Assembly: GCA_023430885.1 (NCBI GenBank)
Contig: JAEYYH010000015.1
Location: 3,743 to 67,742 of the forward strand
DNA length: 64,000 nucleotides
Direction: 5' to 3'
Source of the DNA: Bacillota bacterium
GTDB lineage: Bacteria > Bacillota_I > Bacilli_A > RF39 > UBA660
Shown: positions 1 through 64,000 of the stretch, piece by piece
Layout: the number at the start of each line of letters is the position of its first letter
Numbering within the stretch: the first letter of the stretch is position 1
Program-made: the position numbers and the translations under genes
Notes under the pieces: model-generated
Database searches by the model: none
Told to the model about the DNA's origin: nothing
The model's input: the letters and a program-made list of their open reading frames with translations, nothing else

Positions 1-309
1 ACTTCACCATCAAGATTTCTAAGGACAGCTTATTTAAAGAGTTTCACTTATATACCAGAAAAAGATGATGAAGTAATAAATACATGCTTCAATATTATGA
101 AAGGTGTTACAATACCAAAAGGCACGGTTATAACAAAACGAGGAACAAATGATTATACTCAGTATACCGCTTTTATAAATACTGATAGTGGCGATTACTA
201 TTTTAATACTTATTCTAATAATCAAATAACTAAAGTAAATATAAATCAAATTGATAGTGATAATATAATTTCATTAGGAAAAATTAATAAACACATGACA
301 TTTAATTAG
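1..309 (+). CDS. 3' end of a hypothetical protein. The reading frame is open from the window edge; it is Tyr/Thr/Asn-rich and possibly a phage or cell-surface structural protein.
   Basis: Frame 1 has no stop from nt 1 to 309. The track ORF 97..309 is the tail of this longer frame. Confidence 0.4.
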   Translation, partial: TSPSRFLRTAYLKSFTYIPEKDDEVINTCFNIMKGVTIPKGTVITKRGTNDYTQYTAFINTDSGDYYFNTYSNNQITKVNINQIDSDNIISLGKINKHMTFN

Positions 310-429
310 TTAAATAACATAACTATAATCAAAATATCAATTAAAAAGATTGATATTTTTATTATTTATAGACAAATTCAACCAAAAACAATATAATAGA
401 AGATATAGAAAATTTCAGGGGGAATTTTT

Positions 430-1590
430 ATGGATATTAAAAGAAATGTATGTGCAATAATTGATGGACAAGCTGGTAGTTGTGGAAAAGGTAAGGCAAT
501 AGGGCAGTATGCTCTAGAAAAAAACGTTGAAGTGGCTATAGCTAACTGTATGCCTAATGCTGGTCATACATTTAGTAGTAATGGTAAAAAAAGGATATTT
601 AGAAATATACCTGTTTCTTCAGTAAATCTTAATACTAAGTTGTTTTTAGGAGCAGGTTCTGTTATTGATATGGAAGTCTTAGAAAAAGAATATGAAGATA
701 ATAAAGACATTTTAGAAGGTAGAGAAATAATAGTCCATCCTATGGTGCCAATTATTGAGCAAAGACATATTGATAGAGAAAAACAAGAACTAAGATCAGG
801 TTCTACTTTTAAAGGTGGAGGAGCCTGCTTAGCTGAAAAAGTTATGCGTAGCCCAGAACTAAAATTCTTTAAGGAATTTAAAAATATAAAAGCTGATGCA
901 GATTATCATCAAAAGTTAATTGCTAGTTTAAAAGAGGCAAAACATGTTTTAATTGAGGGATCACAAGGATGTGATTTAGATTTAAATCATAGTGGACACT
1001 ATCCATACGTTACTAGTAGACAAATTTCAGTAGCGCAAATGTGTGCTGATTCAGGAATATCTCCAATGCTTCTTAAAGATATTATTATGGTTATAAGACC
1101 TTTTCCAATTAGAATTAGTAATACAACTAATATAGGCAAGAAAATATATAGTGGCGATTATGGGCATTCTGAAGAATTGACTTGGGATCAGATAAATATA
1201 GGTGCTTTTCTTGGAATATATCCTACAATGATTGATGAAGCAATGATTGAAGAGTGGAAAGATTTAGTTAAAGATTATGCTGAATATACAACAGTTACTA
1301 AACAAAAAAGAAGAATATTTGATATAGATATAGAATTACTAAAAAAGAACGTTAATATAAATACTCCAACTAGCATTTATTTAAACTTCTTTCAGCATTT
1401 AGGAACCCAATATGAAAATGTTTCTGGCAAATACGATGGGTACGGAAACATATACATAGACAAATACCAACGAGAATATTTAGCGTGGTTAGAAGGGGAA
1501 TTAGATGTCCCAATAACTATGCTAGGCACAGGTGCAGATTTAAAAGAATATATAGATAGAACACCATATATTAAAAAATTATCAAAATAA
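430..1590 (+). CDS. Adenylosuccinate-synthetase (PurA) family protein, divergent. The P-loop-like motif is GSCGKGK instead of GDEGKGK, so it may be PurZ-like.
   Basis: Motifs alignable to PurA: QAGSCGKGK vs QWGDEGKGK; NAGHT; GSTFKGGG vs GTTGRGIG; EGSQGCDLDLNHSGHYPYVTS vs [20 protein letters not shown]. The SD sequence gggggaa lies upstream. The protein is 386 aa, shorter than bacterial PurA. Confidence 0.7.
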   Translation: MDIKRNVCAIIDGQAGSCGKGKAIGQYALEKNVEVAIANCMPNAGHTFSSNGKKRIFRNIPVSSVNLNTKLFLGAGSVIDMEVLEKEYEDNKDILEGREIIVHPMVPIIEQRHIDREKQELRSGSTFKGGGACLAEKVMRSPELKFFKEFKNIKADADYHQKLIASLKEAKHVLIEGSQGCDLDLNHSGHYPYVTSRQISVAQMCADSGISPMLLKDIIMVIRPFPIRISNTTNIGKKIYSGDYGHSEELTWDQINIGAFLGIYPTMIDEAMIEEWKDLVKDYAEYTTVTKQKRRIFDIDIELLKKNVNINTPTSIYLNFFQHLGTQYENVSGKYDGYGNIYIDKYQREYLAWLEGELDVPITMLGTGADLKEYIDRTPYIKKLSK

Positions 1591-1641
1591 TATCATATAA
1601 ATTTATTTATATGATAGAAAATTAATATTGGAGGCGTTGTA

Positions 1642-2046
1642 ATGAAACAAATATCTAACGAAGATAAACAAGTTGGGATAAAGGAAAAAGCAATTGCTAA
1701 AATAATAACTATTACTTTATTTTCAATAGTTATTGTAGTGATTGTATCTATACTTGTAATTAAGTATTCATATAATAAAATTATTGAAGGGCTTTCTAAA
1801 AACACTTATTATGTTTTAGAAGTAGATGAAAACAATATAGAAAAGATAGTTTCGTTAATACAAGATGAAAAACAAACATATTGTGATTCTTTATATAAGA
1901 TAGAATATTATAATATGTTTCCTGACGGTACCTCTTATTTATTGTATTGTGAAGATGAAGATAATATAAAATTTAGTATTGATAAAGTTGGAACTGATGT
2001 GTTATCAAAATATATATATGATAATGGTACAAGAGGAGTAAGGTAA
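1642..2046 (+). CDS. Small single-pass membrane protein, hypothetical.
   Basis: SD ggagg is 8 nt upstream of the ATG. There is one hydrophobic helix (IITITLFSIVIVVIVSILVI). Confidence 0.5.
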   Translation: MKQISNEDKQVGIKEKAIAKIITITLFSIVIVVIVSILVIKYSYNKIIEGLSKNTYYVLEVDENNIEKIVSLIQDEKQTYCDSLYKIEYYNMFPDGTSYLLYCEDEDNIKFSIDKVGTDVLSKYIYDNGTRGVR

Positions 2047-2260
2047 TTATCATTTAAAAGTAGTTATAAAACATTAATATATCTAATATTAATGTTTTTA
2101 TATAGAATTAATCATATTAAAATGTCGATTTTTCTTTTTTATTTATATGTCATTTATGATATAATTAATTACAGGAAGTGATTTTATGTTAAATAAAATA
2201 ATATATAATCGATGTTGTGAGTATAATTATTAAACATATATTTAATTATAGGAGGAAGTT

Positions 2261-3658
2261 ATGAGATTATATAATACGTTATCAAGAGAAATAGAAGATT
2301 TTAAACCAATTAGTGATAAAGAGGTCACTATGTATACATGTGGTCCTACTGTATATCATTACGCTCATATAGGGAACTTAAGATCATATATATCAGAAGA
2401 TATATTAGAAAAAGCATTAAACTATTTAGGTTACAATGTAAAAAGATGTATGAATATTACGGATGTTGGACATTTAAGTAGTGATTCAGATAGTGGCGAA
2501 GATAAAATGCTTAAGGGTGCTATTAGAGAACATAAAACTGTTTTACAAATAGCTGCTTACTATACTGAAGCTTTTAAAAAAGATTGTCAAAAACTAAATA
2601 TAGCTTGGCCAAAAATTGTGTCTCCAGCTACAGATAACATTGACGAGTATATTAAAATAATAACTGAGTTATTAGAGACTGGTTATGCCTATATTGCAGG
2701 CGGTAATGTTTATTTTGATACGTCAAAATTAAAAGATTATTATGTGCTTACTAATCATAAAGAAGACGAAATGGTAGTAGGTGTAAGAGAAGGTGTTGAG
2801 GAAGACACTAACAAAAGAAACCAAGCAGATTTTGTACTTTGGTTTACAAAATCTAAGTTTGATGATCAAGAACTAAAATGGGAAAGCCCATGGGGATATG
2901 GTTATCCAGGATGGCACATTGAATGTTCTGGTATCTCTTTAAAATATTTAGGCGAATTTTTAGATATACACTGTGGTGGAGTAGATAATATATTTCCACA
3001 TCATACCAACGAGATAGCTCAGTCTGAAAGTTATTTAGGCCATAAATGGTGTAATTACTGGTTTCATGTTGAACATTTAAATGATAATACTGGTAAAATG
3101 AGTAAATCAAAAGGCGATTTTCTTATGGTTTCACTACTTGAAGAAAAGGGTTATAATCCACTAGCATATCGTTTAATGTGTATGCAATCACATTACCGTA
3201 AACAATTATTATTCACTTATGATGCTTTGGATAATGCAACAAATGCATACAATAAATTATTAAGCAAAATAAAAAACTTAAAAGAAAATAAAGAAGGAGA
3301 TATCGAAGGTGTCGATAATTATATCGAAAGTTTTAAGAATTCTCTAGCAGATGACTTAAATACTGCTACTTCGTTAACCATTTTATATGATGTTTTAAAA
3401 AGTGATTTAAATAATAATTCTAAATTATATTTAGTTTCAGAATTTGATAAGGTTCTTTCATTAAATTTATTAAATGATGAAGTTACAGAAATTAATGAGG
3501 ATACTAAAAAGTACATTGAAGAAATGATTGAAAAAAGAAATGCTGCTAAGAAAAATAAAGACTTTGCTCTAGCAGATGAAATAAGGGATGAACTTGCTAG
3601 TAAAAATATATTTATTAAAGATACTAGAGAAGGTACTACTTACGAAATTAAAGAATAA
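2261..3658 (+). CDS. cysS: Cysteine--tRNA ligase.
   Basis: HIGN (HIGH-class) motif, KMSKS motif, length 465 aa, SD aggagg. Confidence 0.95.
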   Translation: MRLYNTLSREIEDFKPISDKEVTMYTCGPTVYHYAHIGNLRSYISEDILEKALNYLGYNVKRCMNITDVGHLSSDSDSGEDKMLKGAIREHKTVLQIAAYYTEAFKKDCQKLNIAWPKIVSPATDNIDEYIKIITELLETGYAYIAGGNVYFDTSKLKDYYVLTNHKEDEMVVGVREGVEEDTNKRNQADFVLWFTKSKFDDQELKWESPWGYGYPGWHIECSGISLKYLGEFLDIHCGGVDNIFPHHTNEIAQSESYLGHKWCNYWFHVEHLNDNTGKMSKSKGDFLMVSLLEEKGYNPLAYRLMCMQSHYRKQLLFTYDALDNATNAYNKLLSKIKNLKENKEGDIEGVDNYIESFKNSLADDLNTATSLTILYDVLKSDLNNNSKLYLVSEFDKVLSLNLLNDEVTEINEDTKKYIEEMIEKRNAAKKNKDFALADEIRDELASKNIFIKDTREGTTYEIKE

Positions 3659-3701
3659 AAAGATAACACTCGATGTTATCTTTTCTATATAGGAGGATTC
3701 C

Positions 3702-4574
3702 ATGGACGGAGTAATTATAGTAGATAAACCAAAAGACTATACAAGTAGAGATGTAGTCAATGTAATAAGTAAAATATATCATACAAAAAAAGTTGGTCAC
3801 ACTGGTACTTTAGACCCTCTAGCGACTGGGGTGCTTGTTATATGTGTAAATAAAGCTACTAAGATAGTAGAGCTACTTACTAGCTACGATAAAGAATACA
3901 TTGCAACATTTAAATTTGGAATATTAACTGATACTTTAGATAGTACTGGAAGCATTTTGAAAGATGAAGAATGTATACTTGAAAAAGAAAGTTTAATTGA
4001 TGCTATGAAAAAAATTGAGGGAACATATATGCAAGAAGTGCCTATATATTCTGCAGTAAGAATAAATGGTAAAAAATTATACGAGTATGCAAGGGAAGGT
4101 TTAGAAGTTGAACTACCAAAACATGAAGTGACGATTTCTAACCTTGAATTATTAGATTTCAATGTAGAAGATAATCATACAATTGCAAAGGTTAAATGTC
4201 ATGTTTCAAAAGGTACCTATATAAGAAGTCTAGGTAATGATATTGCAAGCATTTTAGGAACTAATGCTATTATGACGGATTTAAGAAGAACAAAACAAGG
4301 GACATTTAGCATTGATAATAGCATAGAGTTAAAAGACATAACAGATAATACTAAATTAATTAGTATAAGTGAATGCTTAAATATGTATAAAAAAATTGTA
4401 GTAGATATAAAACTAGAAGAAGATATATTAAATGGAATAATCCTAGATAATATATATAGTGACGATAATATTTTATTTATCGACTCGGATAATAATCCAA
4501 TTGCGTTATATACTATATATGATAAAGATATAAATAAAATAAAACCATGGAAAATGTTTAAAAATAAAGTGTAA
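3702..4574 (+). CDS. truB: tRNA pseudouridine(55) synthase.
   Basis: N-terminal IIVDKPKDYTSRDVVN...GHTGTLDPLATGVLVICVNKATK is the TruB catalytic Asp motif. Confidence 0.9.
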   Translation: MDGVIIVDKPKDYTSRDVVNVISKIYHTKKVGHTGTLDPLATGVLVICVNKATKIVELLTSYDKEYIATFKFGILTDTLDSTGSILKDEECILEKESLIDAMKKIEGTYMQEVPIYSAVRINGKKLYEYAREGLEVELPKHEVTISNLELLDFNVEDNHTIAKVKCHVSKGTYIRSLGNDIASILGTNAIMTDLRRTKQGTFSIDNSIELKDITDNTKLISISECLNMYKKIVVDIKLEEDILNGIILDNIYSDDNILFIDSDNNPIALYTIYDKDINKIKPWKMFKNKV

Positions 4575-4576
4575 AA

Positions 4577-4606
4577 GAAGTTGCTAATTACTGGCAACTT
4601 CTTTTA
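4577..4606 (+). terminator. Rho-independent terminator after truB.
   Basis: Perfect 8-bp stem gaagttgc/gcaacttc followed by a T-run. Confidence 0.6.
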
Positions 4607-4687
4607 AAAACTCTTTTACATTTATTAAAAGTATGGTATAATTTATTATAGATAAAATAGAGTAAAAGGGAATTGAAGGTGCTGCTT

Positions 4688-6973
4688 ATGCAAAATAAAC
4701 CTATATACTTATGGCCATTTATTGTAGTATATAGAATTGTAATAATGATTCTAAAGCTCCCATTAGCTATAATACATTACTTTTTAATGGGATTCTTTTT
4801 TTCAATATATACATTAATAGAAATATTTGTTGATATGGGAATATTTATTTCTTTTGTTTGGTGGAAATTTATTAAATATTTATTCTTAGGAATATCTTTG
4901 CCTATTGTATTAATAGGAAGAACATTAAAGCACACTAAAGATACTGCTATTAATGAAGAAGCTATTATTCCAAAACATGTAAAAGAGACTTCTAAGAATA
5001 AGTTTCCTAAACCAGTAAAAGCAATAGCCGCCGCTGCAGCTACTGCAGGTGTACTTAATGCTGGACCATTACCAGCAAAGGAAATGAGTAAAGCTGAGAT
5101 TGGAAAAGTTGATAAAGAACTTGAAAAATTAAAAAAAGAAAATGAAAAAGAAGCTGCAATTCATCAAAAGAAAATGGATGAACTTCATAAAAAAGAAGAA
5201 ATTAAAGCTGCTAAAGAAAAAATAAAATTAGATAAAATAACAAAGAAAAAAGAGGCTGAAGAATTAGCTAGACAAAAACAAGATGCTGAAAATCAAATAA
5301 AAGAACAGCAAATGCTTATGAGAGAAGAAAAACGTAAGCAAGAAGCTGCGGTAGCATTTGAGAAGAAAAAACTGGAAGAGTCCATAGTTAAAGAAAAGAA
5401 AGAAAAGCCAAAAAGCTTAGCCCAAACAAAAAAAGAACAAGCAAAAGCTGAAAAAATAAGATTAAAACAAGAAAAAATACAACATAAAAAAGAATTATTA
5501 GCAGAGCGAAAAAAATTCAAAGAGAAAAATACATATGTTAATGATAAAGTTGTTATTGAGAAGAAAAATCTTGGTGACTATATTAACTCTGGATTAGAGC
5601 AATTAATTAAAGTTCCTAAGATGTTTAAAGAGAAAGTTAAAAACAGTTTCTCTAATTCAGCATTTGTAAAGAATAGACGTAATGTTGAAGATATGCATCG
5701 TGAAGCATTGCTTATCGACTTTACAGGCGATGATGCCAAAAAGAGCGATAAAAAAATTGTTTATGAATATGTTGGAAAGAATGTTGAAGGAAAATTAGTA
5801 AAGGCATATTTTGAAGCTTTTTCTAAAGTTGAAGTTCACTCATTCTTACTTAGTGAAGGTTTTGAAGTATATAGTATAAAGACCAGTCCTTTGATTCAGT
5901 TCTTGCATGGAGCAAAACAATCTAGATCTGTTAGATTTAAAAATAAAGATTTAATATTTTTCTTAACTCAATTATCAACTTATATAAAAGCAGGTATACC
6001 ACTTGTTGAATCACTTAGAATACTAAGTAGACAGTTTCCTCAAAAGGGATATCAAAAAGTATTTAGGTCTATGATTTATGAGTTGACGATGGGGGATAAC
6101 TTTAGCGTAGCTTTAGAGAAGCAAGGTAATGCTTATCCAAAATTACTTGTAAACATGGTAAAGACTTCAGAAATGACTGGAGAACTTCCAGAAACACTTG
6201 ATGATATGCAAATATATTTTGCAGAAGCAGAAAAAACAAAAAAACAAATGATTACAGCACTTACTTATCCAACGATTGTATTTGTGCTTGCAATTGCTGC
6301 TATTACCTTCATCATGATATATATAGTTCCACAGTTTGCTGGAATATATGCTGATATGGATAATGCTAAATTGCCAGGCATAACAGTAGCAATCATGAAT
6401 GTCAGTGATTTCTTAAAGAATTATTGGATATATTTAATTGCGGTAGTATTTGGCGTTATATTTATATTTGGCTATTTATATCGTAATGTTAAATTATTTA
6501 GAACATTAATTCAGTGGTTTTTAATGAAATTACCAGTTATAGGGGATGTAATGATATATAATGAAGTTACGATGTTTACTAAAACATTTGCTTCTTTATT
6601 AAAACATAATGTATTCATTACTGATACAATGGAAATTTTGAATAAGATTACGAATAATGAAATTTGGAAAATGATTATTTTAGACACAATTACAAACCTA
6701 GCGAAAGGTGAGAAAATATCTCTTGCTTTCCAAGATCACTGGGCTGTACCAATTCCAGCTTACGAAATGATTGTTACTGGCGAAAGAACTGGTCAGTTAC
6801 CTGAAATGATGCAAAAAGTATCAGATTATTATCAAGAACTTCATAAGAATGCAGTAGGGAGAATTAAAGCATTTATTGAACCAATACTTATTTTATTTCT
6901 TACCGGAGCAGTAGGTGTTATTGTTCTTTCAATAGTAATACCAATGTTTGATATGTATTCACAATTAAGTTAG
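4688..6973 (+). CDS. pilC: Type IV pilus assembly platform protein (PilC/GspF family) with a long N-terminal extension of TM helices plus a Lys/Glu-rich helical region.
   Basis: The C-terminal ~400 aa contain two GspF-type domains (FLTQLSTYIKAGIPLVESLRIL...; LAFQDHWAVP...). The ATG at 4688 has the SD gaaggtg; the track TTG at 4673 is less likely. The N-terminal 360 aa are extra relative to typical PilC. Confidence 0.8.
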   Translation: MQNKPIYLWPFIVVYRIVIMILKLPLAIIHYFLMGFFFSIYTLIEIFVDMGIFISFVWWKFIKYLFLGISLPIVLIGRTLKHTKDTAINEEAIIPKHVKETSKNKFPKPVKAIAAAAATAGVLNAGPLPAKEMSKAEIGKVDKELEKLKKENEKEAAIHQKKMDELHKKEEIKAAKEKIKLDKITKKKEAEELARQKQDAENQIKEQQMLMREEKRKQEAAVAFEKKKLEESIVKEKKEKPKSLAQTKKEQAKAEKIRLKQEKIQHKKELLAERKKFKEKNTYVNDKVVIEKKNLGDYINSGLEQLIKVPKMFKEKVKNSFSNSAFVKNRRNVEDMHREALLIDFTGDDAKKSDKKIVYEYVGKNVEGKLVKAYFEAFSKVEVHSFLLSEGFEVYSIKTSPLIQFLHGAKQSRSVRFKNKDLIFFLTQLSTYIKAGIPLVESLRILSRQFPQKGYQKVFRSMIYELTMGDNFSVALEKQGNAYPKLLVNMVKTSEMTGELPETLDDMQIYFAEAEKTKKQMITALTYPTIVFVLAIAAITFIMIYIVPQFAGIYADMDNAKLPGITVAIMNVSDFLKNYWIYLIAVVFGVIFIFGYLYRNVKLFRTLIQWFLMKLPVIGDVMIYNEVTMFTKTFASLLKHNVFITDTMEILNKITNNEIWKMIILDTITNLAKGEKISLAFQDHWAVPIPAYEMIVTGERTGQLPEMMQKVSDYYQELHKNAVGRIKAFIEPILILFLTGAVGVIVLSIVIPMFDMYSQLS

Positions 6974-6992
6974 TCTTAGCAAGGGGGTATTT

Positions 6993-7757
6993 ATGGATTT
7001 GTATTATACAATAGTTATGTTTGTATTTGGAACCATCTTTGGTTCCTTTTACAACGTAGTAGGCGATAGATTACCGGATGGTAAGTCAATAATTAAGCCA
7101 GGAAGTCATTGTCCAAAATGTGGGCATATGCTTAAACCAATTGAGTTGGTGCCAATTTTCTCTTTTATAATTCAAGGTGGAAAGTGTAAAAAGTGTAAAT
7201 GCAAAGTTCCAATCTTTCATCCATTATATGAAATATTTGTTGGATTGTTATTTATGTTTTGCTATCTTTCATTTGGATTTAGTGCTAATTTAGTAGTAGC
7301 ATTAACATTTGCATCAATGCTTGCTATACTTATAGTAAGCGATTATTACTACATGATAATACCAGATGAGGTACTTGTAGTGTTTGGGGTTTTACTTGTT
7401 ATTGAAACGGCAATATTTCAAGGACCTATGGTACTATTAACTTCAATTTTAAATGGATTAATAGCTTTTGGATGTATGTTTGGATTAAAAAAATTTGGTG
7501 ATCTATTATTTAAAACTGATTCTATGGGTGGTGGCGATATTAAGTTACTATTCTTCTTTGGATTTGTTTTGGGCTGGGAGATGGCAATATTTGCTATATT
7601 CCTTGGATCATTAATTGGGTTGCCAGTTTCTTTAATAATATTAAAAACAAAAAAAACAAATATTATACCATTTGGACCATTTTTATCAATAGGCGCACTT
7701 ATTATAATGCTAACGCATTTTGATATTACAAAATTATTAAGTATATTACTTCAGTAA
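6993..7757 (+). CDS. pilD: Prepilin peptidase (A24 family).
   Basis: N-terminal zinc-ribbon CPKCGH...CKKCKC, multiple TM helices, GGGDIKLL motif. Confidence 0.85.
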   Translation: MDLYYTIVMFVFGTIFGSFYNVVGDRLPDGKSIIKPGSHCPKCGHMLKPIELVPIFSFIIQGGKCKKCKCKVPIFHPLYEIFVGLLFMFCYLSFGFSANLVVALTFASMLAILIVSDYYYMIIPDEVLVVFGVLLVIETAIFQGPMVLLTSILNGLIAFGCMFGLKKFGDLLFKTDSMGGGDIKLLFFFGFVLGWEMAIFAIFLGSLIGLPVSLIILKTKKTNIIPFGPFLSIGALIIMLTHFDITKLLSILLQ

Positions 7758-7761
7758 TATG

Positions 7762-8907
7762 CTTTTTTTTTGTATGATAATTTGTCAAATCAATTGCAAC
7801 AGTTAGTTAAATACTCATTAAAAGATTCATTTGGTGTCTTGTAGTTTATACATTTTCTAGGTCTATCATTAAGAAGTGTAAGTGTGTCTTGCTCTTCTTT
7901 TTCATTTGTTTTAGATAAATCCATTTGCTTTGGATAAAATTCTCTTAATAATCCGTTTGAATTTTCATTTGTTCCTTTTTGCCATGCACAATATGGATCT
8001 GCAAAATACATATTTGTATTGAGTTCTTCTTCTATACGTTTCCAACCTGCAAATTCTTTTCCTCTGTCACATGTTATTGTTTTAATAGCTTGTTGTGGGA
8101 ATTCTTTTAATAATTCAATTATTGCATTGGTAACAGTTTCTTCTTTTCTGTCTGGTATCCATTTAATTAAATATAACCTAGATTTTCTTTCTGCTAACGA
8201 TACAAAACAATATTTACTTTTTAAAGTATAATTATCGATTTTTCCTGAAACTACAGTATCTGCTTCCCAATGTCCAAACGTATTTCTTTTGTATACTTCT
8301 CTAGGACGTTTTTTTATTGTTTTACCTAAATTAAATCTTCCTCTTGTCTCTGTTGGTCTTTTGAATTTTCCTCTTCGTCTTAAATGTTCTATATTTGTTT
8401 TAGGAATATATCCTAAGTGAATCCATCTATAAATAGTAGATAAAGAAGGGAAAATATTTGGTTTATCAGAGGCATTTCTATTTACTATTTGATCTGGTGA
8501 CCAATGCAACTCTATTTTGTTTTTTATATAATTTATTGATTGTTTATTTGTACTTAATGGTCTATGACAATTAATTCTTCTTTCCTTATATTTTTTATTT
8601 GCAATAACTGGAGAATATCCAACTACTGAATAGTTTATTGATTTTTTATAAGAATTTCTTTTCAGTTCTCTAGAAATTGTAGAAACATTTCTATCAAGAA
8701 TTTTTGCCATTTCTCTTAAAGACATATTCATTTGCTTAAATTTACTTATACAAGCACGTTCTTCTATGGTAAGATGTATATAGTTCATATTATTACTCCT
8801 TAATGTTTGATTAGACACCAACATTATAACATGAGTAATATATGAACTTTTTTGTTTGTAATTATCAAGTGTTGCACTTGTTATTATAAATTATCGTATA
8901 AAAAAAG
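7762..8907 (-). mobile_element. IS30-family insertion sequence (~1.15 kb) inserted in the pilD-pilB intergenic region.
   Basis: Imperfect terminal inverted repeats of about 38-40 bp: 7762-7801 ctttttttttgtatgataatttgtcaaatcaattgcaaca vs the reverse complement of 8870-8907 ctttttttatacgataatttataataacaagtgcaaca. A single transposase ORF lies inside. There is a possible 3-bp direct repeat ATG at both junctions. Confidence 0.8.
7790..8824 (-). CDS. IS30-family DDE transposase.
   Basis: N-terminal HTH (LREMAKILDRNVSTISRELKRN) and a DDE core typical of IS30 (HWEADTV...DRGKEF...). Length 344 aa. Confidence 0.9.
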   Translation of the reverse strand: MLVSNQTLRSNNMNYIHLTIEERACISKFKQMNMSLREMAKILDRNVSTISRELKRNSYKKSINYSVVGYSPVIANKKYKERRINCHRPLSTNKQSINYIKNKIELHWSPDQIVNRNASDKPNIFPSLSTIYRWIHLGYIPKTNIEHLRRRGKFKRPTETRGRFNLGKTIKKRPREVYKRNTFGHWEADTVVSGKIDNYTLKSKYCFVSLAERKSRLYLIKWIPDRKEETVTNAIIELLKEFPQQAIKTITCDRGKEFAGWKRIEEELNTNMYFADPYCAWQKGTNENSNGLLREFYPKQMDLSKTNEKEEQDTLTLLNDRPRKCINYKTPNESFNEYLTNCCN

Positions 8908-8925
8908 ATGATATTTATTATCATC

Positions 8926-10572
8926 TTATAAATTAGTTATTTCTGGTATACCTGATGTAGAATTATTTGTTACTACATTATTTGCTTCTACTACACCAGG
9001 ATTTAATGTTTCTGGTGTAACTATACCAGCAGTAGGAACACCACTGATAACATCAGTAACCGGTTGCACAGGCTGCGTTCCATAGTTAACTGTATTTGGA
9101 ATTGCTTCTGCAACATAAGGATTTACTGGTGCTACTTGGGCAACTGGTGCCTCATAAGCTATTGGAGCTTCAGTAGGTACTACAGAAGGAATAACTGTAT
9201 TAGCAACTAATGGGATATTATTGTTAATATCGTTTGTATTATCAAAAGTAGTAGCTAAATTGTTACCTGTAATTTCTGAAATACCAGCAGTAGCAGGGGC
9301 CGGAATTTGTTCGCCACTATTTTCTGCGTTTGCAATTTCAGTGAATTCAAGAGCTTTCTTAAGATCTAATTCACCAGCTAATTTATCATCATCTTCAAGT
9401 TCTATTAATTTAAGTACTTCTTCAAATGTAGAATGTCCTTCGATAACTTTTTCAAGTCCATCTTGTAACAATGTTATAACATCAGAACCATATACAAGAC
9501 CACGAAGTTTTTCTTTTGGCATACCGCTTGATAAAGCATCACGAATATCTTGATTTATAACAAGAACTTCATGAATAGCTATACGACCAGTATAACCGTT
9601 GCCACACTCTTCGCACCCTACAGCAGAATATATTTCATTAACTTGTTTATTTAAAACTTTCCTGAATAATCTTTGTTCATATTCATTTGTTTTTCTTAAC
9701 GCTTTACATTTTGGACATAATCTACGAGCTAATTTTTGTGAAATTATTCCAGTTAATGCACTAGATAAAAGGTAGCGTTCAACTTCCATATCTAGTAAAC
9801 GTTCAATTGTATTAAGTGAATTGTTGGTGTGGATTGTAGATAATACTAAGTGACCTGTAATAGAAGCACGAACTGCTATTTTGGCCGTCTCAGTATCACG
9901 AATTTCTCCTATCATTATTATGTTAGGATCCTGACGTAAAATAGAACGTAGGGCAGTGGCAAAATTAAGTCCAATTTCACTATTAACTTGAACTTGGTTT
10001 ATACCTTCAATGTCCATTTCTATTGGGTCTTCAACAGTTATAAGATTAGTGTCCTCTTTATTTAATCTTTGAAGTATTGAGTATACTGTAGTAGATTTAC
10101 CACTACCAGTAGCTCCGGTAACTAATATGATACCGTTTGGAACACCAATCATATATAATACTTTATTAAAATTTGTAGCACTGAAATCTAATTGTTCTAG
10201 TCCATTTAAACTTTTTGTATAGTCAAGAATACGAATAACGATCTTCTCACCATTACTAACGGGTAGAACAGATACACGAAGATCTAAGTCCATGTCCTGA
10301 AGAGTAGCTTTGATAGCACCATCTTGAGGCAATCTAGACTCAGTTATGTTCATCCCTGCTATTATTTTAATACGAGTAGTTAAGTTCTTTTTAACTGCAT
10401 TAGGTATTTCAGCATAGTCTTGTAATGCTCCATCTATACGAATCCTTGCCTTCATGTATTTTTCTAATGGGTCGAAGTGAATATCACTCGCACCTCTCTT
10501 AGATGCATCAACAAGTATTTCATTAACGATTTCAACTATCGGCATCTTTTCAAAATCAAATGTTTTTAACAC
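8926..10572 (-). CDS. pilB: Type IV pilus/T2SS assembly ATPase (GspE/PilB/PilT family) with a ~150-aa Pro/Val/Thr-rich low-complexity C-terminal tail.
   Basis: Walker A GATGSGKSTT, Asp box, His box, tetracysteine motif CPKC...CEEC. There is no N1 domain; the tail PAPATAGISEITGNN...TNL is unusual. Confidence 0.9.
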   Translation of the reverse strand: MLKTFDFEKMPIVEIVNEILVDASKRGASDIHFDPLEKYMKARIRIDGALQDYAEIPNAVKKNLTTRIKIIAGMNITESRLPQDGAIKATLQDMDLDLRVSVLPVSNGEKIVIRILDYTKSLNGLEQLDFSATNFNKVLYMIGVPNGIILVTGATGSGKSTTVYSILQRLNKEDTNLITVEDPIEMDIEGINQVQVNSEIGLNFATALRSILRQDPNIIMIGEIRDTETAKIAVRASITGHLVLSTIHTNNSLNTIERLLDMEVERYLLSSALTGIISQKLARRLCPKCKALRKTNEYEQRLFRKVLNKQVNEIYSAVGCEECGNGYTGRIAIHEVLVINQDIRDALSSGMPKEKLRGLVYGSDVITLLQDGLEKVIEGHSTFEEVLKLIELEDDDKLAGELDLKKALEFTEIANAENSGEQIPAPATAGISEITGNNLATTFDNTNDINNNIPLVANTVIPSVVPTEAPIAYEAPVAQVAPVNPYVAEAIPNTVNYGTQPVQPVTDVISGVPTAGIVTPETLNPGVVEANNVVTNNSTSGIPEITNL

Positions 10573-10669
10573 TAAAATTCATCCCCTTTTTAAACTTTTG
10601 GACTAGCATTTATCCTGAATATATTATATAATATATTTAAAGTAAAAACAATAAGGAAGGACGACTTTT

Positions 10670-11641
10670 ATGAAAAAATTAGGTAAAAAGGGGTTTATGC
10701 TAACAGAAACTTTAATTGTTTCCACCATGCTTATAACAATACTAATAATACTATATGTACAATTTAAAAATGTTACTAGAAGTTTTTATGCAAGTTTTAC
10801 TTATAATACAGTTGGGAGTAGTTATAATTTATATAATGCTAAATTATATATAGAGCAGTCTGATTATAGCTTAATTGCAGAAAAATTAAAAACAAATACA
10901 TATATTGATTTGACCGATTGTCCTGGATCATATTTCACTAGTACTGACTACTGTGAAACATTATTTACTAAACTTGGTGTTACAAAAATAATAATGACTA
11001 ATGAAAATTTACATAGTTTAATTGAAGATAATGATTTTGACGGTGATTTTAATGACTTTTTAAATAGTATAGATTATGAATCGACTGACGGTTATCGCCT
11101 AATTGGATCGTTTAAAGATGGTACTTATGCAAGTATAAGAATATTAAATGGTGACAAATTTAATTTTGTTATATCCAATGCCTGCACAGCTACAAAGGAA
11201 GTTGCTTATAGAATAAATCATATAGTTATTCCTGAATCCAGTGCTACAGAAGGTTATAATTTAGCTGAGGATACAGTAGGAAAATCAGCTTGTGGTTCTA
11301 ATATAGTAGTTACAAATTATGCAATAACAAGTAATAGTTGCTATTATTTAACAAAAGTAAGTCCATCTAATACAATTGATTTAGGAATAGATGAAGATGC
11401 AAACAAGGCTACTATATATTATAGTAAATATGCATCTAATTTAACTATTAATCATTATAAAGTTGGTACTACGCAAGTTCTCTCTGATCCTACTATAGTA
11501 AGTAGTTTCTGTGGAAATGAGATATTAGTTGAACAATATAAAAAAAATATTGCCGGATATAATTATGACAGTGTAGAGCAAGAAACAGTAACGATGACTA
11601 GTACAGATACAACAGTTAATCTATACTATAAAGAGGTGTAA
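10670..11641 (+). CDS. Type IV pilin-like protein (class III signal peptide), large (323 aa).
   Basis: KKG|FMLTETLIVSTMLITILIIL has Gly at -1 and Glu at +5, with a hydrophobic N-terminal helix. Good SD. Confidence 0.7.
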   Translation: MKKLGKKGFMLTETLIVSTMLITILIILYVQFKNVTRSFYASFTYNTVGSSYNLYNAKLYIEQSDYSLIAEKLKTNTYIDLTDCPGSYFTSTDYCETLFTKLGVTKIIMTNENLHSLIEDNDFDGDFNDFLNSIDYESTDGYRLIGSFKDGTYASIRILNGDKFNFVISNACTATKEVAYRINHIVIPESSATEGYNLAEDTVGKSACGSNIVVTNYAITSNSCYYLTKVSPSNTIDLGIDEDANKATIYYSKYASNLTINHYKVGTTQVLSDPTIVSSFCGNEILVEQYKKNIAGYNYDSVEQETVTMTSTDTTVNLYYKEV

Positions 11642-11645
11642 TAAG

Positions 11646-13256
11646 ATGAATAAAAAAGGTTTTACAACAGTTGAATTGTTAGTTTCTTTTACTCTTGTTT
11701 CTATAATAGTATTTTTCTTATTTGAAATAATTTTTGTTTTAAAAGATTTATATGTTTCATCTGGTATAAAGACAAAATTACTTACAAAGCAAGCTGTAAT
11801 ATCTGAAATGATTAATGACGATTTTACTTCGTTAACTTTAGTATATGCTGATAAATGTGCTTCATCAGATGCTAATGCTGACAAAGAAGTATGTATTAAC
11901 TTTGCCTTTCAAGATATTACTAAGCAATTAGTAGTAGATAGAGAAAACGGGACTATTACTTGGGGAAACATAACAACTGCTTTAATAAGTGGTAGTGAGT
12001 TTGGAAATATAAAAATAAATAAGGAAACTTTAGTTCATGCTGAAGATACCGAGACGTTAAATGGTATTCTTACTATAAATATTCCAATTTACCATAAGAT
12101 TATCGAAGGGGAGGATTTTGGAATAAATATTAATTATCAATATAATAGTAATTCTGTATCTCTTGCTAATATCAATGTCAGTGACATAGTAGATGCTGAA
12201 AAAAAAGTTTATTTAATACTTGATGAGGATATTAAATTTCAAAATGTTGATTATATCGATCCTGGTTACTTCGTTGTTGATACAACAACAGGTCAAGTAA
12301 TAACAGATGCAACTGAACTTTCTAATTTAGTTAAGATAACTGGTGAGGTTGGTAATGAGCTAGGAGAAACTTATTATTTAACTTACACAATATATGATAT
12401 GAATAACGGTATAATGAGTCAGGCTACAAGAAGTGTTACAGTCCTTGCTTCAGAATATACTTATCAGATGACGGGGGATATTAAAACTCTTAATATTCCA
12501 ATTGCTGGTACTTATAAAATTGAAACATGGGGTGCATCAGGTGGCGGAACAACTATTATGAAAGGCCGTGGCGGATACACTTCTGGAACTTTTAAATTTA
12601 GTACGTTAGATACGCTATATATAGCAGTAGGCGGAGAAGGCACTACTGGTATTAGTAATACTGCTGCTGTTGGTGGTTATAATGGTGGCGGTGATTCCGG
12701 AGTTAGTACTTCTGATTATGCATCATCTGGCGGTGGCGCTAGCGATGTTAGATTAAACTCAAATTCACTTTCATCAAGAATAATCGTTGCCGGTGGTGGA
12801 GGCGGTGGTGGCTCACGAAATGACTCTACTGCTACATGTAATGGCGGTGCTGGCGGCGGAGCAACTGCCGGTATTGGAACATGTTCTGCTGAAAGTTATA
12901 TTGGTGGTGCAGGAACACCAACTGCTGGTGGTGCAGCAGCTACATATAATACAAACATAATTACGTCACCAACTTCTGGAAAAATTGGTATAGGAGGAAA
13001 TGGCGCAAGTTATCAAAACGTTACTGTAACCTCATCAGCCGGTGGTGGTGGCGGTGGTTACTACGGTGGCGGCGGTGGTTCACGTTTTGGAGGCGGGGGC
13101 GGTGGCTCAAGTTTCTGCGATTCATTAGCTGCAACTACGTGTGATACATTAGCACTGGGAACAGATAGTTTTCCAACCATTGACGGAAGAAATTATGAAA
13201 CGGGTCATATTGGTAATGGCTATGTTAAAATAACATTAATAAGTATGGCATCATAA
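11646..13256 (+). CDS. Type IV pilin-like protein with a C-terminal glycine-rich low-complexity domain (536 aa).
   Basis: NKKG|FTTVELLVSFTLVSIIVFF prepilin motif (E+5). The C-terminal third contains GGGGGGGS, GGGGGGYYGGGGGSRFGGGGGGS runs and a locally elevated GC content. Confidence 0.65.
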   Translation: MNKKGFTTVELLVSFTLVSIIVFFLFEIIFVLKDLYVSSGIKTKLLTKQAVISEMINDDFTSLTLVYADKCASSDANADKEVCINFAFQDITKQLVVDRENGTITWGNITTALISGSEFGNIKINKETLVHAEDTETLNGILTINIPIYHKIIEGEDFGININYQYNSNSVSLANINVSDIVDAEKKVYLILDEDIKFQNVDYIDPGYFVVDTTTGQVITDATELSNLVKITGEVGNELGETYYLTYTIYDMNNGIMSQATRSVTVLASEYTYQMTGDIKTLNIPIAGTYKIETWGASGGGTTIMKGRGGYTSGTFKFSTLDTLYIAVGGEGTTGISNTAAVGGYNGGGDSGVSTSDYASSGGGASDVRLNSNSLSSRIIVAGGGGGGGSRNDSTATCNGGAGGGATAGIGTCSAESYIGGAGTPTAGGAAATYNTNIITSPTSGKIGIGGNGASYQNVTVTSSAGGGGGGYYGGGGGSRFGGGGGGSSFCDSLAATTCDTLALGTDSFPTIDGRNYETGHIGNGYVKITLISMAS

Positions 13257-13276
13257 AAAGATATGAGGTAGTTACA

Positions 13277-13918
13277 ATGATTAAAAAAATCGAAAAATAT
13301 ACACTGCCTCTAGGTATGGTAGGAGTAATTGCATATTTAACGCACACTGTTTTAGGAAGAATACTTTGGAGTGAATATAATCCTATAACAACAGATATTA
13401 GTTCACTTACTGCCGCAGGGGCACCTAATAGGGAATTACTTCTAGTTTTTACTTATATTTATGGCATTTCAATGATACTTTTTATTACGGGTTTATTAAT
13501 CAAATCATTTAGAAAATATCACTCTAGTGTAAAAATAGGTTATATTATAATGATAATTATGCAAATTGTCTCTTTTATTGGATATAGCCTTTTTCCATTA
13601 TCAGGTGATAAAACGGTTATGAACTTTCAAAATATTTTACATATTATAGTTACAGTAATAGTAGTATTTACAACTATTATATCTGGATATTTTTTAGCTT
13701 TTGGATATATAAAACAAGAAAAAAAACCAATATTAGGAAAATTCATATTAGTTATGGCTATTATAATTACAATAGCTGGCATGACAAATCCAATTTGTAT
13801 TAATATGAAACTTAATATACTTGGTCTTACTGAAAGACTTGTAATCTATTCATTACAATTAATGCTTTTTATAATATCGGCTTATTATACATTTAGTAAA
13901 CAAGAAAAAATAGATTAA
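13277..13918 (+). CDS. Polytopic integral membrane protein, hypothetical.
   Basis: About 6 predicted TM helices. SD gaggtag upstream. Confidence 0.5.
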   Translation: MIKKIEKYTLPLGMVGVIAYLTHTVLGRILWSEYNPITTDISSLTAAGAPNRELLLVFTYIYGISMILFITGLLIKSFRKYHSSVKIGYIIMIIMQIVSFIGYSLFPLSGDKTVMNFQNILHIIVTVIVVFTTIISGYFLAFGYIKQEKKPILGKFILVMAIIITIAGMTNPICINMKLNILGLTERLVIYSLQLMLFIISAYYTFSKQEKID

Positions 13919-13927
13919 TTTAATAAT

Positions 13928-14884
13928 CTATAAAATAAGCAAATATATTATAAGTCCTGATAATAATGCATGAATTATTCTAGCAATAAAATAAGGTAAA
14001 TACCTTATTTTTTTTTCGCTTAAAATACTCATTACCTGCATATGACAACTAAAACCTCCAAAAGATATAATCATAGTAGTTAAAATTATTTTAGTATTTA
14101 TACTTATATTTAATTCACTAATAAAACTAAGACCTTGTGTCATTTCAAATAATCCGTTAACAATACTTTTTATTAATGGGGTAAAACTCATTATATTGTT
14201 AATAATAGTAGTGATAATTAGAAAGAAAGTTATTACACCTAAAATAAGTAATAAAGTATTTATGCTATCTATTAATGTTTTAGTAAGAACTTTTCCAAAT
14301 TTTTCACTTTTTATTCTTTTATTATTCATATTTAAAATAGCTTTTTTTAGAGAAAATGAATTATCTTTAGTAGTAGGATGATAATTTCTAACACATATGC
14401 CAATAATAATATTACTAATATAATGGGCTATTAATATAAGTAATCCGATTTTATAATTGCTTAAAAAACTGACTCCAACAGTTCCAAGAATAAATAACGG
14501 ATTAGAAAAATGTGTAAACATAAGTAATTTTTCTGCTTCTTCTAAGTCAATCATATTTTTATCAAGTAATTCATTTATATATTTAGCATTACTAGGAATT
14601 CCAGAAATAATGCTCATAATAAAAACAAAGGAAGAGTTACCACTCATTCTAAATAGTATTGCCATAACTGGTTTAAATATTTCACTTACAAATTCTACAA
14701 AACCATAGTTTATCAGCAAACTAGATATAACAAAAAATGGAAATAAAGAAGGAAAAAGGTTATTCTTCCAAATGTCAAGTGAAAGTGTAACTGAATCAAG
14801 TATAGATGAAGAATTTACTAGTATTTGTGATACAATAAATAGTAGAGTGCCTATGATTAAGATACTTTTGATTATTTTTCTCAT
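13928..14884 (-). CDS. ylbJ: Sporulation integral membrane protein YlbJ-like (nucleoside-recognition-domain membrane protein).
   Basis: Polytopic membrane protein divergently adjacent to a ylbL/sepM-like gene, as in the Bacillus ylbJ-ylbL arrangement. Confidence 0.5.
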   Translation of the reverse strand: MRKIIKSILIIGTLLFIVSQILVNSSSILDSVTLSLDIWKNNLFPSLFPFFVISSLLINYGFVEFVSEIFKPVMAILFRMSGNSSFVFIMSIISGIPSNAKYINELLDKNMIDLEEAEKLLMFTHFSNPLFILGTVGVSFLSNYKIGLLILIAHYISNIIIGICVRNYHPTTKDNSFSLKKAILNMNNKRIKSEKFGKVLTKTLIDSINTLLLILGVITFFLIITTIINNIMSFTPLIKSIVNGLFEMTQGLSFISELNISINTKIILTTMIISFGGFSCHMQVMSILSEKKIRYLPYFIARIIHALLSGLIIYLLIL

Positions 14885-14916
14885 TTGATCACCATATTCT
14901 ATATAAAGGAGAATTT

Positions 14917-15930
14917 ATGATTAATAAAATATATGTGAATTTAAAAAAATATTTCAAAGAAAACTGGAAGTATTTATTAATATTTATTATTACGGTATTT
15001 ATTTGTACTTACAAATTGCCGTTTTATATTGATTCAACAGGTGGACTAATTGACACTTCCAAAAGAGTTTCAATAGAAGGCGCCAAAAAAGTAGAAGGTA
15101 GCTTTAATATGGCTTACGTTAATGAAGTTCAGGCTACTATTCCCTTATGGTTTATCAGTTTACTTAATGATAATTGGGATGTTGTAAAAGAAGAAGAAAT
15201 TACTTACGGTGACATGACTGTAGATGAAGTGATTGAGTATGGAAGAATTTCTATGCGTGAGGGTGCTAAAGATGCTGTTGAGATAGCATATAAGAAAGCT
15301 GGCTTAGAAGTAACTGAATCAAATAGGAAAACAGCTGTTATATATCGAAATGAAGAAGCTGATACTGATTTAAAAATAGGAGACACTATTAATAGTATTA
15401 ATGGAAATAAAATGACTGATTTTGATAGTTTAACAAATTATTTAACAAAGTTTAAAGTTGGAGATAAGTTAACTATAGAAGTTACTAATAATAGTAAAAA
15501 ATATACAAGATATGCTAAAATGATTGATATTGACGGGCAGCCAAGAATAGGAATTATTTTACTTGAAACTAGAGATATAGATACTGATCCAGAATGTACT
15601 CTATCATATAAGGCATCAGAATCAGGATCTTCTGGTGGTTTAATGACAACTCTTACTATATATAATTATTTAATTGATAAAGATATAACCGGTGGCAAGA
15701 AAATAGCAGGGACAGGTACTATAGAAAAAGACGGGACTATAGGAGAAATTGCAGGCATTAAATATAAGTTAGCTGGAGCAGTTAAAAAAAAGGCAGAAAT
15801 ATTTTTGGTGCCAGCAGGTGAAAACTATGATGAAGCTGTTAAACTTAAAAAAGAAAAAAATTATGATATTAAAATAGTATCGATAAGTACTTTTGATGAA
15901 GCAGTTGAATATTTAGAAAGCAATATGTAA
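14917..15930 (+). CDS. ylbL: PDZ-domain Lon-like S16 peptidase (YlbL/SepM family).
   Basis: N-terminal TM, PDZ-like middle region, C-terminal Lon-protease-like motif SGSSGGLMTTL and KIAGTGTI...GEIAGIKYKLAGA. Confidence 0.7.
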   Translation: MINKIYVNLKKYFKENWKYLLIFIITVFICTYKLPFYIDSTGGLIDTSKRVSIEGAKKVEGSFNMAYVNEVQATIPLWFISLLNDNWDVVKEEEITYGDMTVDEVIEYGRISMREGAKDAVEIAYKKAGLEVTESNRKTAVIYRNEEADTDLKIGDTINSINGNKMTDFDSLTNYLTKFKVGDKLTIEVTNNSKKYTRYAKMIDIDGQPRIGIILLETRDIDTDPECTLSYKASESGSSGGLMTTLTIYNYLIDKDITGGKKIAGTGTIEKDGTIGEIAGIKYKLAGAVKKKAEIFLVPAGENYDEAVKLKKEKNYDIKIVSISTFDEAVEYLESNM

Positions 15931-16025
15931 TAAAACTATATAATATACTAGTAAAAAAGGCTATAAATGTAATAATTTGTAGTCTTTTTTGTCAAAAAAT
16001 GTTAAAATATATTAAGGTGATTTAA

Positions 16026-18569
16026 ATGAAACGTAATGAAGTAGACATAAATAAAGTTTCGCCGATGATGCGTCAGTACATCGAGGTAAAAGATGCTAAT
16101 CCAGACATAATTGTTATGTTTAGAATTGGTGATTTTTATGAGATGTTTTTTGAGGATGCAATAAATGTATCTAGAGAATTGGAACTAACTTTAACTGGTA
16201 AAAATTGTGGTTTAGATGAAAGAGTTCCTATGTGTGGTGTTCCTCATCATGCAGTTAATATATATTTGGAAAAATTAATTGAAAAAGGTTATAAAGTAGG
16301 TATATGTGAACAAATGGAAGATCCTAGATTTACTAAAGGTCTTTTAAAAAGAGATTTAACTAGAATAGTAAGTGTAGGAACTGTTATAAGTAATGACAGT
16401 TTAAATGAAAAAGATAATAATTATATAGGTAGTATAGTAGATTTTAATCATGTTTATATTCTAGCATATACAGATATTTCAACAGGTGATATGTATGTAA
16501 GTATGGTAGAACATAATGTATCAAAACTTGTTAGTGAAATAATAAGTACTAACATTAAAGAAATTATTATGACTAGTAAAGTTGATGTTAGTGTTAATGC
16601 CCTTCTTAAAAATCAATTTAAAATAACAACAACTATTACTGATGAAGTAGAAAGTAATAAAGATTATGATTATATATATGAAGATGTTGGTGATGTAAGA
16701 TATGTCGAAGCAATTAAACATTTACTAACATATATAACTAATACACAAAAACGCAACTTATCACATCTTCAAAAAGTAATTATTAAAGATAATAAAGATT
16801 ATTTAAAGATGGATATTCATACTAAAAGAAATCTTGAACTTACAGAAACACTTAGATTAAAAGACCGTAATTATTCATTGATATGGCTTTTAGATAAAAC
16901 AAAAACAGCTATGGGTAGCCGTATGCTAAAGAATATGATTGAAAATCCACTTGTTAATAAGTCTGAGATTGAAAGAAGATATGACACTGTTGAAGTTTTA
17001 TTAAAAGAATTTATACTAAAAGAAGATCTGCAAAATCTTTTATACGAAGTATATGACTTAGAAAGATTATCTGGTCGTATAGCTTTTGGAAGTGCTAATG
17101 CTAGAGATTTACTACAACTTAAAACTTCTTTAGGTGTACTTCCTAAAATAAGTGAAATACTAAAGCAAATTAATTTTCATAAAGAAATAGTACCAATAAC
17201 AGAATTACACGCGCTACTTGAAGAAAGTATTTATGAAAATCCACCAATATCTTTAAAAGAAGGATATTTAATAAAAGAAAAGTATAATTCTGAACTTGAT
17301 GAACTTAAGGATTTAAGAAAAGGCGGCAAAGATTTTGTTGCCAGATTTGAAACTGAAGAAAAAGAAAGAACAGGTATTAAGAATTTAAAGATTGGATATA
17401 ATAAAGTTTTTGGATATTTTATTGAAGTATCAAAAGGCAGTACTAACCTAGTTAAAGAAGAATATGGCTATGAAAGAAGACAAACACTTTCAAATTGTGA
17501 GCGATATATAAGTCCAATACTAAAAGAAAAAGAAGCATTAATACTTAACGCTGAGGAAAAAATAATTGATTTAGAATATGAATTATTTTCAGGTATTAGA
17601 GAACAAATAAAAAATTATATTCCTAAACTTCAAGAAATATCTAAAGTAATAAGTGAAATTGATGTTATGCAGTCTTTTGCAACTGTAACAGAAGCTAATA
17701 ACTATGTAAGACCAGTTTTATCAGATGATAGAATTGTTAATGTTACTGATGGTAGACATCCTGTGGTTGAAAAAGTAACTGGCGGAGAATTTGTTCCTAA
17801 TGATATTATTATGGATAAGAGTACAAATATTCTACTAATAACTGGTCCAAATATGGCTGGTAAAAGTACTTATATGCGTCAAATGGCTATTACTGTTATA
17901 ATGGCTCAAATAGGATGTTTTGTGCCTGCTAAAGAGGCTATTTTACCTATTTTTGATCAGATATTTACAAGAATAGGTGCAAGTGATGATTTAGTAAGTG
18001 GTGAATCTACATTCATGGTTGAAATGTTAGAAGCTAACAATGCTATTACTAATGCTACAGAAAATAGTTTGATTTTGTTTGACGAGTTAGGTCGCGGAAC
18101 AGCTACATTCGATGGTATGAGTTTAGCTCAAGCTATAATTGAGTATATAAGTGAGAATATTAAAGCAAAGACACTATTTTCAACACATTATCATGAACTT
18201 ACCGATTTAGAGGATAATTTAAAAGGACTTAAGAATATTCATGTTAGTGCCTATGAAGAAAATGGCAACATTACATTCCTTCATAAGATAAAAGATGGTA
18301 GCGTTGATAAGAGTTATGGTATTTATGTAGCAAGACTTGCTAAAATGCCAAAATCTTTAATTGAAAGAGCTAATCAAATATTAAAAGTTTATGAAGACAA
18401 AGAAATAAAAAGAGATATTAAAGTTCAAGAATCTCTTCCACTTGATGATTTAATAAATATCAAAAGTGAAGTAGAAGAAGAACTAGAAAAAGTTAATGTA
18501 ATGGATATTACTCCACTTGATGCATTAAACATATTATATAAATTAAAAGAAAAAATAAATAATAAGTAA
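16026..18569 (+). CDS. mutS: DNA mismatch repair protein MutS.
   Basis: N-terminal TPMMRQY...GDFYE, Walker A GPNMAGKSTYMRQ, DELGRGT, 847 aa. Confidence 0.9.
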   Translation: MKRNEVDINKVSPMMRQYIEVKDANPDIIVMFRIGDFYEMFFEDAINVSRELELTLTGKNCGLDERVPMCGVPHHAVNIYLEKLIEKGYKVGICEQMEDPRFTKGLLKRDLTRIVSVGTVISNDSLNEKDNNYIGSIVDFNHVYILAYTDISTGDMYVSMVEHNVSKLVSEIISTNIKEIIMTSKVDVSVNALLKNQFKITTTITDEVESNKDYDYIYEDVGDVRYVEAIKHLLTYITNTQKRNLSHLQKVIIKDNKDYLKMDIHTKRNLELTETLRLKDRNYSLIWLLDKTKTAMGSRMLKNMIENPLVNKSEIERRYDTVEVLLKEFILKEDLQNLLYEVYDLERLSGRIAFGSANARDLLQLKTSLGVLPKISEILKQINFHKEIVPITELHALLEESIYENPPISLKEGYLIKEKYNSELDELKDLRKGGKDFVARFETEEKERTGIKNLKIGYNKVFGYFIEVSKGSTNLVKEEYGYERRQTLSNCERYISPILKEKEALILNAEEKIIDLEYELFSGIREQIKNYIPKLQEISKVISEIDVMQSFATVTEANNYVRPVLSDDRIVNVTDGRHPVVEKVTGGEFVPNDIIMDKSTNILLITGPNMAGKSTYMRQMAITVIMAQIGCFVPAKEAILPIFDQIFTRIGASDDLVSGESTFMVEMLEANNAITNATENSLILFDELGRGTATFDGMSLAQAIIEYISENIKAKTLFSTHYHELTDLEDNLKGLKNIHVSAYEENGNITFLHKIKDGSVDKSYGIYVARLAKMPKSLIERANQILKVYEDKEIKRDIKVQESLPLDDLINIKSEVEEELEKVNVMDITPLDALNILYKLKEKINNK

Positions 18570-18581
18570 GGAGATGAGTAT

Positions 18582-20450
18582 ATGGATATAGTCCAAATTA
18601 AAAACCCTAAATTTATTAAACATATGAAGAGAAAAGAATTAGAGAGATTAGGAACTGATATAAGAGAGTTTCTAGTAGATAATGTTTCTAAAACAGGCGG
18701 TCATTTATCATCTAATTTAGGTATTGTTGATTTAACAATAGCAATTCATAAGGTTTTTGATAGTCCAAAAGATAAAATTATTTTTGATGTTGGGCATCAA
18801 GCATATACTCATAAAATACTTACAGGTAGAGCTGGCGATTTTAAAAATTTAAGACAGTATGGTGGTTTATCAGGTTTCCAAAAAAGGTCTGAATCTATTC
18901 ATGATTGTTATGAAGCTGGACACTCTTCAACAAGTTTAAGTGCAGCTTTAGGTTTTGCCATTGCTCGTGATTTAGATAAAAAGAAATATAATGTAATAGC
19001 AGTAATTGGTGATGGTTCAATTGGTAACGGTCTTGCCTATGAAGCTTTAAATCATATAGGAAGTCTAGATACCAAACTAATTGTTATATTAAATGATAAT
19101 GAGATGAGTATTTCTAGAAATGTAGGGGCTTTACATAACAGTCTAGACAGGATACGAAGTAATTATAAATATAATCGTGCTAAAAACGAAACAAAGAGTA
19201 TATTACAGAAGACACCTCTTATAGGCAATGGTCTATATAAAGGTGTAGGGCTTATAAAAGAGTCTATCAAAAAGATATATATGAAAGAAGGTTATCTTTT
19301 TGAAGAATTTGGCTTTAATTATTATGGGCCAATAAACGGACATGACTACGATGAAATGCAATTATATTTAGAAATGGCAAAAAGAGAAAATAGACCTGTT
19401 CTCTTGCATGTCATAACCGAAAAAGGAAAAGGTTATAAGTTTGCTGAAGAAGATACTGAAGGAAAATGGCATGGTATAGGCAAGTTTGACAAAGAAACTG
19501 GTACTGTAGTTAGCGTAGATGATAATAAAATTAGCTGGAGTGAAACAATATCAAAACAACTTATTGACTTAGCAGAATTAGATGAAGATGTAGTTGTTAT
19601 CACACCTGCTATGGCAAACGGATCAAAATTAAATAAATTTAAAGAAGAATTTCCTAAAAGATTTATTGATGTAGGCATAGCCGAAGAACATGGGTTAGTT
19701 ATGGCTAATTCAATGGCACTATGTGGTAAAAAACCATTTATTTCTATCTATTCAACTTTTATGCAAAGAGGTTATGACCAGATACAACAAGATATTGCTA
19801 GAATGAATGGTAATGTAGTAATTGGTATTGATAGAGCAGGTATTGTAGGAGAAGATGGAGAAACCCATCAAGGTATCTATGATGTGTCATTATTATCGCA
19901 TATTCCGAATATGGTTATAATGGCTCCAAAGGACAGTATTGAAAGCGGTAATATGCTTTATACAGCCTTTAATTCTAATAAACCATGTGCGATAAGATAT
20001 TCTAGAAACAGAATTGAATATAAAGAATCTGAATATCGTAAGATTGCTATAGGATCATGGGATGAATTAAAAAAAGGACTTGATGGAACTATAATTAGTT
20101 ATGGTGATTTTGTAAATAATGCTTTAGAAATAAGTAAAGAATTATTTAGACATAAACACAGCATTGGTGTTGTAAATGCAAGGTTTATAAAACCATTTGA
20201 TACATCAGTATTTGATAGTTTACTTGCTAAAGGAAAACCAATCTTTGTTTATGAAGAAGTAGCAGCAATCGGCTCTTTAGGGGAAAGACTATGTGCTTAT
20301 GCATCAAATAAAGGCTATAATGTTCCAATATATACATTTGGCATAAATGATAAATTTATAAGACAAGGCAAATGTGATATAATAATAAAGAAATTAGAAT
20401 TAGATGTAGAGTCAATGATTGAAAGAATAAGAAATATTTTAGGAGGTTAG
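18582..20450 (+). CDS. dxs: 1-deoxy-D-xylulose-5-phosphate synthase.
   Basis: GGHLSSNLG, DVGHQAY, GDGS...G (TPP-binding) motifs, 622 aa. Confidence 0.95.
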   Translation: MDIVQIKNPKFIKHMKRKELERLGTDIREFLVDNVSKTGGHLSSNLGIVDLTIAIHKVFDSPKDKIIFDVGHQAYTHKILTGRAGDFKNLRQYGGLSGFQKRSESIHDCYEAGHSSTSLSAALGFAIARDLDKKKYNVIAVIGDGSIGNGLAYEALNHIGSLDTKLIVILNDNEMSISRNVGALHNSLDRIRSNYKYNRAKNETKSILQKTPLIGNGLYKGVGLIKESIKKIYMKEGYLFEEFGFNYYGPINGHDYDEMQLYLEMAKRENRPVLLHVITEKGKGYKFAEEDTEGKWHGIGKFDKETGTVVSVDDNKISWSETISKQLIDLAELDEDVVVITPAMANGSKLNKFKEEFPKRFIDVGIAEEHGLVMANSMALCGKKPFISIYSTFMQRGYDQIQQDIARMNGNVVIGIDRAGIVGEDGETHQGIYDVSLLSHIPNMVIMAPKDSIESGNMLYTAFNSNKPCAIRYSRNRIEYKESEYRKIAIGSWDELKKGLDGTIISYGDFVNNALEISKELFRHKHSIGVVNARFIKPFDTSVFDSLLAKGKPIFVYEEVAAIGSLGERLCAYASNKGYNVPIYTFGINDKFIRQGKCDIIIKKLELDVESMIERIRNILGG

Positions 20451-20451
20451 T

Positions 20452-20838
20452 ATGGATCTGTTAAAAAAAGAAAACTGGTGGGTTTGGTTAATCCTTACTA
20501 TTTTTACAGGTAGTACAAGTACATTACTACTAGGAGCATTAATAGGTTGCTTTAAAAAAGATGCTTGGTATGCTGACTGGAAAAATTGGGCGCTAGGATT
20601 TTTACTTTTCATAATTCCTGGACTTGTCATGATAAGTGTTTTTATTATTCAAATGACATGCGAAGTGGCATTTAAATTAGAGGTTCCAGGTAGTGAACTA
20701 TATTTATCACCATATGCTTGGATATTATGTTTAATAATTCCAGTAATTGGGTGGATTTGTTTTAGTGTTATGATGTTTTATCTAACTTTATGGAACATAA
20801 TAATGCTTAAGTATGGTAAGGCTGAAAGATACATATAA
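20452..20838 (+). CDS. Small polytopic membrane protein, hypothetical.
   Basis: Three to four hydrophobic helices; overlaps the dxs stop by 1 nt (coupled). Confidence 0.45.
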   Translation: MDLLKKENWWVWLILTIFTGSTSTLLLGALIGCFKKDAWYADWKNWALGFLLFIIPGLVMISVFIIQMTCEVAFKLEVPGSELYLSPYAWILCLIIPVIGWICFSVMMFYLTLWNIIMLKYGKAERYI

Positions 20839-20932
20839 TAATAAACTGCTAACTATATAAAAGTTAGCTGTTTTGTTTTTAAAATTATTCTAATTATTTA
20901 TTTTATATGTTATAATGAATTAGGTGATTGAA

Positions 20933-21334
20933 GTGGAACAACTGAATAGAAGTGAATTAAGAAAAATTATAATGACAGCTTTATATCAAATAAATGTTTA
21001 TGATGCTAACAAAATGAATTATAATGTCGATGATGTAATCAAGGAAAACTTGGAAATAGAAAATGAATTTGTTAAAGAAGTAGTGCATGGTGTTCTTGAA
21101 AATAAAACTGCTATAGATGAGAAAGCTAACGAATACTTAAGTGGTTGGAAGATTACTAGATTGGGTAATACAGACCAAGCGATACTTAGAATGGGTATAT
21201 ATGAATTATTATATACAAAGACACCTGAAGTAGTTGCTATAAATGAAGCTATTGAACTGGCTAAAGCTTACAGTGATGACGATGTTAGAAAAATGATTAA
21301 TGGAGTGTTAGACAAAATTTATCATAATAAATAG
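20933..21334 (+). CDS. nusB: Transcription antitermination factor NusB.
   Basis: ALYQ...[21 protein letters not shown]...[10 protein letters not shown] are NusB motifs. The likely GTG start at 20933 has the SD aggtga 5 nt upstream; the track start at 20924 overlaps the SD. Confidence 0.85.
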
Positions 21335-21342
21335 GTGATAAT

Positions 21343-22689
21343 ATGAATAATGATGTAAATAAATATTTAACAGTCAGTGCTTTAACTGGTTATTTAAAAT
21401 ATAAATTTGATACAGATGAACATTTAAAGTGCGTCTTTTTAAAGGGAGAAATATCTAACTTTAAGAGTCATACTGCTGGTCATTTGTATTTTTCTATTAA
21501 AGATGAAAAAAGTAAAATAAATGCTATTATGTTTGGGGCTAGTGCTAAAAAATTAAACTTTACTCCTATGGATGGAACCAAGGTATTATTAGTAGGTAGA
21601 GTTAGTGTATATGAAGCAACTGGTAACTATCAAATATATGTTGATGGTATGATGGAAGATGGTGTTGGTAATCTTTATGTGGCATATGAAAAGTTAAAAG
21701 CTGATTTAGCTAAAGAAGGGCTTTTTGATGAAAAACATAAAAAAGCTATACCAAGATTTCCTAAACGGGTTGGTGTTATAACAGCTTCTACTGGGGCAGC
21801 TATAAGAGATATAATATCTACTATCGAAAGAAGATACCCAGTATGCGAAATAATTCTTTTTCCTAGTTTAGTGCAGGGAGATAATGCCGCGCCAGATATA
21901 GTTAAAAATATAAAAAGAGCTGAAAACTATGACTTAGATGTTTTGATTGTAGGTCGCGGTGGTGGATCAATAGAAGACTTATGGGCTTTTAACGAAGAAA
22001 TAGTGGCAAGAGCAATATATAACTGCTCTATACCTACAATAAGTGCTGTAGGGCATGAAGTTGACTTTACAATAGCAGACTTTGTTGCAGACCATAGAGC
22101 TCCTACACCAACAGGGGCAGCAGAAATAGCAGTACCTAATATTATAGAAGTTCAAAGCACTTTAAATAGCTTGAGCATTCGTTTAAAAGAAAATATAGTT
22201 AAAAAAATTAATTACAATAAATTATTACTTGATAGTTATAAGAATTCGTTTATAATTAAAAATCCAGTTATAATGTATGAAAATAAAAAGATATTGTTAG
22301 ATCAATATCAAGAAAAAATTTATTTTTTATTAAATCATAAATTAGAGTTAAGGAAAAATAGTTTAACACATTTACTTGAAAAAATAAGGTATGTAAGTCC
22401 AAAAGAAATTTGCATTAATAAAAGAAAAGATTTAATTATCGTAGATACACAATTAAATAATTTAATTAATTATAAGTTAGAAAATACCAAAAAATTAATG
22501 GCGCATTTGATTGACAAACTTGAATTAGTAAGTCCGCTAAATGTACTTAAAAGAGGATACACAATTACTTATAAAAATAATAAACCAGTTAATACTATAA
22601 AAGATATCAAAGTAAATGATAATTTGAATTTGAAACTACATAATGGTAATGCCTTAGTAGAAGTAAAAGAAGTTATGGAGGAAAAATAA
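21343..22689 (+). CDS. xseA: Exodeoxyribonuclease VII large subunit.
   Basis: OB-fold N-terminus (LKGEISNFKSHTAGHLYFSIKD), catalytic region RGGGSIEDLWAFN, 448 aa. Confidence 0.9.
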   Translation: MNNDVNKYLTVSALTGYLKYKFDTDEHLKCVFLKGEISNFKSHTAGHLYFSIKDEKSKINAIMFGASAKKLNFTPMDGTKVLLVGRVSVYEATGNYQIYVDGMMEDGVGNLYVAYEKLKADLAKEGLFDEKHKKAIPRFPKRVGVITASTGAAIRDIISTIERRYPVCEIILFPSLVQGDNAAPDIVKNIKRAENYDLDVLIVGRGGGSIEDLWAFNEEIVARAIYNCSIPTISAVGHEVDFTIADFVADHRAPTPTGAAEIAVPNIIEVQSTLNSLSIRLKENIVKKINYNKLLLDSYKNSFIIKNPVIMYENKKILLDQYQEKIYFLLNHKLELRKNSLTHLLEKIRYVSPKEICINKRKDLIIVDTQLNNLINYKLENTKKLMAHLIDKLELVSPLNVLKRGYTITYKNNKPVNTIKDIKVNDNLNLKLHNGNALVEVKEVMEEK

Positions 22690-22899
22690 ATGAAATTTGA
22701 AGAAAAAATGGCAAAAGTAGAAACAATAATTAACGAACTAGAAAAAGATGAAATCAACTTAGATGATTCAATTAGCAAATATACAGAAGCTATGAAGCTT
22801 ATTAAAGAGTGTGATGAATCTTTAAAAAAAGCTGAAGAAAAGATTAGTAAAATAGTTGCTGAAGATGGAACTTTAAAAAGTTTTGAAATAACTGAATAA
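22690..22899 (+). CDS. xseB: Exodeoxyribonuclease VII small subunit.
   Basis: 69-aa helical protein immediately downstream of and coupled to xseA (ATGA overlap). FEEKMAKVETIINELE motif. Confidence 0.85.
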   Translation: MKFEEKMAKVETIINELEKDEINLDDSISKYTEAMKLIKECDESLKKAEEKISKIVAEDGTLKSFEITE

Positions 22900-23217
22900 T
22901 GTAAAATGTGTAAAGTAACAAGAAATTTTATAATAAGTATTGAAAAATGAAAAAGATATAGTATAATTATATATGTAAACGAGATATGCCCAACATTCTT
23001 GTTTAAGTAATTTATATAATTTAAAAAAGTAATAATAATTATAATACTATGCATTTAGATAAAATCCAATCTATCTGTCTTTAAAATGCAACCCAAATAG
23101 TATAGTGTAATTTTAATAAAATATTTATGACGGATTTTCATGTTCAGTAGAACTTTATATATTCTTGTTTTCTCACGTATTCTTTGTAGTTTTTTTGATT
23201 TTTATAATAGTATATTA

Positions 23218-23244
23218 GAGCGCCATAAGTTGGCGCTTTTTTTG
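23218..23244 (+). terminator. Rho-independent terminator.
   Basis: gagcgcca taagt tggcgc followed by 7 T. Confidence 0.7.
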
Positions 23245-23323
23245 TTTTCATGGTAATGGCTCGACTAATTTTGACTCATTTGAACATACTAATAATGTAG
23301 TCTGTATTTAAGGAGTTGAGTTT

Positions 23324-24307
23324 ATGTTTTTTAAAAAACTAGCGAAACCCGTACTTCTTCTTTCACTATTAGTTAGTATTCCAACAAACACTTATGCTTA
23401 TTCAGACTATCTCGCAGTAGGTGGAGACACAATAGGTATTACAATTAACACCGAAGGTATATTAGTGGTAGGAACATACATGGTAGGTGGTAATTTACTT
23501 GCTTCTGACTCAGATATCAAAATTGGCGACGTTATTGTTTCTAGTAATAAAAGCAATATAACTACTATTGAAGATTTTATGAATACTATTGATAGTAAAA
23601 CTTGCGAAAAATTAGATGTTAAATATAAGAGAGACAATAAGACCTATAGTACTACATTAAAATTAGCTATTGATGAAAACACTTGTAAAACTGGTCTTTA
23701 TGTTAAAGACAGTATTACTGGTATAGGTACACTTACGTTTATAGATCCTAATACTAAAATATTTGGTGCATTAGGTCATGAAATATTAGAACAATCTACT
23801 GGTAAAATAGTGGATACCGAAAGTGGTACTATATTTGATTCTGAAGTTATAAATGTAGAAAAAAGTACTAATGGTACACCTGGTGAAAAGAATGCCAGGT
23901 ATTATAGTTCACAGGTAGATGGAACTATATATGAAAATACTACCAAAGGTATATTTGGTTATTACTCTAGTAACATAGATAGTAGTAATTTGTATAAAGT
24001 TGCAAAAGTGCAAAATATTAAAAAAGGTGAAGCAAAAATACTGACAGTTTTATCCGGTACTGAAATTAAAGAATATAGTATAAATATTACCAAGATTAAT
24101 AATAATGGAGATACTAAAAATTTAGTGTTTGAAATAACAGATACTGATCTTTTAGAAAAAACTGGTGGCATAGTGCAAGGAATGAGTGGCTCTCCAATTA
24201 TTCAAGGTGACTACATAATTGGAGCAGTAACACACGTGGTGGTTGAAAATCCTACAAAAGGGTACGGAATATTCATAACTAATATGTTGGAGGAAGCAGA
24301 AAATTAA
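23324..24307 (+). CDS. spoIVB: Stage IV sporulation protein B (SpoIVB peptidase, S55).
   Basis: Signal sequence, PDZ region (GDVIVS), S55 catalytic region GALGHEI...GMSGSPI. A CATACTA -10-like element at 23285-23291 is consistent with a forespore sigma F/G promoter. Confidence 0.85.
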   Translation: MFFKKLAKPVLLLSLLVSIPTNTYAYSDYLAVGGDTIGITINTEGILVVGTYMVGGNLLASDSDIKIGDVIVSSNKSNITTIEDFMNTIDSKTCEKLDVKYKRDNKTYSTTLKLAIDENTCKTGLYVKDSITGIGTLTFIDPNTKIFGALGHEILEQSTGKIVDTESGTIFDSEVINVEKSTNGTPGEKNARYYSSQVDGTIYENTTKGIFGYYSSNIDSSNLYKVAKVQNIKKGEAKILTVLSGTEIKEYSINITKINNNGDTKNLVFEITDTDLLEKTGGIVQGMSGSPIIQGDYIIGAVTHVVVENPTKGYGIFITNMLEEAEN

Positions 24308-24498
24308 GAGACTTAAAGTCTCTTTTTATTTCAAAATAATTAATCATATAGAGTTTACTACTAAACAATAATATAAAATAATTTAGTTTTTATAAATAAT
24401 ATATAAAAATAAATGCAAACTAATATAGAGATTATTATTTAAAAAATGATAATACAATATGTATGACAAATTATTATATAAAAGAAAGGAGTAACAAT

Positions 24499-25053
24499 AT
24501 GAAAAGAAACAACAACAAAATATTTATCATATTTGCATTAGCTATAGCTGTTACAGTGATGTCAGTTGGTTATGCAGCGTTAGCTAATCAATTAACTATT
24601 ACCGGAACATCAGGTACAGGAAATGCTTCATGGAATATATCGTTCTTGTCAATAACAAAAAATGCAACCTTATCTACAGCTAGTGCTACTGAAGTTAGTG
24701 CACCAACTGCATCCGGCTTAGCAGCTACATTTGATGTAACTGTTTCAGAACCTGGTGCTACAATCGTGTATGATATAATTGTTCAAAATACTGGTACTAT
24801 AGATGCAACACTTTCAGCTATTACAGGACTATTAGAAATAAATCAAGCAGAACCAACTGCTATCACTTATACTTTTAATAGATTAAATCCCATAACTGAT
24901 GAAATATTAAGTGATACTGGCGATTTATTACATGGAACAACTAATAAGTTTAGATTAACTATCACTTGGCCATCTACCTCAACAAGTGTTCCAACTGGGA
25001 CGACTTCCAAATCTGGAACAATTTATTTAGATTACGTTCAAAAAACATCTTAG
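24499..25053 (+). CDS. Secreted Thr/Ser/Ala-rich protein with a TasA/camelysin-like (SipW-cognate-type) N-terminal signal. Putative fibre or matrix protein.
   Basis: MKRNNNKIFIIFALAIAVTVMSVGYAALANQLTITGTS resembles the GGGT[FW]AAF signal-peptide junction of TasA/CalY. The SD aaaggag precedes the ATG at 24499 (track start 24463 is unlikely). Confidence 0.45.
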   Translation: MKRNNNKIFIIFALAIAVTVMSVGYAALANQLTITGTSGTGNASWNISFLSITKNATLSTASATEVSAPTASGLAATFDVTVSEPGATIVYDIIVQNTGTIDATLSAITGLLEINQAEPTAITYTFNRLNPITDEILSDTGDLLHGTTNKFRLTITWPSTSTSVPTGTTSKSGTIYLDYVQKTS

Positions 25054-25100
25054 TAAATGAAGAATATAGTTATTCTTACATTCGTGAATAGGGTGATTAT

Positions 25101-25940
25101 ATGAGAAGATTAAAGAAAAGAAAAAAGAATAACTTTACTTATATGATAGCACTATACATAATAATGCTTGTTACAATAAGTACTGCTTATTCTTTTTTAA
25201 ATACTGATTTATCATTAAAAGGAAAAGCCGGCTTTTCTAAAAGTGCTTCTTACAATTATAGCTATAAGTATGTATTGGATAATAAGTGGGGAAATTATAC
25301 ATATCAAATATCTTCAACAATTACATATTTAGGACAAAATGATATAACTAGTTGGAAGGCATATGTATATGTTCCAGTAGCAAGCATAGTGAATGGCTGC
25401 TACAATGCTTTGTCCTGTACTATAAATGGTAATATTATGACTGTAACAAGTCCTACAAATTATAATCATAATTTGTCTACAAACTCAACTTTAGTTTTTT
25501 CTTTTCAATTAACTACTAATACTCCAACATATTTTGAGGAATATAGGATAATAGGAATGAGTTTTTATTCTGGTGCTATCACAGATGATCCTAATCCGGA
25601 CACCAGTCTTGATTTTGTAAGCAACACATTAAGTATAACTGGCGGATGGAATAAAGTTACAACTTATAAGTATGTGGTAACTAATAATTCTTCTACTAAG
25701 AGTCTTGCAAAATGGTCCATTGATATAACATTCCCAAAGAACTCAACAGTAACAGCTTTTTGGGGCGGAACATACACTTATGACAAAAAAACAGGAATAA
25801 TAATTGTTTCTAATCCATCATGGCCATTAACATTAGCTCCTGGGCAAACTGAGGTAGTTGAATTTTATGTAGATACCGGTTTAGCAACGGGATATATGCC
25901 TAGAGTAGGGACATTTACAGCAACAATAATATATGGTTAA
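25101..25940 (+). CDS. Secreted or anchored protein with a similar TasA-like signal junction (TAYSFLNTDLSLKG).
   Basis: N-terminal basic region plus a hydrophobic helix then AYSFLNTD. Good SD. Confidence 0.4.
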   Translation: MRRLKKRKKNNFTYMIALYIIMLVTISTAYSFLNTDLSLKGKAGFSKSASYNYSYKYVLDNKWGNYTYQISSTITYLGQNDITSWKAYVYVPVASIVNGCYNALSCTINGNIMTVTSPTNYNHNLSTNSTLVFSFQLTTNTPTYFEEYRIIGMSFYSGAITDDPNPDTSLDFVSNTLSITGGWNKVTTYKYVVTNNSSTKSLAKWSIDITFPKNSTVTAFWGGTYTYDKKTGIIIVSNPSWPLTLAPGQTEVVEFYVDTGLATGYMPRVGTFTATIIYG

Positions 25941-26161
25941 TATAAGGGGTATATTATGAAATTTGATTTTAAAAAAACTATTCTTTATTTATTATTTATG
26001 TCATATTTAATATTTTATAGTGTTTTTAGCAACGATATTTTATCTAATAAATTTGTAAACTTAATAAATCTGTCATTTTAATTATATTTTTTGTATTTGC
26101 TTTCTTTATTATTAAAACTTTTAAACAAAGAATCAAACAAGAAACTAACAAAATACAAACT

Positions 26162-27133
26162 GTGTTTATTATTATAACAATTTATCTTATGATATATTTT
26201 TCTCTGGGATTAATAACAGGATATGGGCGTAGTATATATAATCACTCTTTATTTGGCTATATTCAAAATATTTGGATCTATATATTTCCTATAATATGTA
26301 TTGAGTATTTAATGTATATCTTTATAAAGAATAATAATAATAAATGGTTTTATATTTTAAATATATTAGTATTTTCCTTATATGATATTCCAATATACAC
26401 TTTTATTAAATCTGGATATACTTTAGAAGAATTATTTACCCATAGTTGTTCAATTATACTACCAGCTCTAGCAAGTAATGCTATTTTAATTTATTTAACA
26501 AAAACAAGCGGTTATAAAAGTACACTAACTTACTTAATTCCCCAAAAATTATTTATGATATTTTTGCCATTACTACCAAATTTAGATTGGTATTATACTG
26601 CAATAGCAGGTACAATGCTTCCGTTTATTACATATATTTCTATAAAAGTTATTCAAGATAAAGTTACTAATCAAGTTTCCAGAAAAAATCTGACACATCT
26701 AAATAGTGTAAGGTATATACCAGTAATTTTGATGGTAACATCATCCTTTCTATTTATAACAGGCGTATTTAAGTATGAACCAATAGCTATTTTATCTAAT
26801 AGTATGCATCCTTTATATAATAGAGGAGATGTTATAATTATAGAAAAAATGGGCATAAATGATCTTAATAATCTTAATGAACAAGATATAATTGAGTATA
26901 ATTTAAATGGTATTTTTATAGCGCACCGTATAGTAAGTGTTGAAAAACATAATGATGGCACTGTTTTATATACTACAAAAGGAGATAATAATAACACAAT
27001 TGATAAAGAAAAAGTTTCTCCTAGTCAGATAAAAGGTGTTGTAAGATTTACAGTTTCAAAAATTGGTTATCCATCAGTATGGTTAAGTGAATTATTTAGT
27101 AAAAAGAATGTAACAATAGAAACTGGAAATTAA
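26162..27133 (+). CDS. sipW: SipW-type (Ser/His, archaeal/ER-type) signal peptidase I fused to an N-terminal ~210-aa polytopic membrane domain.
   Basis: SNSMHPLYNRGDVIIIEK (catalytic Ser box) and IFIAHRIVSV (His box). The upstream frame is open for about 600 nt with about 6 TM helices. The start is uncertain (GTG at 26162; no clear SD). Confidence 0.65.
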   Translation: MFIIITIYLMIYFSLGLITGYGRSIYNHSLFGYIQNIWIYIFPIICIEYLMYIFIKNNNNKWFYILNILVFSLYDIPIYTFIKSGYTLEELFTHSCSIILPALASNAILIYLTKTSGYKSTLTYLIPQKLFMIFLPLLPNLDWYYTAIAGTMLPFITYISIKVIQDKVTNQVSRKNLTHLNSVRYIPVILMVTSSFLFITGVFKYEPIAILSNSMHPLYNRGDVIIIEKMGINDLNNLNEQDIIEYNLNGIFIAHRIVSVEKHNDGTVLYTTKGDNNNTIDKEKVSPSQIKGVVRFTVSKIGYPSVWLSELFSKKNVTIETGN

Positions 27134-27152
27134 GAAAGTAAGGAGATGACAT

Positions 27153-28223
27153 ATGCAGAATTGTACTAATTACCAAAGAAAAAACGTATTAAGATTAGGT
27201 GTTCGTTTAACTCTAGGTTTTGTTTTAATTGCTGCCATAATCGTCTCCTTACTACAAATTACTCTAGCTATAATATATACAAACAAACAAACTGATAAAA
27301 TTTTATATACTTATAATATTAATCAAAAAGCAGATTATAGTGTAGAATTATATGACAATAATTTTGTTGATACAACTACCATGGAATCTGGCAAAGTATA
27401 TATTTCAGATTTAGTTAAACAAGTTAATTTTAAATTTTTATATACGTATTCGGGAACAACCAATAATGACTTCAAATATAATTATAATGTAGTTGGAAAG
27501 CTTATTGGTCAAAGCAATGCTAATGAAACCACTGAAACAGTATGGGAAAAATCATATACTTTAGTAGAGGAAGTTACAGAAACAAAGAAACAAACTTCCA
27601 GTTTTGCAATCGATATTCCTCTTGCACTAGATTATTCTTTATATGCAAATGAAGTATCCGAATTTAAAAAAAATTTTGGAATGATACTTTCGACAAAATT
27701 ACAAATTACAATGACAGTTAATGTTTTAAGTAGTTACAATGAAAAAGAAATTAGTAATACTCAAAAAATAATTATGTATATACCTATTGGGTTACAAGCT
27801 TTTTCTATAACAAGTGATTATAAAGAAAATACTGTAGATTATATTTATGATGTCGGTAGTCGTCTGAAGTTTTACAATGATTCTAATTTTATAATGGGAA
27901 CAATCGAATTTATTATTTCTTTTTTCTTTTTTGTATATTTATTCAAACTAATATTTAATATAAAATGTAAAAACAAATATTCTAAAAGATTAGATCAAAT
28001 CTTGAAAACTTATGGTAGTATAATCGTAGAGGTTTTGAACCCAGTTAAGGAAGAAAAATATGAAATAATTGAAGTGAAAAACTTTGATGAAATGATTGAC
28101 TTAGAAGAAGAACTTCGAATACCAATTACATTTAATGAAGTTATACCAACAAGATATGGCGTATTTACTTTGTTACATAATAATACTATTTATAAATATA
28201 GTTTAAAAAATAAGGATTTATAA
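27153..28223 (+). CDS. Bitopic membrane protein, hypothetical (large extracytoplasmic domain between two TM helices).
   Basis: SD aaggaga. N-terminal TM LGFVLIAAIIVSLLQITLAII and a second TM IEFIISFFFFVYLFKLIF. Confidence 0.5.
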   Translation: MQNCTNYQRKNVLRLGVRLTLGFVLIAAIIVSLLQITLAIIYTNKQTDKILYTYNINQKADYSVELYDNNFVDTTTMESGKVYISDLVKQVNFKFLYTYSGTTNNDFKYNYNVVGKLIGQSNANETTETVWEKSYTLVEEVTETKKQTSSFAIDIPLALDYSLYANEVSEFKKNFGMILSTKLQITMTVNVLSSYNEKEISNTQKIIMYIPIGLQAFSITSDYKENTVDYIYDVGSRLKFYNDSNFIMGTIEFIISFFFFVYLFKLIFNIKCKNKYSKRLDQILKTYGSIIVEVLNPVKEEKYEIIEVKNFDEMIDLEEELRIPITFNEVIPTRYGVFTLLHNNTIYKYSLKNKDL

Positions 28224-28350
28224 TTACATTTATTGAATTTTACATATCTATTATCTTTTTTGTAAAGTAAAAGACATTTGTCTTTTTTTTTGATATAATA
28301 AAGTTATAAAATAAGGAAGGTAAATGAATTACATTTAAGAGGTAAATATT

Positions 28351-28932
28351 ATGAAAATTCCATTAAGATTTCAGATAACAGAATTTGATTGTGGTACATT
28401 AGCACTTCAAAATGCTATAAGTTTTTTATATGAAAGAGAGACTATTCCAGCTGATCTTATTAGAGCAGTATCAACGTATACTTTAGATTGCTATGGCGAA
28501 GATGGTAAATTAGGAGATGGTGGTACTAGTAAAGAAGCTATGAATTTAATGACTACTTGGATAGAGGGGTATGCTAAAAGAAATTTATTTGACATTCACT
28601 GTGAGAGATATACTGATAAAGATGTTACTTTAAGTTTAATAAGAATATGTTTATTTAAAAACGGTGTCGTTTTAATAAGAACTTATCAAGTTGGTGAACA
28701 CTATGCTATTGTAACGCATATAGATGATGAGTATGTTTATATATGGGATTCATATTATTTAGATGAAGACTATTATGACCCTGATAATAAAGTTACAATA
28801 ATATTTGATAAACCTTTTGATTACAATCGTAAAGTAGCATTAGATAGATTTGTATCAGAAATTAAAAAAGATTTCGCATTAGGACCAATAGAAAATAGAG
28901 AATGTGTTCTATTTAGTAGAAAACAATTTTAG
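28351..28932 (+). CDS. Papain-fold cysteine peptidase-like protein (C39-like domain), hypothetical.
   Basis: FDCGTLALQNA (Cys), later GEHYAIVTHIDDE (His/Asp), typical spacing for C39-like peptidase domains. This is an inference from motifs only. Confidence 0.35.
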   Translation: MKIPLRFQITEFDCGTLALQNAISFLYERETIPADLIRAVSTYTLDCYGEDGKLGDGGTSKEAMNLMTTWIEGYAKRNLFDIHCERYTDKDVTLSLIRICLFKNGVVLIRTYQVGEHYAIVTHIDDEYVYIWDSYYLDEDYYDPDNKVTIIFDKPFDYNRKVALDRFVSEIKKDFALGPIENRECVLFSRKQF

Positions 28933-28946
28933 GAGATTATAAGAGT

Positions 28947-29780
28947 ATGGAAATATTAGACGGTAAAAAAGTTAGTCAAGAAAAAAGACAATATTATAAA
29001 GAAAAAATTAAGGATTTAGAAAGTAGACCTAGTCTAATAGTTCTAACAGTTAATCCTGGCGAAGCGAGTAGCATTTATATAAATCAAAAAGAAAAAGCTT
29101 GTGGGGAACTGGGAATTGATTTTAAGAAGCAAGTTTTTTTGGAAACTGTTTCCCAAGATGAAATAATAGATATTATTCATAAATTAAATTTAGATGATAG
29201 TATTGATGGTATCCTTTTACAACTACCTATACCTTCTCATTTAAATGCCCGTGATATTATAAATGAAATAGATCCTTCAAAGGATGTAGATGGATTAACT
29301 GATGCAAATGCTGGTGGGCTAATTCATAATCAAGATGTTTTAAAGCCATGTACAGCTCTTGGCGTTATAGATTTATTAGATGCCTATAACATAGATTTAG
29401 CTGGTAAAAATGTGTTATTAGTTGGGCGAAGTGATCTTGTAGGCAAACCTTTAATACCTTTGTTCTTAAATAGAGATTCAACAGTTACTATAGCACATAG
29501 TAAAAGTGATAATCTTAAAAAACTTGCTTTGCTTGCAGACATAATTGTAGTAGCAACGGGTAAACCCGGCTTGATTACTGATGATATGGTTAAACAAGGA
29601 GCGGTTGTAGTAGATGTTGGAATTAACAGAATAGATGGTAAAATCGTTGGTGATGTTGATTTTGATACAGTAAAAGACAAAACATCTTATATTACACCTG
29701 TACCAGGTGGTGTAGGACCGATGACTATTGTTTCACTTATTAGAAATGTATATTTTGCGCATTTAAATAGAAAAAAATAA
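28947..29780 (+). CDS. folD: Bifunctional methylenetetrahydrofolate dehydrogenase/cyclohydrolase.
   Basis: ILDGKK...SSIYINQKEKAC, VGRSDLVGKPL, PVPGGVGPMTIVSL. Confidence 0.9.
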   Translation: MEILDGKKVSQEKRQYYKEKIKDLESRPSLIVLTVNPGEASSIYINQKEKACGELGIDFKKQVFLETVSQDEIIDIIHKLNLDDSIDGILLQLPIPSHLNARDIINEIDPSKDVDGLTDANAGGLIHNQDVLKPCTALGVIDLLDAYNIDLAGKNVLLVGRSDLVGKPLIPLFLNRDSTVTIAHSKSDNLKKLALLADIIVVATGKPGLITDDMVKQGAVVVDVGINRIDGKIVGDVDFDTVKDKTSYITPVPGGVGPMTIVSLIRNVYFAHLNRKK

Positions 29781-29839
29781 GTAAATTAATAAAAGAGACA
29801 ATATGTCTCTTTTTTTGATATAATATATATGGTGATTGT

Positions 29840-30337
29840 ATGAACGTATATTTAAAAAAACTTAGTACTGATATAGGTGATTTAGAGTACATGATGTATC
29901 AAGAAATTCCCCAATCTGAAAATGGTGCAATTAATAATTTAAAAGGTGCAACTTTGATAGATTATTATATTTTAATAAAAAAACGTATTTCGGAAGAATT
30001 TGCAAAACTTGATGAGCGAAACACACCTCGAATTACTTATATAATGTATGTTAATGATTATCCAGTTGGGGAAATTATGGTAAGGCCAGTATTAAATGAT
30101 TATTGGGAGACTTTTTCAGGTAATATAGGTTATAAAATAAGACCATCAGAAAGAAATAAGGGTTATGGTAATATAATATTAAAATTAGCACTTGAAGAGT
30201 GTAAAAAGCTTCATATGCATGAAGTATATTTACAGTGTCTTAAGAATAATATTTATTCAAGTAATGTTATATTAAAAAACAATGGCAAATTAATTAATGA
30301 GGATATATATACACTTTATTATAAGATAGAATTATAA
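29840..30337 (+). CDS. GNAT family N-acetyltransferase.
   Basis: IRPSERNKGYGNIILKLALEECKKL is an acetyl-CoA-binding motif. Confidence 0.7.
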   Translation: MNVYLKKLSTDIGDLEYMMYQEIPQSENGAINNLKGATLIDYYILIKKRISEEFAKLDERNTPRITYIMYVNDYPVGEIMVRPVLNDYWETFSGNIGYKIRPSERNKGYGNIILKLALEECKKLHMHEVYLQCLKNNIYSSNVILKNNGKLINEDIYTLYYKIEL

Positions 30338-30388
30338 TAAACAAATTATCCAAATCCAAATTATAAATAACATAGAAAAGGTGATAGT

Positions 30389-31033
30389 ATGGCATCAGCA
30401 ATAATACATATTTGTGTTGCAAAAAAATTAAATGAAAAATTACAAAAAAGTGAAAAAAACTTTTATTTAGGTTCGATTGCTCCTGATTTAACCAAACAAG
30501 TAGGGTTACCTAAAACATTTTCTCATTTTTTAGAAGGAACTTTGAAAGAAGATGTTCCTAATATAGAAGCATTTATAAATCTATATAGAAAAGACTTACA
30601 TAAAGACTTCGAACTAGGTTATTTAGTACACTTATATACAGATAAGTTATGGTTCAATGGTTTTTTAGATAAATTAGTATTAAATAATAGTATCAAATTA
30701 ATTGATGGAACTATTATTAAGATTAAACCAGAAGAAGTAAAAGACATAATATATAATGATTATACTAGTCTAAATATTGATTTAATTGATTATTATGATT
30801 TAGATTTATCATTATTTTATGAAGAGTTTGATTATCCTAAGAGCACTATAAAAGAAATACCAATGGATAAAATAAATCTTATAGTAGAGAAAATGGGAAT
30901 TATTATAGAAAATTCTAAAAAAGAAAAAAATTATGTATTTGATATAAATTCAGTTGTTGACTTTATAACAAGTTCAACTGAAGAAATATATAGTTATTTA
31001 ATAGAAAATAATTTAGTTAGGAGTGACGTATGA
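30389..31033 (+). CDS. Hypothetical protein, possibly a zinc-dependent phospholipase-C-like fold.
   Basis: Spaced His/Asp residues (HICVAKK, SIAPDL, HFLE, VHLYTD). Weak. Confidence 0.3.
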   Translation: MASAIIHICVAKKLNEKLQKSEKNFYLGSIAPDLTKQVGLPKTFSHFLEGTLKEDVPNIEAFINLYRKDLHKDFELGYLVHLYTDKLWFNGFLDKLVLNNSIKLIDGTIIKIKPEEVKDIIYNDYTSLNIDLIDYYDLDLSLFYEEFDYPKSTIKEIPMDKINLIVEKMGIIIENSKKEKNYVFDINSVVDFITSSTEEIYSYLIENNLVRSDV

Positions 31034-31755
31034 AAAAAAGTCCTATAATAGGTATAGTTAGTAGATTTGATATAGATAAAATGCTTATGAATATGACAAA
31101 AATAACTGAAATAGGCGAATCGTATTTTAAAGTAATAAATAAATATGGTGGAATACCAATTGGCATACTGCCTGTCCAAGATATCTTTTTTACTGATTTA
31201 ACGCAAAAAAACGTGCCAAAACTTACTTCTTTTGAAAAGGATAAATTAATAGAAGTAATAAAATTATGTGATGGTATATTACTTCCAGGTGGCAGTAGAT
31301 GGTATGAATATGAAGAATTTATATGTGAATATGCGCATGAGCATGATATTCCAGTATTAGGCATTTGCCAAGGTATGCAGATAATGGGCTATTTAGATAG
31401 AAAAGTAAATGAAGATGAGGATGAAGAAAAAAAAGCATATAGAAATGATACTAAACTAGATCATCATGCTTTAGGAGTAAAATATGTCCATAAAGTATCT
31501 ATCGAACCAGGAACTAAGTTATTTGAGATACTAGGAACAACCGAATTATCAGTTAATAGTAGACATAATTATAATATTGGAATAGCCAAAAATTTAAAAA
31601 TGACCGCTATAAGCGAGGATGGAATTATTGAGGCTGTAGAAGACCCTAATTCTAGATTTTATTTAGGTGTTCAGTGGCATCCTGAACTTATGGATGAATA
31701 CGATGTAAAACAAGGAAATATTATAAAAGAATTCATAAATTCCTGCAAATATTAA
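31030..31755 (+). CDS. Class I glutamine amidotransferase-like hydrolase (C26, gamma-glutamyl-GABA hydrolase family).
   Basis: GICQGMQI (catalytic Cys), QWHPE. Confidence 0.75.
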   Translation: MKKSPIIGIVSRFDIDKMLMNMTKITEIGESYFKVINKYGGIPIGILPVQDIFFTDLTQKNVPKLTSFEKDKLIEVIKLCDGILLPGGSRWYEYEEFICEYAHEHDIPVLGICQGMQIMGYLDRKVNEDEDEEKKAYRNDTKLDHHALGVKYVHKVSIEPGTKLFEILGTTELSVNSRHNYNIGIAKNLKMTAISEDGIIEAVEDPNSRFYLGVQWHPELMDEYDVKQGNIIKEFINSCKY

Positions 31756-31884
31756 ATGTGTAGATTTCGTGAATATAACTTTGACATTGCATTATAGTAA
31801 TGATATAATTTATTTATAGCAATATGTATTAAAAAATATTATTTTATTGTTATTGTATCTATTTAACACAAATGTTTTTTCAGT

Positions 31885-31912
31885 TTGACAAAGTTGATTT
31901 TTGTGCTATAAT
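31885..31912 (+). promoter_or_regulatory. Sigma-A-type promoter for the Cys-repeat protein gene.
   Basis: TTGACA (31885-31890), 16-nt spacer, then TGcTATAAT extended -10 (31904-31912). A second TTGACA-17-TATAAT lies at 31781-31809. Confidence 0.55.
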
Positions 31913-31939
31913 AATGGCACTTAAAGGGGGAGAGTTTAT

Positions 31940-33778
31940 ATGTATAATGAAAAAAATGATGGGTTTTCTGTAAGAGACATTTTTATCCAACTATTATTCA
32001 TAATTTTATTTGTGTTTATTTTAGTTTGGTTATTTCCAACTAAAGCTAGTGTAAATAATCAATTTGCTGATTTAAACAATAGATTAGATGCTCTAACTAG
32101 TGGGATATTTAATGATAACTTACAAACAATGAAAGATGCTGCAGTAAGTTACTATACTACTGAAAGATTACCAGCAAATATTAATGATGTTAAATCAATG
32201 ACATTAAAAGAAATGTTAGCTGAAAAATTATTAGTGGAATTTACTGATGCAAATGGTAATTCATGTAGTTTAACAGATTCATATGTAGAAGTAGTTAAAC
32301 TTGAAGATGAATATCAAATGAAAATTAATTTATCATGTACTGATAATGATGCTTATATAATCGTTCATTTAGGTTGCTACGATTATTGTGATGCTTCAGG
32401 TGTATGTGAAAAAGAAGAAACAACAACAATAACAACAAATAATCCAACAACTCCAATTATACCAACAACAAAAACTTGTACTTATGAGTATAAGTTAGTA
32501 ACTAATGGTCAATGGGGTAATTATGGTTCATGGACTGGCTGGTCTAAAGATAAGGTTACTACAACCGACTATAGACAGGTAGAAATGAAGAAAGAGCAAG
32601 TTATTACTGGTACAAAGCAAGTTCAAACTGGTACTAAAGTAGAAACAATAAATGCATATTCAAGCACAACTACTTACTGTCCAAGTGGATATTCAAAAAA
32701 TAGTGCTGGTACTAAATGTGTTAGAACATCTTCAGCATACTACAAGGCTAAATGTCCAGATGGATATACATTAAGTAATGGTGTATGTTATGGTACTAAC
32801 GTTTCAACAGTAAGTGTTGATCCAGTATGTCCAAGTGGATACACAAGAAGTGGTACTACATGTTATAAGACTGGTACTAGCCAAGTAACAATGACACCAA
32901 GTTGTCCAAGTGGATACTCATTAAGTGGAAATTACTGTTATAAAACAGGTTCTTCTACTGTAACAATGACACCAAGTTGTCCAAGTGGATATAAATTAAG
33001 TGGCAACAATTGTTATAAAACTGTTACTTCAGGAGGAACAACTACTTATACTAGAGGTGCTTATGTAACAACAAAAACAGGTACTTCAGTTCCTTCAAAT
33101 AGTAGTTCTTACTATTATGAAACTGTATCATCTGATTACGTATATGATTGTTCAAGTACATGTGCTATGAGAACTGTTTATACATATAAAGTATATAAAG
33201 CTGTTGCTACTACTAGTGGTGGTGGAACAACAACATTAACAACTTCTGCATCATGTGCTACAAATTATTCATTAAGTAATGGTGTATGTTATAAGACTGT
33301 TGATGCAAGTGATAAAACAGCTGCATCATGTGCTACTAACTATGTATTAAGTAATGGTGTATGTTACAAAACTACAACAACAACTGATACTAAGAGCGCT
33401 ACATGTCCAACAGGATATTCATTAAGCGGTCAAAGATGTTATAAATCAAATTCATCAACTGTTACATTAACACCAAGTTGTCCAACAGGATATACATTAA
33501 GTGGTGAAAGATGTTATGGTACTGTATCTAGTACAACTAGTTTATTAACATCAACTTCATATTCATGTCCAAGTGGTTATACATTAAGTGGTTCTACTTG
33601 TTCAAAAACTGTTCCAGTTTTTGGAGTAGAAAATGTTTATGAAACTGTTACATACTATAGATACAAAGAAAGAGAATATATTTCAGGTACTGTAAAAACT
33701 GTATGGAGTAAATCTGACAACGATACTACTTTAATTAATCAAGGTTATTCTTTAACTGGAAATAAGAAATGTAGTTAA
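31940..33778 (+). CDS. Membrane-anchored cysteine-repeat protein (tandem CxxGYxLSGxxCY repeats), hypothetical surface protein.
   Basis: N-terminal TM anchor, a Thr-rich linker, then at least 8 copies of S/T-C-P/A-S/T-G/N-Y-x-L-S-G/N-x-x-C-Y-K-T. Two copies are near-identical at the DNA level (32888-32962 vs 32963-33037). Confidence 0.7.
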   Translation: MYNEKNDGFSVRDIFIQLLFIILFVFILVWLFPTKASVNNQFADLNNRLDALTSGIFNDNLQTMKDAAVSYYTTERLPANINDVKSMTLKEMLAEKLLVEFTDANGNSCSLTDSYVEVVKLEDEYQMKINLSCTDNDAYIIVHLGCYDYCDASGVCEKEETTTITTNNPTTPIIPTTKTCTYEYKLVTNGQWGNYGSWTGWSKDKVTTTDYRQVEMKKEQVITGTKQVQTGTKVETINAYSSTTTYCPSGYSKNSAGTKCVRTSSAYYKAKCPDGYTLSNGVCYGTNVSTVSVDPVCPSGYTRSGTTCYKTGTSQVTMTPSCPSGYSLSGNYCYKTGSSTVTMTPSCPSGYKLSGNNCYKTVTSGGTTTYTRGAYVTTKTGTSVPSNSSSYYYETVSSDYVYDCSSTCAMRTVYTYKVYKAVATTSGGGTTTLTTSASCATNYSLSNGVCYKTVDASDKTAASCATNYVLSNGVCYKTTTTTDTKSATCPTGYSLSGQRCYKSNSSTVTLTPSCPTGYTLSGERCYGTVSSTTSLLTSTSYSCPSGYTLSGSTCSKTVPVFGVENVYETVTYYRYKEREYISGTVKTVWSKSDNDTTLINQGYSLTGNKKCS

Positions 33779-33882
33779 TAGAAAAGTATAGTTGCGTACC
33801 TTGGGTTCGCAACTATATTGCTTATATAAATAAAGAATATATTTATTTGTTAATTTTTATAATTATCAAAGGAGGAATTTAA

Positions 33883-35187
33883 ATGAGTATTAAAAGATTT
33901 TGGGATTGTAAGATAGATGAGCCAAATCAAGATTTAGTCTATAGATATATTGATGAAAATGATCAAGTTCAAACAGGTAGAGAACCTTTAAAGGTTTTAG
34001 GTCAAAAAAATCCACGATTAGATGCTATTGTAGAAGGTGTTAAACAAACAGTGGCAGAAATAGCTGAAATGAAAAAAGCTAAAGCTGGAGAAAACCAAGT
34101 AGTGGAAGAAGAAAATTTTGTTAAAAAATATGAACCTATTGTTATTCCAGATGATGCTGAAGCAGAAACTGATTTAGAAGAAGATAAAAAATTAGAAGGC
34201 GAAGAAATCGCTGATGAACAAGATAAACAAGAAGCTACTTACGAAGAAGTAGAACCTTCTAAAAAGAAAAAATGGTTAAAAAGAGCTGGTTATACGGCTT
34301 TAGTTGCTATTGTAGTTATTGCAATTGCTGCAGGTGTTAGATCTTGTAGTAAAAATGATAAAGTAGAAACTCCAGTAGCACCAACAACATCTACAGAAAC
34401 AACAATTGATGATTTAAAAGCAGATTCTAGATATACAAAAATAACTGAATCAATGCTAGTAGGTACTACAGAAGATTTTATCAAAGAACTTGCAGATCAT
34501 GGCATTACAGTTACAGCATCAGATGCTTTAACTTATGTAACAATGGCAAATATTACACATATTCAGGAAACAAATCCAGAATTACTTGCAACAGTATTAG
34601 ATGGTATGGATTCAGTTGAAACTATAAGTAAAACTGGACATATTATTGGACAAATTGTTACTAATGAAATTACAACAAAAGATGATACTGTTGATTGGAC
34701 AATTGCTTTCATGGATGAAACTGATAGAAAAATAGCTGCTCATGGTGCAACATACATAGTTGAAGGCGCTAAAAAGATAGCTGCTGATGAAACATTAAAA
34801 GAAGAAGAAAAAATTGCACAAATTCAAGCTTTAGTCGAAAATAAATTTGTAGCCCCTAATTTTGATAAAACAGTAGGTTATGAATTTAATGATGGAAGCA
34901 AAATTACCCTTTCTCAAGAAGAAGGCGCTGACTTCATTTCTGATGCAATTATTACAAGTATTCTTATGGGTGATAATACTCTTAAGAACTATATAAATGC
35001 AGAAAATACATACAAAGATAATAAAGATACAACATGGGTTACAACCACATCATATGGTGAAGTATCAGCAGATTTAAAAGCAATTTCAGAAAATACTGAT
35101 AATGTTTCAAATTTGATGAGAATTATTGAAGGATGTCAAACATTAGATTCTAATGAAGCATCTATTTCAGAAAGCAAATCTAAATAA
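33883..35187 (+). CDS. Acidic bitopic membrane protein, hypothetical (about 130 aa N-terminal, one TM helix, about 270 aa C-terminal domain).
   Basis: SD aaaggagg. TM ALVAIVVIAIAAGV. Confidence 0.5.
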   Translation: MSIKRFWDCKIDEPNQDLVYRYIDENDQVQTGREPLKVLGQKNPRLDAIVEGVKQTVAEIAEMKKAKAGENQVVEEENFVKKYEPIVIPDDAEAETDLEEDKKLEGEEIADEQDKQEATYEEVEPSKKKKWLKRAGYTALVAIVVIAIAAGVRSCSKNDKVETPVAPTTSTETTIDDLKADSRYTKITESMLVGTTEDFIKELADHGITVTASDALTYVTMANITHIQETNPELLATVLDGMDSVETISKTGHIIGQIVTNEITTKDDTVDWTIAFMDETDRKIAAHGATYIVEGAKKIAADETLKEEEKIAQIQALVENKFVAPNFDKTVGYEFNDGSKITLSQEEGADFISDAIITSILMGDNTLKNYINAENTYKDNKDTTWVTTTSYGEVSADLKAISENTDNVSNLMRIIEGCQTLDSNEASISESKSK

Positions 35188-35309
35188 ATATAAATTAAAA
35201 TCCTTTTATGGTAAAATATATCCATAGAAGGATTTTTTATATTATAATGATATAAGTCTTGACTCTCCCCTTAGGGGAAATAGTATAGTTAATTTAGGAG
35301 GTGATTTTC

Positions 35310-36107
35310 ATGTATAGAATTGGTGAATTTTCAGTTCTTTCAAAGACAACAATTAAAACTTTAAGATATTATGAAAAAGAAAAATTGTTAATACCGTCTT
35401 ATGTTGATAATAATAACGGTTATAGATTTTATGAAACTACGCAGTTGCTAGAACTAAGTAAAATTATTTCACTTAGACAAATAGGTATGACAATTGATAA
35501 TATTAAAGAAGTTTTAAATGGGGGAGATATAAAAAAAATATTAACTTTAAAAAAAGAAGAATTAGAATCAGAAATATCAATTTTTGAAGATCAACTCTCT
35601 AGAATTAATTATTTATTGGAGGGAAAAGAAATGAAATACGAAATAGTTATAAAAGACTTGCCAGATTATGTAATTTACTATAAGGAAGGAATAATAAAAA
35701 AGTATGAAGATATAACGAATTTTATTTTATCTTCTGCAGATGAATGCCGTATACTAAATCCAAATATAAAATGTATTTCACCAGATTATTGTTATGTTAA
35801 TTATCTTGATGGGGAATATAAAGAAAGTGATATTCATATCATATATGCTGAGGCTGTAACATCACCAGGGAAAGATGGTAATGGTATTAAATTTAAGAAA
35901 TTAGAGCCAGTAAAGGCAGTATGTATATATCATAAAGGAGATTATAGTAAACTAGGCGCAGCATATGCATTTGGAGTAAAATGGGTGCAAGAAAACAATT
36001 ATGAAATAGTAGATAATATTAGGGAAAGATATATTGATGGTATGTGGAATAAAGATAATATTGAAGATTGGTTAACTGAAATTCAAATACCAGTCAGAAA
36101 AAAATAA
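35310..36107 (+). CDS. MerR-family transcriptional regulator with a GyrI-like effector-binding domain (BmrR-like).
   Basis: MYRIGEFSVLSKTTIKTLRYYEKEKLL (MerR HTH). SD aggagg precedes the ATG at 35310. Confidence 0.8.
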   Translation: MYRIGEFSVLSKTTIKTLRYYEKEKLLIPSYVDNNNGYRFYETTQLLELSKIISLRQIGMTIDNIKEVLNGGDIKKILTLKKEELESEISIFEDQLSRINYLLEGKEMKYEIVIKDLPDYVIYYKEGIIKKYEDITNFILSSADECRILNPNIKCISPDYCYVNYLDGEYKESDIHIIYAEAVTSPGKDGNGIKFKKLEPVKAVCIYHKGDYSKLGAAYAFGVKWVQENNYEIVDNIRERYIDGMWNKDNIEDWLTEIQIPVRKK

Positions 36108-36135
36108 AAAGTAGATTACTCTACTTTTTTATTTT
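36107..36135. terminator. Bidirectional terminator between the merR-like gene and glmS.
   Basis: A-run, aagtagattactctactt hairpin, then T-run. Confidence 0.6.
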
Positions 36136-37946
36136 TATTCAACGGTAACTGATTTAGCAAGATTTTTTGGTTTGTCTATATCACATTTACGATATTTTGC
36201 AATTTCGTAAGAAATTAACTGTAATGGAACTACTGTTAATACAGCTTGAATTAATTTATTTGTTCTTGGAATAATAACCTTTTGATCATAAAAATTATCG
36301 TTAACATCTAAATCTTCAGTAATTATTAAAGTAACATTAGCACCACGTGCTTTGCATTCTTTAATGTTGCTAATTGTTTTTTCAGCTATTTTTGCCTCTG
36401 TTACAATAGCAATAACTGGTGTACCTTTATCTATTAAAGATATAGTACCATGCTTTAGTTCTCCAGCAGGATAACACTGAGAGTTGATATAAGATATCTC
36501 TTTAAGTTTTAACGATCCTTCCATAGCTAGAGCGTAATCAACATTTCTTCCTATAAAGAATACATCATTATGTTTATATAATTTCTTAGCAATATTTTTA
36601 TAATCTTCATGTTCATTTAATACAGATTGAATATTTGTTGGCAATTTTCTAATACAAGATATAGCTTCATTTGCTTCCTTATCACTCATTGAACCATTAT
36701 TAACAGCCATATTTATAGCAATTAAGGATAGCATAGTAACTTGAGCACTGTAAGCCTTTGTAGTGGCAACAGCTATCTCAGTACCAGCTTTTGTATATAA
36801 GACCATATCGGCATTCCTAGAAATTGTACTTCCAACTACGTTGATAATACCAAGGGTATCAGCACCAGCTTCTTTAGCAACTTTTAACGCAGCTAAAGTA
36901 TCTGCTGTCTCTCCTGATTGAGAAACTACAATTACTAAAACTTTGTTATTTAAAAATAATCTTTTATAACGATATTCACTTGCTACTTCAATATTAGTTG
37001 GAATATTTGCAAATTCTTCAATTATACTTTTCCCAACCATACCAGCATGCATTGCACTACCACAAGCGACAATATCTATTCGCTCATATTTACTGAAATT
37101 TGGCATGTTTTCTTTTAAACTCTGTACACCATTTTCTATATAAGGTAGGGCAGTAGCTTTAATTATTTCAGGTTCTTCAAATATTTCTTTAAGCATGTAA
37201 TGTTCATAACCGTTTTTATCAATTACATTACTACTTCCTTCAAAAATTTTAATATCTTTTTTAATAATATCAGCATTTCTATCGTATACAACAACTCTAT
37301 CATTACTCATTTTGGCAAATTCACCATCATCAAGAATAATATATTTATTTGTATATTTTAATATTGCAGGAACATCACTAGCAATATAATTTTCTTTATC
37401 ACCAATTGCAATAATTAGTGGACTATCTTTTTTAACCGCATATAAATGATGAAGATGATCATCACAAATAATTCCTAAAGCATATGCTCCAATTGCTCTT
37501 TCTTTAAAAATAGCAATAGTTTGTTCCATACTACCTGTTTCTTTATAAATATGATCAAGTAGGGCACACGCTACTTCTGTATCAGTAGAAGATTTAAAAG
37601 TATAACCTTCTTCAGTTAAATCCTTTTTTATATCCATATAATTTTCAATAATTCCATTATGAACTATTGAAATTTTGCCTACTTTATGAGGATGACTATT
37701 AATATAGTTAGGTTCCCCATGAGTAGCCCATCTAGTATGTCCTATACCTAAATTTGACTCTGTTTTTATATTTAATTTGTTCTTTAAGTTCGCAATTTTG
37801 CCTTTTTCTTTTTCTATTTCAAGTTTATCATTTTTAACAAAGGCAATTCCTGCTGAATCATAACCTCTATATTCTAGTCTTTCAAGACCGTCTATAATAA
37901 CTTGTAGGCATCTTTTATCGCCTACATAACCAATAATACCACACAT
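36135..37946 (-). CDS. glmS: Glutamine--fructose-6-phosphate aminotransferase.
   Basis: MCGIIGYVG N-terminal nucleophile, two SIS domains, 603 aa. Confidence 0.95.
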   Translation of the reverse strand: MCGIIGYVGDKRCLQVIIDGLERLEYRGYDSAGIAFVKNDKLEIEKEKGKIANLKNKLNIKTESNLGIGHTRWATHGEPNYINSHPHKVGKISIVHNGIIENYMDIKKDLTEEGYTFKSSTDTEVACALLDHIYKETGSMEQTIAIFKERAIGAYALGIICDDHLHHLYAVKKDSPLIIAIGDKENYIASDVPAILKYTNKYIILDDGEFAKMSNDRVVVYDRNADIIKKDIKIFEGSSNVIDKNGYEHYMLKEIFEEPEIIKATALPYIENGVQSLKENMPNFSKYERIDIVACGSAMHAGMVGKSIIEEFANIPTNIEVASEYRYKRLFLNNKVLVIVVSQSGETADTLAALKVAKEAGADTLGIINVVGSTISRNADMVLYTKAGTEIAVATTKAYSAQVTMLSLIAINMAVNNGSMSDKEANEAISCIRKLPTNIQSVLNEHEDYKNIAKKLYKHNDVFFIGRNVDYALAMEGSLKLKEISYINSQCYPAGELKHGTISLIDKGTPVIAIVTEAKIAEKTISNIKECKARGANVTLIITEDLDVNDNFYDQKVIIPRTNKLIQAVLTVVPLQLISYEIAKYRKCDIDKPKNLAKSVTVE

Positions 37947-37959
37947 TTTTACTTCCTCC

Positions 37960-38135
37960 TGTGCATTTTTTGCATAATAAAAATATATGTGTGATATATT
38001 TTTTGTCGTAATATTGATTTTACTATTTGTAATATATCTTTCGAATACACTTCCGTAGTAGCATCCGCTGATTACCTTATAATATAAGTTCGATAACTAC
38101 TATCCTCGTCAGCCCTTAGGCCCATGCGCTAATTA
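37960..38135 (-). ncRNA. glmS ribozyme: glmS ribozyme (GlcN6P-responsive self-cleaving riboswitch) in the glmS leader.
   Basis: The minus-strand RNA reads ...uuA|GCGCAUGGGCCUAAGGGCU GACGAGGAUAGUAGUUAUCGAACUUAUAUUAUAAGGUAAUCAGCGGAUGCUACUACGG.... This matches the conserved P2/P2.1 core GACGAGGAUGGAGGUUAUCGAA...GGCGGAUGCCUCC with compensatory changes (GUAGUAG/CUACUAC). Confidence 0.7.
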
Positions 38136-38174
38136 AAATGTTTCAGTTCTATCCTCCTATGAACATAATAACTT

Positions 38175-38215
38175 TACTACATTATATTCGAAAAGTTCTA
38201 TTTTTGTCAACTAAA
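38175..38215 (-). promoter_or_regulatory. Sigma-A promoter of glmS.
   Basis: On the minus strand, TTGACA (38205-38210), 18-nt spacer, TATAAT (38181-38186). Confidence 0.6.
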
Positions 38216-38327
38216 CGCGCCAAATATTTTTTTGCTAGACATAATAAATAATTAAATATAACACAGAAAAAAGTGGCTTATATTAAGTTTTTAAATGCCA
38301 ATTGAAATATTATAAACAAAATTTTAT

Positions 38328-38705
38328 TTACTCATTATTTAATATTTTGTCTATCTCTTTTTGCATTTTTTCTAGTGTTTTTTTTATTAAATCAATATCA
38401 TTTTGTGTGAAATCATTTCCATTGTCTTCCGTATTATTTTCACTATTATATAGTGGTGGATTATGCATATATGGGTCACCTTGTTGCTTGTAATTCTTTC
38501 CATTCACATTTATCGTATTACCAGTTATTCTTTCTTCTATTACTTGCTGCTGTGTTGCATTTGCCTCTAATACTTGTCCTACCAGCATTAACCAGTTTCC
38601 TACAGAATTTTGTTCATTTGCTGTTAAATCATCAATAAGGGCAAAACCTATTATAACTGCGGATAGTGTAAATGATTTAGGGTCAATACTTGGCGGAAAT
38701 CTCAT
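38328..38705 (-). CDS. Hypothetical protein (125 aa; N-terminal hydrophobic segment SAVIIGFALIDDLTANEQNSVGNWLMLVGQVL).
   Basis: SD gaggtga upstream. No confident family assignment. Confidence 0.45.
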   Translation of the reverse strand: MRFPPSIDPKSFTLSAVIIGFALIDDLTANEQNSVGNWLMLVGQVLEANATQQQVIEERITGNTINVNGKNYKQQGDPYMHNPPLYNSENNTEDNGNDFTQNDIDLIKKTLEKMQKEIDKILNNE

Positions 38706-38837
38706 AATTTCACCTCACTAAAGTATATGTATTTATTAAATATATGCGTTTAATATAAATGCTTTTTACAGTATAATTATTTATTATATTGAACTGTTTA
38801 GTAGTATTATTATAAATAATTATGTTGCAATGGTTTT

Positions 38838-38861
38838 ATATCTTACAAATAAGTAAGATAT
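38838..38861. promoter_or_regulatory. Inverted repeat atatCTTACAAataagTAAGatat upstream of the response-regulator gene. Candidate RR-binding site.
   Basis: Perfect 9-bp arms. The same TTGTAAG half-site occurs upstream of the bceA-like gene (40854-40860). Confidence 0.35.
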
Positions 38862-38903
38862 AAAGGTTTATTTTATAGTATAATATATGAAGAGGTGAGT
38901 TCT

Positions 38904-39593
38904 ATGAAAAAAATACTAATAATTGAAGATGATGAAACAATAAAAATAGGTTTAAAATACTATTTAGAGCAGGAATCTTTTGATGTTCTTTTAGCAGGTT
39001 CTGGTGAAGAAGCTATTACAAAAATTAAAAATAATTTGGATATTGAAATAATATTATTAGATATTAATTTGCCAGATAAAAGTGGATTTGATTTATTTAA
39101 AGATATAAAGAAATTAAAAGATTTTCCTATTATTTTTTTAACAGCTAATGATTTAGAAATGTCTATAGTTATGGGTATAGATATGGGTGCAGATGATTAT
39201 ATAACTAAACCATTTAAAGCTAGAGAACTTATATCTAGGATAAATAGTGTTTTAAGAAGAACAAGTAGTAGCGATAATTCAAGTATAATAAATTTAGGCG
39301 ATGTTTCTATCGATATGAAGCAAGCTAAAGTATTTAAAGATAGTAATGATGTTATGCTTACAGCTTTGGAATATAAAATATTACTAGCACTAGCTCTAAA
39401 TCCTAATACGGTATTCACCCGCGAAAAAATATTAGCTGATATTTGGGATGTTAATGAAGAGTACGTAAACGATAATACTCTTACCGTATATATAAAAAGA
39501 ATAAGAGAAAAAATAGAAGATGATCCATCTAACCCTAAAATAATTGTTACGGTACGTGGTATTGGCTATAAAATAGGTGATATAAATGTTTAG
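38904..39593 (+). CDS. OmpR-family response regulator (BceR/VanR-like).
   Basis: Receiver domain (ILIIEDDE...DINLPDKSG, with Asp) plus a winged-helix C-terminus. SD gaggtga precedes the ATG at 38904. Confidence 0.85.
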   Translation: MKKILIIEDDETIKIGLKYYLEQESFDVLLAGSGEEAITKIKNNLDIEIILLDINLPDKSGFDLFKDIKKLKDFPIIFLTANDLEMSIVMGIDMGADDYITKPFKARELISRINSVLRRTSSSDNSSIINLGDVSIDMKQAKVFKDSNDVMLTALEYKILLALALNPNTVFTREKILADIWDVNEEYVNDNTLTVYIKRIREKIEDDPSNPKIIVTVRGIGYKIGDINV

Positions 39594-40812
39594 AAATAAT
39601 GAAGTTACAAAAGTTATCACTATTGAAGTTGTTATTGGAGTAATTGGTATTTTAATAATGTGTATAATCAATAATTGTATGTATGTTAATTATAAACATG
39701 AATTAATAAAAAATAATGCTTATATTATAAATAGAATTATAGAAAATAATCCAGATTTAGAAGATGAAATTATAAGTAGTTTAACTAATCAAAATATTAC
39801 ATATTCTCAAAGTACTGCTATTCTTAAAAAGTACGGTCTTACTGATTTAGAGAATATTGATTATATTAACAATAATACTCATCTAAGAAATAAAACAATG
39901 TTTGTTAATTTAAGCTATGTTTTTATTTTAATATTTTTTATGTTTACTATATTTTGTCTATTTATAAAAAGAACTTATAAAAAAATAAATGATTTATCTA
40001 AATATACTAACAATATATTAAATAATAGGTACACTATGGATATTAGAGAATACGAAGAAGGAGATATAAGTAATTTAAAAAATGACTTATATAAAATGAC
40101 AATTAAATTAAAAGAACAAAGCGAAATTTCTTTAAAAGATAAAAAGTATCTTGAAGATACTTTATCTGACATATCTCATCAGCTTAAAACACCACTTACG
40201 AGCATGTATGTTATAAATGAACTTATGTATGATGATAATATTGAAAAGGTTACAAAAAGAGAACTTCTTCTAAAAAATAGGAACCAGTTAGAGAGAATTG
40301 AATGGTTGGTATCAAGTCTACTTAAGATGTCTCGTTTAGATAGTGGCAGCGAGGTTTTAAGAAGACAAAGTACTGAACTTAATAAAATAGTTGAAAAAGC
40401 AATAGAACCGCTTAGAATACCGTTAGAACTTAAAAATATCAATCTTTCTATAAATTGTGATTGTAAAATAAAAGCAAAATTAGACTTGAACTGGACATCA
40501 GAAGCACTTATAAATATTATTAAGAATGCTTGTGAGCATACTCCCGAAGGAGGAAAAATCACAATTCAGTGTACTGAAAATCCTATATATGTAGGTATAA
40601 CTATATCAGATACAGGTTGCGGAATAAGCAGTGTCGATAAACCACATATATTTGAAAGATTTTATAAAGGGAAAAATAATAAAGAAAGTATTGGAATTGG
40701 TCTTAATATGGCAAAAAAGATTGTTGATATGCAATCAGGCGATATTGCTGTAAAGTCTGAGGAAGGAAATGGTACTATCTTTGAAATAAAGTTTTACAAA
40801 AATGTGATATAA
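39586..40812 (+). CDS. Sensor histidine kinase, intramembrane-sensing BceS-like (two TM helices, short loop).
   Basis: H-box ISHQLKTPLTS and an ATPase domain with N, G1 and G2 boxes (DTGCGI, GIGLNMAKKI). Overlaps the RR stop (coupled). Confidence 0.85.
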   Translation: MFRNNEVTKVITIEVVIGVIGILIMCIINNCMYVNYKHELIKNNAYIINRIIENNPDLEDEIISSLTNQNITYSQSTAILKKYGLTDLENIDYINNNTHLRNKTMFVNLSYVFILIFFMFTIFCLFIKRTYKKINDLSKYTNNILNNRYTMDIREYEEGDISNLKNDLYKMTIKLKEQSEISLKDKKYLEDTLSDISHQLKTPLTSMYVINELMYDDNIEKVTKRELLLKNRNQLERIEWLVSSLLKMSRLDSGSEVLRRQSTELNKIVEKAIEPLRIPLELKNINLSINCDCKIKAKLDLNWTSEALINIIKNACEHTPEGGKITIQCTENPIYVGITISDTGCGISSVDKPHIFERFYKGKNNKESIGIGLNMAKKIVDMQSGDIAVKSEEGNGTIFEIKFYKNVI

Positions 40813-40813
40813 T

Positions 40814-40839
40814 TAACACTAGAGAAAACTAGTGTTTTT
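40814..40839 (+). terminator. Terminator after the histidine kinase gene.
   Basis: aacactag agaaaa ctagtgtt followed by a T-run. Confidence 0.6.
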
Positions 40840-40920
40840 CTTTTATGACTTAATTGTAAGTATTTTAGTCATTTTATAGTCATTTTATGGTTATATAATG
40901 GTATTGTTTAGGAGGAAGAT

Positions 40921-41602
40921 TATGGAAATTTTAAGAGTAGAGAATTTAAAAAAGACATATGGCAAAGGTGAAACTTTAGTTAAAGCTTTAGATGGTGTAA
41001 GCTTTAAAATTGATAAAGGGGAATTTGTTGCGATTGTCGGAGCAAGTGGTTCTGGTAAAAGTACATTACTACATTTACTTGGTGGTGTAGACAGACCAAC
41101 TAGTGGTAAAATCATTATTGATGGGGAAGATGTATATAGTTTAAACGAAACTAATTTAGCTATATTCCGCCGCCGTCAAGTTGGACTTATTTATCAGTTT
41201 TATAATTTAATACCAATACTTAATGTTACTGAAAATATAACATTACCTATTTTATTAGATGGTAAAACACCTGATGAAGAGTATCTAAGAGAATTAATTG
41301 AAACATTAGGGCTTGAAAAAAGAATAAAACATTTACCTAATGAATTATCAGGAGGTCAACAACAAAGAGTATCTATTGGTAGAGCTCTAATGAATAGACC
41401 AGCTTTAGTTCTTGCTGATGAGCCTACAGGAAATCTAGATAGTAAATCAAGTAAGGATATAATTGAATTACTAAAACTATCTAATCAAAAATATAAACAA
41501 ACAATTATTATGATTACACACGATCATAATTTAGCGTTAAATGCTGACCGTATAATTACTATCGATGATGGTAAAATTATAAGCGATGAAAAGGTAAAAT
41601 AA
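40921..41602 (+). CDS. ABC transporter ATP-binding protein (BceA/MacB-type).
   Basis: Walker A GASGSGKST, signature LSGGQQQR, Walker B LVLADEPTGNLD. SD ggagg precedes the ATG at 40921 (track start 40898 rejected). Confidence 0.9.
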
Positions 41603-41603
41603 A

Positions 41604-44198
41604 ATGAACATTCTAAATAAACTTACAATTAAGCATTTAACAATGAATAAAAAAAGAACAATAGTTTCGATTGTTGGTATTGTTCTATCAACTGCTTTAA
41701 TGGTTGGTATAGGTTTACTTCTATCAACTTTTAGAGAATTAATGATCGATGATATAATTCAGTATAAAGGTGATTATCATGCCTCAATAGTAGATGTTGC
41801 CACTGATAAAGTAAGTGTTATAGAAAATAACAGTAATGTAGATAGTTTATACTATAGACAGTATATGGGATATTCTTTAATAACTAATGAAAATTATGAG
41901 TATACATATAAGCCATATTACAAATTATATGGAGCATCTGCTACTTATTTTGATACACTACAATTATTAGACGGAAGGCTTCCAGAAAATTCAAGTGAAA
42001 TTGTAATATCAAAACATATTGAAACTGAAGGCGGTATTAAACTAAAAATTGGTGATACTATTACTTTAAATTTAGGTGATAGGTATCTTGCTGGCGAAAA
42101 GTTAGACAAACCGGAATTTACTGAAGGTGAAACTTTAGGAGAAACCACTTCAAAAACTTATAAAATAGTAGGAATTGTATCTAGAGATTTACAAGAAGTT
42201 TATTCTTCTCCAGGATACAGTATTTTTACTAAACTAGATAGTAATTGTGATAATGGTTTAACAGTTTTTGTTAAATACAATAAACCTGCTAATTCATATA
42301 AAATATCTGCTTCTATAGCTTCATCACTTGGTTTTAAGTCAATTGATGCAGAAGGTGAAAATTATGATGAAATAAGTTATAATGATAGTCTACTTTCTAT
42401 GTATGGAGCATCTAAATATGATAATATGATGGGCGGCATGATTGGAATGTTATCTATCATGTTAGGGCTTGTTTCAATAGCATGCATTATAGTTATATAT
42501 AATTCATTTGCTATATCTGTAATGGAAAGAAAGAAACAATTTGGTTTATTTTCAAGTATAGGCGCTACTAAAAAGCAAATAAGAAAAACAGTTTTATTTG
42601 AAGCAGTAGTAGTTAGTATTATAGGTATACCTCTTGGTATAGCAAGTGCATACTTAGGTATAGGCGTTGTTGTTCTTATAATGAATAATTTATTAGGCGA
42701 TATGTTAAATGGAATATCAATACATTTATGTACATATCCTACATTTATAATTGCACCTATATTATTTATGATTGTAACAATATTTATAAGTGCTTTCTTA
42801 CCTGCTAAAAAAGCAAGTAAAATATCACCAATAGAAGCTATAAGACTTAATGATGATATTAAAATAAAAGGTAAAAAAGTTAAAGCACCAAAATGGATTA
42901 ATAAAATGTTTGGTGTTGAAGGAACAATTGCTTATAAGAATATGAAACGTAATAAGAAGAAATATCGTATTACAGTAGCATCTTTATTTATAAGTATTGT
43001 ACTATTTATATCTTTCTCAGGTTATATGACATATACTTTAGCTGGTACTACTAGTTATTTAAATGTACCTGAATTTGATATAGAGGTAGAGTATTCTAAT
43101 GGCGTTAGTAGTGATATTATTAATAACATTAAAAATAATGAAGATGTAAAAGATAGTATTAGTTACAAAATGTTAAATATGCAAACTACTACAGATTTAA
43201 GTACTATGTATACTGATAAATATAATGATTTTATAAAATCAAAAAATATTGAACTAGGAAACAGTATAAATGTTATTGTACTTGATGATGATTCTTATAA
43301 TGCGTATTTAAAAAATATTGGCAAAAAAGAAGCAAAACCAATTATATATAATAAATATAGTGGAATAGTTTATAGTACAAATAGTCGTAAAGGCTATACA
43401 TATAACAGATTTGATACTAATAAACTTGGTGATATAAACATATCAAGAGAAGTTTATGATGAAGAAAAATCTTCTGAAGAAAAACAAGACTATGTATATA
43501 AAAATGAAACTGTTGATACATTAAGCGATTACTATGTTACAACAGAAAATTTCTTAAGTGTGGAAATTCTTGCTGCTGATACAACACCAATAGTTATATT
43601 AAATAATGATCAAGCAAAAAATTATGGAATTGAAGATACTCATAATATCTTAATTATTAAATCACCAAGTTATAAGAACGTTGATAAGGTTATAAACGAT
43701 TATATTGATGGTGACAAGATAAAAGATACAGATTATTTCAATTACATGAACATAGCTGAGCAAATGAAAATGATGAAAAATTTAATTCTTGTTATAAAAA
43801 TATTGATTTATGGCTTTATAACTTTAGTTACATTAATTGGTGTAACTAGTGTATTTAATACTATAAACACAAGTATAGCTCTTCGTAGAAAAGAATTTGC
43901 TGTACTTCGTAGTATTGGTCTTACTCCAAAAGGATTTAATAAAACACTTCGTTTTGAAAGCTTATTCTTTGGATTAAAATCACTTCTATATGGGCTTCCT
44001 GTATCATTTGGTATTTTATATCTAATGTACTTATCTATGAATAATATAGTTGAACTTGGTCATATATTAATCCCATGGGGAAGTGTCATAATAGCAGTAT
44101 TAGGTGTATTTGCGGTAATTGGATTATCTATGATATACGCTACAAAGAGAATAAAAAACGAGAATATTCTTGATGCTATAAGAGAAGAAAATATATAA
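41604..44198 (+). CDS. ABC transporter permease, FtsX-like, BceB-type (10 TM helices with a large extracellular domain).
   Basis: 864 aa with FtsX-fold TM bundles at both ends and a long hydrophilic region between TM7 and TM8. Start coupled to the ATPase stop. Confidence 0.85.
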   Translation: MNILNKLTIKHLTMNKKRTIVSIVGIVLSTALMVGIGLLLSTFRELMIDDIIQYKGDYHASIVDVATDKVSVIENNSNVDSLYYRQYMGYSLITNENYEYTYKPYYKLYGASATYFDTLQLLDGRLPENSSEIVISKHIETEGGIKLKIGDTITLNLGDRYLAGEKLDKPEFTEGETLGETTSKTYKIVGIVSRDLQEVYSSPGYSIFTKLDSNCDNGLTVFVKYNKPANSYKISASIASSLGFKSIDAEGENYDEISYNDSLLSMYGASKYDNMMGGMIGMLSIMLGLVSIACIIVIYNSFAISVMERKKQFGLFSSIGATKKQIRKTVLFEAVVVSIIGIPLGIASAYLGIGVVVLIMNNLLGDMLNGISIHLCTYPTFIIAPILFMIVTIFISAFLPAKKASKISPIEAIRLNDDIKIKGKKVKAPKWINKMFGVEGTIAYKNMKRNKKKYRITVASLFISIVLFISFSGYMTYTLAGTTSYLNVPEFDIEVEYSNGVSSDIINNIKNNEDVKDSISYKMLNMQTTTDLSTMYTDKYNDFIKSKNIELGNSINVIVLDDDSYNAYLKNIGKKEAKPIIYNKYSGIVYSTNSRKGYTYNRFDTNKLGDINISREVYDEEKSSEEKQDYVYKNETVDTLSDYYVTTENFLSVEILAADTTPIVILNNDQAKNYGIEDTHNILIIKSPSYKNVDKVINDYIDGDKIKDTDYFNYMNIAEQMKMMKNLILVIKILIYGFITLVTLIGVTSVFNTINTSIALRRKEFAVLRSIGLTPKGFNKTLRFESLFFGLKSLLYGLPVSFGILYLMYLSMNNIVELGHILIPWGSVIIAVLGVFAVIGLSMIYATKRIKNENILDAIREENI

Positions 44199-44299
44199 AG
44201 CAAAAAAAGAATAGTTTTCTATTCTTTTTTTATTTTTAAAAGGTTAAATAGTTAGACATAATGTTTTAACTAATATGTTATAATTAGTAAGGTGATAAA

Positions 44300-45133
44300 A
44301 TGATAGAATTATTAAAGTATTTAATTTTGGGAATAATACAAGGAATAACTGAACCTATTCCCGTATCCAGCAGTGGTCATATATTAATATTTAAAAAAAT
44401 TATAGAAAACATAACTAATCAAACAAGTACAATTGATTTTGAAACATTTGCTATATTGACAAATTTTGGTAGTCTAATAGCTATTTTGATCATCTTTAGA
44501 AAAGATATAATTAGACTAATAAAATCTTTCTTTATGTATTTATTTAATAAAGAAAGACAATTAGAAAGTAAAAGTGATTTTGATTATTGTTTAAAGATAG
44601 TTCTTGCAACAATACCTGCAGGGCTTATAGGTATCATTGTTACTAAATTAGGTTTGCTTTATAAGCTTGAAGAAAATATGAAATTTTTAGGTCTTATGCT
44701 TGTTATCACATCTTTATTCTTATATTTAATAAAAGATTTCAAAGGTGTTAAAAATGATAAAAGATTAAGTTTTAAAGATGCCATAATTATAGGTATATAT
44801 CAAATGATAGCTTTAATTCCAGGTATAAGTCGTAGCGGCGCTACTATTGTAGGAGGAATGTTTAGAGGATTAAAAAGAGAAACTGCTTTTACTTTCTCAT
44901 TTATGCTTTATATTCCAATTTCGCTCGCAACTATGGTTTTAGGAATTAAAAACTTGACCGAAATATCTATTTCGTCAACCGAATGGTTATATTATATAAT
45001 AGGTGTTTTTATGGCTTTTATATTTACTTTTGTTACAACAAAGTGGTATGGAAAAATAGTTAAAGAGGGAAAACTTATTTATTTTTCAATCTACTGTTTA
45101 ATTGTAGGTCTATTAGTTATGATATTTTTATAG
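44300..45133 (+). CDS. uppP: Undecaprenyl-diphosphate phosphatase (BacA/UppP).
   Basis: GIIQGITEPIPVSSSGH and PGISRSGATIVGG motifs. Confidence 0.9.
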   Translation: MIELLKYLILGIIQGITEPIPVSSSGHILIFKKIIENITNQTSTIDFETFAILTNFGSLIAILIIFRKDIIRLIKSFFMYLFNKERQLESKSDFDYCLKIVLATIPAGLIGIIVTKLGLLYKLEENMKFLGLMLVITSLFLYLIKDFKGVKNDKRLSFKDAIIIGIYQMIALIPGISRSGATIVGGMFRGLKRETAFTFSFMLYIPISLATMVLGIKNLTEISISSTEWLYYIIGVFMAFIFTFVTTKWYGKIVKEGKLIYFSIYCLIVGLLVMIFL

Positions 45134-45229
45134 GGAGACTATAGCTAGTCTCTTTTTTTGTCTCTTGACATAGATAGACATATAATCCCTTTTTTAAAGC
45201 ATATAATTATGGTATAATCGATATAGGAT

Positions 45230-46321
45230 GTGAGAAACGTGAAAGTTATTATTAGTGCAGGAGGAACTGGGGGACATATTTATCCAGCTCTAGCAATTAT
45301 AAACAAGATTAAAGAAATTGAACCAAAAAGTGAATTTTTATATATTGGGACACATAATCGCATGGAAAAAGATATTGTTCCAAACAATAATATTCCTTAT
45401 AAAGCTATTGAAGTATATGGATTTAATAGTAAAAATGTGATTAAAAATATTAACGTAGTTAGACTCTTACTTAAGGCAGAGAAAACTAGTGAAAAAATCA
45501 TTAAAGATTTTAATCCTGACATAGTTATTGGGGTAGGGGGTTATGTAACTACTCCAGTTATTAAAGCTGCTAAAAAGTTAGGTTATCCTACAATGATTCA
45601 TGAGCAAAATAGTATACCTGGTAAGGCTAATAAATTTTTAACTAAATATGCTGACATGGTAGCTGTTTCTTTTGCATCATCTGCTAAATATTTTCCTAAA
45701 GATAAAGTTGTTATTACGGGTAATCCTTGTAGTGAGAATGCTTTAAAGGTAAAAGCATGTGATAAAAAAGAATTTGCACTTGATCCAAATAAAAAACTAG
45801 TTTTAATTGTGATGGGATCTCTTGGTTCTTCTAAAATGAATGAGTTTTTTGTTAGCACTATGGATAAATTTAAAAACAAAGATTATGAAATAGTTTTTGT
45901 AACTGGTAAAGATAGTTATGAAGAAATAAAACAAAATATATTTCCTAGTAATGTTAAAGTTCTTCCATATATAGAAAATATGACAAGACTATTAAAGAAA
46001 ACAGATGTTATAGTATCACGTGCTGGTGCATCAACCTTAAGTGAGATAATAGCACTTCAGATACCATCAATTTTAATACCTAGTCCCTATGTGCCAAATA
46101 ATCATCAGTACAAGAATGCTCTTGATTTAGTAAATAATGATGCTTGTATTTTAATTGAAGAAAAAGAATTAAATAGTGACTTGTTAATTAAATCTATTGA
46201 TAGTATAATTACTGATAGAAAAAAAATTAATGACATGAAAGAAAATCTTAAGAAGTTAGATACAGGTAGTAGTGCTACTATCATATATGAAAACATCAAG
46301 AAGTTAGTAAGTAGGAAATAA
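45230..46321 (+). CDS. murG: Undecaprenyldiphospho-muramoylpentapeptide beta-N-acetylglucosaminyltransferase.
   Basis: GGTGGHIYPALA at the N-terminus, C-terminal UDP-GlcNAc binding region. GTG start at 45230 or 45239. Confidence 0.9.
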   Translation: MRNVKVIISAGGTGGHIYPALAIINKIKEIEPKSEFLYIGTHNRMEKDIVPNNNIPYKAIEVYGFNSKNVIKNINVVRLLLKAEKTSEKIIKDFNPDIVIGVGGYVTTPVIKAAKKLGYPTMIHEQNSIPGKANKFLTKYADMVAVSFASSAKYFPKDKVVITGNPCSENALKVKACDKKEFALDPNKKLVLIVMGSLGSSKMNEFFVSTMDKFKNKDYEIVFVTGKDSYEEIKQNIFPSNVKVLPYIENMTRLLKKTDVIVSRAGASTLSEIIALQIPSILIPSPYVPNNHQYKNALDLVNNDACILIEEKELNSDLLIKSIDSIITDRKKINDMKENLKKLDTGSSATIIYENIKKLVSRK

Positions 46322-46322
46322 A

Positions 46323-47216
46323 ATGAATATAGATGAAATTAAAAAATTAAAACTAGGCAAGTTAATAGAAAATGTCGATTTAAAAAAATATACTACATAT
46401 AAAATAGGGGGAATTGCTAAGTTATTAGTTATTCCAGATAATGTAGATTGTTTAATAAAACTATTAAAGTATATTGAAGCAAATAAAATTAAGCATAAGG
46501 TTTTAGGTTTTGGTTCCAATGTCATTTTTAGTGATAAAGAGTATGATGGAATCCTAATAAAACTAGATGAATTTAATGATTTAGATATTAATGGAACAAC
46601 TGTTGTTGTTGGTGCTGGCTATAGCATGATTAAGCTTTCTTTAGCAGTAGCTAGACAAGGATTAGCCGGACTAGAATTTGCAAGTGGTATACCAGGTACT
46701 GTTGGTGGTGCTGTGTATATGAATGCCGGAGCTTATGGCAGTGATATGGGGTATATAGTTAAGTCTATTAAAGTTTTAACTCCAGACAATAAAGTTATTG
46801 TTATGGAAAATAAGGAACTTAATTATCATTATAGAACATCATTTTTAAAACAAAATCCTGATTATATATGTTTAGAGGCTACTCTAAAATTACGTAATGG
46901 TGATAGAGATGCCATACTAGAGGTTATTAGAGATAGAAAAAAAAGAAGATTAGACACGCAGCCTCTTGAATCTCCAAGTGCTGGATCAGTATTTAGAAAT
47001 CCACCTGATGATTCAGCATGGCGTTTAATCGAAGGTATTGGATATAAAGGAAAAAAAGTTGGTGGTGCTATGGTAAGTACTAAACATGCTAACTTTATTA
47101 TTAACGCTGGCAATGCTAGTGGTGATGACATAAAGCAACTCATCTTAGAAATACAAAAGAAAGTTAAAAGTAAATACGGTATTGATTTAAAAGTTGAACA
47201 AGAATTTGTAGAATAA
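46323..47216 (+). CDS. murB: UDP-N-acetylenolpyruvoylglucosamine reductase.
   Basis: FAD-binding GGxAxxL region (YKIGGIAKLLV), catalytic SAGSVFRNP. Confidence 0.9.
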   Translation: MNIDEIKKLKLGKLIENVDLKKYTTYKIGGIAKLLVIPDNVDCLIKLLKYIEANKIKHKVLGFGSNVIFSDKEYDGILIKLDEFNDLDINGTTVVVGAGYSMIKLSLAVARQGLAGLEFASGIPGTVGGAVYMNAGAYGSDMGYIVKSIKVLTPDNKVIVMENKELNYHYRTSFLKQNPDYICLEATLKLRNGDRDAILEVIRDRKKRRLDTQPLESPSAGSVFRNPPDDSAWRLIEGIGYKGKKVGGAMVSTKHANFIINAGNASGDDIKQLILEIQKKVKSKYGIDLKVEQEFVE

Positions 47217-47226
47217 TGGTGATATT

Positions 47227-47994
47227 ATGGCTAAAAAAGGGGTTACAAAAACAAATTCCAGTATAAATAGTACTTCTAAACCTAAAACAAAATATAAAAC
47301 AGAAAAAAAAGTAGTATATAAAAAAGTTAAGAAAAAAAGATTTAAATTAAAAACACATACTATTTTAATAGCTCTACTATTTTTATATTTGTTTGGTTAT
47401 TTAATATACTATATAATAAATAAACCAATTTCTAATATTTATATTAGTGGTAATACTTATTATAGTGACTGGGATATAATTGAAATGGCTGGTTTATCTG
47501 ACTATCCAGCATCACTACTTAATCCAGGCGGCACCATTGCTAAAAGATTAGAAAGTGATATTTTAATAGGAAATGTTACGGTTAAAAAGAAATTTTTTAC
47601 TAGAGTATATATTAATATAGAAGAAAACAAACCTTTATTTTATGATAATAGTATAGGTAAAACGGTTTTCGCAGATAAACAAACAAGTATTGATAAATAT
47701 GATACGCCAGTATTAATTAATGAATCTACGGATGATATTTATAATAAGCTTATTAAAAATATGAATGAAATAAATATCGATGTATTTAGAAAAATATCAG
47801 AAATTAAGTATGATCCTGACGAAGTTGATAAAGAAAGAATCCTTTTTACAATGACAGATGGTAATTATGTTTATGTGACAATGCTTAAATTTGATTTGAT
47901 AAATGATTATAACGATATAGTAAAAGAGTTTGATAATAAAAAAGGAATTTTATATCTTAATTCTGGTGGGTATTTTAAAATTGTGGAAAATTAG
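47227..47994 (+). CDS. ftsQ: Cell division protein FtsQ/DivIB-like.
   Basis: Basic N-terminus, single TM, POTRA-like region (ISNIYISGNTYYS). Position between murB and ftsA. Confidence 0.7.
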   Translation: MAKKGVTKTNSSINSTSKPKTKYKTEKKVVYKKVKKKRFKLKTHTILIALLFLYLFGYLIYYIINKPISNIYISGNTYYSDWDIIEMAGLSDYPASLLNPGGTIAKRLESDILIGNVTVKKKFFTRVYINIEENKPLFYDNSIGKTVFADKQTSIDKYDTPVLINESTDDIYNKLIKNMNEINIDVFRKISEIKYDPDEVDKERILFTMTDGNYVYVTMLKFDLINDYNDIVKEFDNKKGILYLNSGGYFKIVEN

Positions 47995-48070
47995 TTCTTT
48001 TAGAACTTTTTTTTCTTTTTCTCTTTTACTTTTAACAAATTTATAGTATAATTGTTTTAGATTATAGGAG

Positions 48071-49327
48071 ATGATATTGTTGAAGAACATATTTACAAGT
48101 ATCGATATCGGGTCTGATAATGTAAAAGTTGTTGTTTGTGAACTTCATAATAACAAGTTGAACTTATTAGCCGCATCTTCTGTAACTTCAAAGGGAATAA
48201 AAAGAGGAATAATAGTTAATGCTGAAGAAACTGCCGAATCTATCAAAAAAGTTTTTGAAGAAGTTGAGTCTATGCTTGGTATCAAAATCAAGAAAGTTAT
48301 TGCTTCAATACCTAGTTATTTTGCGGAGTTTTCCTTTATTAAGGGAAGCGTAAACGTTATAAATGAACAGCATATAGTTGGTAGTGAAGAAATAGTTGAT
48401 GTTCTTGGTGCAGCCATGGATAGTAGACTTACAGCAGAAAAAGAAATGATTACCATTATTCCAATTGATTTTAAATTGGATGAGACAGAAGGAATTTCTA
48501 ATCCGCTTGGTCACACTGGACAAAACCTTAGTACAAGAGCTATAATGGTAACAACGCCTAAGAAGAACATTTATTCTGTAGTGAGTGTTTTAGAAAGTAT
48601 TGGAGTAGATATTGTTGATATCATGATTAATGGTATAGGTAATATTCATTCATTCAAAAATAGAGATATTAGTAATATGGTCGGTGCAATAGTTGATATT
48701 GGTTCTGAAACTACTACAGTATCTTTATATAATAAAGCAGTTATAGTTAAAAATTCTATTATTGGTGTTGGTGGCAAGGTATTAGACAACGATCTAGTAT
48801 ATTCTTATAAGGTAAGTAAAAATGAAGCAAGAAAAATTAAAGAAACTTTTGCTTTGGCTTATAAGAAATACGCGAGTGTTAGTGATTTCTACGAAGCAAA
48901 GAATGAGCTAAACGAAGATATAAAAATAAATCAGTATGAAGTTTCTGAAATTGTTAATTCAAGATTAAATGATATCTTAGAATTAGTTAGTAAAGAAATA
49001 AGCAGTTTGTCAAATAGAGATTTAGATTATATAATATTTACAGGTGGAGTTAGTGAAATGGCACACTTTAATTATTTAATTGAAGAAAAATTTGGTAAGA
49101 AAGCTGCCGTAGGTAGTATTAGAATTATAGGAGTTAGAAATAACATATATTCTGCTGCCGTAGGTAATATAATTTATTTTATAAGTAAATTAAAATTAAA
49201 AGGTAAAAATTACTCGATGGTAAGTACAAAAGATAGCGAAGATTTATCATCTGTGAAGAAAAATAACGCTAATATTTCAAGTGATTCAATGCTTGGTAAA
49301 GTTGTTGGTTACTTTTTTGGCGAATAA
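48071..49327 (+). CDS. ftsA: Cell division protein FtsA.
   Basis: SIDIGSDNVKVVV (actin-fold phosphate 1), DIGSETTTVS (phosphate 2), FTGG. The true start may be TTG at 48077 or 48080 because SD aggag abuts the ATG at 48071. Confidence 0.85.
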   Translation: MILLKNIFTSIDIGSDNVKVVVCELHNNKLNLLAASSVTSKGIKRGIIVNAEETAESIKKVFEEVESMLGIKIKKVIASIPSYFAEFSFIKGSVNVINEQHIVGSEEIVDVLGAAMDSRLTAEKEMITIIPIDFKLDETEGISNPLGHTGQNLSTRAIMVTTPKKNIYSVVSVLESIGVDIVDIMINGIGNIHSFKNRDISNMVGAIVDIGSETTTVSLYNKAVIVKNSIIGVGGKVLDNDLVYSYKVSKNEARKIKETFALAYKKYASVSDFYEAKNELNEDIKINQYEVSEIVNSRLNDILELVSKEISSLSNRDLDYIIFTGGVSEMAHFNYLIEEKFGKKAAVGSIRIIGVRNNIYSAAVGNIIYFISKLKLKGKNYSMVSTKDSEDLSSVKKNNANISSDSMLGKVVGYFFGE

Positions 49328-49339
49328 GGAGGACAATTT

Positions 49340-50434
49340 ATGTTTGGTTTAGAAATGGATCAATTAGCAAAAATAAAAGTTATTGGTGTTGGTGGCGGTG
49401 GTAATAATGCCGTTAACCGTATGATTGAATCTGGTGTACAAGGTGTCGAATTTATAGTAGTTAATACTGATTTACAAGTTCTAAATAATTCAAAAGCTGA
49501 GAATAAAATTCAAATAGGAATAAAACTTACAAATGGTTTAGGAGCTGGAGCTAATCCAGATATTGGTAGAGAAGCTGCCCTTGAATCAAAAGGTGAGATT
49601 GAAAAAGCCCTTGAAGGTGCTGACATGGTATTTGTTACATGTGGTATGGGTGGTGGAACTGGTACTGGAGCTGCTCCAGTAATAGCTGACATTGCACAAC
49701 AACTTGGAGCTCTTACTGTAGGTATTGTTACTAAGCCATTCTCTTTCGAAGGAAGAAAAAGAATGACACATGCTCAAGCTGGTTTAGATGAATTAAAGAA
49801 ACATGTAGATACATTAATTGTTATACCAAACGATAAATTAAGAGAAATAATCGATAAAACAACACCATTATTAGAATCATTTAAAGAAGTTGATAACGTT
49901 CTTCGCAGAGGCGTACAATCAATTTCTGATTTAATCGCAGTTGCTGGGTTAATCAACCTTGACTTTGCGGACGTTAAAACAGTTATGGAAAAAAGAGGTA
50001 ACGCTCTTATTGGTATAGGTATTGGAGTAGGAGAAGGAAGAGCTACTGAGGCTGCTAAACAAGCAGTATCTAGTCCACTTCTTGAAACTAGTATAAATGG
50101 TGCAACTGATGCTATTATTAACGTTACAGGTGGAGCTAATTTAACTTTATTTGAGGTTGAAGAAGCTGCTGAAGTTATAAGAACATCTAGTGGTACTGAT
50201 ATCAATACAATTTTTGGAGCTGTTATTAATGAAAATTTAAATGATGAAATAATTGTAACTGTAATTGCGACTGGTTTTGAAGATGCAGAAAAAAATGCTA
50301 AATTAGCAGCTGTAAATGCACAATCAGCAGCTAGCAGTCATGCTAAAATTGAGACATTAACTGAAGATGATGTAACAGGTGATGATGACGACGATGGTTA
50401 TATTTTTTCAAGCTTAAGAAAAAGAGGATTTTAA
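49340..50434 (+). CDS. ftsZ: Cell division protein FtsZ.
   Basis: [10 protein letters not shown] and [13 protein letters not shown] tubulin signature. Confidence 0.95.
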
Positions 50435-50440
50435 TACTTA

Positions 50441-50470
50441 AAACGACACTATATACGGTGTCGTTTTTTT
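50441..50470 (+). terminator. Terminator after ftsZ.
   Basis: acgacac tatatac ggtgtcgt followed by a T-run. Confidence 0.6.
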
Positions 50471-50489
50471 ATAATATAGATGGTGATAT

Positions 50490-51288
50490 TATGAAAGTAT
50501 ATATAGATTTAGTATTAATACTTAATTTTCTTATAGATTTGGTTGTTTTAATTACTACTTCGTATGTACTTAAACGAAATATTAAGAGTATTAGGCTTGT
50601 ATTAGGCGCTTTAGTAGGATCATTAACAACACTATTTCTTTTCATTAAACTTAGCTCAGTAACATTGTTTTTATTAAAAGTAGTAATAAGTATTTTAATG
50701 ACTATTACTACTTTTTCATATCGAAATATAAAATACACTTTAAAAAATATTAGTTATTTATATATAGTAAGTATTATTTTAGGAGGATTTATATATTTTT
50801 TAAATATTCAATTCTCTTATAAAAATATTGGTTTTGTTTTTAGGAGATATGGTCTTAGTATTAACTATATATTTATTCTTCTTTTTTCACCTATAATATT
50901 ATATTTATATTCTAAACAAGTAAAAGAATTAAAAAATAACTTTTCTAATTATTATAAAGTAGACATACATTTAAATAATTATATTATCAAGGTTAATGCT
51001 TTTTTAGATACAGGTAATAAACTTGTTGATCCTTATTTAAAAAGACCAGTTATTATTTTAAATAGAAAAAAGATAATATATGATATTAATGAATTTCAAA
51101 TGGTTTTGGTGCCTTATAAGACTATAACTGAGTCTAAGGTATTAGATTGTATTATTGCCTCTAAAGTTGTTATAAAGGGCATTGGAAGTAAAAATAATGT
51201 ACTTGTAGGGCTTATGGACGATAACTTGAAAATAAATGGTGTAGATTTAATATTAAATACAAAATTACTGGAGGAAATAAATGTTTAA
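50490..51288 (+). CDS. spoIIGA: Sigma-E processing peptidase SpoIIGA.
   Basis: MKVYIDLVLILNFLIDLVVL, a typical SpoIIGA N-terminus. Membrane domain plus C-terminal aspartic protease region (FLDTGN). Immediately upstream of sigE. Confidence 0.8.
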
Positions 51289-51973
51289 AAAATTAATAGA
51301 TTTTATAGTAAGTATTTTTAATGATGAAGTAAATATATTCTTTATAGGTTCAGCTGATAAATTACCTGAACCACTAACTAAAGAAGATGAAGTAAAGTAT
51401 GTAGAATTATCTATGCTAGGAGATGAATCAGCAAGGAAAAAACTTATTGAACATAACTTAAGACTAGTTGTATTCTTATCAAAAAAATATGAAAATACTG
51501 GTGTTGATTTAGAAGATTTAGTAAGTATAGGAACAATAGGATTAATAAAAGGTGTCAATACTTATAAACTTGATAAAAATATTAAACTTGCTACTTATGC
51601 ATCAAGATGTATTGATAATGAAATACTAATGTTTTTAAGAAAAAATAAAAAAAGAAAAACAGAGATAAGTTTTGAAGATAGTTTAAGTTATGATAGTGAA
51701 GGTAATGAACTACATTTAGAAGATATACTTGGTACTGAAGATGATGTAGTTACTAAATGTATTGAGGATTCAGATGATAAAAAACTTTTGTATAAAGTTA
51801 TAACTAACTTAAATGATCGTGATAGACAAATAATGATTTTAAGATATGGACTATATAATAAAGAAGAAATGACTCAAAAGGATGTCGCAAGTTTACTTGG
51901 TATTAGTCAATCTTATATATCAAGAATAGAAAAGAAGGTAATTAAGAAACTTAAAATATTATCTAAAATTTAA
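51281..51973 (+). CDS. sigE: RNA polymerase sporulation sigma factor E (pro-sigma-E).
   Basis: N-terminal pro-sequence, region 2 (LRLVVFLSKKY...DLVSIGTIGLIKGVNTY), region 4 (QKDVASLLGISQSYISRIE). Confidence 0.9.
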   Translation: MFKKLIDFIVSIFNDEVNIFFIGSADKLPEPLTKEDEVKYVELSMLGDESARKKLIEHNLRLVVFLSKKYENTGVDLEDLVSIGTIGLIKGVNTYKLDKNIKLATYASRCIDNEILMFLRKNKKRKTEISFEDSLSYDSEGNELHLEDILGTEDDVVTKCIEDSDDKKLLYKVITNLNDRDRQIMILRYGLYNKEEMTQKDVASLLGISQSYISRIEKKVIKKLKILSKI

Positions 51974-52023
51974 TTTTTTTCCTTATTGTGTTATAATTGT
52001 TATAGATCATAAGGAGGTACATT

Positions 52024-52944
52024 ATGAAAGAAAACAGTAGTAAAAATATTAAGATTGCCTTTTTCTTAAACCTATGTTTTTCTATCTTTGAATTAATTGG
52101 AGGAATATTTACTAATAGTATTTCGATTATTTCTGATTCAGTTCATGATTTTGGAGATTGTATATCGATTGGTATATCATATTTTTTTGAAAAAAAATCT
52201 AAAAGAAAACCCGATAACAAATATACTTATGGGTATTTAAGATATTCATTAATGGGAGCTTTAATTACTTCTTTTGTATTATTACTAGGGTCTACATTAG
52301 TCTTATATAATGCTATTCCTAGGCTATTTAATCCTGAAGATGTAAATTATAACGGCATGCTTATATTTGCGTTATTTGGGGTTGCTATTAATGGATATGC
52401 AGCATATAAAACATCAAAGGGCCATGGAAAAAATGAAAGAGCAGTTAGTTTACATATGCTTGAAGATGTTTTAGGATGGATAGCCGTATTAATAGGTAGT
52501 TTAATTATGAAAATATTTGATATTTCCATAATTGACCCCCTTTTATCAATAGGCATAAGCATTTATATACTATATAATGTTTACCAAAATATCAGAAGTA
52601 TTGTAGTTGTATTAATGGAGAAAATTCCAGATGATATTGATGTTAGAGAACTTAAAAAACATTTAAAAAGTGAGTACACAAAAATAATAGATATTCATCA
52701 TATTCACATATGGACTATAGATGGCATTAATAACTATATAACGATGCATTTAGTAATTGATGGTAATACAGAAGTTCAAGACATAATTGATTTAAAGTGT
52801 TCAATAAAAAATGAACTTAGTCATGAAAATATTAAACACGTTACTATTGAAATTGAATATGCTAATGAAAAATGTACTGATAAGTCATGTAATGTTGAAA
52901 GCACTGAACCTCATGCACACGACCACCACCATCATCATTTATAA
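52024..52944 (+). CDS. czcD: Cation diffusion facilitator family transporter (CzcD-like Zn/Co/Cd efflux) with a His-rich C-terminal tail.
   Basis: Six TM helices with HD motifs (SVHDFGD, HMLEDVLGW), C-terminal HAHDHHHHHL. Confidence 0.8.
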   Translation: MKENSSKNIKIAFFLNLCFSIFELIGGIFTNSISIISDSVHDFGDCISIGISYFFEKKSKRKPDNKYTYGYLRYSLMGALITSFVLLLGSTLVLYNAIPRLFNPEDVNYNGMLIFALFGVAINGYAAYKTSKGHGKNERAVSLHMLEDVLGWIAVLIGSLIMKIFDISIIDPLLSIGISIYILYNVYQNIRSIVVVLMEKIPDDIDVRELKKHLKSEYTKIIDIHHIHIWTIDGINNYITMHLVIDGNTEVQDIIDLKCSIKNELSHENIKHVTIEIEYANEKCTDKSCNVESTEPHAHDHHHHHL

Positions 52945-53015
52945 TTAGTTATTTCTTAAAAGAGTTATAAACTCTTTTTTTATGCTATAATATTTTTGTA
53001 GGGTAGGGAATTTTT

Positions 53016-55517
53016 ATGAAAATAATAAATGATTTAGTAGTAAAATCTTTAAAAGAAAACAAAACAAGAACAATAACAACAATAATTGGAACAACATTAG
53101 CCTTTACTTTAATGTTTTTGATAGCTTTTGGAATAAGCAGTTTAAGAAAAAGTTTTTTAAATCAAATTATTGCAAGCGCAGGGTCATATCACTACGAAAT
53201 ATCAGATGTAAAAGATACACAAAGCAAACTGATTACAGAAAACAATGATATAAAAAGTTATATTGCTTTTAATAGAGAAACCATAAAAGATGATCTCTCA
53301 AATAAATACTATTTTCTGGCAAGTTATAAAGCTGATTATGAAGATAATATAACTCTATATAAAGGTAGTTATCCTAAAGACGAGGAAGTTATAATATCTA
53401 GATTCATATATGATTCATGGAGTATTAATATTGGTGATTACATTAATTCTTATAAAGTAGTTGGAATATATAATGACTGCAAACTAATTAACTTTAGAAC
53501 TGAAAAAAATTACTATTATGGTGCGAAATTAAACTATATAATTACTAATTATACTGAATCAGAGTATAGTTCTTATTCTATAACTTATAAAAATGTAGTT
53601 GGTTCTCATAGAAAAGTGAATACATTAGCAAGACAACTAGGATTTAATAGATTACTAGGTAGTGGTGGTGTAGTTACATATGAAAATATAAAATATAACG
53701 ATCAATTATTAGAATTATATGGTGAGTATGCCGAAAGTGGCGCTGGAGCAATGTTTAAATTAATTTTAATTATTACACTTTCTGTAATTTCACTAGTAAC
53801 ATTTTTTATTCTAACTAATTCGTTTAGTATATCTGTTAAAGAAAGAATAAAGCAATTTGGTATATTATCTAGTATTGGTACAACAAGAAAACAAATAGTA
53901 ATTATGGTGTTATTAGAAGGATTATATATAGGCATTATTTCTATAATCATTGCTTTAGTATTAAGTATTTTACTTTTAATGCAAGTACTTGGTATAACTA
54001 ATTATTTACTTCAGCATATAATTTCAAGCAAATATTTAATAAGTATATATTTGCCTTATCTATTTATTGCACTTGGTTATGGGATGTTAACTCTCTTTCT
54101 AGCTGTACTTTCACCAGCTAGAAAAATAAGTAGAGTTTCTCCTATAGAATCTATTCAGGGAAATACTACTTTTAATTCTAGAAAAAGAAGATTCAAAAGC
54201 AATAGTAAGATAGCAAAAATATTTAAAATAGAAGGAATACTTGCCTCTAAAAATACTAAAAGGAATGCTTCAAAATATAAAGTAATAATAATTACAATAA
54301 GTATTAGTATATTACTATATCTATTCTTTACGGCTATAATTAATTTAAATAAAGAAAATATAGAATCTACATTTGAACAAGAAAAATATGACTTTTCTAT
54401 TTCAGGGGTAAATGAAAATGATATTTCTTTATTTAGAAGTGTTAAAGGGATTGGCGATATTGATATAGTTAAAAACATTTTTGTATCATATAAAAAACCA
54501 GACGATAATAAATACTATTCATTAGAGAATAATACATCGTTCGATACAGCATATACTGATAAAATAGAAAACACAGTTATATATCAAGTAACAGAAGATG
54601 AATTTAATTCTTATATAAAAGAGTACAACTTAAATAAAAATTATCCAATTATAATTAACAATAAAAGTTTATATGATGATGATTTTAAAGTTATAGGAGC
54701 TGAACCAATTTATAAAAATGAGGGCAAGTTTAATATTAATTTTTGTAACTATGAATATATTTTAGATAGTGATACCAAAGTTTCTTCAAGTAAAATAACT
54801 AATTGTTATTTAGAGTATGAAGATGTTAATTTAATTAATGATGGTTGGAAACAAATAGGCGAGTCAAGTAATAATGGTGCCATAATTGTAACAAAAGAAA
54901 TGTTTGATAAAATACTAGATGGTTGTACGAATGAAATATGTCTTAATTATAAGAAAAATCCTACTGTTTCAATATATATAAACGCTGATGACGATATTTA
55001 TGACATTGATGAGCGTTTACAAACTATTGTTGATAATATGAATGGTAGTGATGTTAACTATAATAGTCCTGCTGTTTATTATCTTAATGCTAAAATGATG
55101 ATTATAGCATTAAAATTCATAATTTATGTTATTCTTACTTTAATAATTTTGATATGTATAACATTTATGATTAATACTATAGCTAGTAGTTTAATGCTTA
55201 GAAAGAATGAATTTGCCGTTTTAAAATCAATTGGTATGACAAATAAATCAGTTAAAAAAATGGTTTTTTTAGAAAGTATTGGCGTTGGTTTTAAAGCACT
55301 GATTTTAGGAATTATATTATCTTATGCCAGTATATATTTATTCTTTGCGGCCATAAACTCCAACACAAATGATCCAATAAAATATGATTATCCTATTAAG
55401 GAAACGTTTTATATGGCTATCGTTATTGTTATATTTAATGTTATAATATATATGTATATGATGAATAGAATTAATAAAGATAATATTATTGATGATATAA
55501 GAAATACAAACATATAG
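53016..55517 (+). CDS. FtsX-like ABC permease of BceB type, orphan (no adjacent ATPase).
   Basis: 833 aa with the same architecture as 41604..44198. The upstream gene is czcD and the downstream gene is unrelated. Confidence 0.7.
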   Translation: MKIINDLVVKSLKENKTRTITTIIGTTLAFTLMFLIAFGISSLRKSFLNQIIASAGSYHYEISDVKDTQSKLITENNDIKSYIAFNRETIKDDLSNKYYFLASYKADYEDNITLYKGSYPKDEEVIISRFIYDSWSINIGDYINSYKVVGIYNDCKLINFRTEKNYYYGAKLNYIITNYTESEYSSYSITYKNVVGSHRKVNTLARQLGFNRLLGSGGVVTYENIKYNDQLLELYGEYAESGAGAMFKLILIITLSVISLVTFFILTNSFSISVKERIKQFGILSSIGTTRKQIVIMVLLEGLYIGIISIIIALVLSILLLMQVLGITNYLLQHIISSKYLISIYLPYLFIALGYGMLTLFLAVLSPARKISRVSPIESIQGNTTFNSRKRRFKSNSKIAKIFKIEGILASKNTKRNASKYKVIIITISISILLYLFFTAIINLNKENIESTFEQEKYDFSISGVNENDISLFRSVKGIGDIDIVKNIFVSYKKPDDNKYYSLENNTSFDTAYTDKIENTVIYQVTEDEFNSYIKEYNLNKNYPIIINNKSLYDDDFKVIGAEPIYKNEGKFNINFCNYEYILDSDTKVSSSKITNCYLEYEDVNLINDGWKQIGESSNNGAIIVTKEMFDKILDGCTNEICLNYKKNPTVSIYINADDDIYDIDERLQTIVDNMNGSDVNYNSPAVYYLNAKMMIIALKFIIYVILTLIILICITFMINTIASSLMLRKNEFAVLKSIGMTNKSVKKMVFLESIGVGFKALILGIILSYASIYLFFAAINSNTNDPIKYDYPIKETFYMAIVIVIFNVIIYMYMMNRINKDNIIDDIRNTNI

Positions 55518-55530
55518 AAGTGAGGTTTTT

Positions 55531-56328
55531 ATGAAAATATGTTCTAAATGTAATAAAGAAGTAACACCAGGGCAGTTATATTGTCCTAGATGTGGATTTT
55601 CTTTAATCAAAAACAAATATGGGGAAAGAGTAGGGATAGGTGGTACTGCTTCTAAAATAGTTACTCCAGAAACAACTCAAAAAATTAACGAAGCTAATAT
55701 GGAACATGGTAATAACGGAATTCAACCAAGAATAAATTTATGGGGAAATAATACTAATAATAAAAACACTTCCTCAGCAGCTATTATTGTAATTATATTT
55801 ATTATTTCTACATGCATACCTTTACTATTAACAGTTTTCTCGAGTGTGAAAACAACTAGTAATTCAATTGATATCACTTCAAAATATAATTTAGATAGTA
55901 CTGTAAATCAAGTAACTGGATTAGCAGATGATAATTTAAATGTTCGTAAGTACTACGCTGAAAACGGCACTATAACTTTAGATGTTATTGCAGATGTTAC
56001 TGGTTTAGAAAAAGAAGATTTAACTAATGCTTGGTGTAGCTGGATAGCAAGTTACAATACTGAAGCTAATGCTGTACTATGCACTATTACTGCACATAGT
56101 GATTTAGGCAACTCTGTTGATGCTATAAACTCTTTAGAAGATTTATCTAACAGTATTGATGAAGCTTATTATGACAATGTTAATTATGATACTTTAACTA
56201 GTATTTATGATACTTTAAATAACTTATATTATTTAAGTCGTAATTCTTATGATACTTATAGTGATTATGAAGAGAAGTATAATACTTTAAATAATAATTT
56301 AAATACTTATATTAATAATTTAGAATAA
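55531..56328 (+). CDS. Zinc-ribbon membrane protein, hypothetical.
   Basis: N-terminal CSKC...CPRCG zinc ribbon, one TM helix (AAIIVIIFIISTCIPLLLTVF), Asn/Tyr-rich extracytoplasmic domain. Confidence 0.5.
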   Translation: MKICSKCNKEVTPGQLYCPRCGFSLIKNKYGERVGIGGTASKIVTPETTQKINEANMEHGNNGIQPRINLWGNNTNNKNTSSAAIIVIIFIISTCIPLLLTVFSSVKTTSNSIDITSKYNLDSTVNQVTGLADDNLNVRKYYAENGTITLDVIADVTGLEKEDLTNAWCSWIASYNTEANAVLCTITAHSDLGNSVDAINSLEDLSNSIDEAYYDNVNYDTLTSIYDTLNNLYYLSRNSYDTYSDYEEKYNTLNNNLNTYINNLE

Positions 56329-56430
56329 ACCTTTATAAGGTTTTTTTCTTGCTTAAATATTAATAAATGTTATAATATAATTTAATAGCAAGAATTTGCG
56401 AAATATAGCATAAGAAGCAAGGTGAGAAAT

Positions 56431-57264
56431 ATGCAAGATATAGGTAGACTCCTTAAAAAAGAAATCGAAGCAAATAGGCTTGTTGAATTTGATTTTATAA
56501 GAAGTTATGTAGAAAATTACATTAAAATTAATAAACTAAAACGTTATTATAAAGATTTAATTCCTAGCGTACCACCAGAATTATTAAAAGCTAATTTAAT
56601 AAGTGCTTATAATGCTAAAACAAAAAATCTTCATATAGATGATGATAGACTAACTGATTCAATTATTAAAACAACTTATTTAAAAGATAAGAATGCATAT
56701 TGTACTAGTGATCTGATTTTTATATATTCTATTTATTTAAGCTATATAACTCATGAACTTGCTCATATAAAACAAAATAAATTAGTTCATTCTTTTAGCT
56801 ATTCTCCGCAAGTACAACTATTAAAAGATGCTTTCACTGTTCATGACAAATACTATGAATTTTATTTAAGCAATCACAATGATTTTATAAGTGAACATAA
56901 TGCCAATATGGAAGCAATATTTGAAGTACTTGATTTATTAAATTATACTAATATGTTAGAAGATAAAGATTTACTTAATCAGTATAATAGTTTTATGTGT
57001 AATTTAATAACAAAACCTTATCAAGCTGTAGAAAATTTTATGATATGTCCTGCAAGCACATTTTATAGTAATTTTAAAGAAAAAGATCGTTTTTATACTT
57101 TGGATAAAGAAATGAGTAAAAATAATTTTACAAGAATACTTTATGGAATGCCTTTTGATAGAAAACTATTTAGTAAATTAGTCCAAGTACGTGATAAAGA
57201 AATAGAAGTGCCTAATGTAAAAAAACTGATTTTAAGAAGTGGTGAATATGGGAAAACTATCTAA
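56431..57264 (+). CDS. HExxH-motif protein, putative metallopeptidase-like (ImmA/IrrE-like?).
   Basis: ITHELAHIKQN. The start at 56431 has the SD aaggtga. Overlaps the next gene. Confidence 0.35.
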   Translation: MQDIGRLLKKEIEANRLVEFDFIRSYVENYIKINKLKRYYKDLIPSVPPELLKANLISAYNAKTKNLHIDDDRLTDSIIKTTYLKDKNAYCTSDLIFIYSIYLSYITHELAHIKQNKLVHSFSYSPQVQLLKDAFTVHDKYYEFYLSNHNDFISEHNANMEAIFEVLDLLNYTNMLEDKDLLNQYNSFMCNLITKPYQAVENFMICPASTFYSNFKEKDRFYTLDKEMSKNNFTRILYGMPFDRKLFSKLVQVRDKEIEVPNVKKLILRSGEYGKTI

Positions 57265-57847
57265 TACTATTACAATGCTCCAGTTATTAAATACTGGTAA
57301 AAAATATACAGTAGACGAATTATCTAAAATATTAGAAGTAACACCACGTATGATTAGAAGTTATAAAGAAGAATTAGATAAAGCTGGCATATATATTGAT
57401 ACTATAATGGGGCCATATGGTGGCTATGTACTTAATCAAAGTATCAGAATGCCAGTTAGAAAATTTCGAAAGAAAGACGTTGATTTATTAAATAGAGTTA
57501 GTTCCAAACTAAATGATGAACAGTTAAAAAATGACTTATATATTCTTACTGATAAAGTAAGAGGAGTATTTAAAGGCTCTAAAGAAGAAGCTAAAGAATT
57601 AGATATTCATGAAGTAAGTGATAAGTATAATGCTTTAACTAGAGCTATAAAAGAAAAAAGAAAAGTTAAGATAACATATTATTCTTATAATAAAGGTGAA
57701 AATGTTAGAATAATTGATCCTATAGAGTTATTTTTATTTAGTGATGGATGGTATGTTGCAGCATACTGTGAACTTAGACAAGATATACGTCATTTTGAAC
57801 TTAAAAGAATTAGAGAGTTTGAACTTTTAAAAGAAAATTATGAGTAG
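57248..57847 (+). CDS. HTH plus WYL-domain transcriptional regulator.
   Basis: N-terminal wHTH (TVDELSKILEVTPRMIRSYKEEL), C-terminal WYL-like motif SDGWYVAAYCELRQDIRHFELKRI. Confidence 0.65.
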   Translation: MGKLSNTITMLQLLNTGKKYTVDELSKILEVTPRMIRSYKEELDKAGIYIDTIMGPYGGYVLNQSIRMPVRKFRKKDVDLLNRVSSKLNDEQLKNDLYILTDKVRGVFKGSKEEAKELDIHEVSDKYNALTRAIKEKRKVKITYYSYNKGENVRIIDPIELFLFSDGWYVAAYCELRQDIRHFELKRIREFELLKENYE

Positions 57848-57899
57848 ACCATATAATTCCTACTTAAGTAGTATTATTTACTTTAGGAGGAATTTTTAT

Positions 57900-58841
57900 A
57901 TGGAAAAGATAATGCAAGAAAATTTTGATTTATTAAAGAAAAGAATAATAGATACTCATGAAGTTAGTGATTTAAAAGGAATTAAAGATAAAATTAAAAG
58001 TATTAAAGGTAATACTATTTGTGTTGGTGCAGGAGGATCTAATGTTGTTGCAAATTATGCATCTAAAGTTATTTCTAAATTAAATGGTAATTTAGTTTTG
58101 TGTATGATGCCAAGAGATTTAGAGCACATTAATTTAGCTAACTTTGATAATGTTTTAATAGCAAGTTATAGTGGTAAAGGTAAAGCAGTTGATTTAGCCT
58201 TAAATAATAAATTAAACAAATATTTATTATCCAATAATGATATTAAATACGACGGAGTAACTAATATTACTTATAATAACACTATAGAAAAAGAGAATAG
58301 TTTTATTTCTCTAGCGGCTACTTTGATGCCTATGTCAATTCTTTTAAAAACATATATGGGTTTAAGAGACCCACATTATATAAGTATAATAGAGGAAATG
58401 TTTGATAAAGTTAAAGTTAATATTAAGTGGAACGACATATATGAAATAATAGGTGGTATAGAAAATAGTACCGTTATTAAGTACTTAGAAAGCACTATGG
58501 TAGAATCAGGTATTGCAGTACCAGTAGTTCATGATAAATATGATTTTTGTCATGGAAGAAGTACACTTTCATACAAAAATAATAATGGGTTAATATATTT
58601 AGATAATCGTAATAAAGAAATTGATAAATTAATACTTAGTGAGGCTAAAAAATATTATACTGAGGTAATAGCTTTAAATGGTTATTATCCTAGTCCAGAT
58701 GAGTTAACTGATGAATTTTATATGACTTTACAAGCTATGTATTTAACTAAAAAAATGGCCGAAAACAAGGGCGAAGACCTAACTGGTGTAGATCATAGTC
58801 CACTTGTTTATAAATTATATAATTTTAAGGGAACAATGTGA
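57900..58841 (+). CDS. SIS-domain-like protein (phosphosugar-binding fold), hypothetical.
   Basis: TICVGAGGSNVVANYA and LIASYSGKGKAVDLAL resemble the SIS GxGxS...SxSGxT motifs. SD aggagg is 9 nt before the ATG at 57900. Confidence 0.4.
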   Translation: MEKIMQENFDLLKKRIIDTHEVSDLKGIKDKIKSIKGNTICVGAGGSNVVANYASKVISKLNGNLVLCMMPRDLEHINLANFDNVLIASYSGKGKAVDLALNNKLNKYLLSNNDIKYDGVTNITYNNTIEKENSFISLAATLMPMSILLKTYMGLRDPHYISIIEEMFDKVKVNIKWNDIYEIIGGIENSTVIKYLESTMVESGIAVPVVHDKYDFCHGRSTLSYKNNNGLIYLDNRNKEIDKLILSEAKKYYTEVIALNGYYPSPDELTDEFYMTLQAMYLTKKMAENKGEDLTGVDHSPLVYKLYNFKGTM

Positions 58842-58848
58842 GGTAATT

Positions 58849-59424
58849 ATGAAAGAAATAGTATTTGTAACCGGCAATACTGGTAAAAGAAAATCCGCTG
58901 AAAAACATCTTAAAAATACTGTAGTAACTTGTCTTGATTTTAATTTTATTGAACCTGATATAAATGATATTGAATATATTGCTAAAGAAAAAGTGCTAGA
59001 TGCTTATAAAAACGTTAATAAGCCCTGTATAGCGTTAGATGCAGGCTTTTACATACCAAATTACCCTAATAATCCAAACTTCCCAGGAGCATTCCCTAAA
59101 AGAGAAATATTAGATACTATTGGAGTTGTAGGATTACTAGAAAATATGAAAGATGTTACTGATAGGAATTGTTATTTTAAAGAATGCCTAGCATATTATG
59201 ATGGAGAAAATATAAAATACTTTTATGGTATAAGTAAAGGAAGATTAAGTACGGAAATAAAAGGAAATGACAGTGCCAAAAAATGGTCAGAATTATGGTA
59301 TGTATTCATTCCTGATAACAATAATAAAACTCTAGCTGAAATGACTGATGAAGAAAGACAAAATAGAAATGATTTAAGTACATCGGCTATTGAAGAGTTT
59401 GGCAAATGGTATAATGAAATATAG
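58849..59424 (+). CDS. Ham1/ITPase-family non-canonical NTP pyrophosphatase-like protein.
   Basis: IVFVTGNTGK (cf. ITPA IVFVTGNAKK), FPGAFPK, C-terminal FIPD...TLAEMTDEERQNRN (cf. TYAEM..EKNAVSHR). Confidence 0.65.
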   Translation: MKEIVFVTGNTGKRKSAEKHLKNTVVTCLDFNFIEPDINDIEYIAKEKVLDAYKNVNKPCIALDAGFYIPNYPNNPNFPGAFPKREILDTIGVVGLLENMKDVTDRNCYFKECLAYYDGENIKYFYGISKGRLSTEIKGNDSAKKWSELWYVFIPDNNNKTLAEMTDEERQNRNDLSTSAIEEFGKWYNEI

Positions 59425-59469
59425 GTTTTAAAGAAAGATAAAATTAATAACTAAAAAAGGATTTTAAGA

Positions 59470-59502
59470 TAATTACAAGTTGTTTATATAACAACTTTTT
59501 TT
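59470..59502 (+). terminator. Terminator after the Ham1-like gene.
   Basis: aagttgtt tatat aacaactt followed by tttttt. Confidence 0.6.
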
Positions 59503-59503
59503 C

Positions 59504-59531
59504 TTGAAAAAATATTTATATATGGTATAAT
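59504..59531 (+). promoter_or_regulatory. Sigma-A promoter for the CYTH-rSAM-lysR operon.
   Basis: TTGAAA (59504-59509), 16-nt spacer, TGgTATAAT (59523-59531). Confidence 0.55.
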
Positions 59532-59564
59532 AACACGCATAGGCGCATAAAGGGGGAATAATGT

Positions 59565-60407
59565 ATGGCAAAGCAAATGGAAAATGAAGTAAAAGTACTT
59601 AATTTAGATGTAGACAAAGCTATAGCAGATATTGAAAAAAATAATGGTGTACTCCTAAAAGACTGTATTCAAAAGATATATACATATGATTTAGGAACAA
59701 TTAGTGGAAGATTTGATGATCTTTTAAGACAATTTAAACCTAATAACTTTGAAGTTATGAAATCTAAATTTAAGTTATTATTTTTTGAAATAGATAATTT
59801 ATTAACTGATGAAATGAAACAAAAACTAATGGATAATTATAATCACAATTATCTAAATTTAATCTTAGATACTGCAAGTGATAATGTAGAATTAGAACAA
59901 TTAGTTAATAATCAAACTATTTTAGATATAGCACATAGTTTTGGTATTAATCCTAATAAATGGATAAGACTTAGAGAAACTGATAATTTAACTACAGTAG
60001 CTACAAAAAATATTTTAGAAAAGAAAGTTGAAGAAGAAATGCAACCAGTTTTAGAAGCTGAAATAGATGTTGTTTCAATATTAGAAGCAAATGAATTTTT
60101 AGAGCAACTAGGTTTTGCATATCGTAATTATCAAGAAAAAAGAAGAATTACTTACTTTGTTAATAATATAAAAGTTGACATAGATTTTTGGCCATTAATT
60201 CCTCCATATATGGAAATTGAAAGTACTGATGAAAAAATTAAAGAAACAATAGATCTTTTAAACTTAGGAGATTATGAGATAGTTTCATGTAATACTGAAG
60301 AAGTATATAAGAAATATGATATAAATATTTATGATTATAGAGAGTTGAGATTAGATGAAAAAAGTAAATGTAAACAAAGTATGTTGGAACATAACAGAAA
60401 AATGTAA
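59565..60407 (+). CDS. CYTH-domain (triphosphate tunnel metalloenzyme / class IV adenylyl-cyclase-like) protein.
   Basis: N-terminal ExExK motif (MENEVKV) and C-terminal YMEIES strand. 280 aa. SD aggggga. Confidence 0.5.
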   Translation: MAKQMENEVKVLNLDVDKAIADIEKNNGVLLKDCIQKIYTYDLGTISGRFDDLLRQFKPNNFEVMKSKFKLLFFEIDNLLTDEMKQKLMDNYNHNYLNLILDTASDNVELEQLVNNQTILDIAHSFGINPNKWIRLRETDNLTTVATKNILEKKVEEEMQPVLEAEIDVVSILEANEFLEQLGFAYRNYQEKRRITYFVNNIKVDIDFWPLIPPYMEIESTDEKIKETIDLLNLGDYEIVSCNTEEVYKKYDINIYDYRELRLDEKSKCKQSMLEHNRKM

Positions 60408-61128
60408 TCGTAATTGCAAACACTGTTTTAGATTTAGAAATAGTGAAGAGCTTTCATTTGAAGACAATATGAAAATATTAAATATTTTGAAAGCAAGTGG
60501 AACTAAATCAATTACTTGGACTGGTGGAGAAGCAACATTATACTCCAATATAGAAATGCTTATTGATAAATCTCATAAAATGGGAATTAACAATAACTTA
60601 ATTACTAATGGTAGTACTTTAACCACAAGCATATTTAAAGAAAAATTTAGTAATTTAGATAGTATAACTTTTTCTTTGGATTTCTTGTCAGATGAAGATA
60701 ATATTAAATTTGGCAGGGGCGATAATTATTATAGTCATTTAAAAGAAATGATTACTTATATAAATAAAGAATTTCCTAATATAAAAATTAAAATAAATAC
60801 AGTTATTTTAAGAGATAATAAAGGAATGCTAATCGATATTTATAATGAAATAAAAAATTTCAAATTATCTAAATGGAAGTTAATTAAGTTTGTTAGTTTT
60901 AGAGGAACAGCTTATAAAAATAAAGATAGGTATGCAACAACAACTGATGAATTCAGAAGAAGAATTGATGATGTAATAAAACTTCATGATGATAGTTTTG
61001 AAATTGAAGCAGTATCTACATTCAACTTAGAAGAAAATCACGTCATGATTAAACCAAATGGTGATTTAGTTAAGACAGTTCAAGGTATAGATAACCTATT
61101 ATTTAATATACTAAAAGAAGGTGAATAA
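60355..61128 (+). CDS. Short radical-SAM enzyme of the viperin/MoaA-like subgroup (pVip-like).
   Basis: WNITEKCNRNCKHCF (CxxxCxxC), ITWTGGEATL, NLITNGSTL, ITFSLDFLSDEDNIKFGRG, KIKINTVILRDN and KWKLIKF match the viperin motifs CNYKCGFCFH / FSGGEPFL / SIVSNGS / ISCDSF..GRG / KINSVINRFN / RWKVFQ. There is only one Fe-S Cys triad. 257 aa. Overlaps the upstream gene by 53 nt. Confidence 0.6.
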   Translation: MKKVNVNKVCWNITEKCNRNCKHCFRFRNSEELSFEDNMKILNILKASGTKSITWTGGEATLYSNIEMLIDKSHKMGINNNLITNGSTLTTSIFKEKFSNLDSITFSLDFLSDEDNIKFGRGDNYYSHLKEMITYINKEFPNIKIKINTVILRDNKGMLIDIYNEIKNFKLSKWKLIKFVSFRGTAYKNKDRYATTTDEFRRRIDDVIKLHDDSFEIEAVSTFNLEENHVMIKPNGDLVKTVQGIDNLLFNILKEGE

Positions 61129-62035
61129 TATGATAGAATACAAAGATGGCATTAATCTAAATTTATATCGTGTATTTTATTATGTAGCTAAAGAAGGTAG
61201 TATATCTGCAGCTGCTAAAAAAATATACGTATCACAACCTGCTATTTCTAAGTCTTTAAAGAAATTAGAGGAAATGCTTAATGTAGATTTATTTTATCGT
61301 ACGCTTACAGGAGTTCAGTTAACAGAATTTGGTGAGACATTACTTTTCTATGTAGAAAATGCATACAATAGTGTTTTAACTGCAGAAAGAACTCTAGTTG
61401 AAAGTAAAGCATTAGAAAGAGGTAAGATTTCTATTGGTGTGCCTTCACATATTGGATCATTTTTCTTATTTGAATATATAGAACAATTTAAAAAAGATTA
61501 CCCAAATATTCAAATAAAAATAGTGAGTAGATCTACTAATGAAATGTTAGAACAACTTGAATCTCATGAAATAGATTTCATGATAGATTCTTCACCAATA
61601 AGTACAAAATATAATAATATTATTATTCAGAAACTAGTTTCATTTCCAACTTCATTTATAACTAAAAAAGAATATGGTAGTGAGACAAAATCTTTAAAAG
61701 AATTTGAAAAAGAACCATTTATATTACCCGTTAATCGTAGTAGCAGAAGAAGAGAACTGGAAGCGCTTCTTTCAGCTAACAATATTGAGTTGAAAAACGT
61801 TATTGAGATAGAAACTACTGAAATGGCTATTTCAGCTGCTAAAAAAGGTTTTGGTATATGTGTTGTAGCAGAAGAATCTGTAAAAACAGAGCTTGAATTA
61901 AAACAATTATATAAAATAAAAACAAAGGAAAAATTACCTGATTTAGAGATAAACTTAGTTTATATTGAAAACTTTTTACCTCCGGCTCCACGTAAATTTA
62001 TTGAAATGTTTTTAGGACAAAAAGACTTAAAATAA
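61121..62035 (+). CDS. LysR-family transcriptional regulator.
   Basis: N-terminal HTH LNLYRVFYYVAKEGSISAAAKKIYVSQPAISKSLKKLE. Overlaps the rSAM stop by 8 nt. Confidence 0.85.
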   Translation: MNNMIEYKDGINLNLYRVFYYVAKEGSISAAAKKIYVSQPAISKSLKKLEEMLNVDLFYRTLTGVQLTEFGETLLFYVENAYNSVLTAERTLVESKALERGKISIGVPSHIGSFFLFEYIEQFKKDYPNIQIKIVSRSTNEMLEQLESHEIDFMIDSSPISTKYNNIIIQKLVSFPTSFITKKEYGSETKSLKEFEKEPFILPVNRSSRRRELEALLSANNIELKNVIEIETTEMAISAAKKGFGICVVAEESVKTELELKQLYKIKTKEKLPDLEINLVYIENFLPPAPRKFIEMFLGQKDLK

Positions 62036-62204
62036 GTCTTTTTTTATAACTTGTAGTTATAGCACGGATAATTAATTATTCATCTTTTTTATTTTAGTTA
62101 TAGCCCATATATATAATTAGTATTAGTCATATTAATATATACCTGTTACAATATTTATTACATTTACTAGTGTTATTCTAGTAGAAATAGAGGTATACAA
62201 GAAT

Positions 62205-62462
62205 ATGAAAGAACTAAACAGGATGCGTAATATAGCTAAAATAGTGTTTAATGATAACTTAATAACTTTTGCATTAGAAAACGAGCTAGATAGTAAATAT
62301 TATAGAACTAGTATAGTCGTAAAAGAAAATAATTTGGAACAATTAAAAAGATTTATTGCAGATTGCGATGTACTTATTTCAAAACCTGTAACATTTAAAA
62401 TATATACAAAAAGTAATCTCACTGAACTAAGCTTTAATAAAGTACTAATTGATAATAATTAG
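62205..62462 (+). CDS. Small hypothetical protein (85 aa).
   Basis: ORF with SD gaggta. No family assignment. Confidence 0.35.
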   Translation: MKELNRMRNIAKIVFNDNLITFALENELDSKYYRTSIVVKENNLEQLKRFIADCDVLISKPVTFKIYTKSNLTELSFNKVLIDNN

Positions 62463-62507
62463 TCTTTTTTTATGATATAATATAATAAAAGTAAGCGAGG
62501 TGGATTA

Positions 62508-64000
62508 TGAAAATAGTAAGGGGTTTGCTAAAGATAGTTTTTAGCCGTGCAGTAATATTTACTGTATCTATATTACTCCAAATTTTTATCATTTTTGGGA
62601 TTTTTTATTTCTTTAATGAATATATTACATATTTCTATTTACTTTTTGTTGTATTAGGTTTTTCAATTATTGTTGACATTCTTAATAACGAATCTAATCC
62701 AATGTTTAAACTTGCTTGGGTTATACCAATATTACTTATTCCAGTCTTTGGGATTCTTATATATATAATTTTTAATAATCAAGTCATTCCTAAGAGAGTT
62801 GGTAAAATTCTTGAAAATAGTAAGAAGAAAACTAAGAGTTATTTAGAACAAGATCATAAAGTCTATGAAGAAATATATAATGACGATAGACATGTGGCTA
62901 ACTTAGTAAGATATATGAATAATTATGGTTATTACCCCATATACAAAAACACTGATGTTAAATATTTTAGTTCAGGCGAAGAAATGTATCCGAATTTGAT
63001 AAAAGAGCTTAAGAAAGCTAAAGAATTTATTTTTATGGAATATTTTATTGTTGCTCATGGTAGATTTTGGTACACTGTTCTTGAAATATTAAAGGAAAAA
63101 GTAAAAGAAGGCGTCGAAGTATATTTTATGTATGATGGCATGTGTTCTATGAGTTTACTTGCCCATAATTATCCTGAAACACTAGCTTCATATGGTATCA
63201 AATGTAAAATGTTTAATAAAGTAGTCCCAGTTCTATCAACTCATCAAAACAATAGAGATCATCGTAAAATAACAGTTATTGATGGTAAAGTTGCTTTCAC
63301 CGGTGGCATTAATATTGCAGATGAGTATATCAATGAGATAGATAGATTTGGTTATTGGAAAGATAGTGCTATAATGCTTAAAGGGGCAGCCACTAATAGC
63401 TTTACAATTATGTTTTTGTCTATGTGGAATGTTACAGAAAAGCGTAGTGTAAATTATGAAAAATATATAAGAAATTATAAAATAGATGGTGCTACTGGTT
63501 ATGTAATGCCATATGGTGATAGTCCACTTGATAGGTATGAAATAGGTAAAGATATTTATTTGGATTTAATTAATACTTCTACAAAATATTTGCATATTAA
63601 GACGCCTTATTTAATACTTGATTATGAAGTTTTATCAGCCCTTAAATATGCTTCAAAAAGGGGAGTAGAGACAATCATAATTATGCCTTCTATCCCAGAT
63701 AAATGGTATACTTATATATTAGCTAGAAGCTTTTATGGGGAACTACTAGAAGCCGGAGTTAAAATATATGAGTACTCTAATGGCTTTGTTCATGCTAAAG
63801 AATTTATTAGTGATGGTTTAGAAGCAGTGGTAGGTTCCATTAATCTAGATTATAGGAGTTTATATTTGCATTTTGAGTGTGCTGCCTATATGTATAAATG
63901 TAAAGAAATTAAAAATATTGAAAAAGATTTTGAAGAGACTTTAACTAAATGTAATGAAGTTACTAAAGAAGCAAATAAAAAATATAACATATTTAAAAAA
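62508..64000 (+). CDS. cls: Cardiolipin synthase (phospholipase D family), 3'-truncated by the window end.
   Basis: Two N-terminal TM helices. First HKD motif HRKITVIDGKVAFTGGINIADEY; the second PLD half begins before the window end. Confidence 0.85.

Follow-up and report, generated by a model that had tools for sequence, protein, structure and literature searches.

Organization of the locus

The window, a 64,000-nucleotide stretch of a Bacillota contig, carries two co-oriented gene modules on the forward (+) strand, hereafter Unit A and, following it, Unit B. The seven open reading frames of both units lie where a previous sequence-only reading had placed them, in agreement with a second, independent set of gene calls for that contig (L089), and its domain calls were likewise confirmed, for the SIS-like protein by predicted fold only and for the CYTH protein by the full catalytic motif set.

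Unit A opens with a gene for an HExxH protein of 277-280 aa (56422/56431-57264) without family assignment, which found no match in Pfam, NCBIfam, PADLOC or PHROG and is lineage-specific, being present only in the window and at three other loci (L009, L010 and L011). It is followed by a wHTH-WYL regulator (57239/57248-57847; PF13280, 3e-20; PADLOC WYL, 1e-32; PF08279), a double-SIS phosphosugar isomerase/deglycase-like protein of 313-333 aa (57840/57900-58841; 313 aa with the ATG at 57900 as start) and a Ham1/ITPase-family NTP pyrophosphatase (58804/58849-59424; 191 aa with the ATG at 58849 as start), which matches PF01725 with 74 bits and scores below the RdgB equivalog cut-offs. The SIS-like protein has 626 homologues and no Pfam match; its AF2 model (pLDDT 88.9) has the fold of double-SIS phosphosugar isomerases, deaminases and deglycases, as indicated by Foldseek matches to 2aml, NagB-II, FrlB and the GlmS isomerase domain (E 1e-11 to 1e-8).

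Between the two units, an inverted repeat at 59477..59502 (AAGTTGTT-N5-AACAACTT followed by T7) abuts the -35 box of the Unit B promoter (59504..59531; TTGAAA, 16 nt, extended -10 TGgTATAAT). This promoter, verified by a site scan, is the top site within 9 kb (11/12 with TG) and is invariant in six Type I loci, including relatives in which the CYTH protein is only 53% identical. Where a terminator had previously been proposed, downstream of the Ham1 gene, the hairpin in the window is weak and AT-rich (8-bp stem plus U7, dG -7.4) and no more stable than shuffled sequences (z -0.9); a hairpin and T-run are kept at two further loci (L011 and L008) with a changed stem sequence. We interpret the repeat as the Unit A terminator, as an operator, or as both.

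Unit B encodes a CYTH protein (triphosphate-tunnel metalloenzyme; 59565..60407, 280 aa), a viperin-like radical SAM enzyme (60355..61128, 257 aa) and, as its last gene, a LysR-type regulator (61121/61130-62035; PF00126 and PF03466; 304 or 301 aa, depending on whether translation begins at a GTG or at the ATG at 61130). The CYTH and radical SAM genes overlap by 53 nt, an arrangement conserved in relatives with both reading frames maintained across the overlap, and the radical SAM and LysR genes overlap by 8 nt, provided that the GTG start is used. A hairpin read from the sequence at 62023..62045 (AGACTTA-AAA-TAAGTCT plus T6) overlaps the LysR stop codon and is likely the Unit B terminator. The GC content of the region (0.25-0.27) is not atypical, and a defence-profile search together with gene context places the locus in a stable chromosomal setting and not in a defence island.

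Relationship between Unit A and Unit B

The sequence-only reading had joined both units into one candidate module and noted that WYL regulators often gate defence operons. Neither a single system nor gating of the viperin-like operon by the WYL regulator was sustained by the comparison of loci, in which each unit recurs without the other. WYL-SIS-Ham1 and WYL-x-SIS-PfkB arrangements recur in other genomes, with Ham1 immediately 3' of the SIS gene in unrelated genomes too, and WYL-SIS-Ham1 is far more widespread than Unit B, occurring without any viperin-like gene. The CYTH-radical SAM-LysR trio, in turn, is found without WYL, SIS and Ham1 on abundant gut contigs, beside TnpV, RepA_N and integrase genes. 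Ham1 and SIS genes were absent from the ~80 more distant radical SAM loci, only two of which (L056 and L060) have any WYL-like gene, a distant one lying several kb downstream.

Closer to the window, one locus (L011) keeps the order HExxH-WYL-Ham1-CYTH-radical SAM-LysR and lacks the SIS gene, and Ham1 adjoins Unit B (Ham1-CYTH-radical SAM) down to 72-74% identity of the radical SAM protein. Given this retained adjacency, a lineage-specific functional link between Ham1 and Unit B is possible. Taken together, these gene neighbourhoods indicate that Unit A and Unit B are two independent modules, neighbours only in the close lineage of the window, and the WYL regulator is therefore assigned to Unit A and not to the viperin-like operon. 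Unit A is best explained as a separate WYL-regulated module of phosphosugar/nucleotide housekeeping or salvage.

A non-canonical viperin-like radical SAM enzyme

The radical SAM enzyme of Unit B matches PF04055 and scores 130.5 bits with the viperin model NF038283 versus 66 bits with MoaA. Its PADLOC pVip match (2e-38) covers ~91% of the profile, and all top matches in a PDB sequence search are viperins. Similar results were obtained with its AF2 model (pLDDT 87.9), for which Foldseek returned TM scores of 0.83-0.86 to viperins, the highest being to CTP-bound mouse viperin, versus 0.70 to MoaA. The motifs CNxxCxxCF, GGE, NGS, SxD..GRG, KINTV and KWK (family form (K/R)WK) are all present, as previously listed. 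By sequence and modelled fold, the enzyme is thus closest to viperin and not to MoaA, and its reading as viperin-like instead of MoaA/QueE-like is upheld.

The further statement that its motifs track viperin closely goes too far. Its score lies below the curated viperin cut-off of NF038283 (180 bits) and is about half of that of four PGAP-annotated pVips (270-320 bits); moreover, it is ~25-30 residues shorter than pVips, lacks their C-terminal RGGxYxW tail and, ahead of the cluster cysteines, carries CWN where they have N-(W/F/Y)-H. In a neighbour-joining tree without bootstrap support, its family forms a clade apart from canonical pVips; BlsE-type radical SAM enzymes of nucleoside-antibiotic pathways are distant relatives. 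These sequence comparisons indicate a separate family and not a canonical prokaryotic viperin, and since the threshold score, the tail and the N-x-H motif are all missing, its chemistry or substrate may differ. We infer substrate and product from homology at 20-30% identity. No match to the enzyme was found in 50,697 phage genomes.

The CYTH and LysR partners

The CYTH protein of the window has no Pfam match, while many of its homologues do carry PF01928, and it shows weak direct matches to TIGR00318 and to the CYTH structures 2dc4, 7ns8 and 1yem. Its charged-residue set is invariant in 22 homologues, comprising ExExK (E6, E8, K10), K132/W133/R135/R137, K148, E164/E166, K192/R194, D207 and E217/E219, from which the enzyme is predicted to be catalytically intact; residues ~40-125 form a helical insert of ~85 aa. 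The family is co-located with the radical SAM family in several architectures. It also occurs without a viperin-like gene, beside ATP-grasp ligases and exporters or a different radical SAM/SPASM protein, and its role is therefore not viperin-specific.

The LysR protein is the most conserved component of Unit B (93% identity where the radical SAM enzyme has 82% and CYTH 64%), and its counterparts are orthologous across architectures (42-47% identity). In a survey of 89 loci carrying the radical SAM family of the window, with neighbours recorded within six genes, LysR lies at most two genes from the radical SAM gene in 67. These observations indicate that it is a dedicated regulator of Unit B.

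Distribution of the cassette

Across the same 89 loci, a CYTH or CYTH-like gene was found in 74, LysR in 75 and both in 66, and the pairing is thus conserved far beyond this strain. Over ~200 gut Bacillota genomes at species level, the triad takes four architectures, two of which are located in or beside mobile elements with recombinases, MazF and TnpV/RepA_N; one such mobile-element case is predicted viral in IMG/VR. Overall, Unit B appears from these comparisons to be a real, conserved cassette that is also free-standing inside mobile elements. As the sequence-only reading had supposed, the searchable literature yielded no published description of a CYTH, viperin-like radical SAM and LysR composition.

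That CYTH stands here in place of nucleotide kinases is true locally, but radical SAM relatives at 35-40% identity adjoin Tmk/dNK kinases. In relatives, operon-mates of the radical SAM gene point to nucleotide metabolism, namely a Tmk/dNK kinase, a cytidine deaminase, a HAD phosphatase and a GreA-like paralogue. Type II relatives belong to 10-12-gene operons with a kinase, a U32 hydroxylase-like protein, a DAHP-synthase family protein and two methyltransferases, as well as a second radical SAM/SPASM protein, a cytidine deaminase, a PLP-decarboxylase-like protein and a HAD phosphatase. Orthologous U32, methyltransferase, DAHP and CYTH genes are found with ATP-grasp ligases and ABC exporters.

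Proposed function of Unit B

We lean, by a little over an even chance, towards a model in which Unit B is a regulated cassette for a ddh-type modified nucleotide, independent of Unit A. CYTH would be translationally coupled to the radical SAM enzyme, followed by LysR, under their own promoter and terminator. Using SAM and a [4Fe-4S] cluster, the radical SAM enzyme would take a hydrogen from the ribose of a ribonucleotide, which it would dehydrate to a product of the 3'-deoxy-3',4'-didehydro type. CYTH would act at the phosphate end of the substrate or product, for example by trimming or cyclising the triphosphate, which may compensate for the missing triphosphate-capping tail. LysR would sense a small molecule of the pathway and control the operon, whose product, a modified nucleotide or nucleoside, could serve as polymerase poison, antimetabolite or signal.

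The original proposal that the six or seven genes form a single antiviral system, in which WYL gates expression and a chain terminator produced by the radical SAM enzyme together with CYTH is cleaned up or matured by Ham1, appears highly improbable to us. The genes are indeed adjacent and co-oriented, with the Ham1-CYTH-radical SAM order retained as described above, both Ham1 and CYTH act on NTPs, and WYL regulators accompany many defence systems. However, the occurrence of WYL-SIS-Ham1 without a viperin-like gene in unrelated genomes, the free-standing trio and the distant loci devoid of Ham1 and SIS (WYL-like genes only in L056 and L060) argue against it, as do the conserved terminator and invariant strong promoter between the units and the dedicated regulator of Unit B. 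It is also rather unlikely that the radical SAM enzyme is a divergent pVip (ddhNTP synthase) and lone anti-phage actor, with CYTH and LysR as accessories or bystanders. Its best matches being pVip models, its viperin fold, the mobile-element architectures with their predicted viral case and the Ophion defence system, which validates a viperin-related yet distinct radical SAM enzyme, would fit such a role; against it stand the halved pVip score and missing tail, the chromosomally stable setting outside a defence island, the empty phage-genome search and the fact that CYTH and an orthologous LysR are retained from one architecture to another, which speaks against bystander status. In addition, metabolic operons are the more typical targets of LysR control.

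A minimal nucleoside natural-product or cofactor-like pathway, with radical SAM chemistry other than viperin-type dehydration, we hold to be unlikely as well, if less so. Here the 10-12-gene Type II operons, the U32/methyltransferase/DAHP/CYTH orthologues with ATP-grasp ligases and ABC exporters, the divergent N-x-H motif and C-terminus and the distant kinship with BlsE-type enzymes are all in favour, whereas the window holds two enzymes only, exporter and tailoring genes being absent, and a nucleotide pocket like that of viperin is favoured by GRG, KINTV and KWK together with the TM of 0.86 to viperin with bound CTP.

Comparison with known systems

In the Frl-type operon of Amadori catabolism, a double-SIS deglycase, FrlB, is paired with a PfkB kinase, FrlD. 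The SIS-like protein of Unit A shares the FrlB fold and has a PfkB kinase as its partner at a sister locus; unlike the Frl system, Unit A combines it with the NTP pyrophosphatase Ham1 and a regulator of the WYL type.

With pVips (NF038283, PADLOC pVip), the Unit B enzyme shares CxxxCxxC, GGE, SxDS, GRG, K-I-N-T/S-V and (K/R)-W-K, and some of its relatives adjoin Tmk/dNK kinases, as do ~12% of bacterial viperins. In contrast to pVips, its family has obligate-looking CYTH and LysR partners, and the locus in the window lies outside a defence island. The validated Ophion system (radical SAM OpnA, PHP and PRTase) likewise employs a viperin-related but distinct enzyme (10.1101/2025.09.30.679545). 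Its PHP and PRTase partners and gammaproteobacterial hosts set it apart from Unit B; anti-jumbo-phage activity is reported for Ophion, while a defence role of Unit B would be conjectural.

As in the human viperin-CMPK2 pair, the viperin-type enzyme has a genetically linked partner that works on the nucleotide phosphate state; CMPK2 builds the triphosphate, whereas the partner in Unit B is CYTH. CYTH enzymes are expected to cleave or cyclise triphosphate. We take COG1437 to be the CYTH/class IV cyclase group. A published precedent comes from four eukaryotic viperins whose genes are fused to one for a 'triphosphatase or cyclase' domain (COG2114 or PF00211, or COG1437) (10.1101/2023.09.13.557418), so that a viperin-type enzyme is likewise tied genetically to a cyclase/triphosphatase domain. 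These fusions involve canonical viperins and were reported without functional study or the share of COG1437 versus class III cyclase; Unit B, by comparison, is bacterial and consists of separate, overlapping genes, with a non-canonical viperin-like enzyme and an added LysR regulator.

Gene content and genomic setting

Between 56.4 and 62.0 kb, ORF calling recovered the seven co-oriented ORFs proposed by the sequence-only reading, and independent gene calling on the public contig returned identical genes. Four constitute Unit A, namely a HExxH protein (56422/56431-57264) with no match in any library searched, an HTH-WYL regulator (57239/57248-57847; PF13280, 3e-20), a double-SIS protein (57840/57900-58841) and a Ham1/ITPase protein (58804/58849-59424). 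The remaining three constitute Unit B, namely a CYTH protein (59565-60407), the 257-aa viperin-like radical SAM enzyme, hereafter rSAM (60355-61128), and a LysR regulator (61121/61130-62035). The 53-nt overlap between the CYTH and rSAM genes, also part of the original description, is genuine and conserved, with both frames kept across it in relatives. The window is chromosomal DNA of low GC content (25-30%) from an uncultured spore-forming Bacillota, and carries ftsZ, spoIIGA and sigE about 8 kb upstream of the gene set.

Directly upstream lie an 833-aa FtsX-family permease (53016-55517) and a protein of 265 aa (55531-56328) that begins with a zinc ribbon and ends in a tail rich in Asn, Thr and Ser; the latter is kept at 51% identity in the homologous locus L010. 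Directly 3' of Unit B, an 85-aa ORF without family match (62205-62462) recurs in L009 and L010 with 62-66% identity, flanked by LysR and a cardiolipin-synthase-like PLD gene. An Rfam search of 55-64 kb for riboswitches or other known RNAs gave no family at E<=1. PADLOC analysis of the neighbours in the window and in L090/L093 returned WYL and weak matches only, and a defence-island context was rejected for these loci on that basis.

The radical SAM enzyme is closest to viperin

The rSAM carries a Radical_SAM domain, with C17, C21 and C24 (CxxxCxxC) and G57-G58-E59 (GGE) invariant, and finds its best match in viperin. Its score on the viperin model NF038283 (130.5 bits, covering model positions 3-245 of 281) stays below the curated cut-off of 180, whereas four plasmid-borne sequences annotated by PGAP as 'viperin family antiviral radical SAM protein' reach 270-320 bits. 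Similarly, on the PADLOC model for canonical prokaryotic viperins (pVips) it scores 130 (2e-38), compared to 262-324 for true pVips. Scores on the MoaA model (66 bits, cut-off 284) and the QueE model (37 bits) are lower still, and PF06463 is missing. Among PDB sequences, the top nine matches are all viperins (41-62 bits), with MoaA at 31 bits. The AF2 model (pLDDT 87.9) adopts the viperin fold in Foldseek comparisons, that is, a partial beta-alpha barrel closed by a C-terminal extension, with TMq values of 0.83-0.86 and rmsd of 2.5-3.0 to the CTP-/UTP-bound viperins 6q2p, 6q2q and 9dfw, compared to a TMq of 0.70 for MoaA. In all comparisons made, the rSAM is closest to viperin with MoaA far behind, and a MoaA/QueE-type housekeeping identity, the check on which the viperin assignment had been made to depend, is ruled out by HMM scores, PDB sequence matches and fold.

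Alignment with the four PGAP pVips showed that the window family retains GGE, NG, SxDS, GRG, KINTV and (K/R)WK. We take GRG, KINTV and KWK to be the triphosphate/ribose contacts R194, K220/N222 and R245/K247 of mouse viperin in the viperin-CTP structure, and the invariant N251 is a candidate match to the viperin beta-8-loop Asn. Where pVips have the strand-1 N-(W/F/Y)-H before the cluster cysteines, the family has C-W-(N/K/V) (C-W-N in the window). Moreover, the rSAM stops ~25-30 residues short of the C-terminal RGGxYxW motif, a tail that three of the four aligned pVips carry and the fourth has in diverged form; in mouse viperin this tail caps or binds the triphosphate. The proposal that the rSAM motifs track viperin closely holds for GGE, GRG, KINTV and KWK, but not for the NF038283 cut-off, the tail or the N-x-H motif, and, judged by its sequence, the rSAM is not a canonical pVip.

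When 1.8 billion representatives were scanned in full with HMMER, 806 clusters were recovered at E<=1e-10. In a neighbour-joining tree, which is indicative only as it was built without bootstrap and without the Bernheim/Shomar viperin reference set, the PGAP pVips group in a clade of 11 apart from the window clade, which falls elsewhere within a broad, star-like viperin-like radiation, and MoaA-like sequences branch outside.

CYTH and LysR recur beside the rSAM family

A pattern scan with one genome per species yielded 199 loci, of which 80 were analysed together with metagenomic contigs; ORFs were called and clustered, and the clusters annotated. Four architectures were found around the rSAM family. 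Type I, HExxH-WYL-SIS-Ham1 / CYTH-rSAM-LysR-orf85-cardiolipin synthase, occurs in the window, three species-level MAGs and short contigs. Type II (~14 loci) reads LysR-HAD phosphatase-Tmk/dNK kinase-GreA-like-Peptidase_U32-(DAHP synthase family)-methyltransferase-like, followed by rSAM-methyltransferase-(rSAM/SPASM)-(cytidine deaminase)-CYTH-(PLP-decarboxylase-like). Type III (~55 loci) consists of the CYTH-like protein c3, LysR and an rSAM fused to a receiver, with a divergent Spo0A-like gene and sigma-like, MazF and recombinase genes. Finally, a stand-alone CYTH-rSAM-LysR trio beside TnpV, RepA_N and integrase genes is very abundant in gut contigs. Overall, CYTH or c3 lies within six genes of the rSAM in 74 of 89 loci; 75 loci have a LysR and 66 have both, and many of the loci lacking them are truncated contigs. 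The proposed neighbourhood search bore out the Unit B gene set.

Type III is the commonest architecture (L012-L088, e.g. L066:8396-11955). The receiver (REC) fusion is C-terminal, the divergent neighbour matches both the receiver and the DNA-binding domains of Spo0A, and further along lie sigma-70-region-4-like proteins, a MazF/PemK toxin and recombinases of the serine or tyrosine type. One Type III copy (L102) is listed in IMG/VR as a predicted viral contig. A phage origin was rejected: tblastn gave no match among 50,697 phage records, this sole IMG/VR contig represents a Type III locus that is chromosomal or belongs to a mobile element, and a PHROGs search gave nothing informative.

In the Type II loci L026, L031, L037, L073, L077 and L083, a 10-12-gene operon surrounds a sister rSAM (e.g. 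L031:2662-12700) and includes a Cof-type HAD phosphatase, a 692-aa Peptidase_U32 protein, a GreA-like paralogue and two methyltransferase-like proteins. Proteins of 194-236 aa upstream of the Type II rSAM were considered as CYTH candidates and rejected, being methyltransferase-like. The operon looks like a biosynthetic cluster of gut Bacilli/Clostridia for a heavily modified pyrimidine nucleoside, and the U32 gene beside DAHP synthase/chorismate mutase hints at prephenate-dependent hydroxylation.

A variable segment adjoining the trio in L093 (1421-5297) encodes a Tmk-like kinase, a 165-aa CYTH, a 372-aa rSAM, a 201-aa protein and a glycosyltransferase, and is replaced by methyltransferase, HD and YegS_C genes in the sister contigs L090-L092. 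The 372-aa rSAM was rejected as viperin-like, as it matches NF045502 ('variant radical SAM'); the segment represents a second, unrelated kinase/CYTH/rSAM combination.

The CYTH protein, the LysR regulator and their control region

The window CYTH has no Pfam match and falls below the TIGR00318 cut-off: on this CyaB class IV adenylate cyclase model it scores 25.3 bits (the equivalog needs 57.95), over residues 131-228 only. These weak direct scores are explained by an insert of ~85 residues, and many homologues carry PF01928. The canonical charged residues E6, E8, K10, R135, R137, K148, E164, E166, K192, R194, D207, E217 and E219 are invariant in 22 sequences, providing the strand-1 ExExK and the tunnel-lining basic and acidic residues of a CYTH/triphosphate tunnel metalloenzyme, in agreement with the original assignment. 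The c3 protein of Type III aligns with the CYTH family at 89% hhalign probability and weakly matches CYTH/class IV cyclase structures. Elsewhere, the CYTH family is found with no viperin-like gene beside it, both in ATP-grasp/exporter clusters and next to another rSAM/SPASM protein. In L108/L109:1-9857 and L094:1515-8925, the family bearing the helical insert accompanies ATP-grasp ligases and ABC or MFS exporters; in L108 these are joined by orthologues of the Type II U32, methyltransferase-like and chorismate-mutase/DAHP-synthase genes, and the stretch seen holds no viperin-like gene.

The LysR protein is a LysR-type regulator with an N-terminal HTH (PF00126, 2.9e-20) and a substrate-binding domain (PF03466, 5.2e-33). 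Full-length identity among the LysRs of Type I, Type II and the stand-alone trio is 42-47%, exceeding the rSAM identity, and LysR is the most conserved Type I gene (93%, compared to 82% for rSAM and 64% for CYTH), which argues that it is a dedicated, co-inherited part of the cassette.

The predicted Unit B promoter, TTGAAA-16-TGgTATAAT, was the top-ranked site of a promoter scan and is invariant even in relatives whose CYTH is just 53% identical. The hairpin and U-run 3' of Ham1, proposed as the terminator of Unit A, are energetically weak and are retained in more distant relatives with a different stem sequence. This inverted repeat (59477-59502) adjoins the Unit B promoter at its -35 box, and at the aligned positions of L006 and L008-L011 its perfect hairpin and T7 are kept while the sequence varies by lineage (stems AAGTTGTT..AACAACTT vs GTTATA..TATAAC). 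It could be the Unit A terminator, a LysR operator, or both. A hairpin and T-run also follow the LysR stop codon.

Unit A behaves as a separate module

The double-SIS protein has no sequence-model match, and its family profile found none among PDB sequences; the fold search alone gave matches. Its AF2 model (pLDDT 88.9) shows two tandem SIS domains and matches NagB-II, FrlB and the GlmS isomerase domain (E 1e-11 to 1e-8), that is, phosphosugar isomerases, deaminases and deglycases, so that the SIS-like call stands by predicted fold. The Ham1 protein belongs to the PF01725 superfamily (74 bits, gathering threshold 22.5), as had been suggested, but scores below the RdgB equivalog cut-offs (TIGR00042, 80 vs 145; NF011396, 110 vs 203), indicating a divergent paralogue.

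The sequence-only reading had combined both units into one possibly antiviral module. The SIS-like protein has 626 homologue clusters, and unrelated contigs carry WYL-SIS-Ham1 without a viperin-like, CYTH or LysR gene in the vicinity; the SIS-like protein also appears in WYL-x-SIS-PfkB kinase clusters. SIS or Ham1 lies near the rSAM in Type I loci only, and beyond Type I a WYL-like gene occurs in just two rSAM loci (L056, L060), several kb downstream. L011 carries the whole Type I set minus SIS. One combined system was rejected on these gene neighbourhoods. The separate neighbourhoods, together with the terminator and promoter conserved between the units, are most simply read as two modules, Units A and B, that are neighbours by chance in one lineage; a lineage-specific functional link of Ham1 to Unit B is possible. 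This corrects the first reading, in that WYL-SIS-Ham1 is a different, equally uncharacterised and very common module.

In L097-L101 and the window (57239-59424), WYL-double SIS-Ham1 and WYL-323 aa-double SIS-PfkB appear as alternative forms of this very common unannotated module. The pairing of a PfkB kinase with a double-SIS protein recalls Frl-type Amadori-product (deglycase) pathways, and the Ham1 form might handle a damaged or glycated nucleotide.

Discussion

What the data establish for Unit B is the rSAM fold, its motifs and the conservation of the triad. In the most likely scheme inferred for its working, the rSAM would perform a viperin-type radical dehydration of a ribonucleotide, the CYTH protein, acting on triphosphates, would process the phosphate end of the substrate or product, and LysR would sense a pathway molecule. 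A nucleotide substrate is supported by the kinase, cytidine deaminase and phosphatase of Type II and by the conserved GRG, KINTV and KWK. Speculatively, the dedicated GreA-like paralogue of Type II may offer self-protection against a transcription chain terminator. The viperin-type mechanism is weakened by the absence of the tail and the N-x-H motif, and the functional tie to CYTH by the occurrence of this family without a viperin-like gene.

Regarding the role of Unit B, the mobile-element contexts and the Ophion precedent (bioRxiv 10.1101/2025.09.30.679545) favour a putative defence function, while a putative regulated metabolite fits better with LysR control, with the stable chromosomal context in the window and with the biosynthetic look of the Type II operons. 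A further reading, which we regard as rather unlikely, would have CYTH and the tail-less rSAM form a two-enzyme machine across gut Bacillota, making a new nucleotide-derived molecule, e.g. a ddh-nucleoside mono- or cyclic phosphate, sensed by the co-evolving LysR or, in the sister architecture, by REC/Spo0A-like proteins. Under the same doubtful reading, the molecule would act as a new signal in bacteria or as a regulated antimetabolite, unlike a classical product of abortive infection, and Type II would elaborate the same core into a hydroxylated, methylated ddh-pyrimidine nucleoside.

No description of a CYTH/viperin-like/LysR cassette was found in the literature searched (viperin+CYTH, prokaryotic viperin+LysR, radical SAM+CYTH+LysR), in line with the earlier view of an undescribed composition. 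We rate as new the conserved partnership of a viperin-like, putatively nucleotide-modifying enzyme with CYTH and LysR. Gut-bacterial operons of this family may make new antiviral or antibiotic nucleosides.

Organisms ranging from bacteria to humans share viperin chemistry, which yields ddh-nucleotide chain terminators and is to date known mostly from enzymes that work alone or beside a kinase. A large sister family, as yet unannotated, that comes with a triphosphate-tunnel enzyme and a LysR sensor of its own would broaden the uses of viperin-type enzymes. COG1437 is presumably the CYTH/class IV cyclase group. In four eukaryotic viperins, Shomar et al. (10.1101/2023.09.13.557418) describe the fusion of a 'triphosphatase or cyclase' domain, for which their definition is COG2114 or PF00211, or COG1437. 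These fusions lend partial, independent support to the link between viperin and CYTH, and Unit B would offer a bacterial model for these unexplained eukaryotic viperin-triphosphatase/cyclase proteins.
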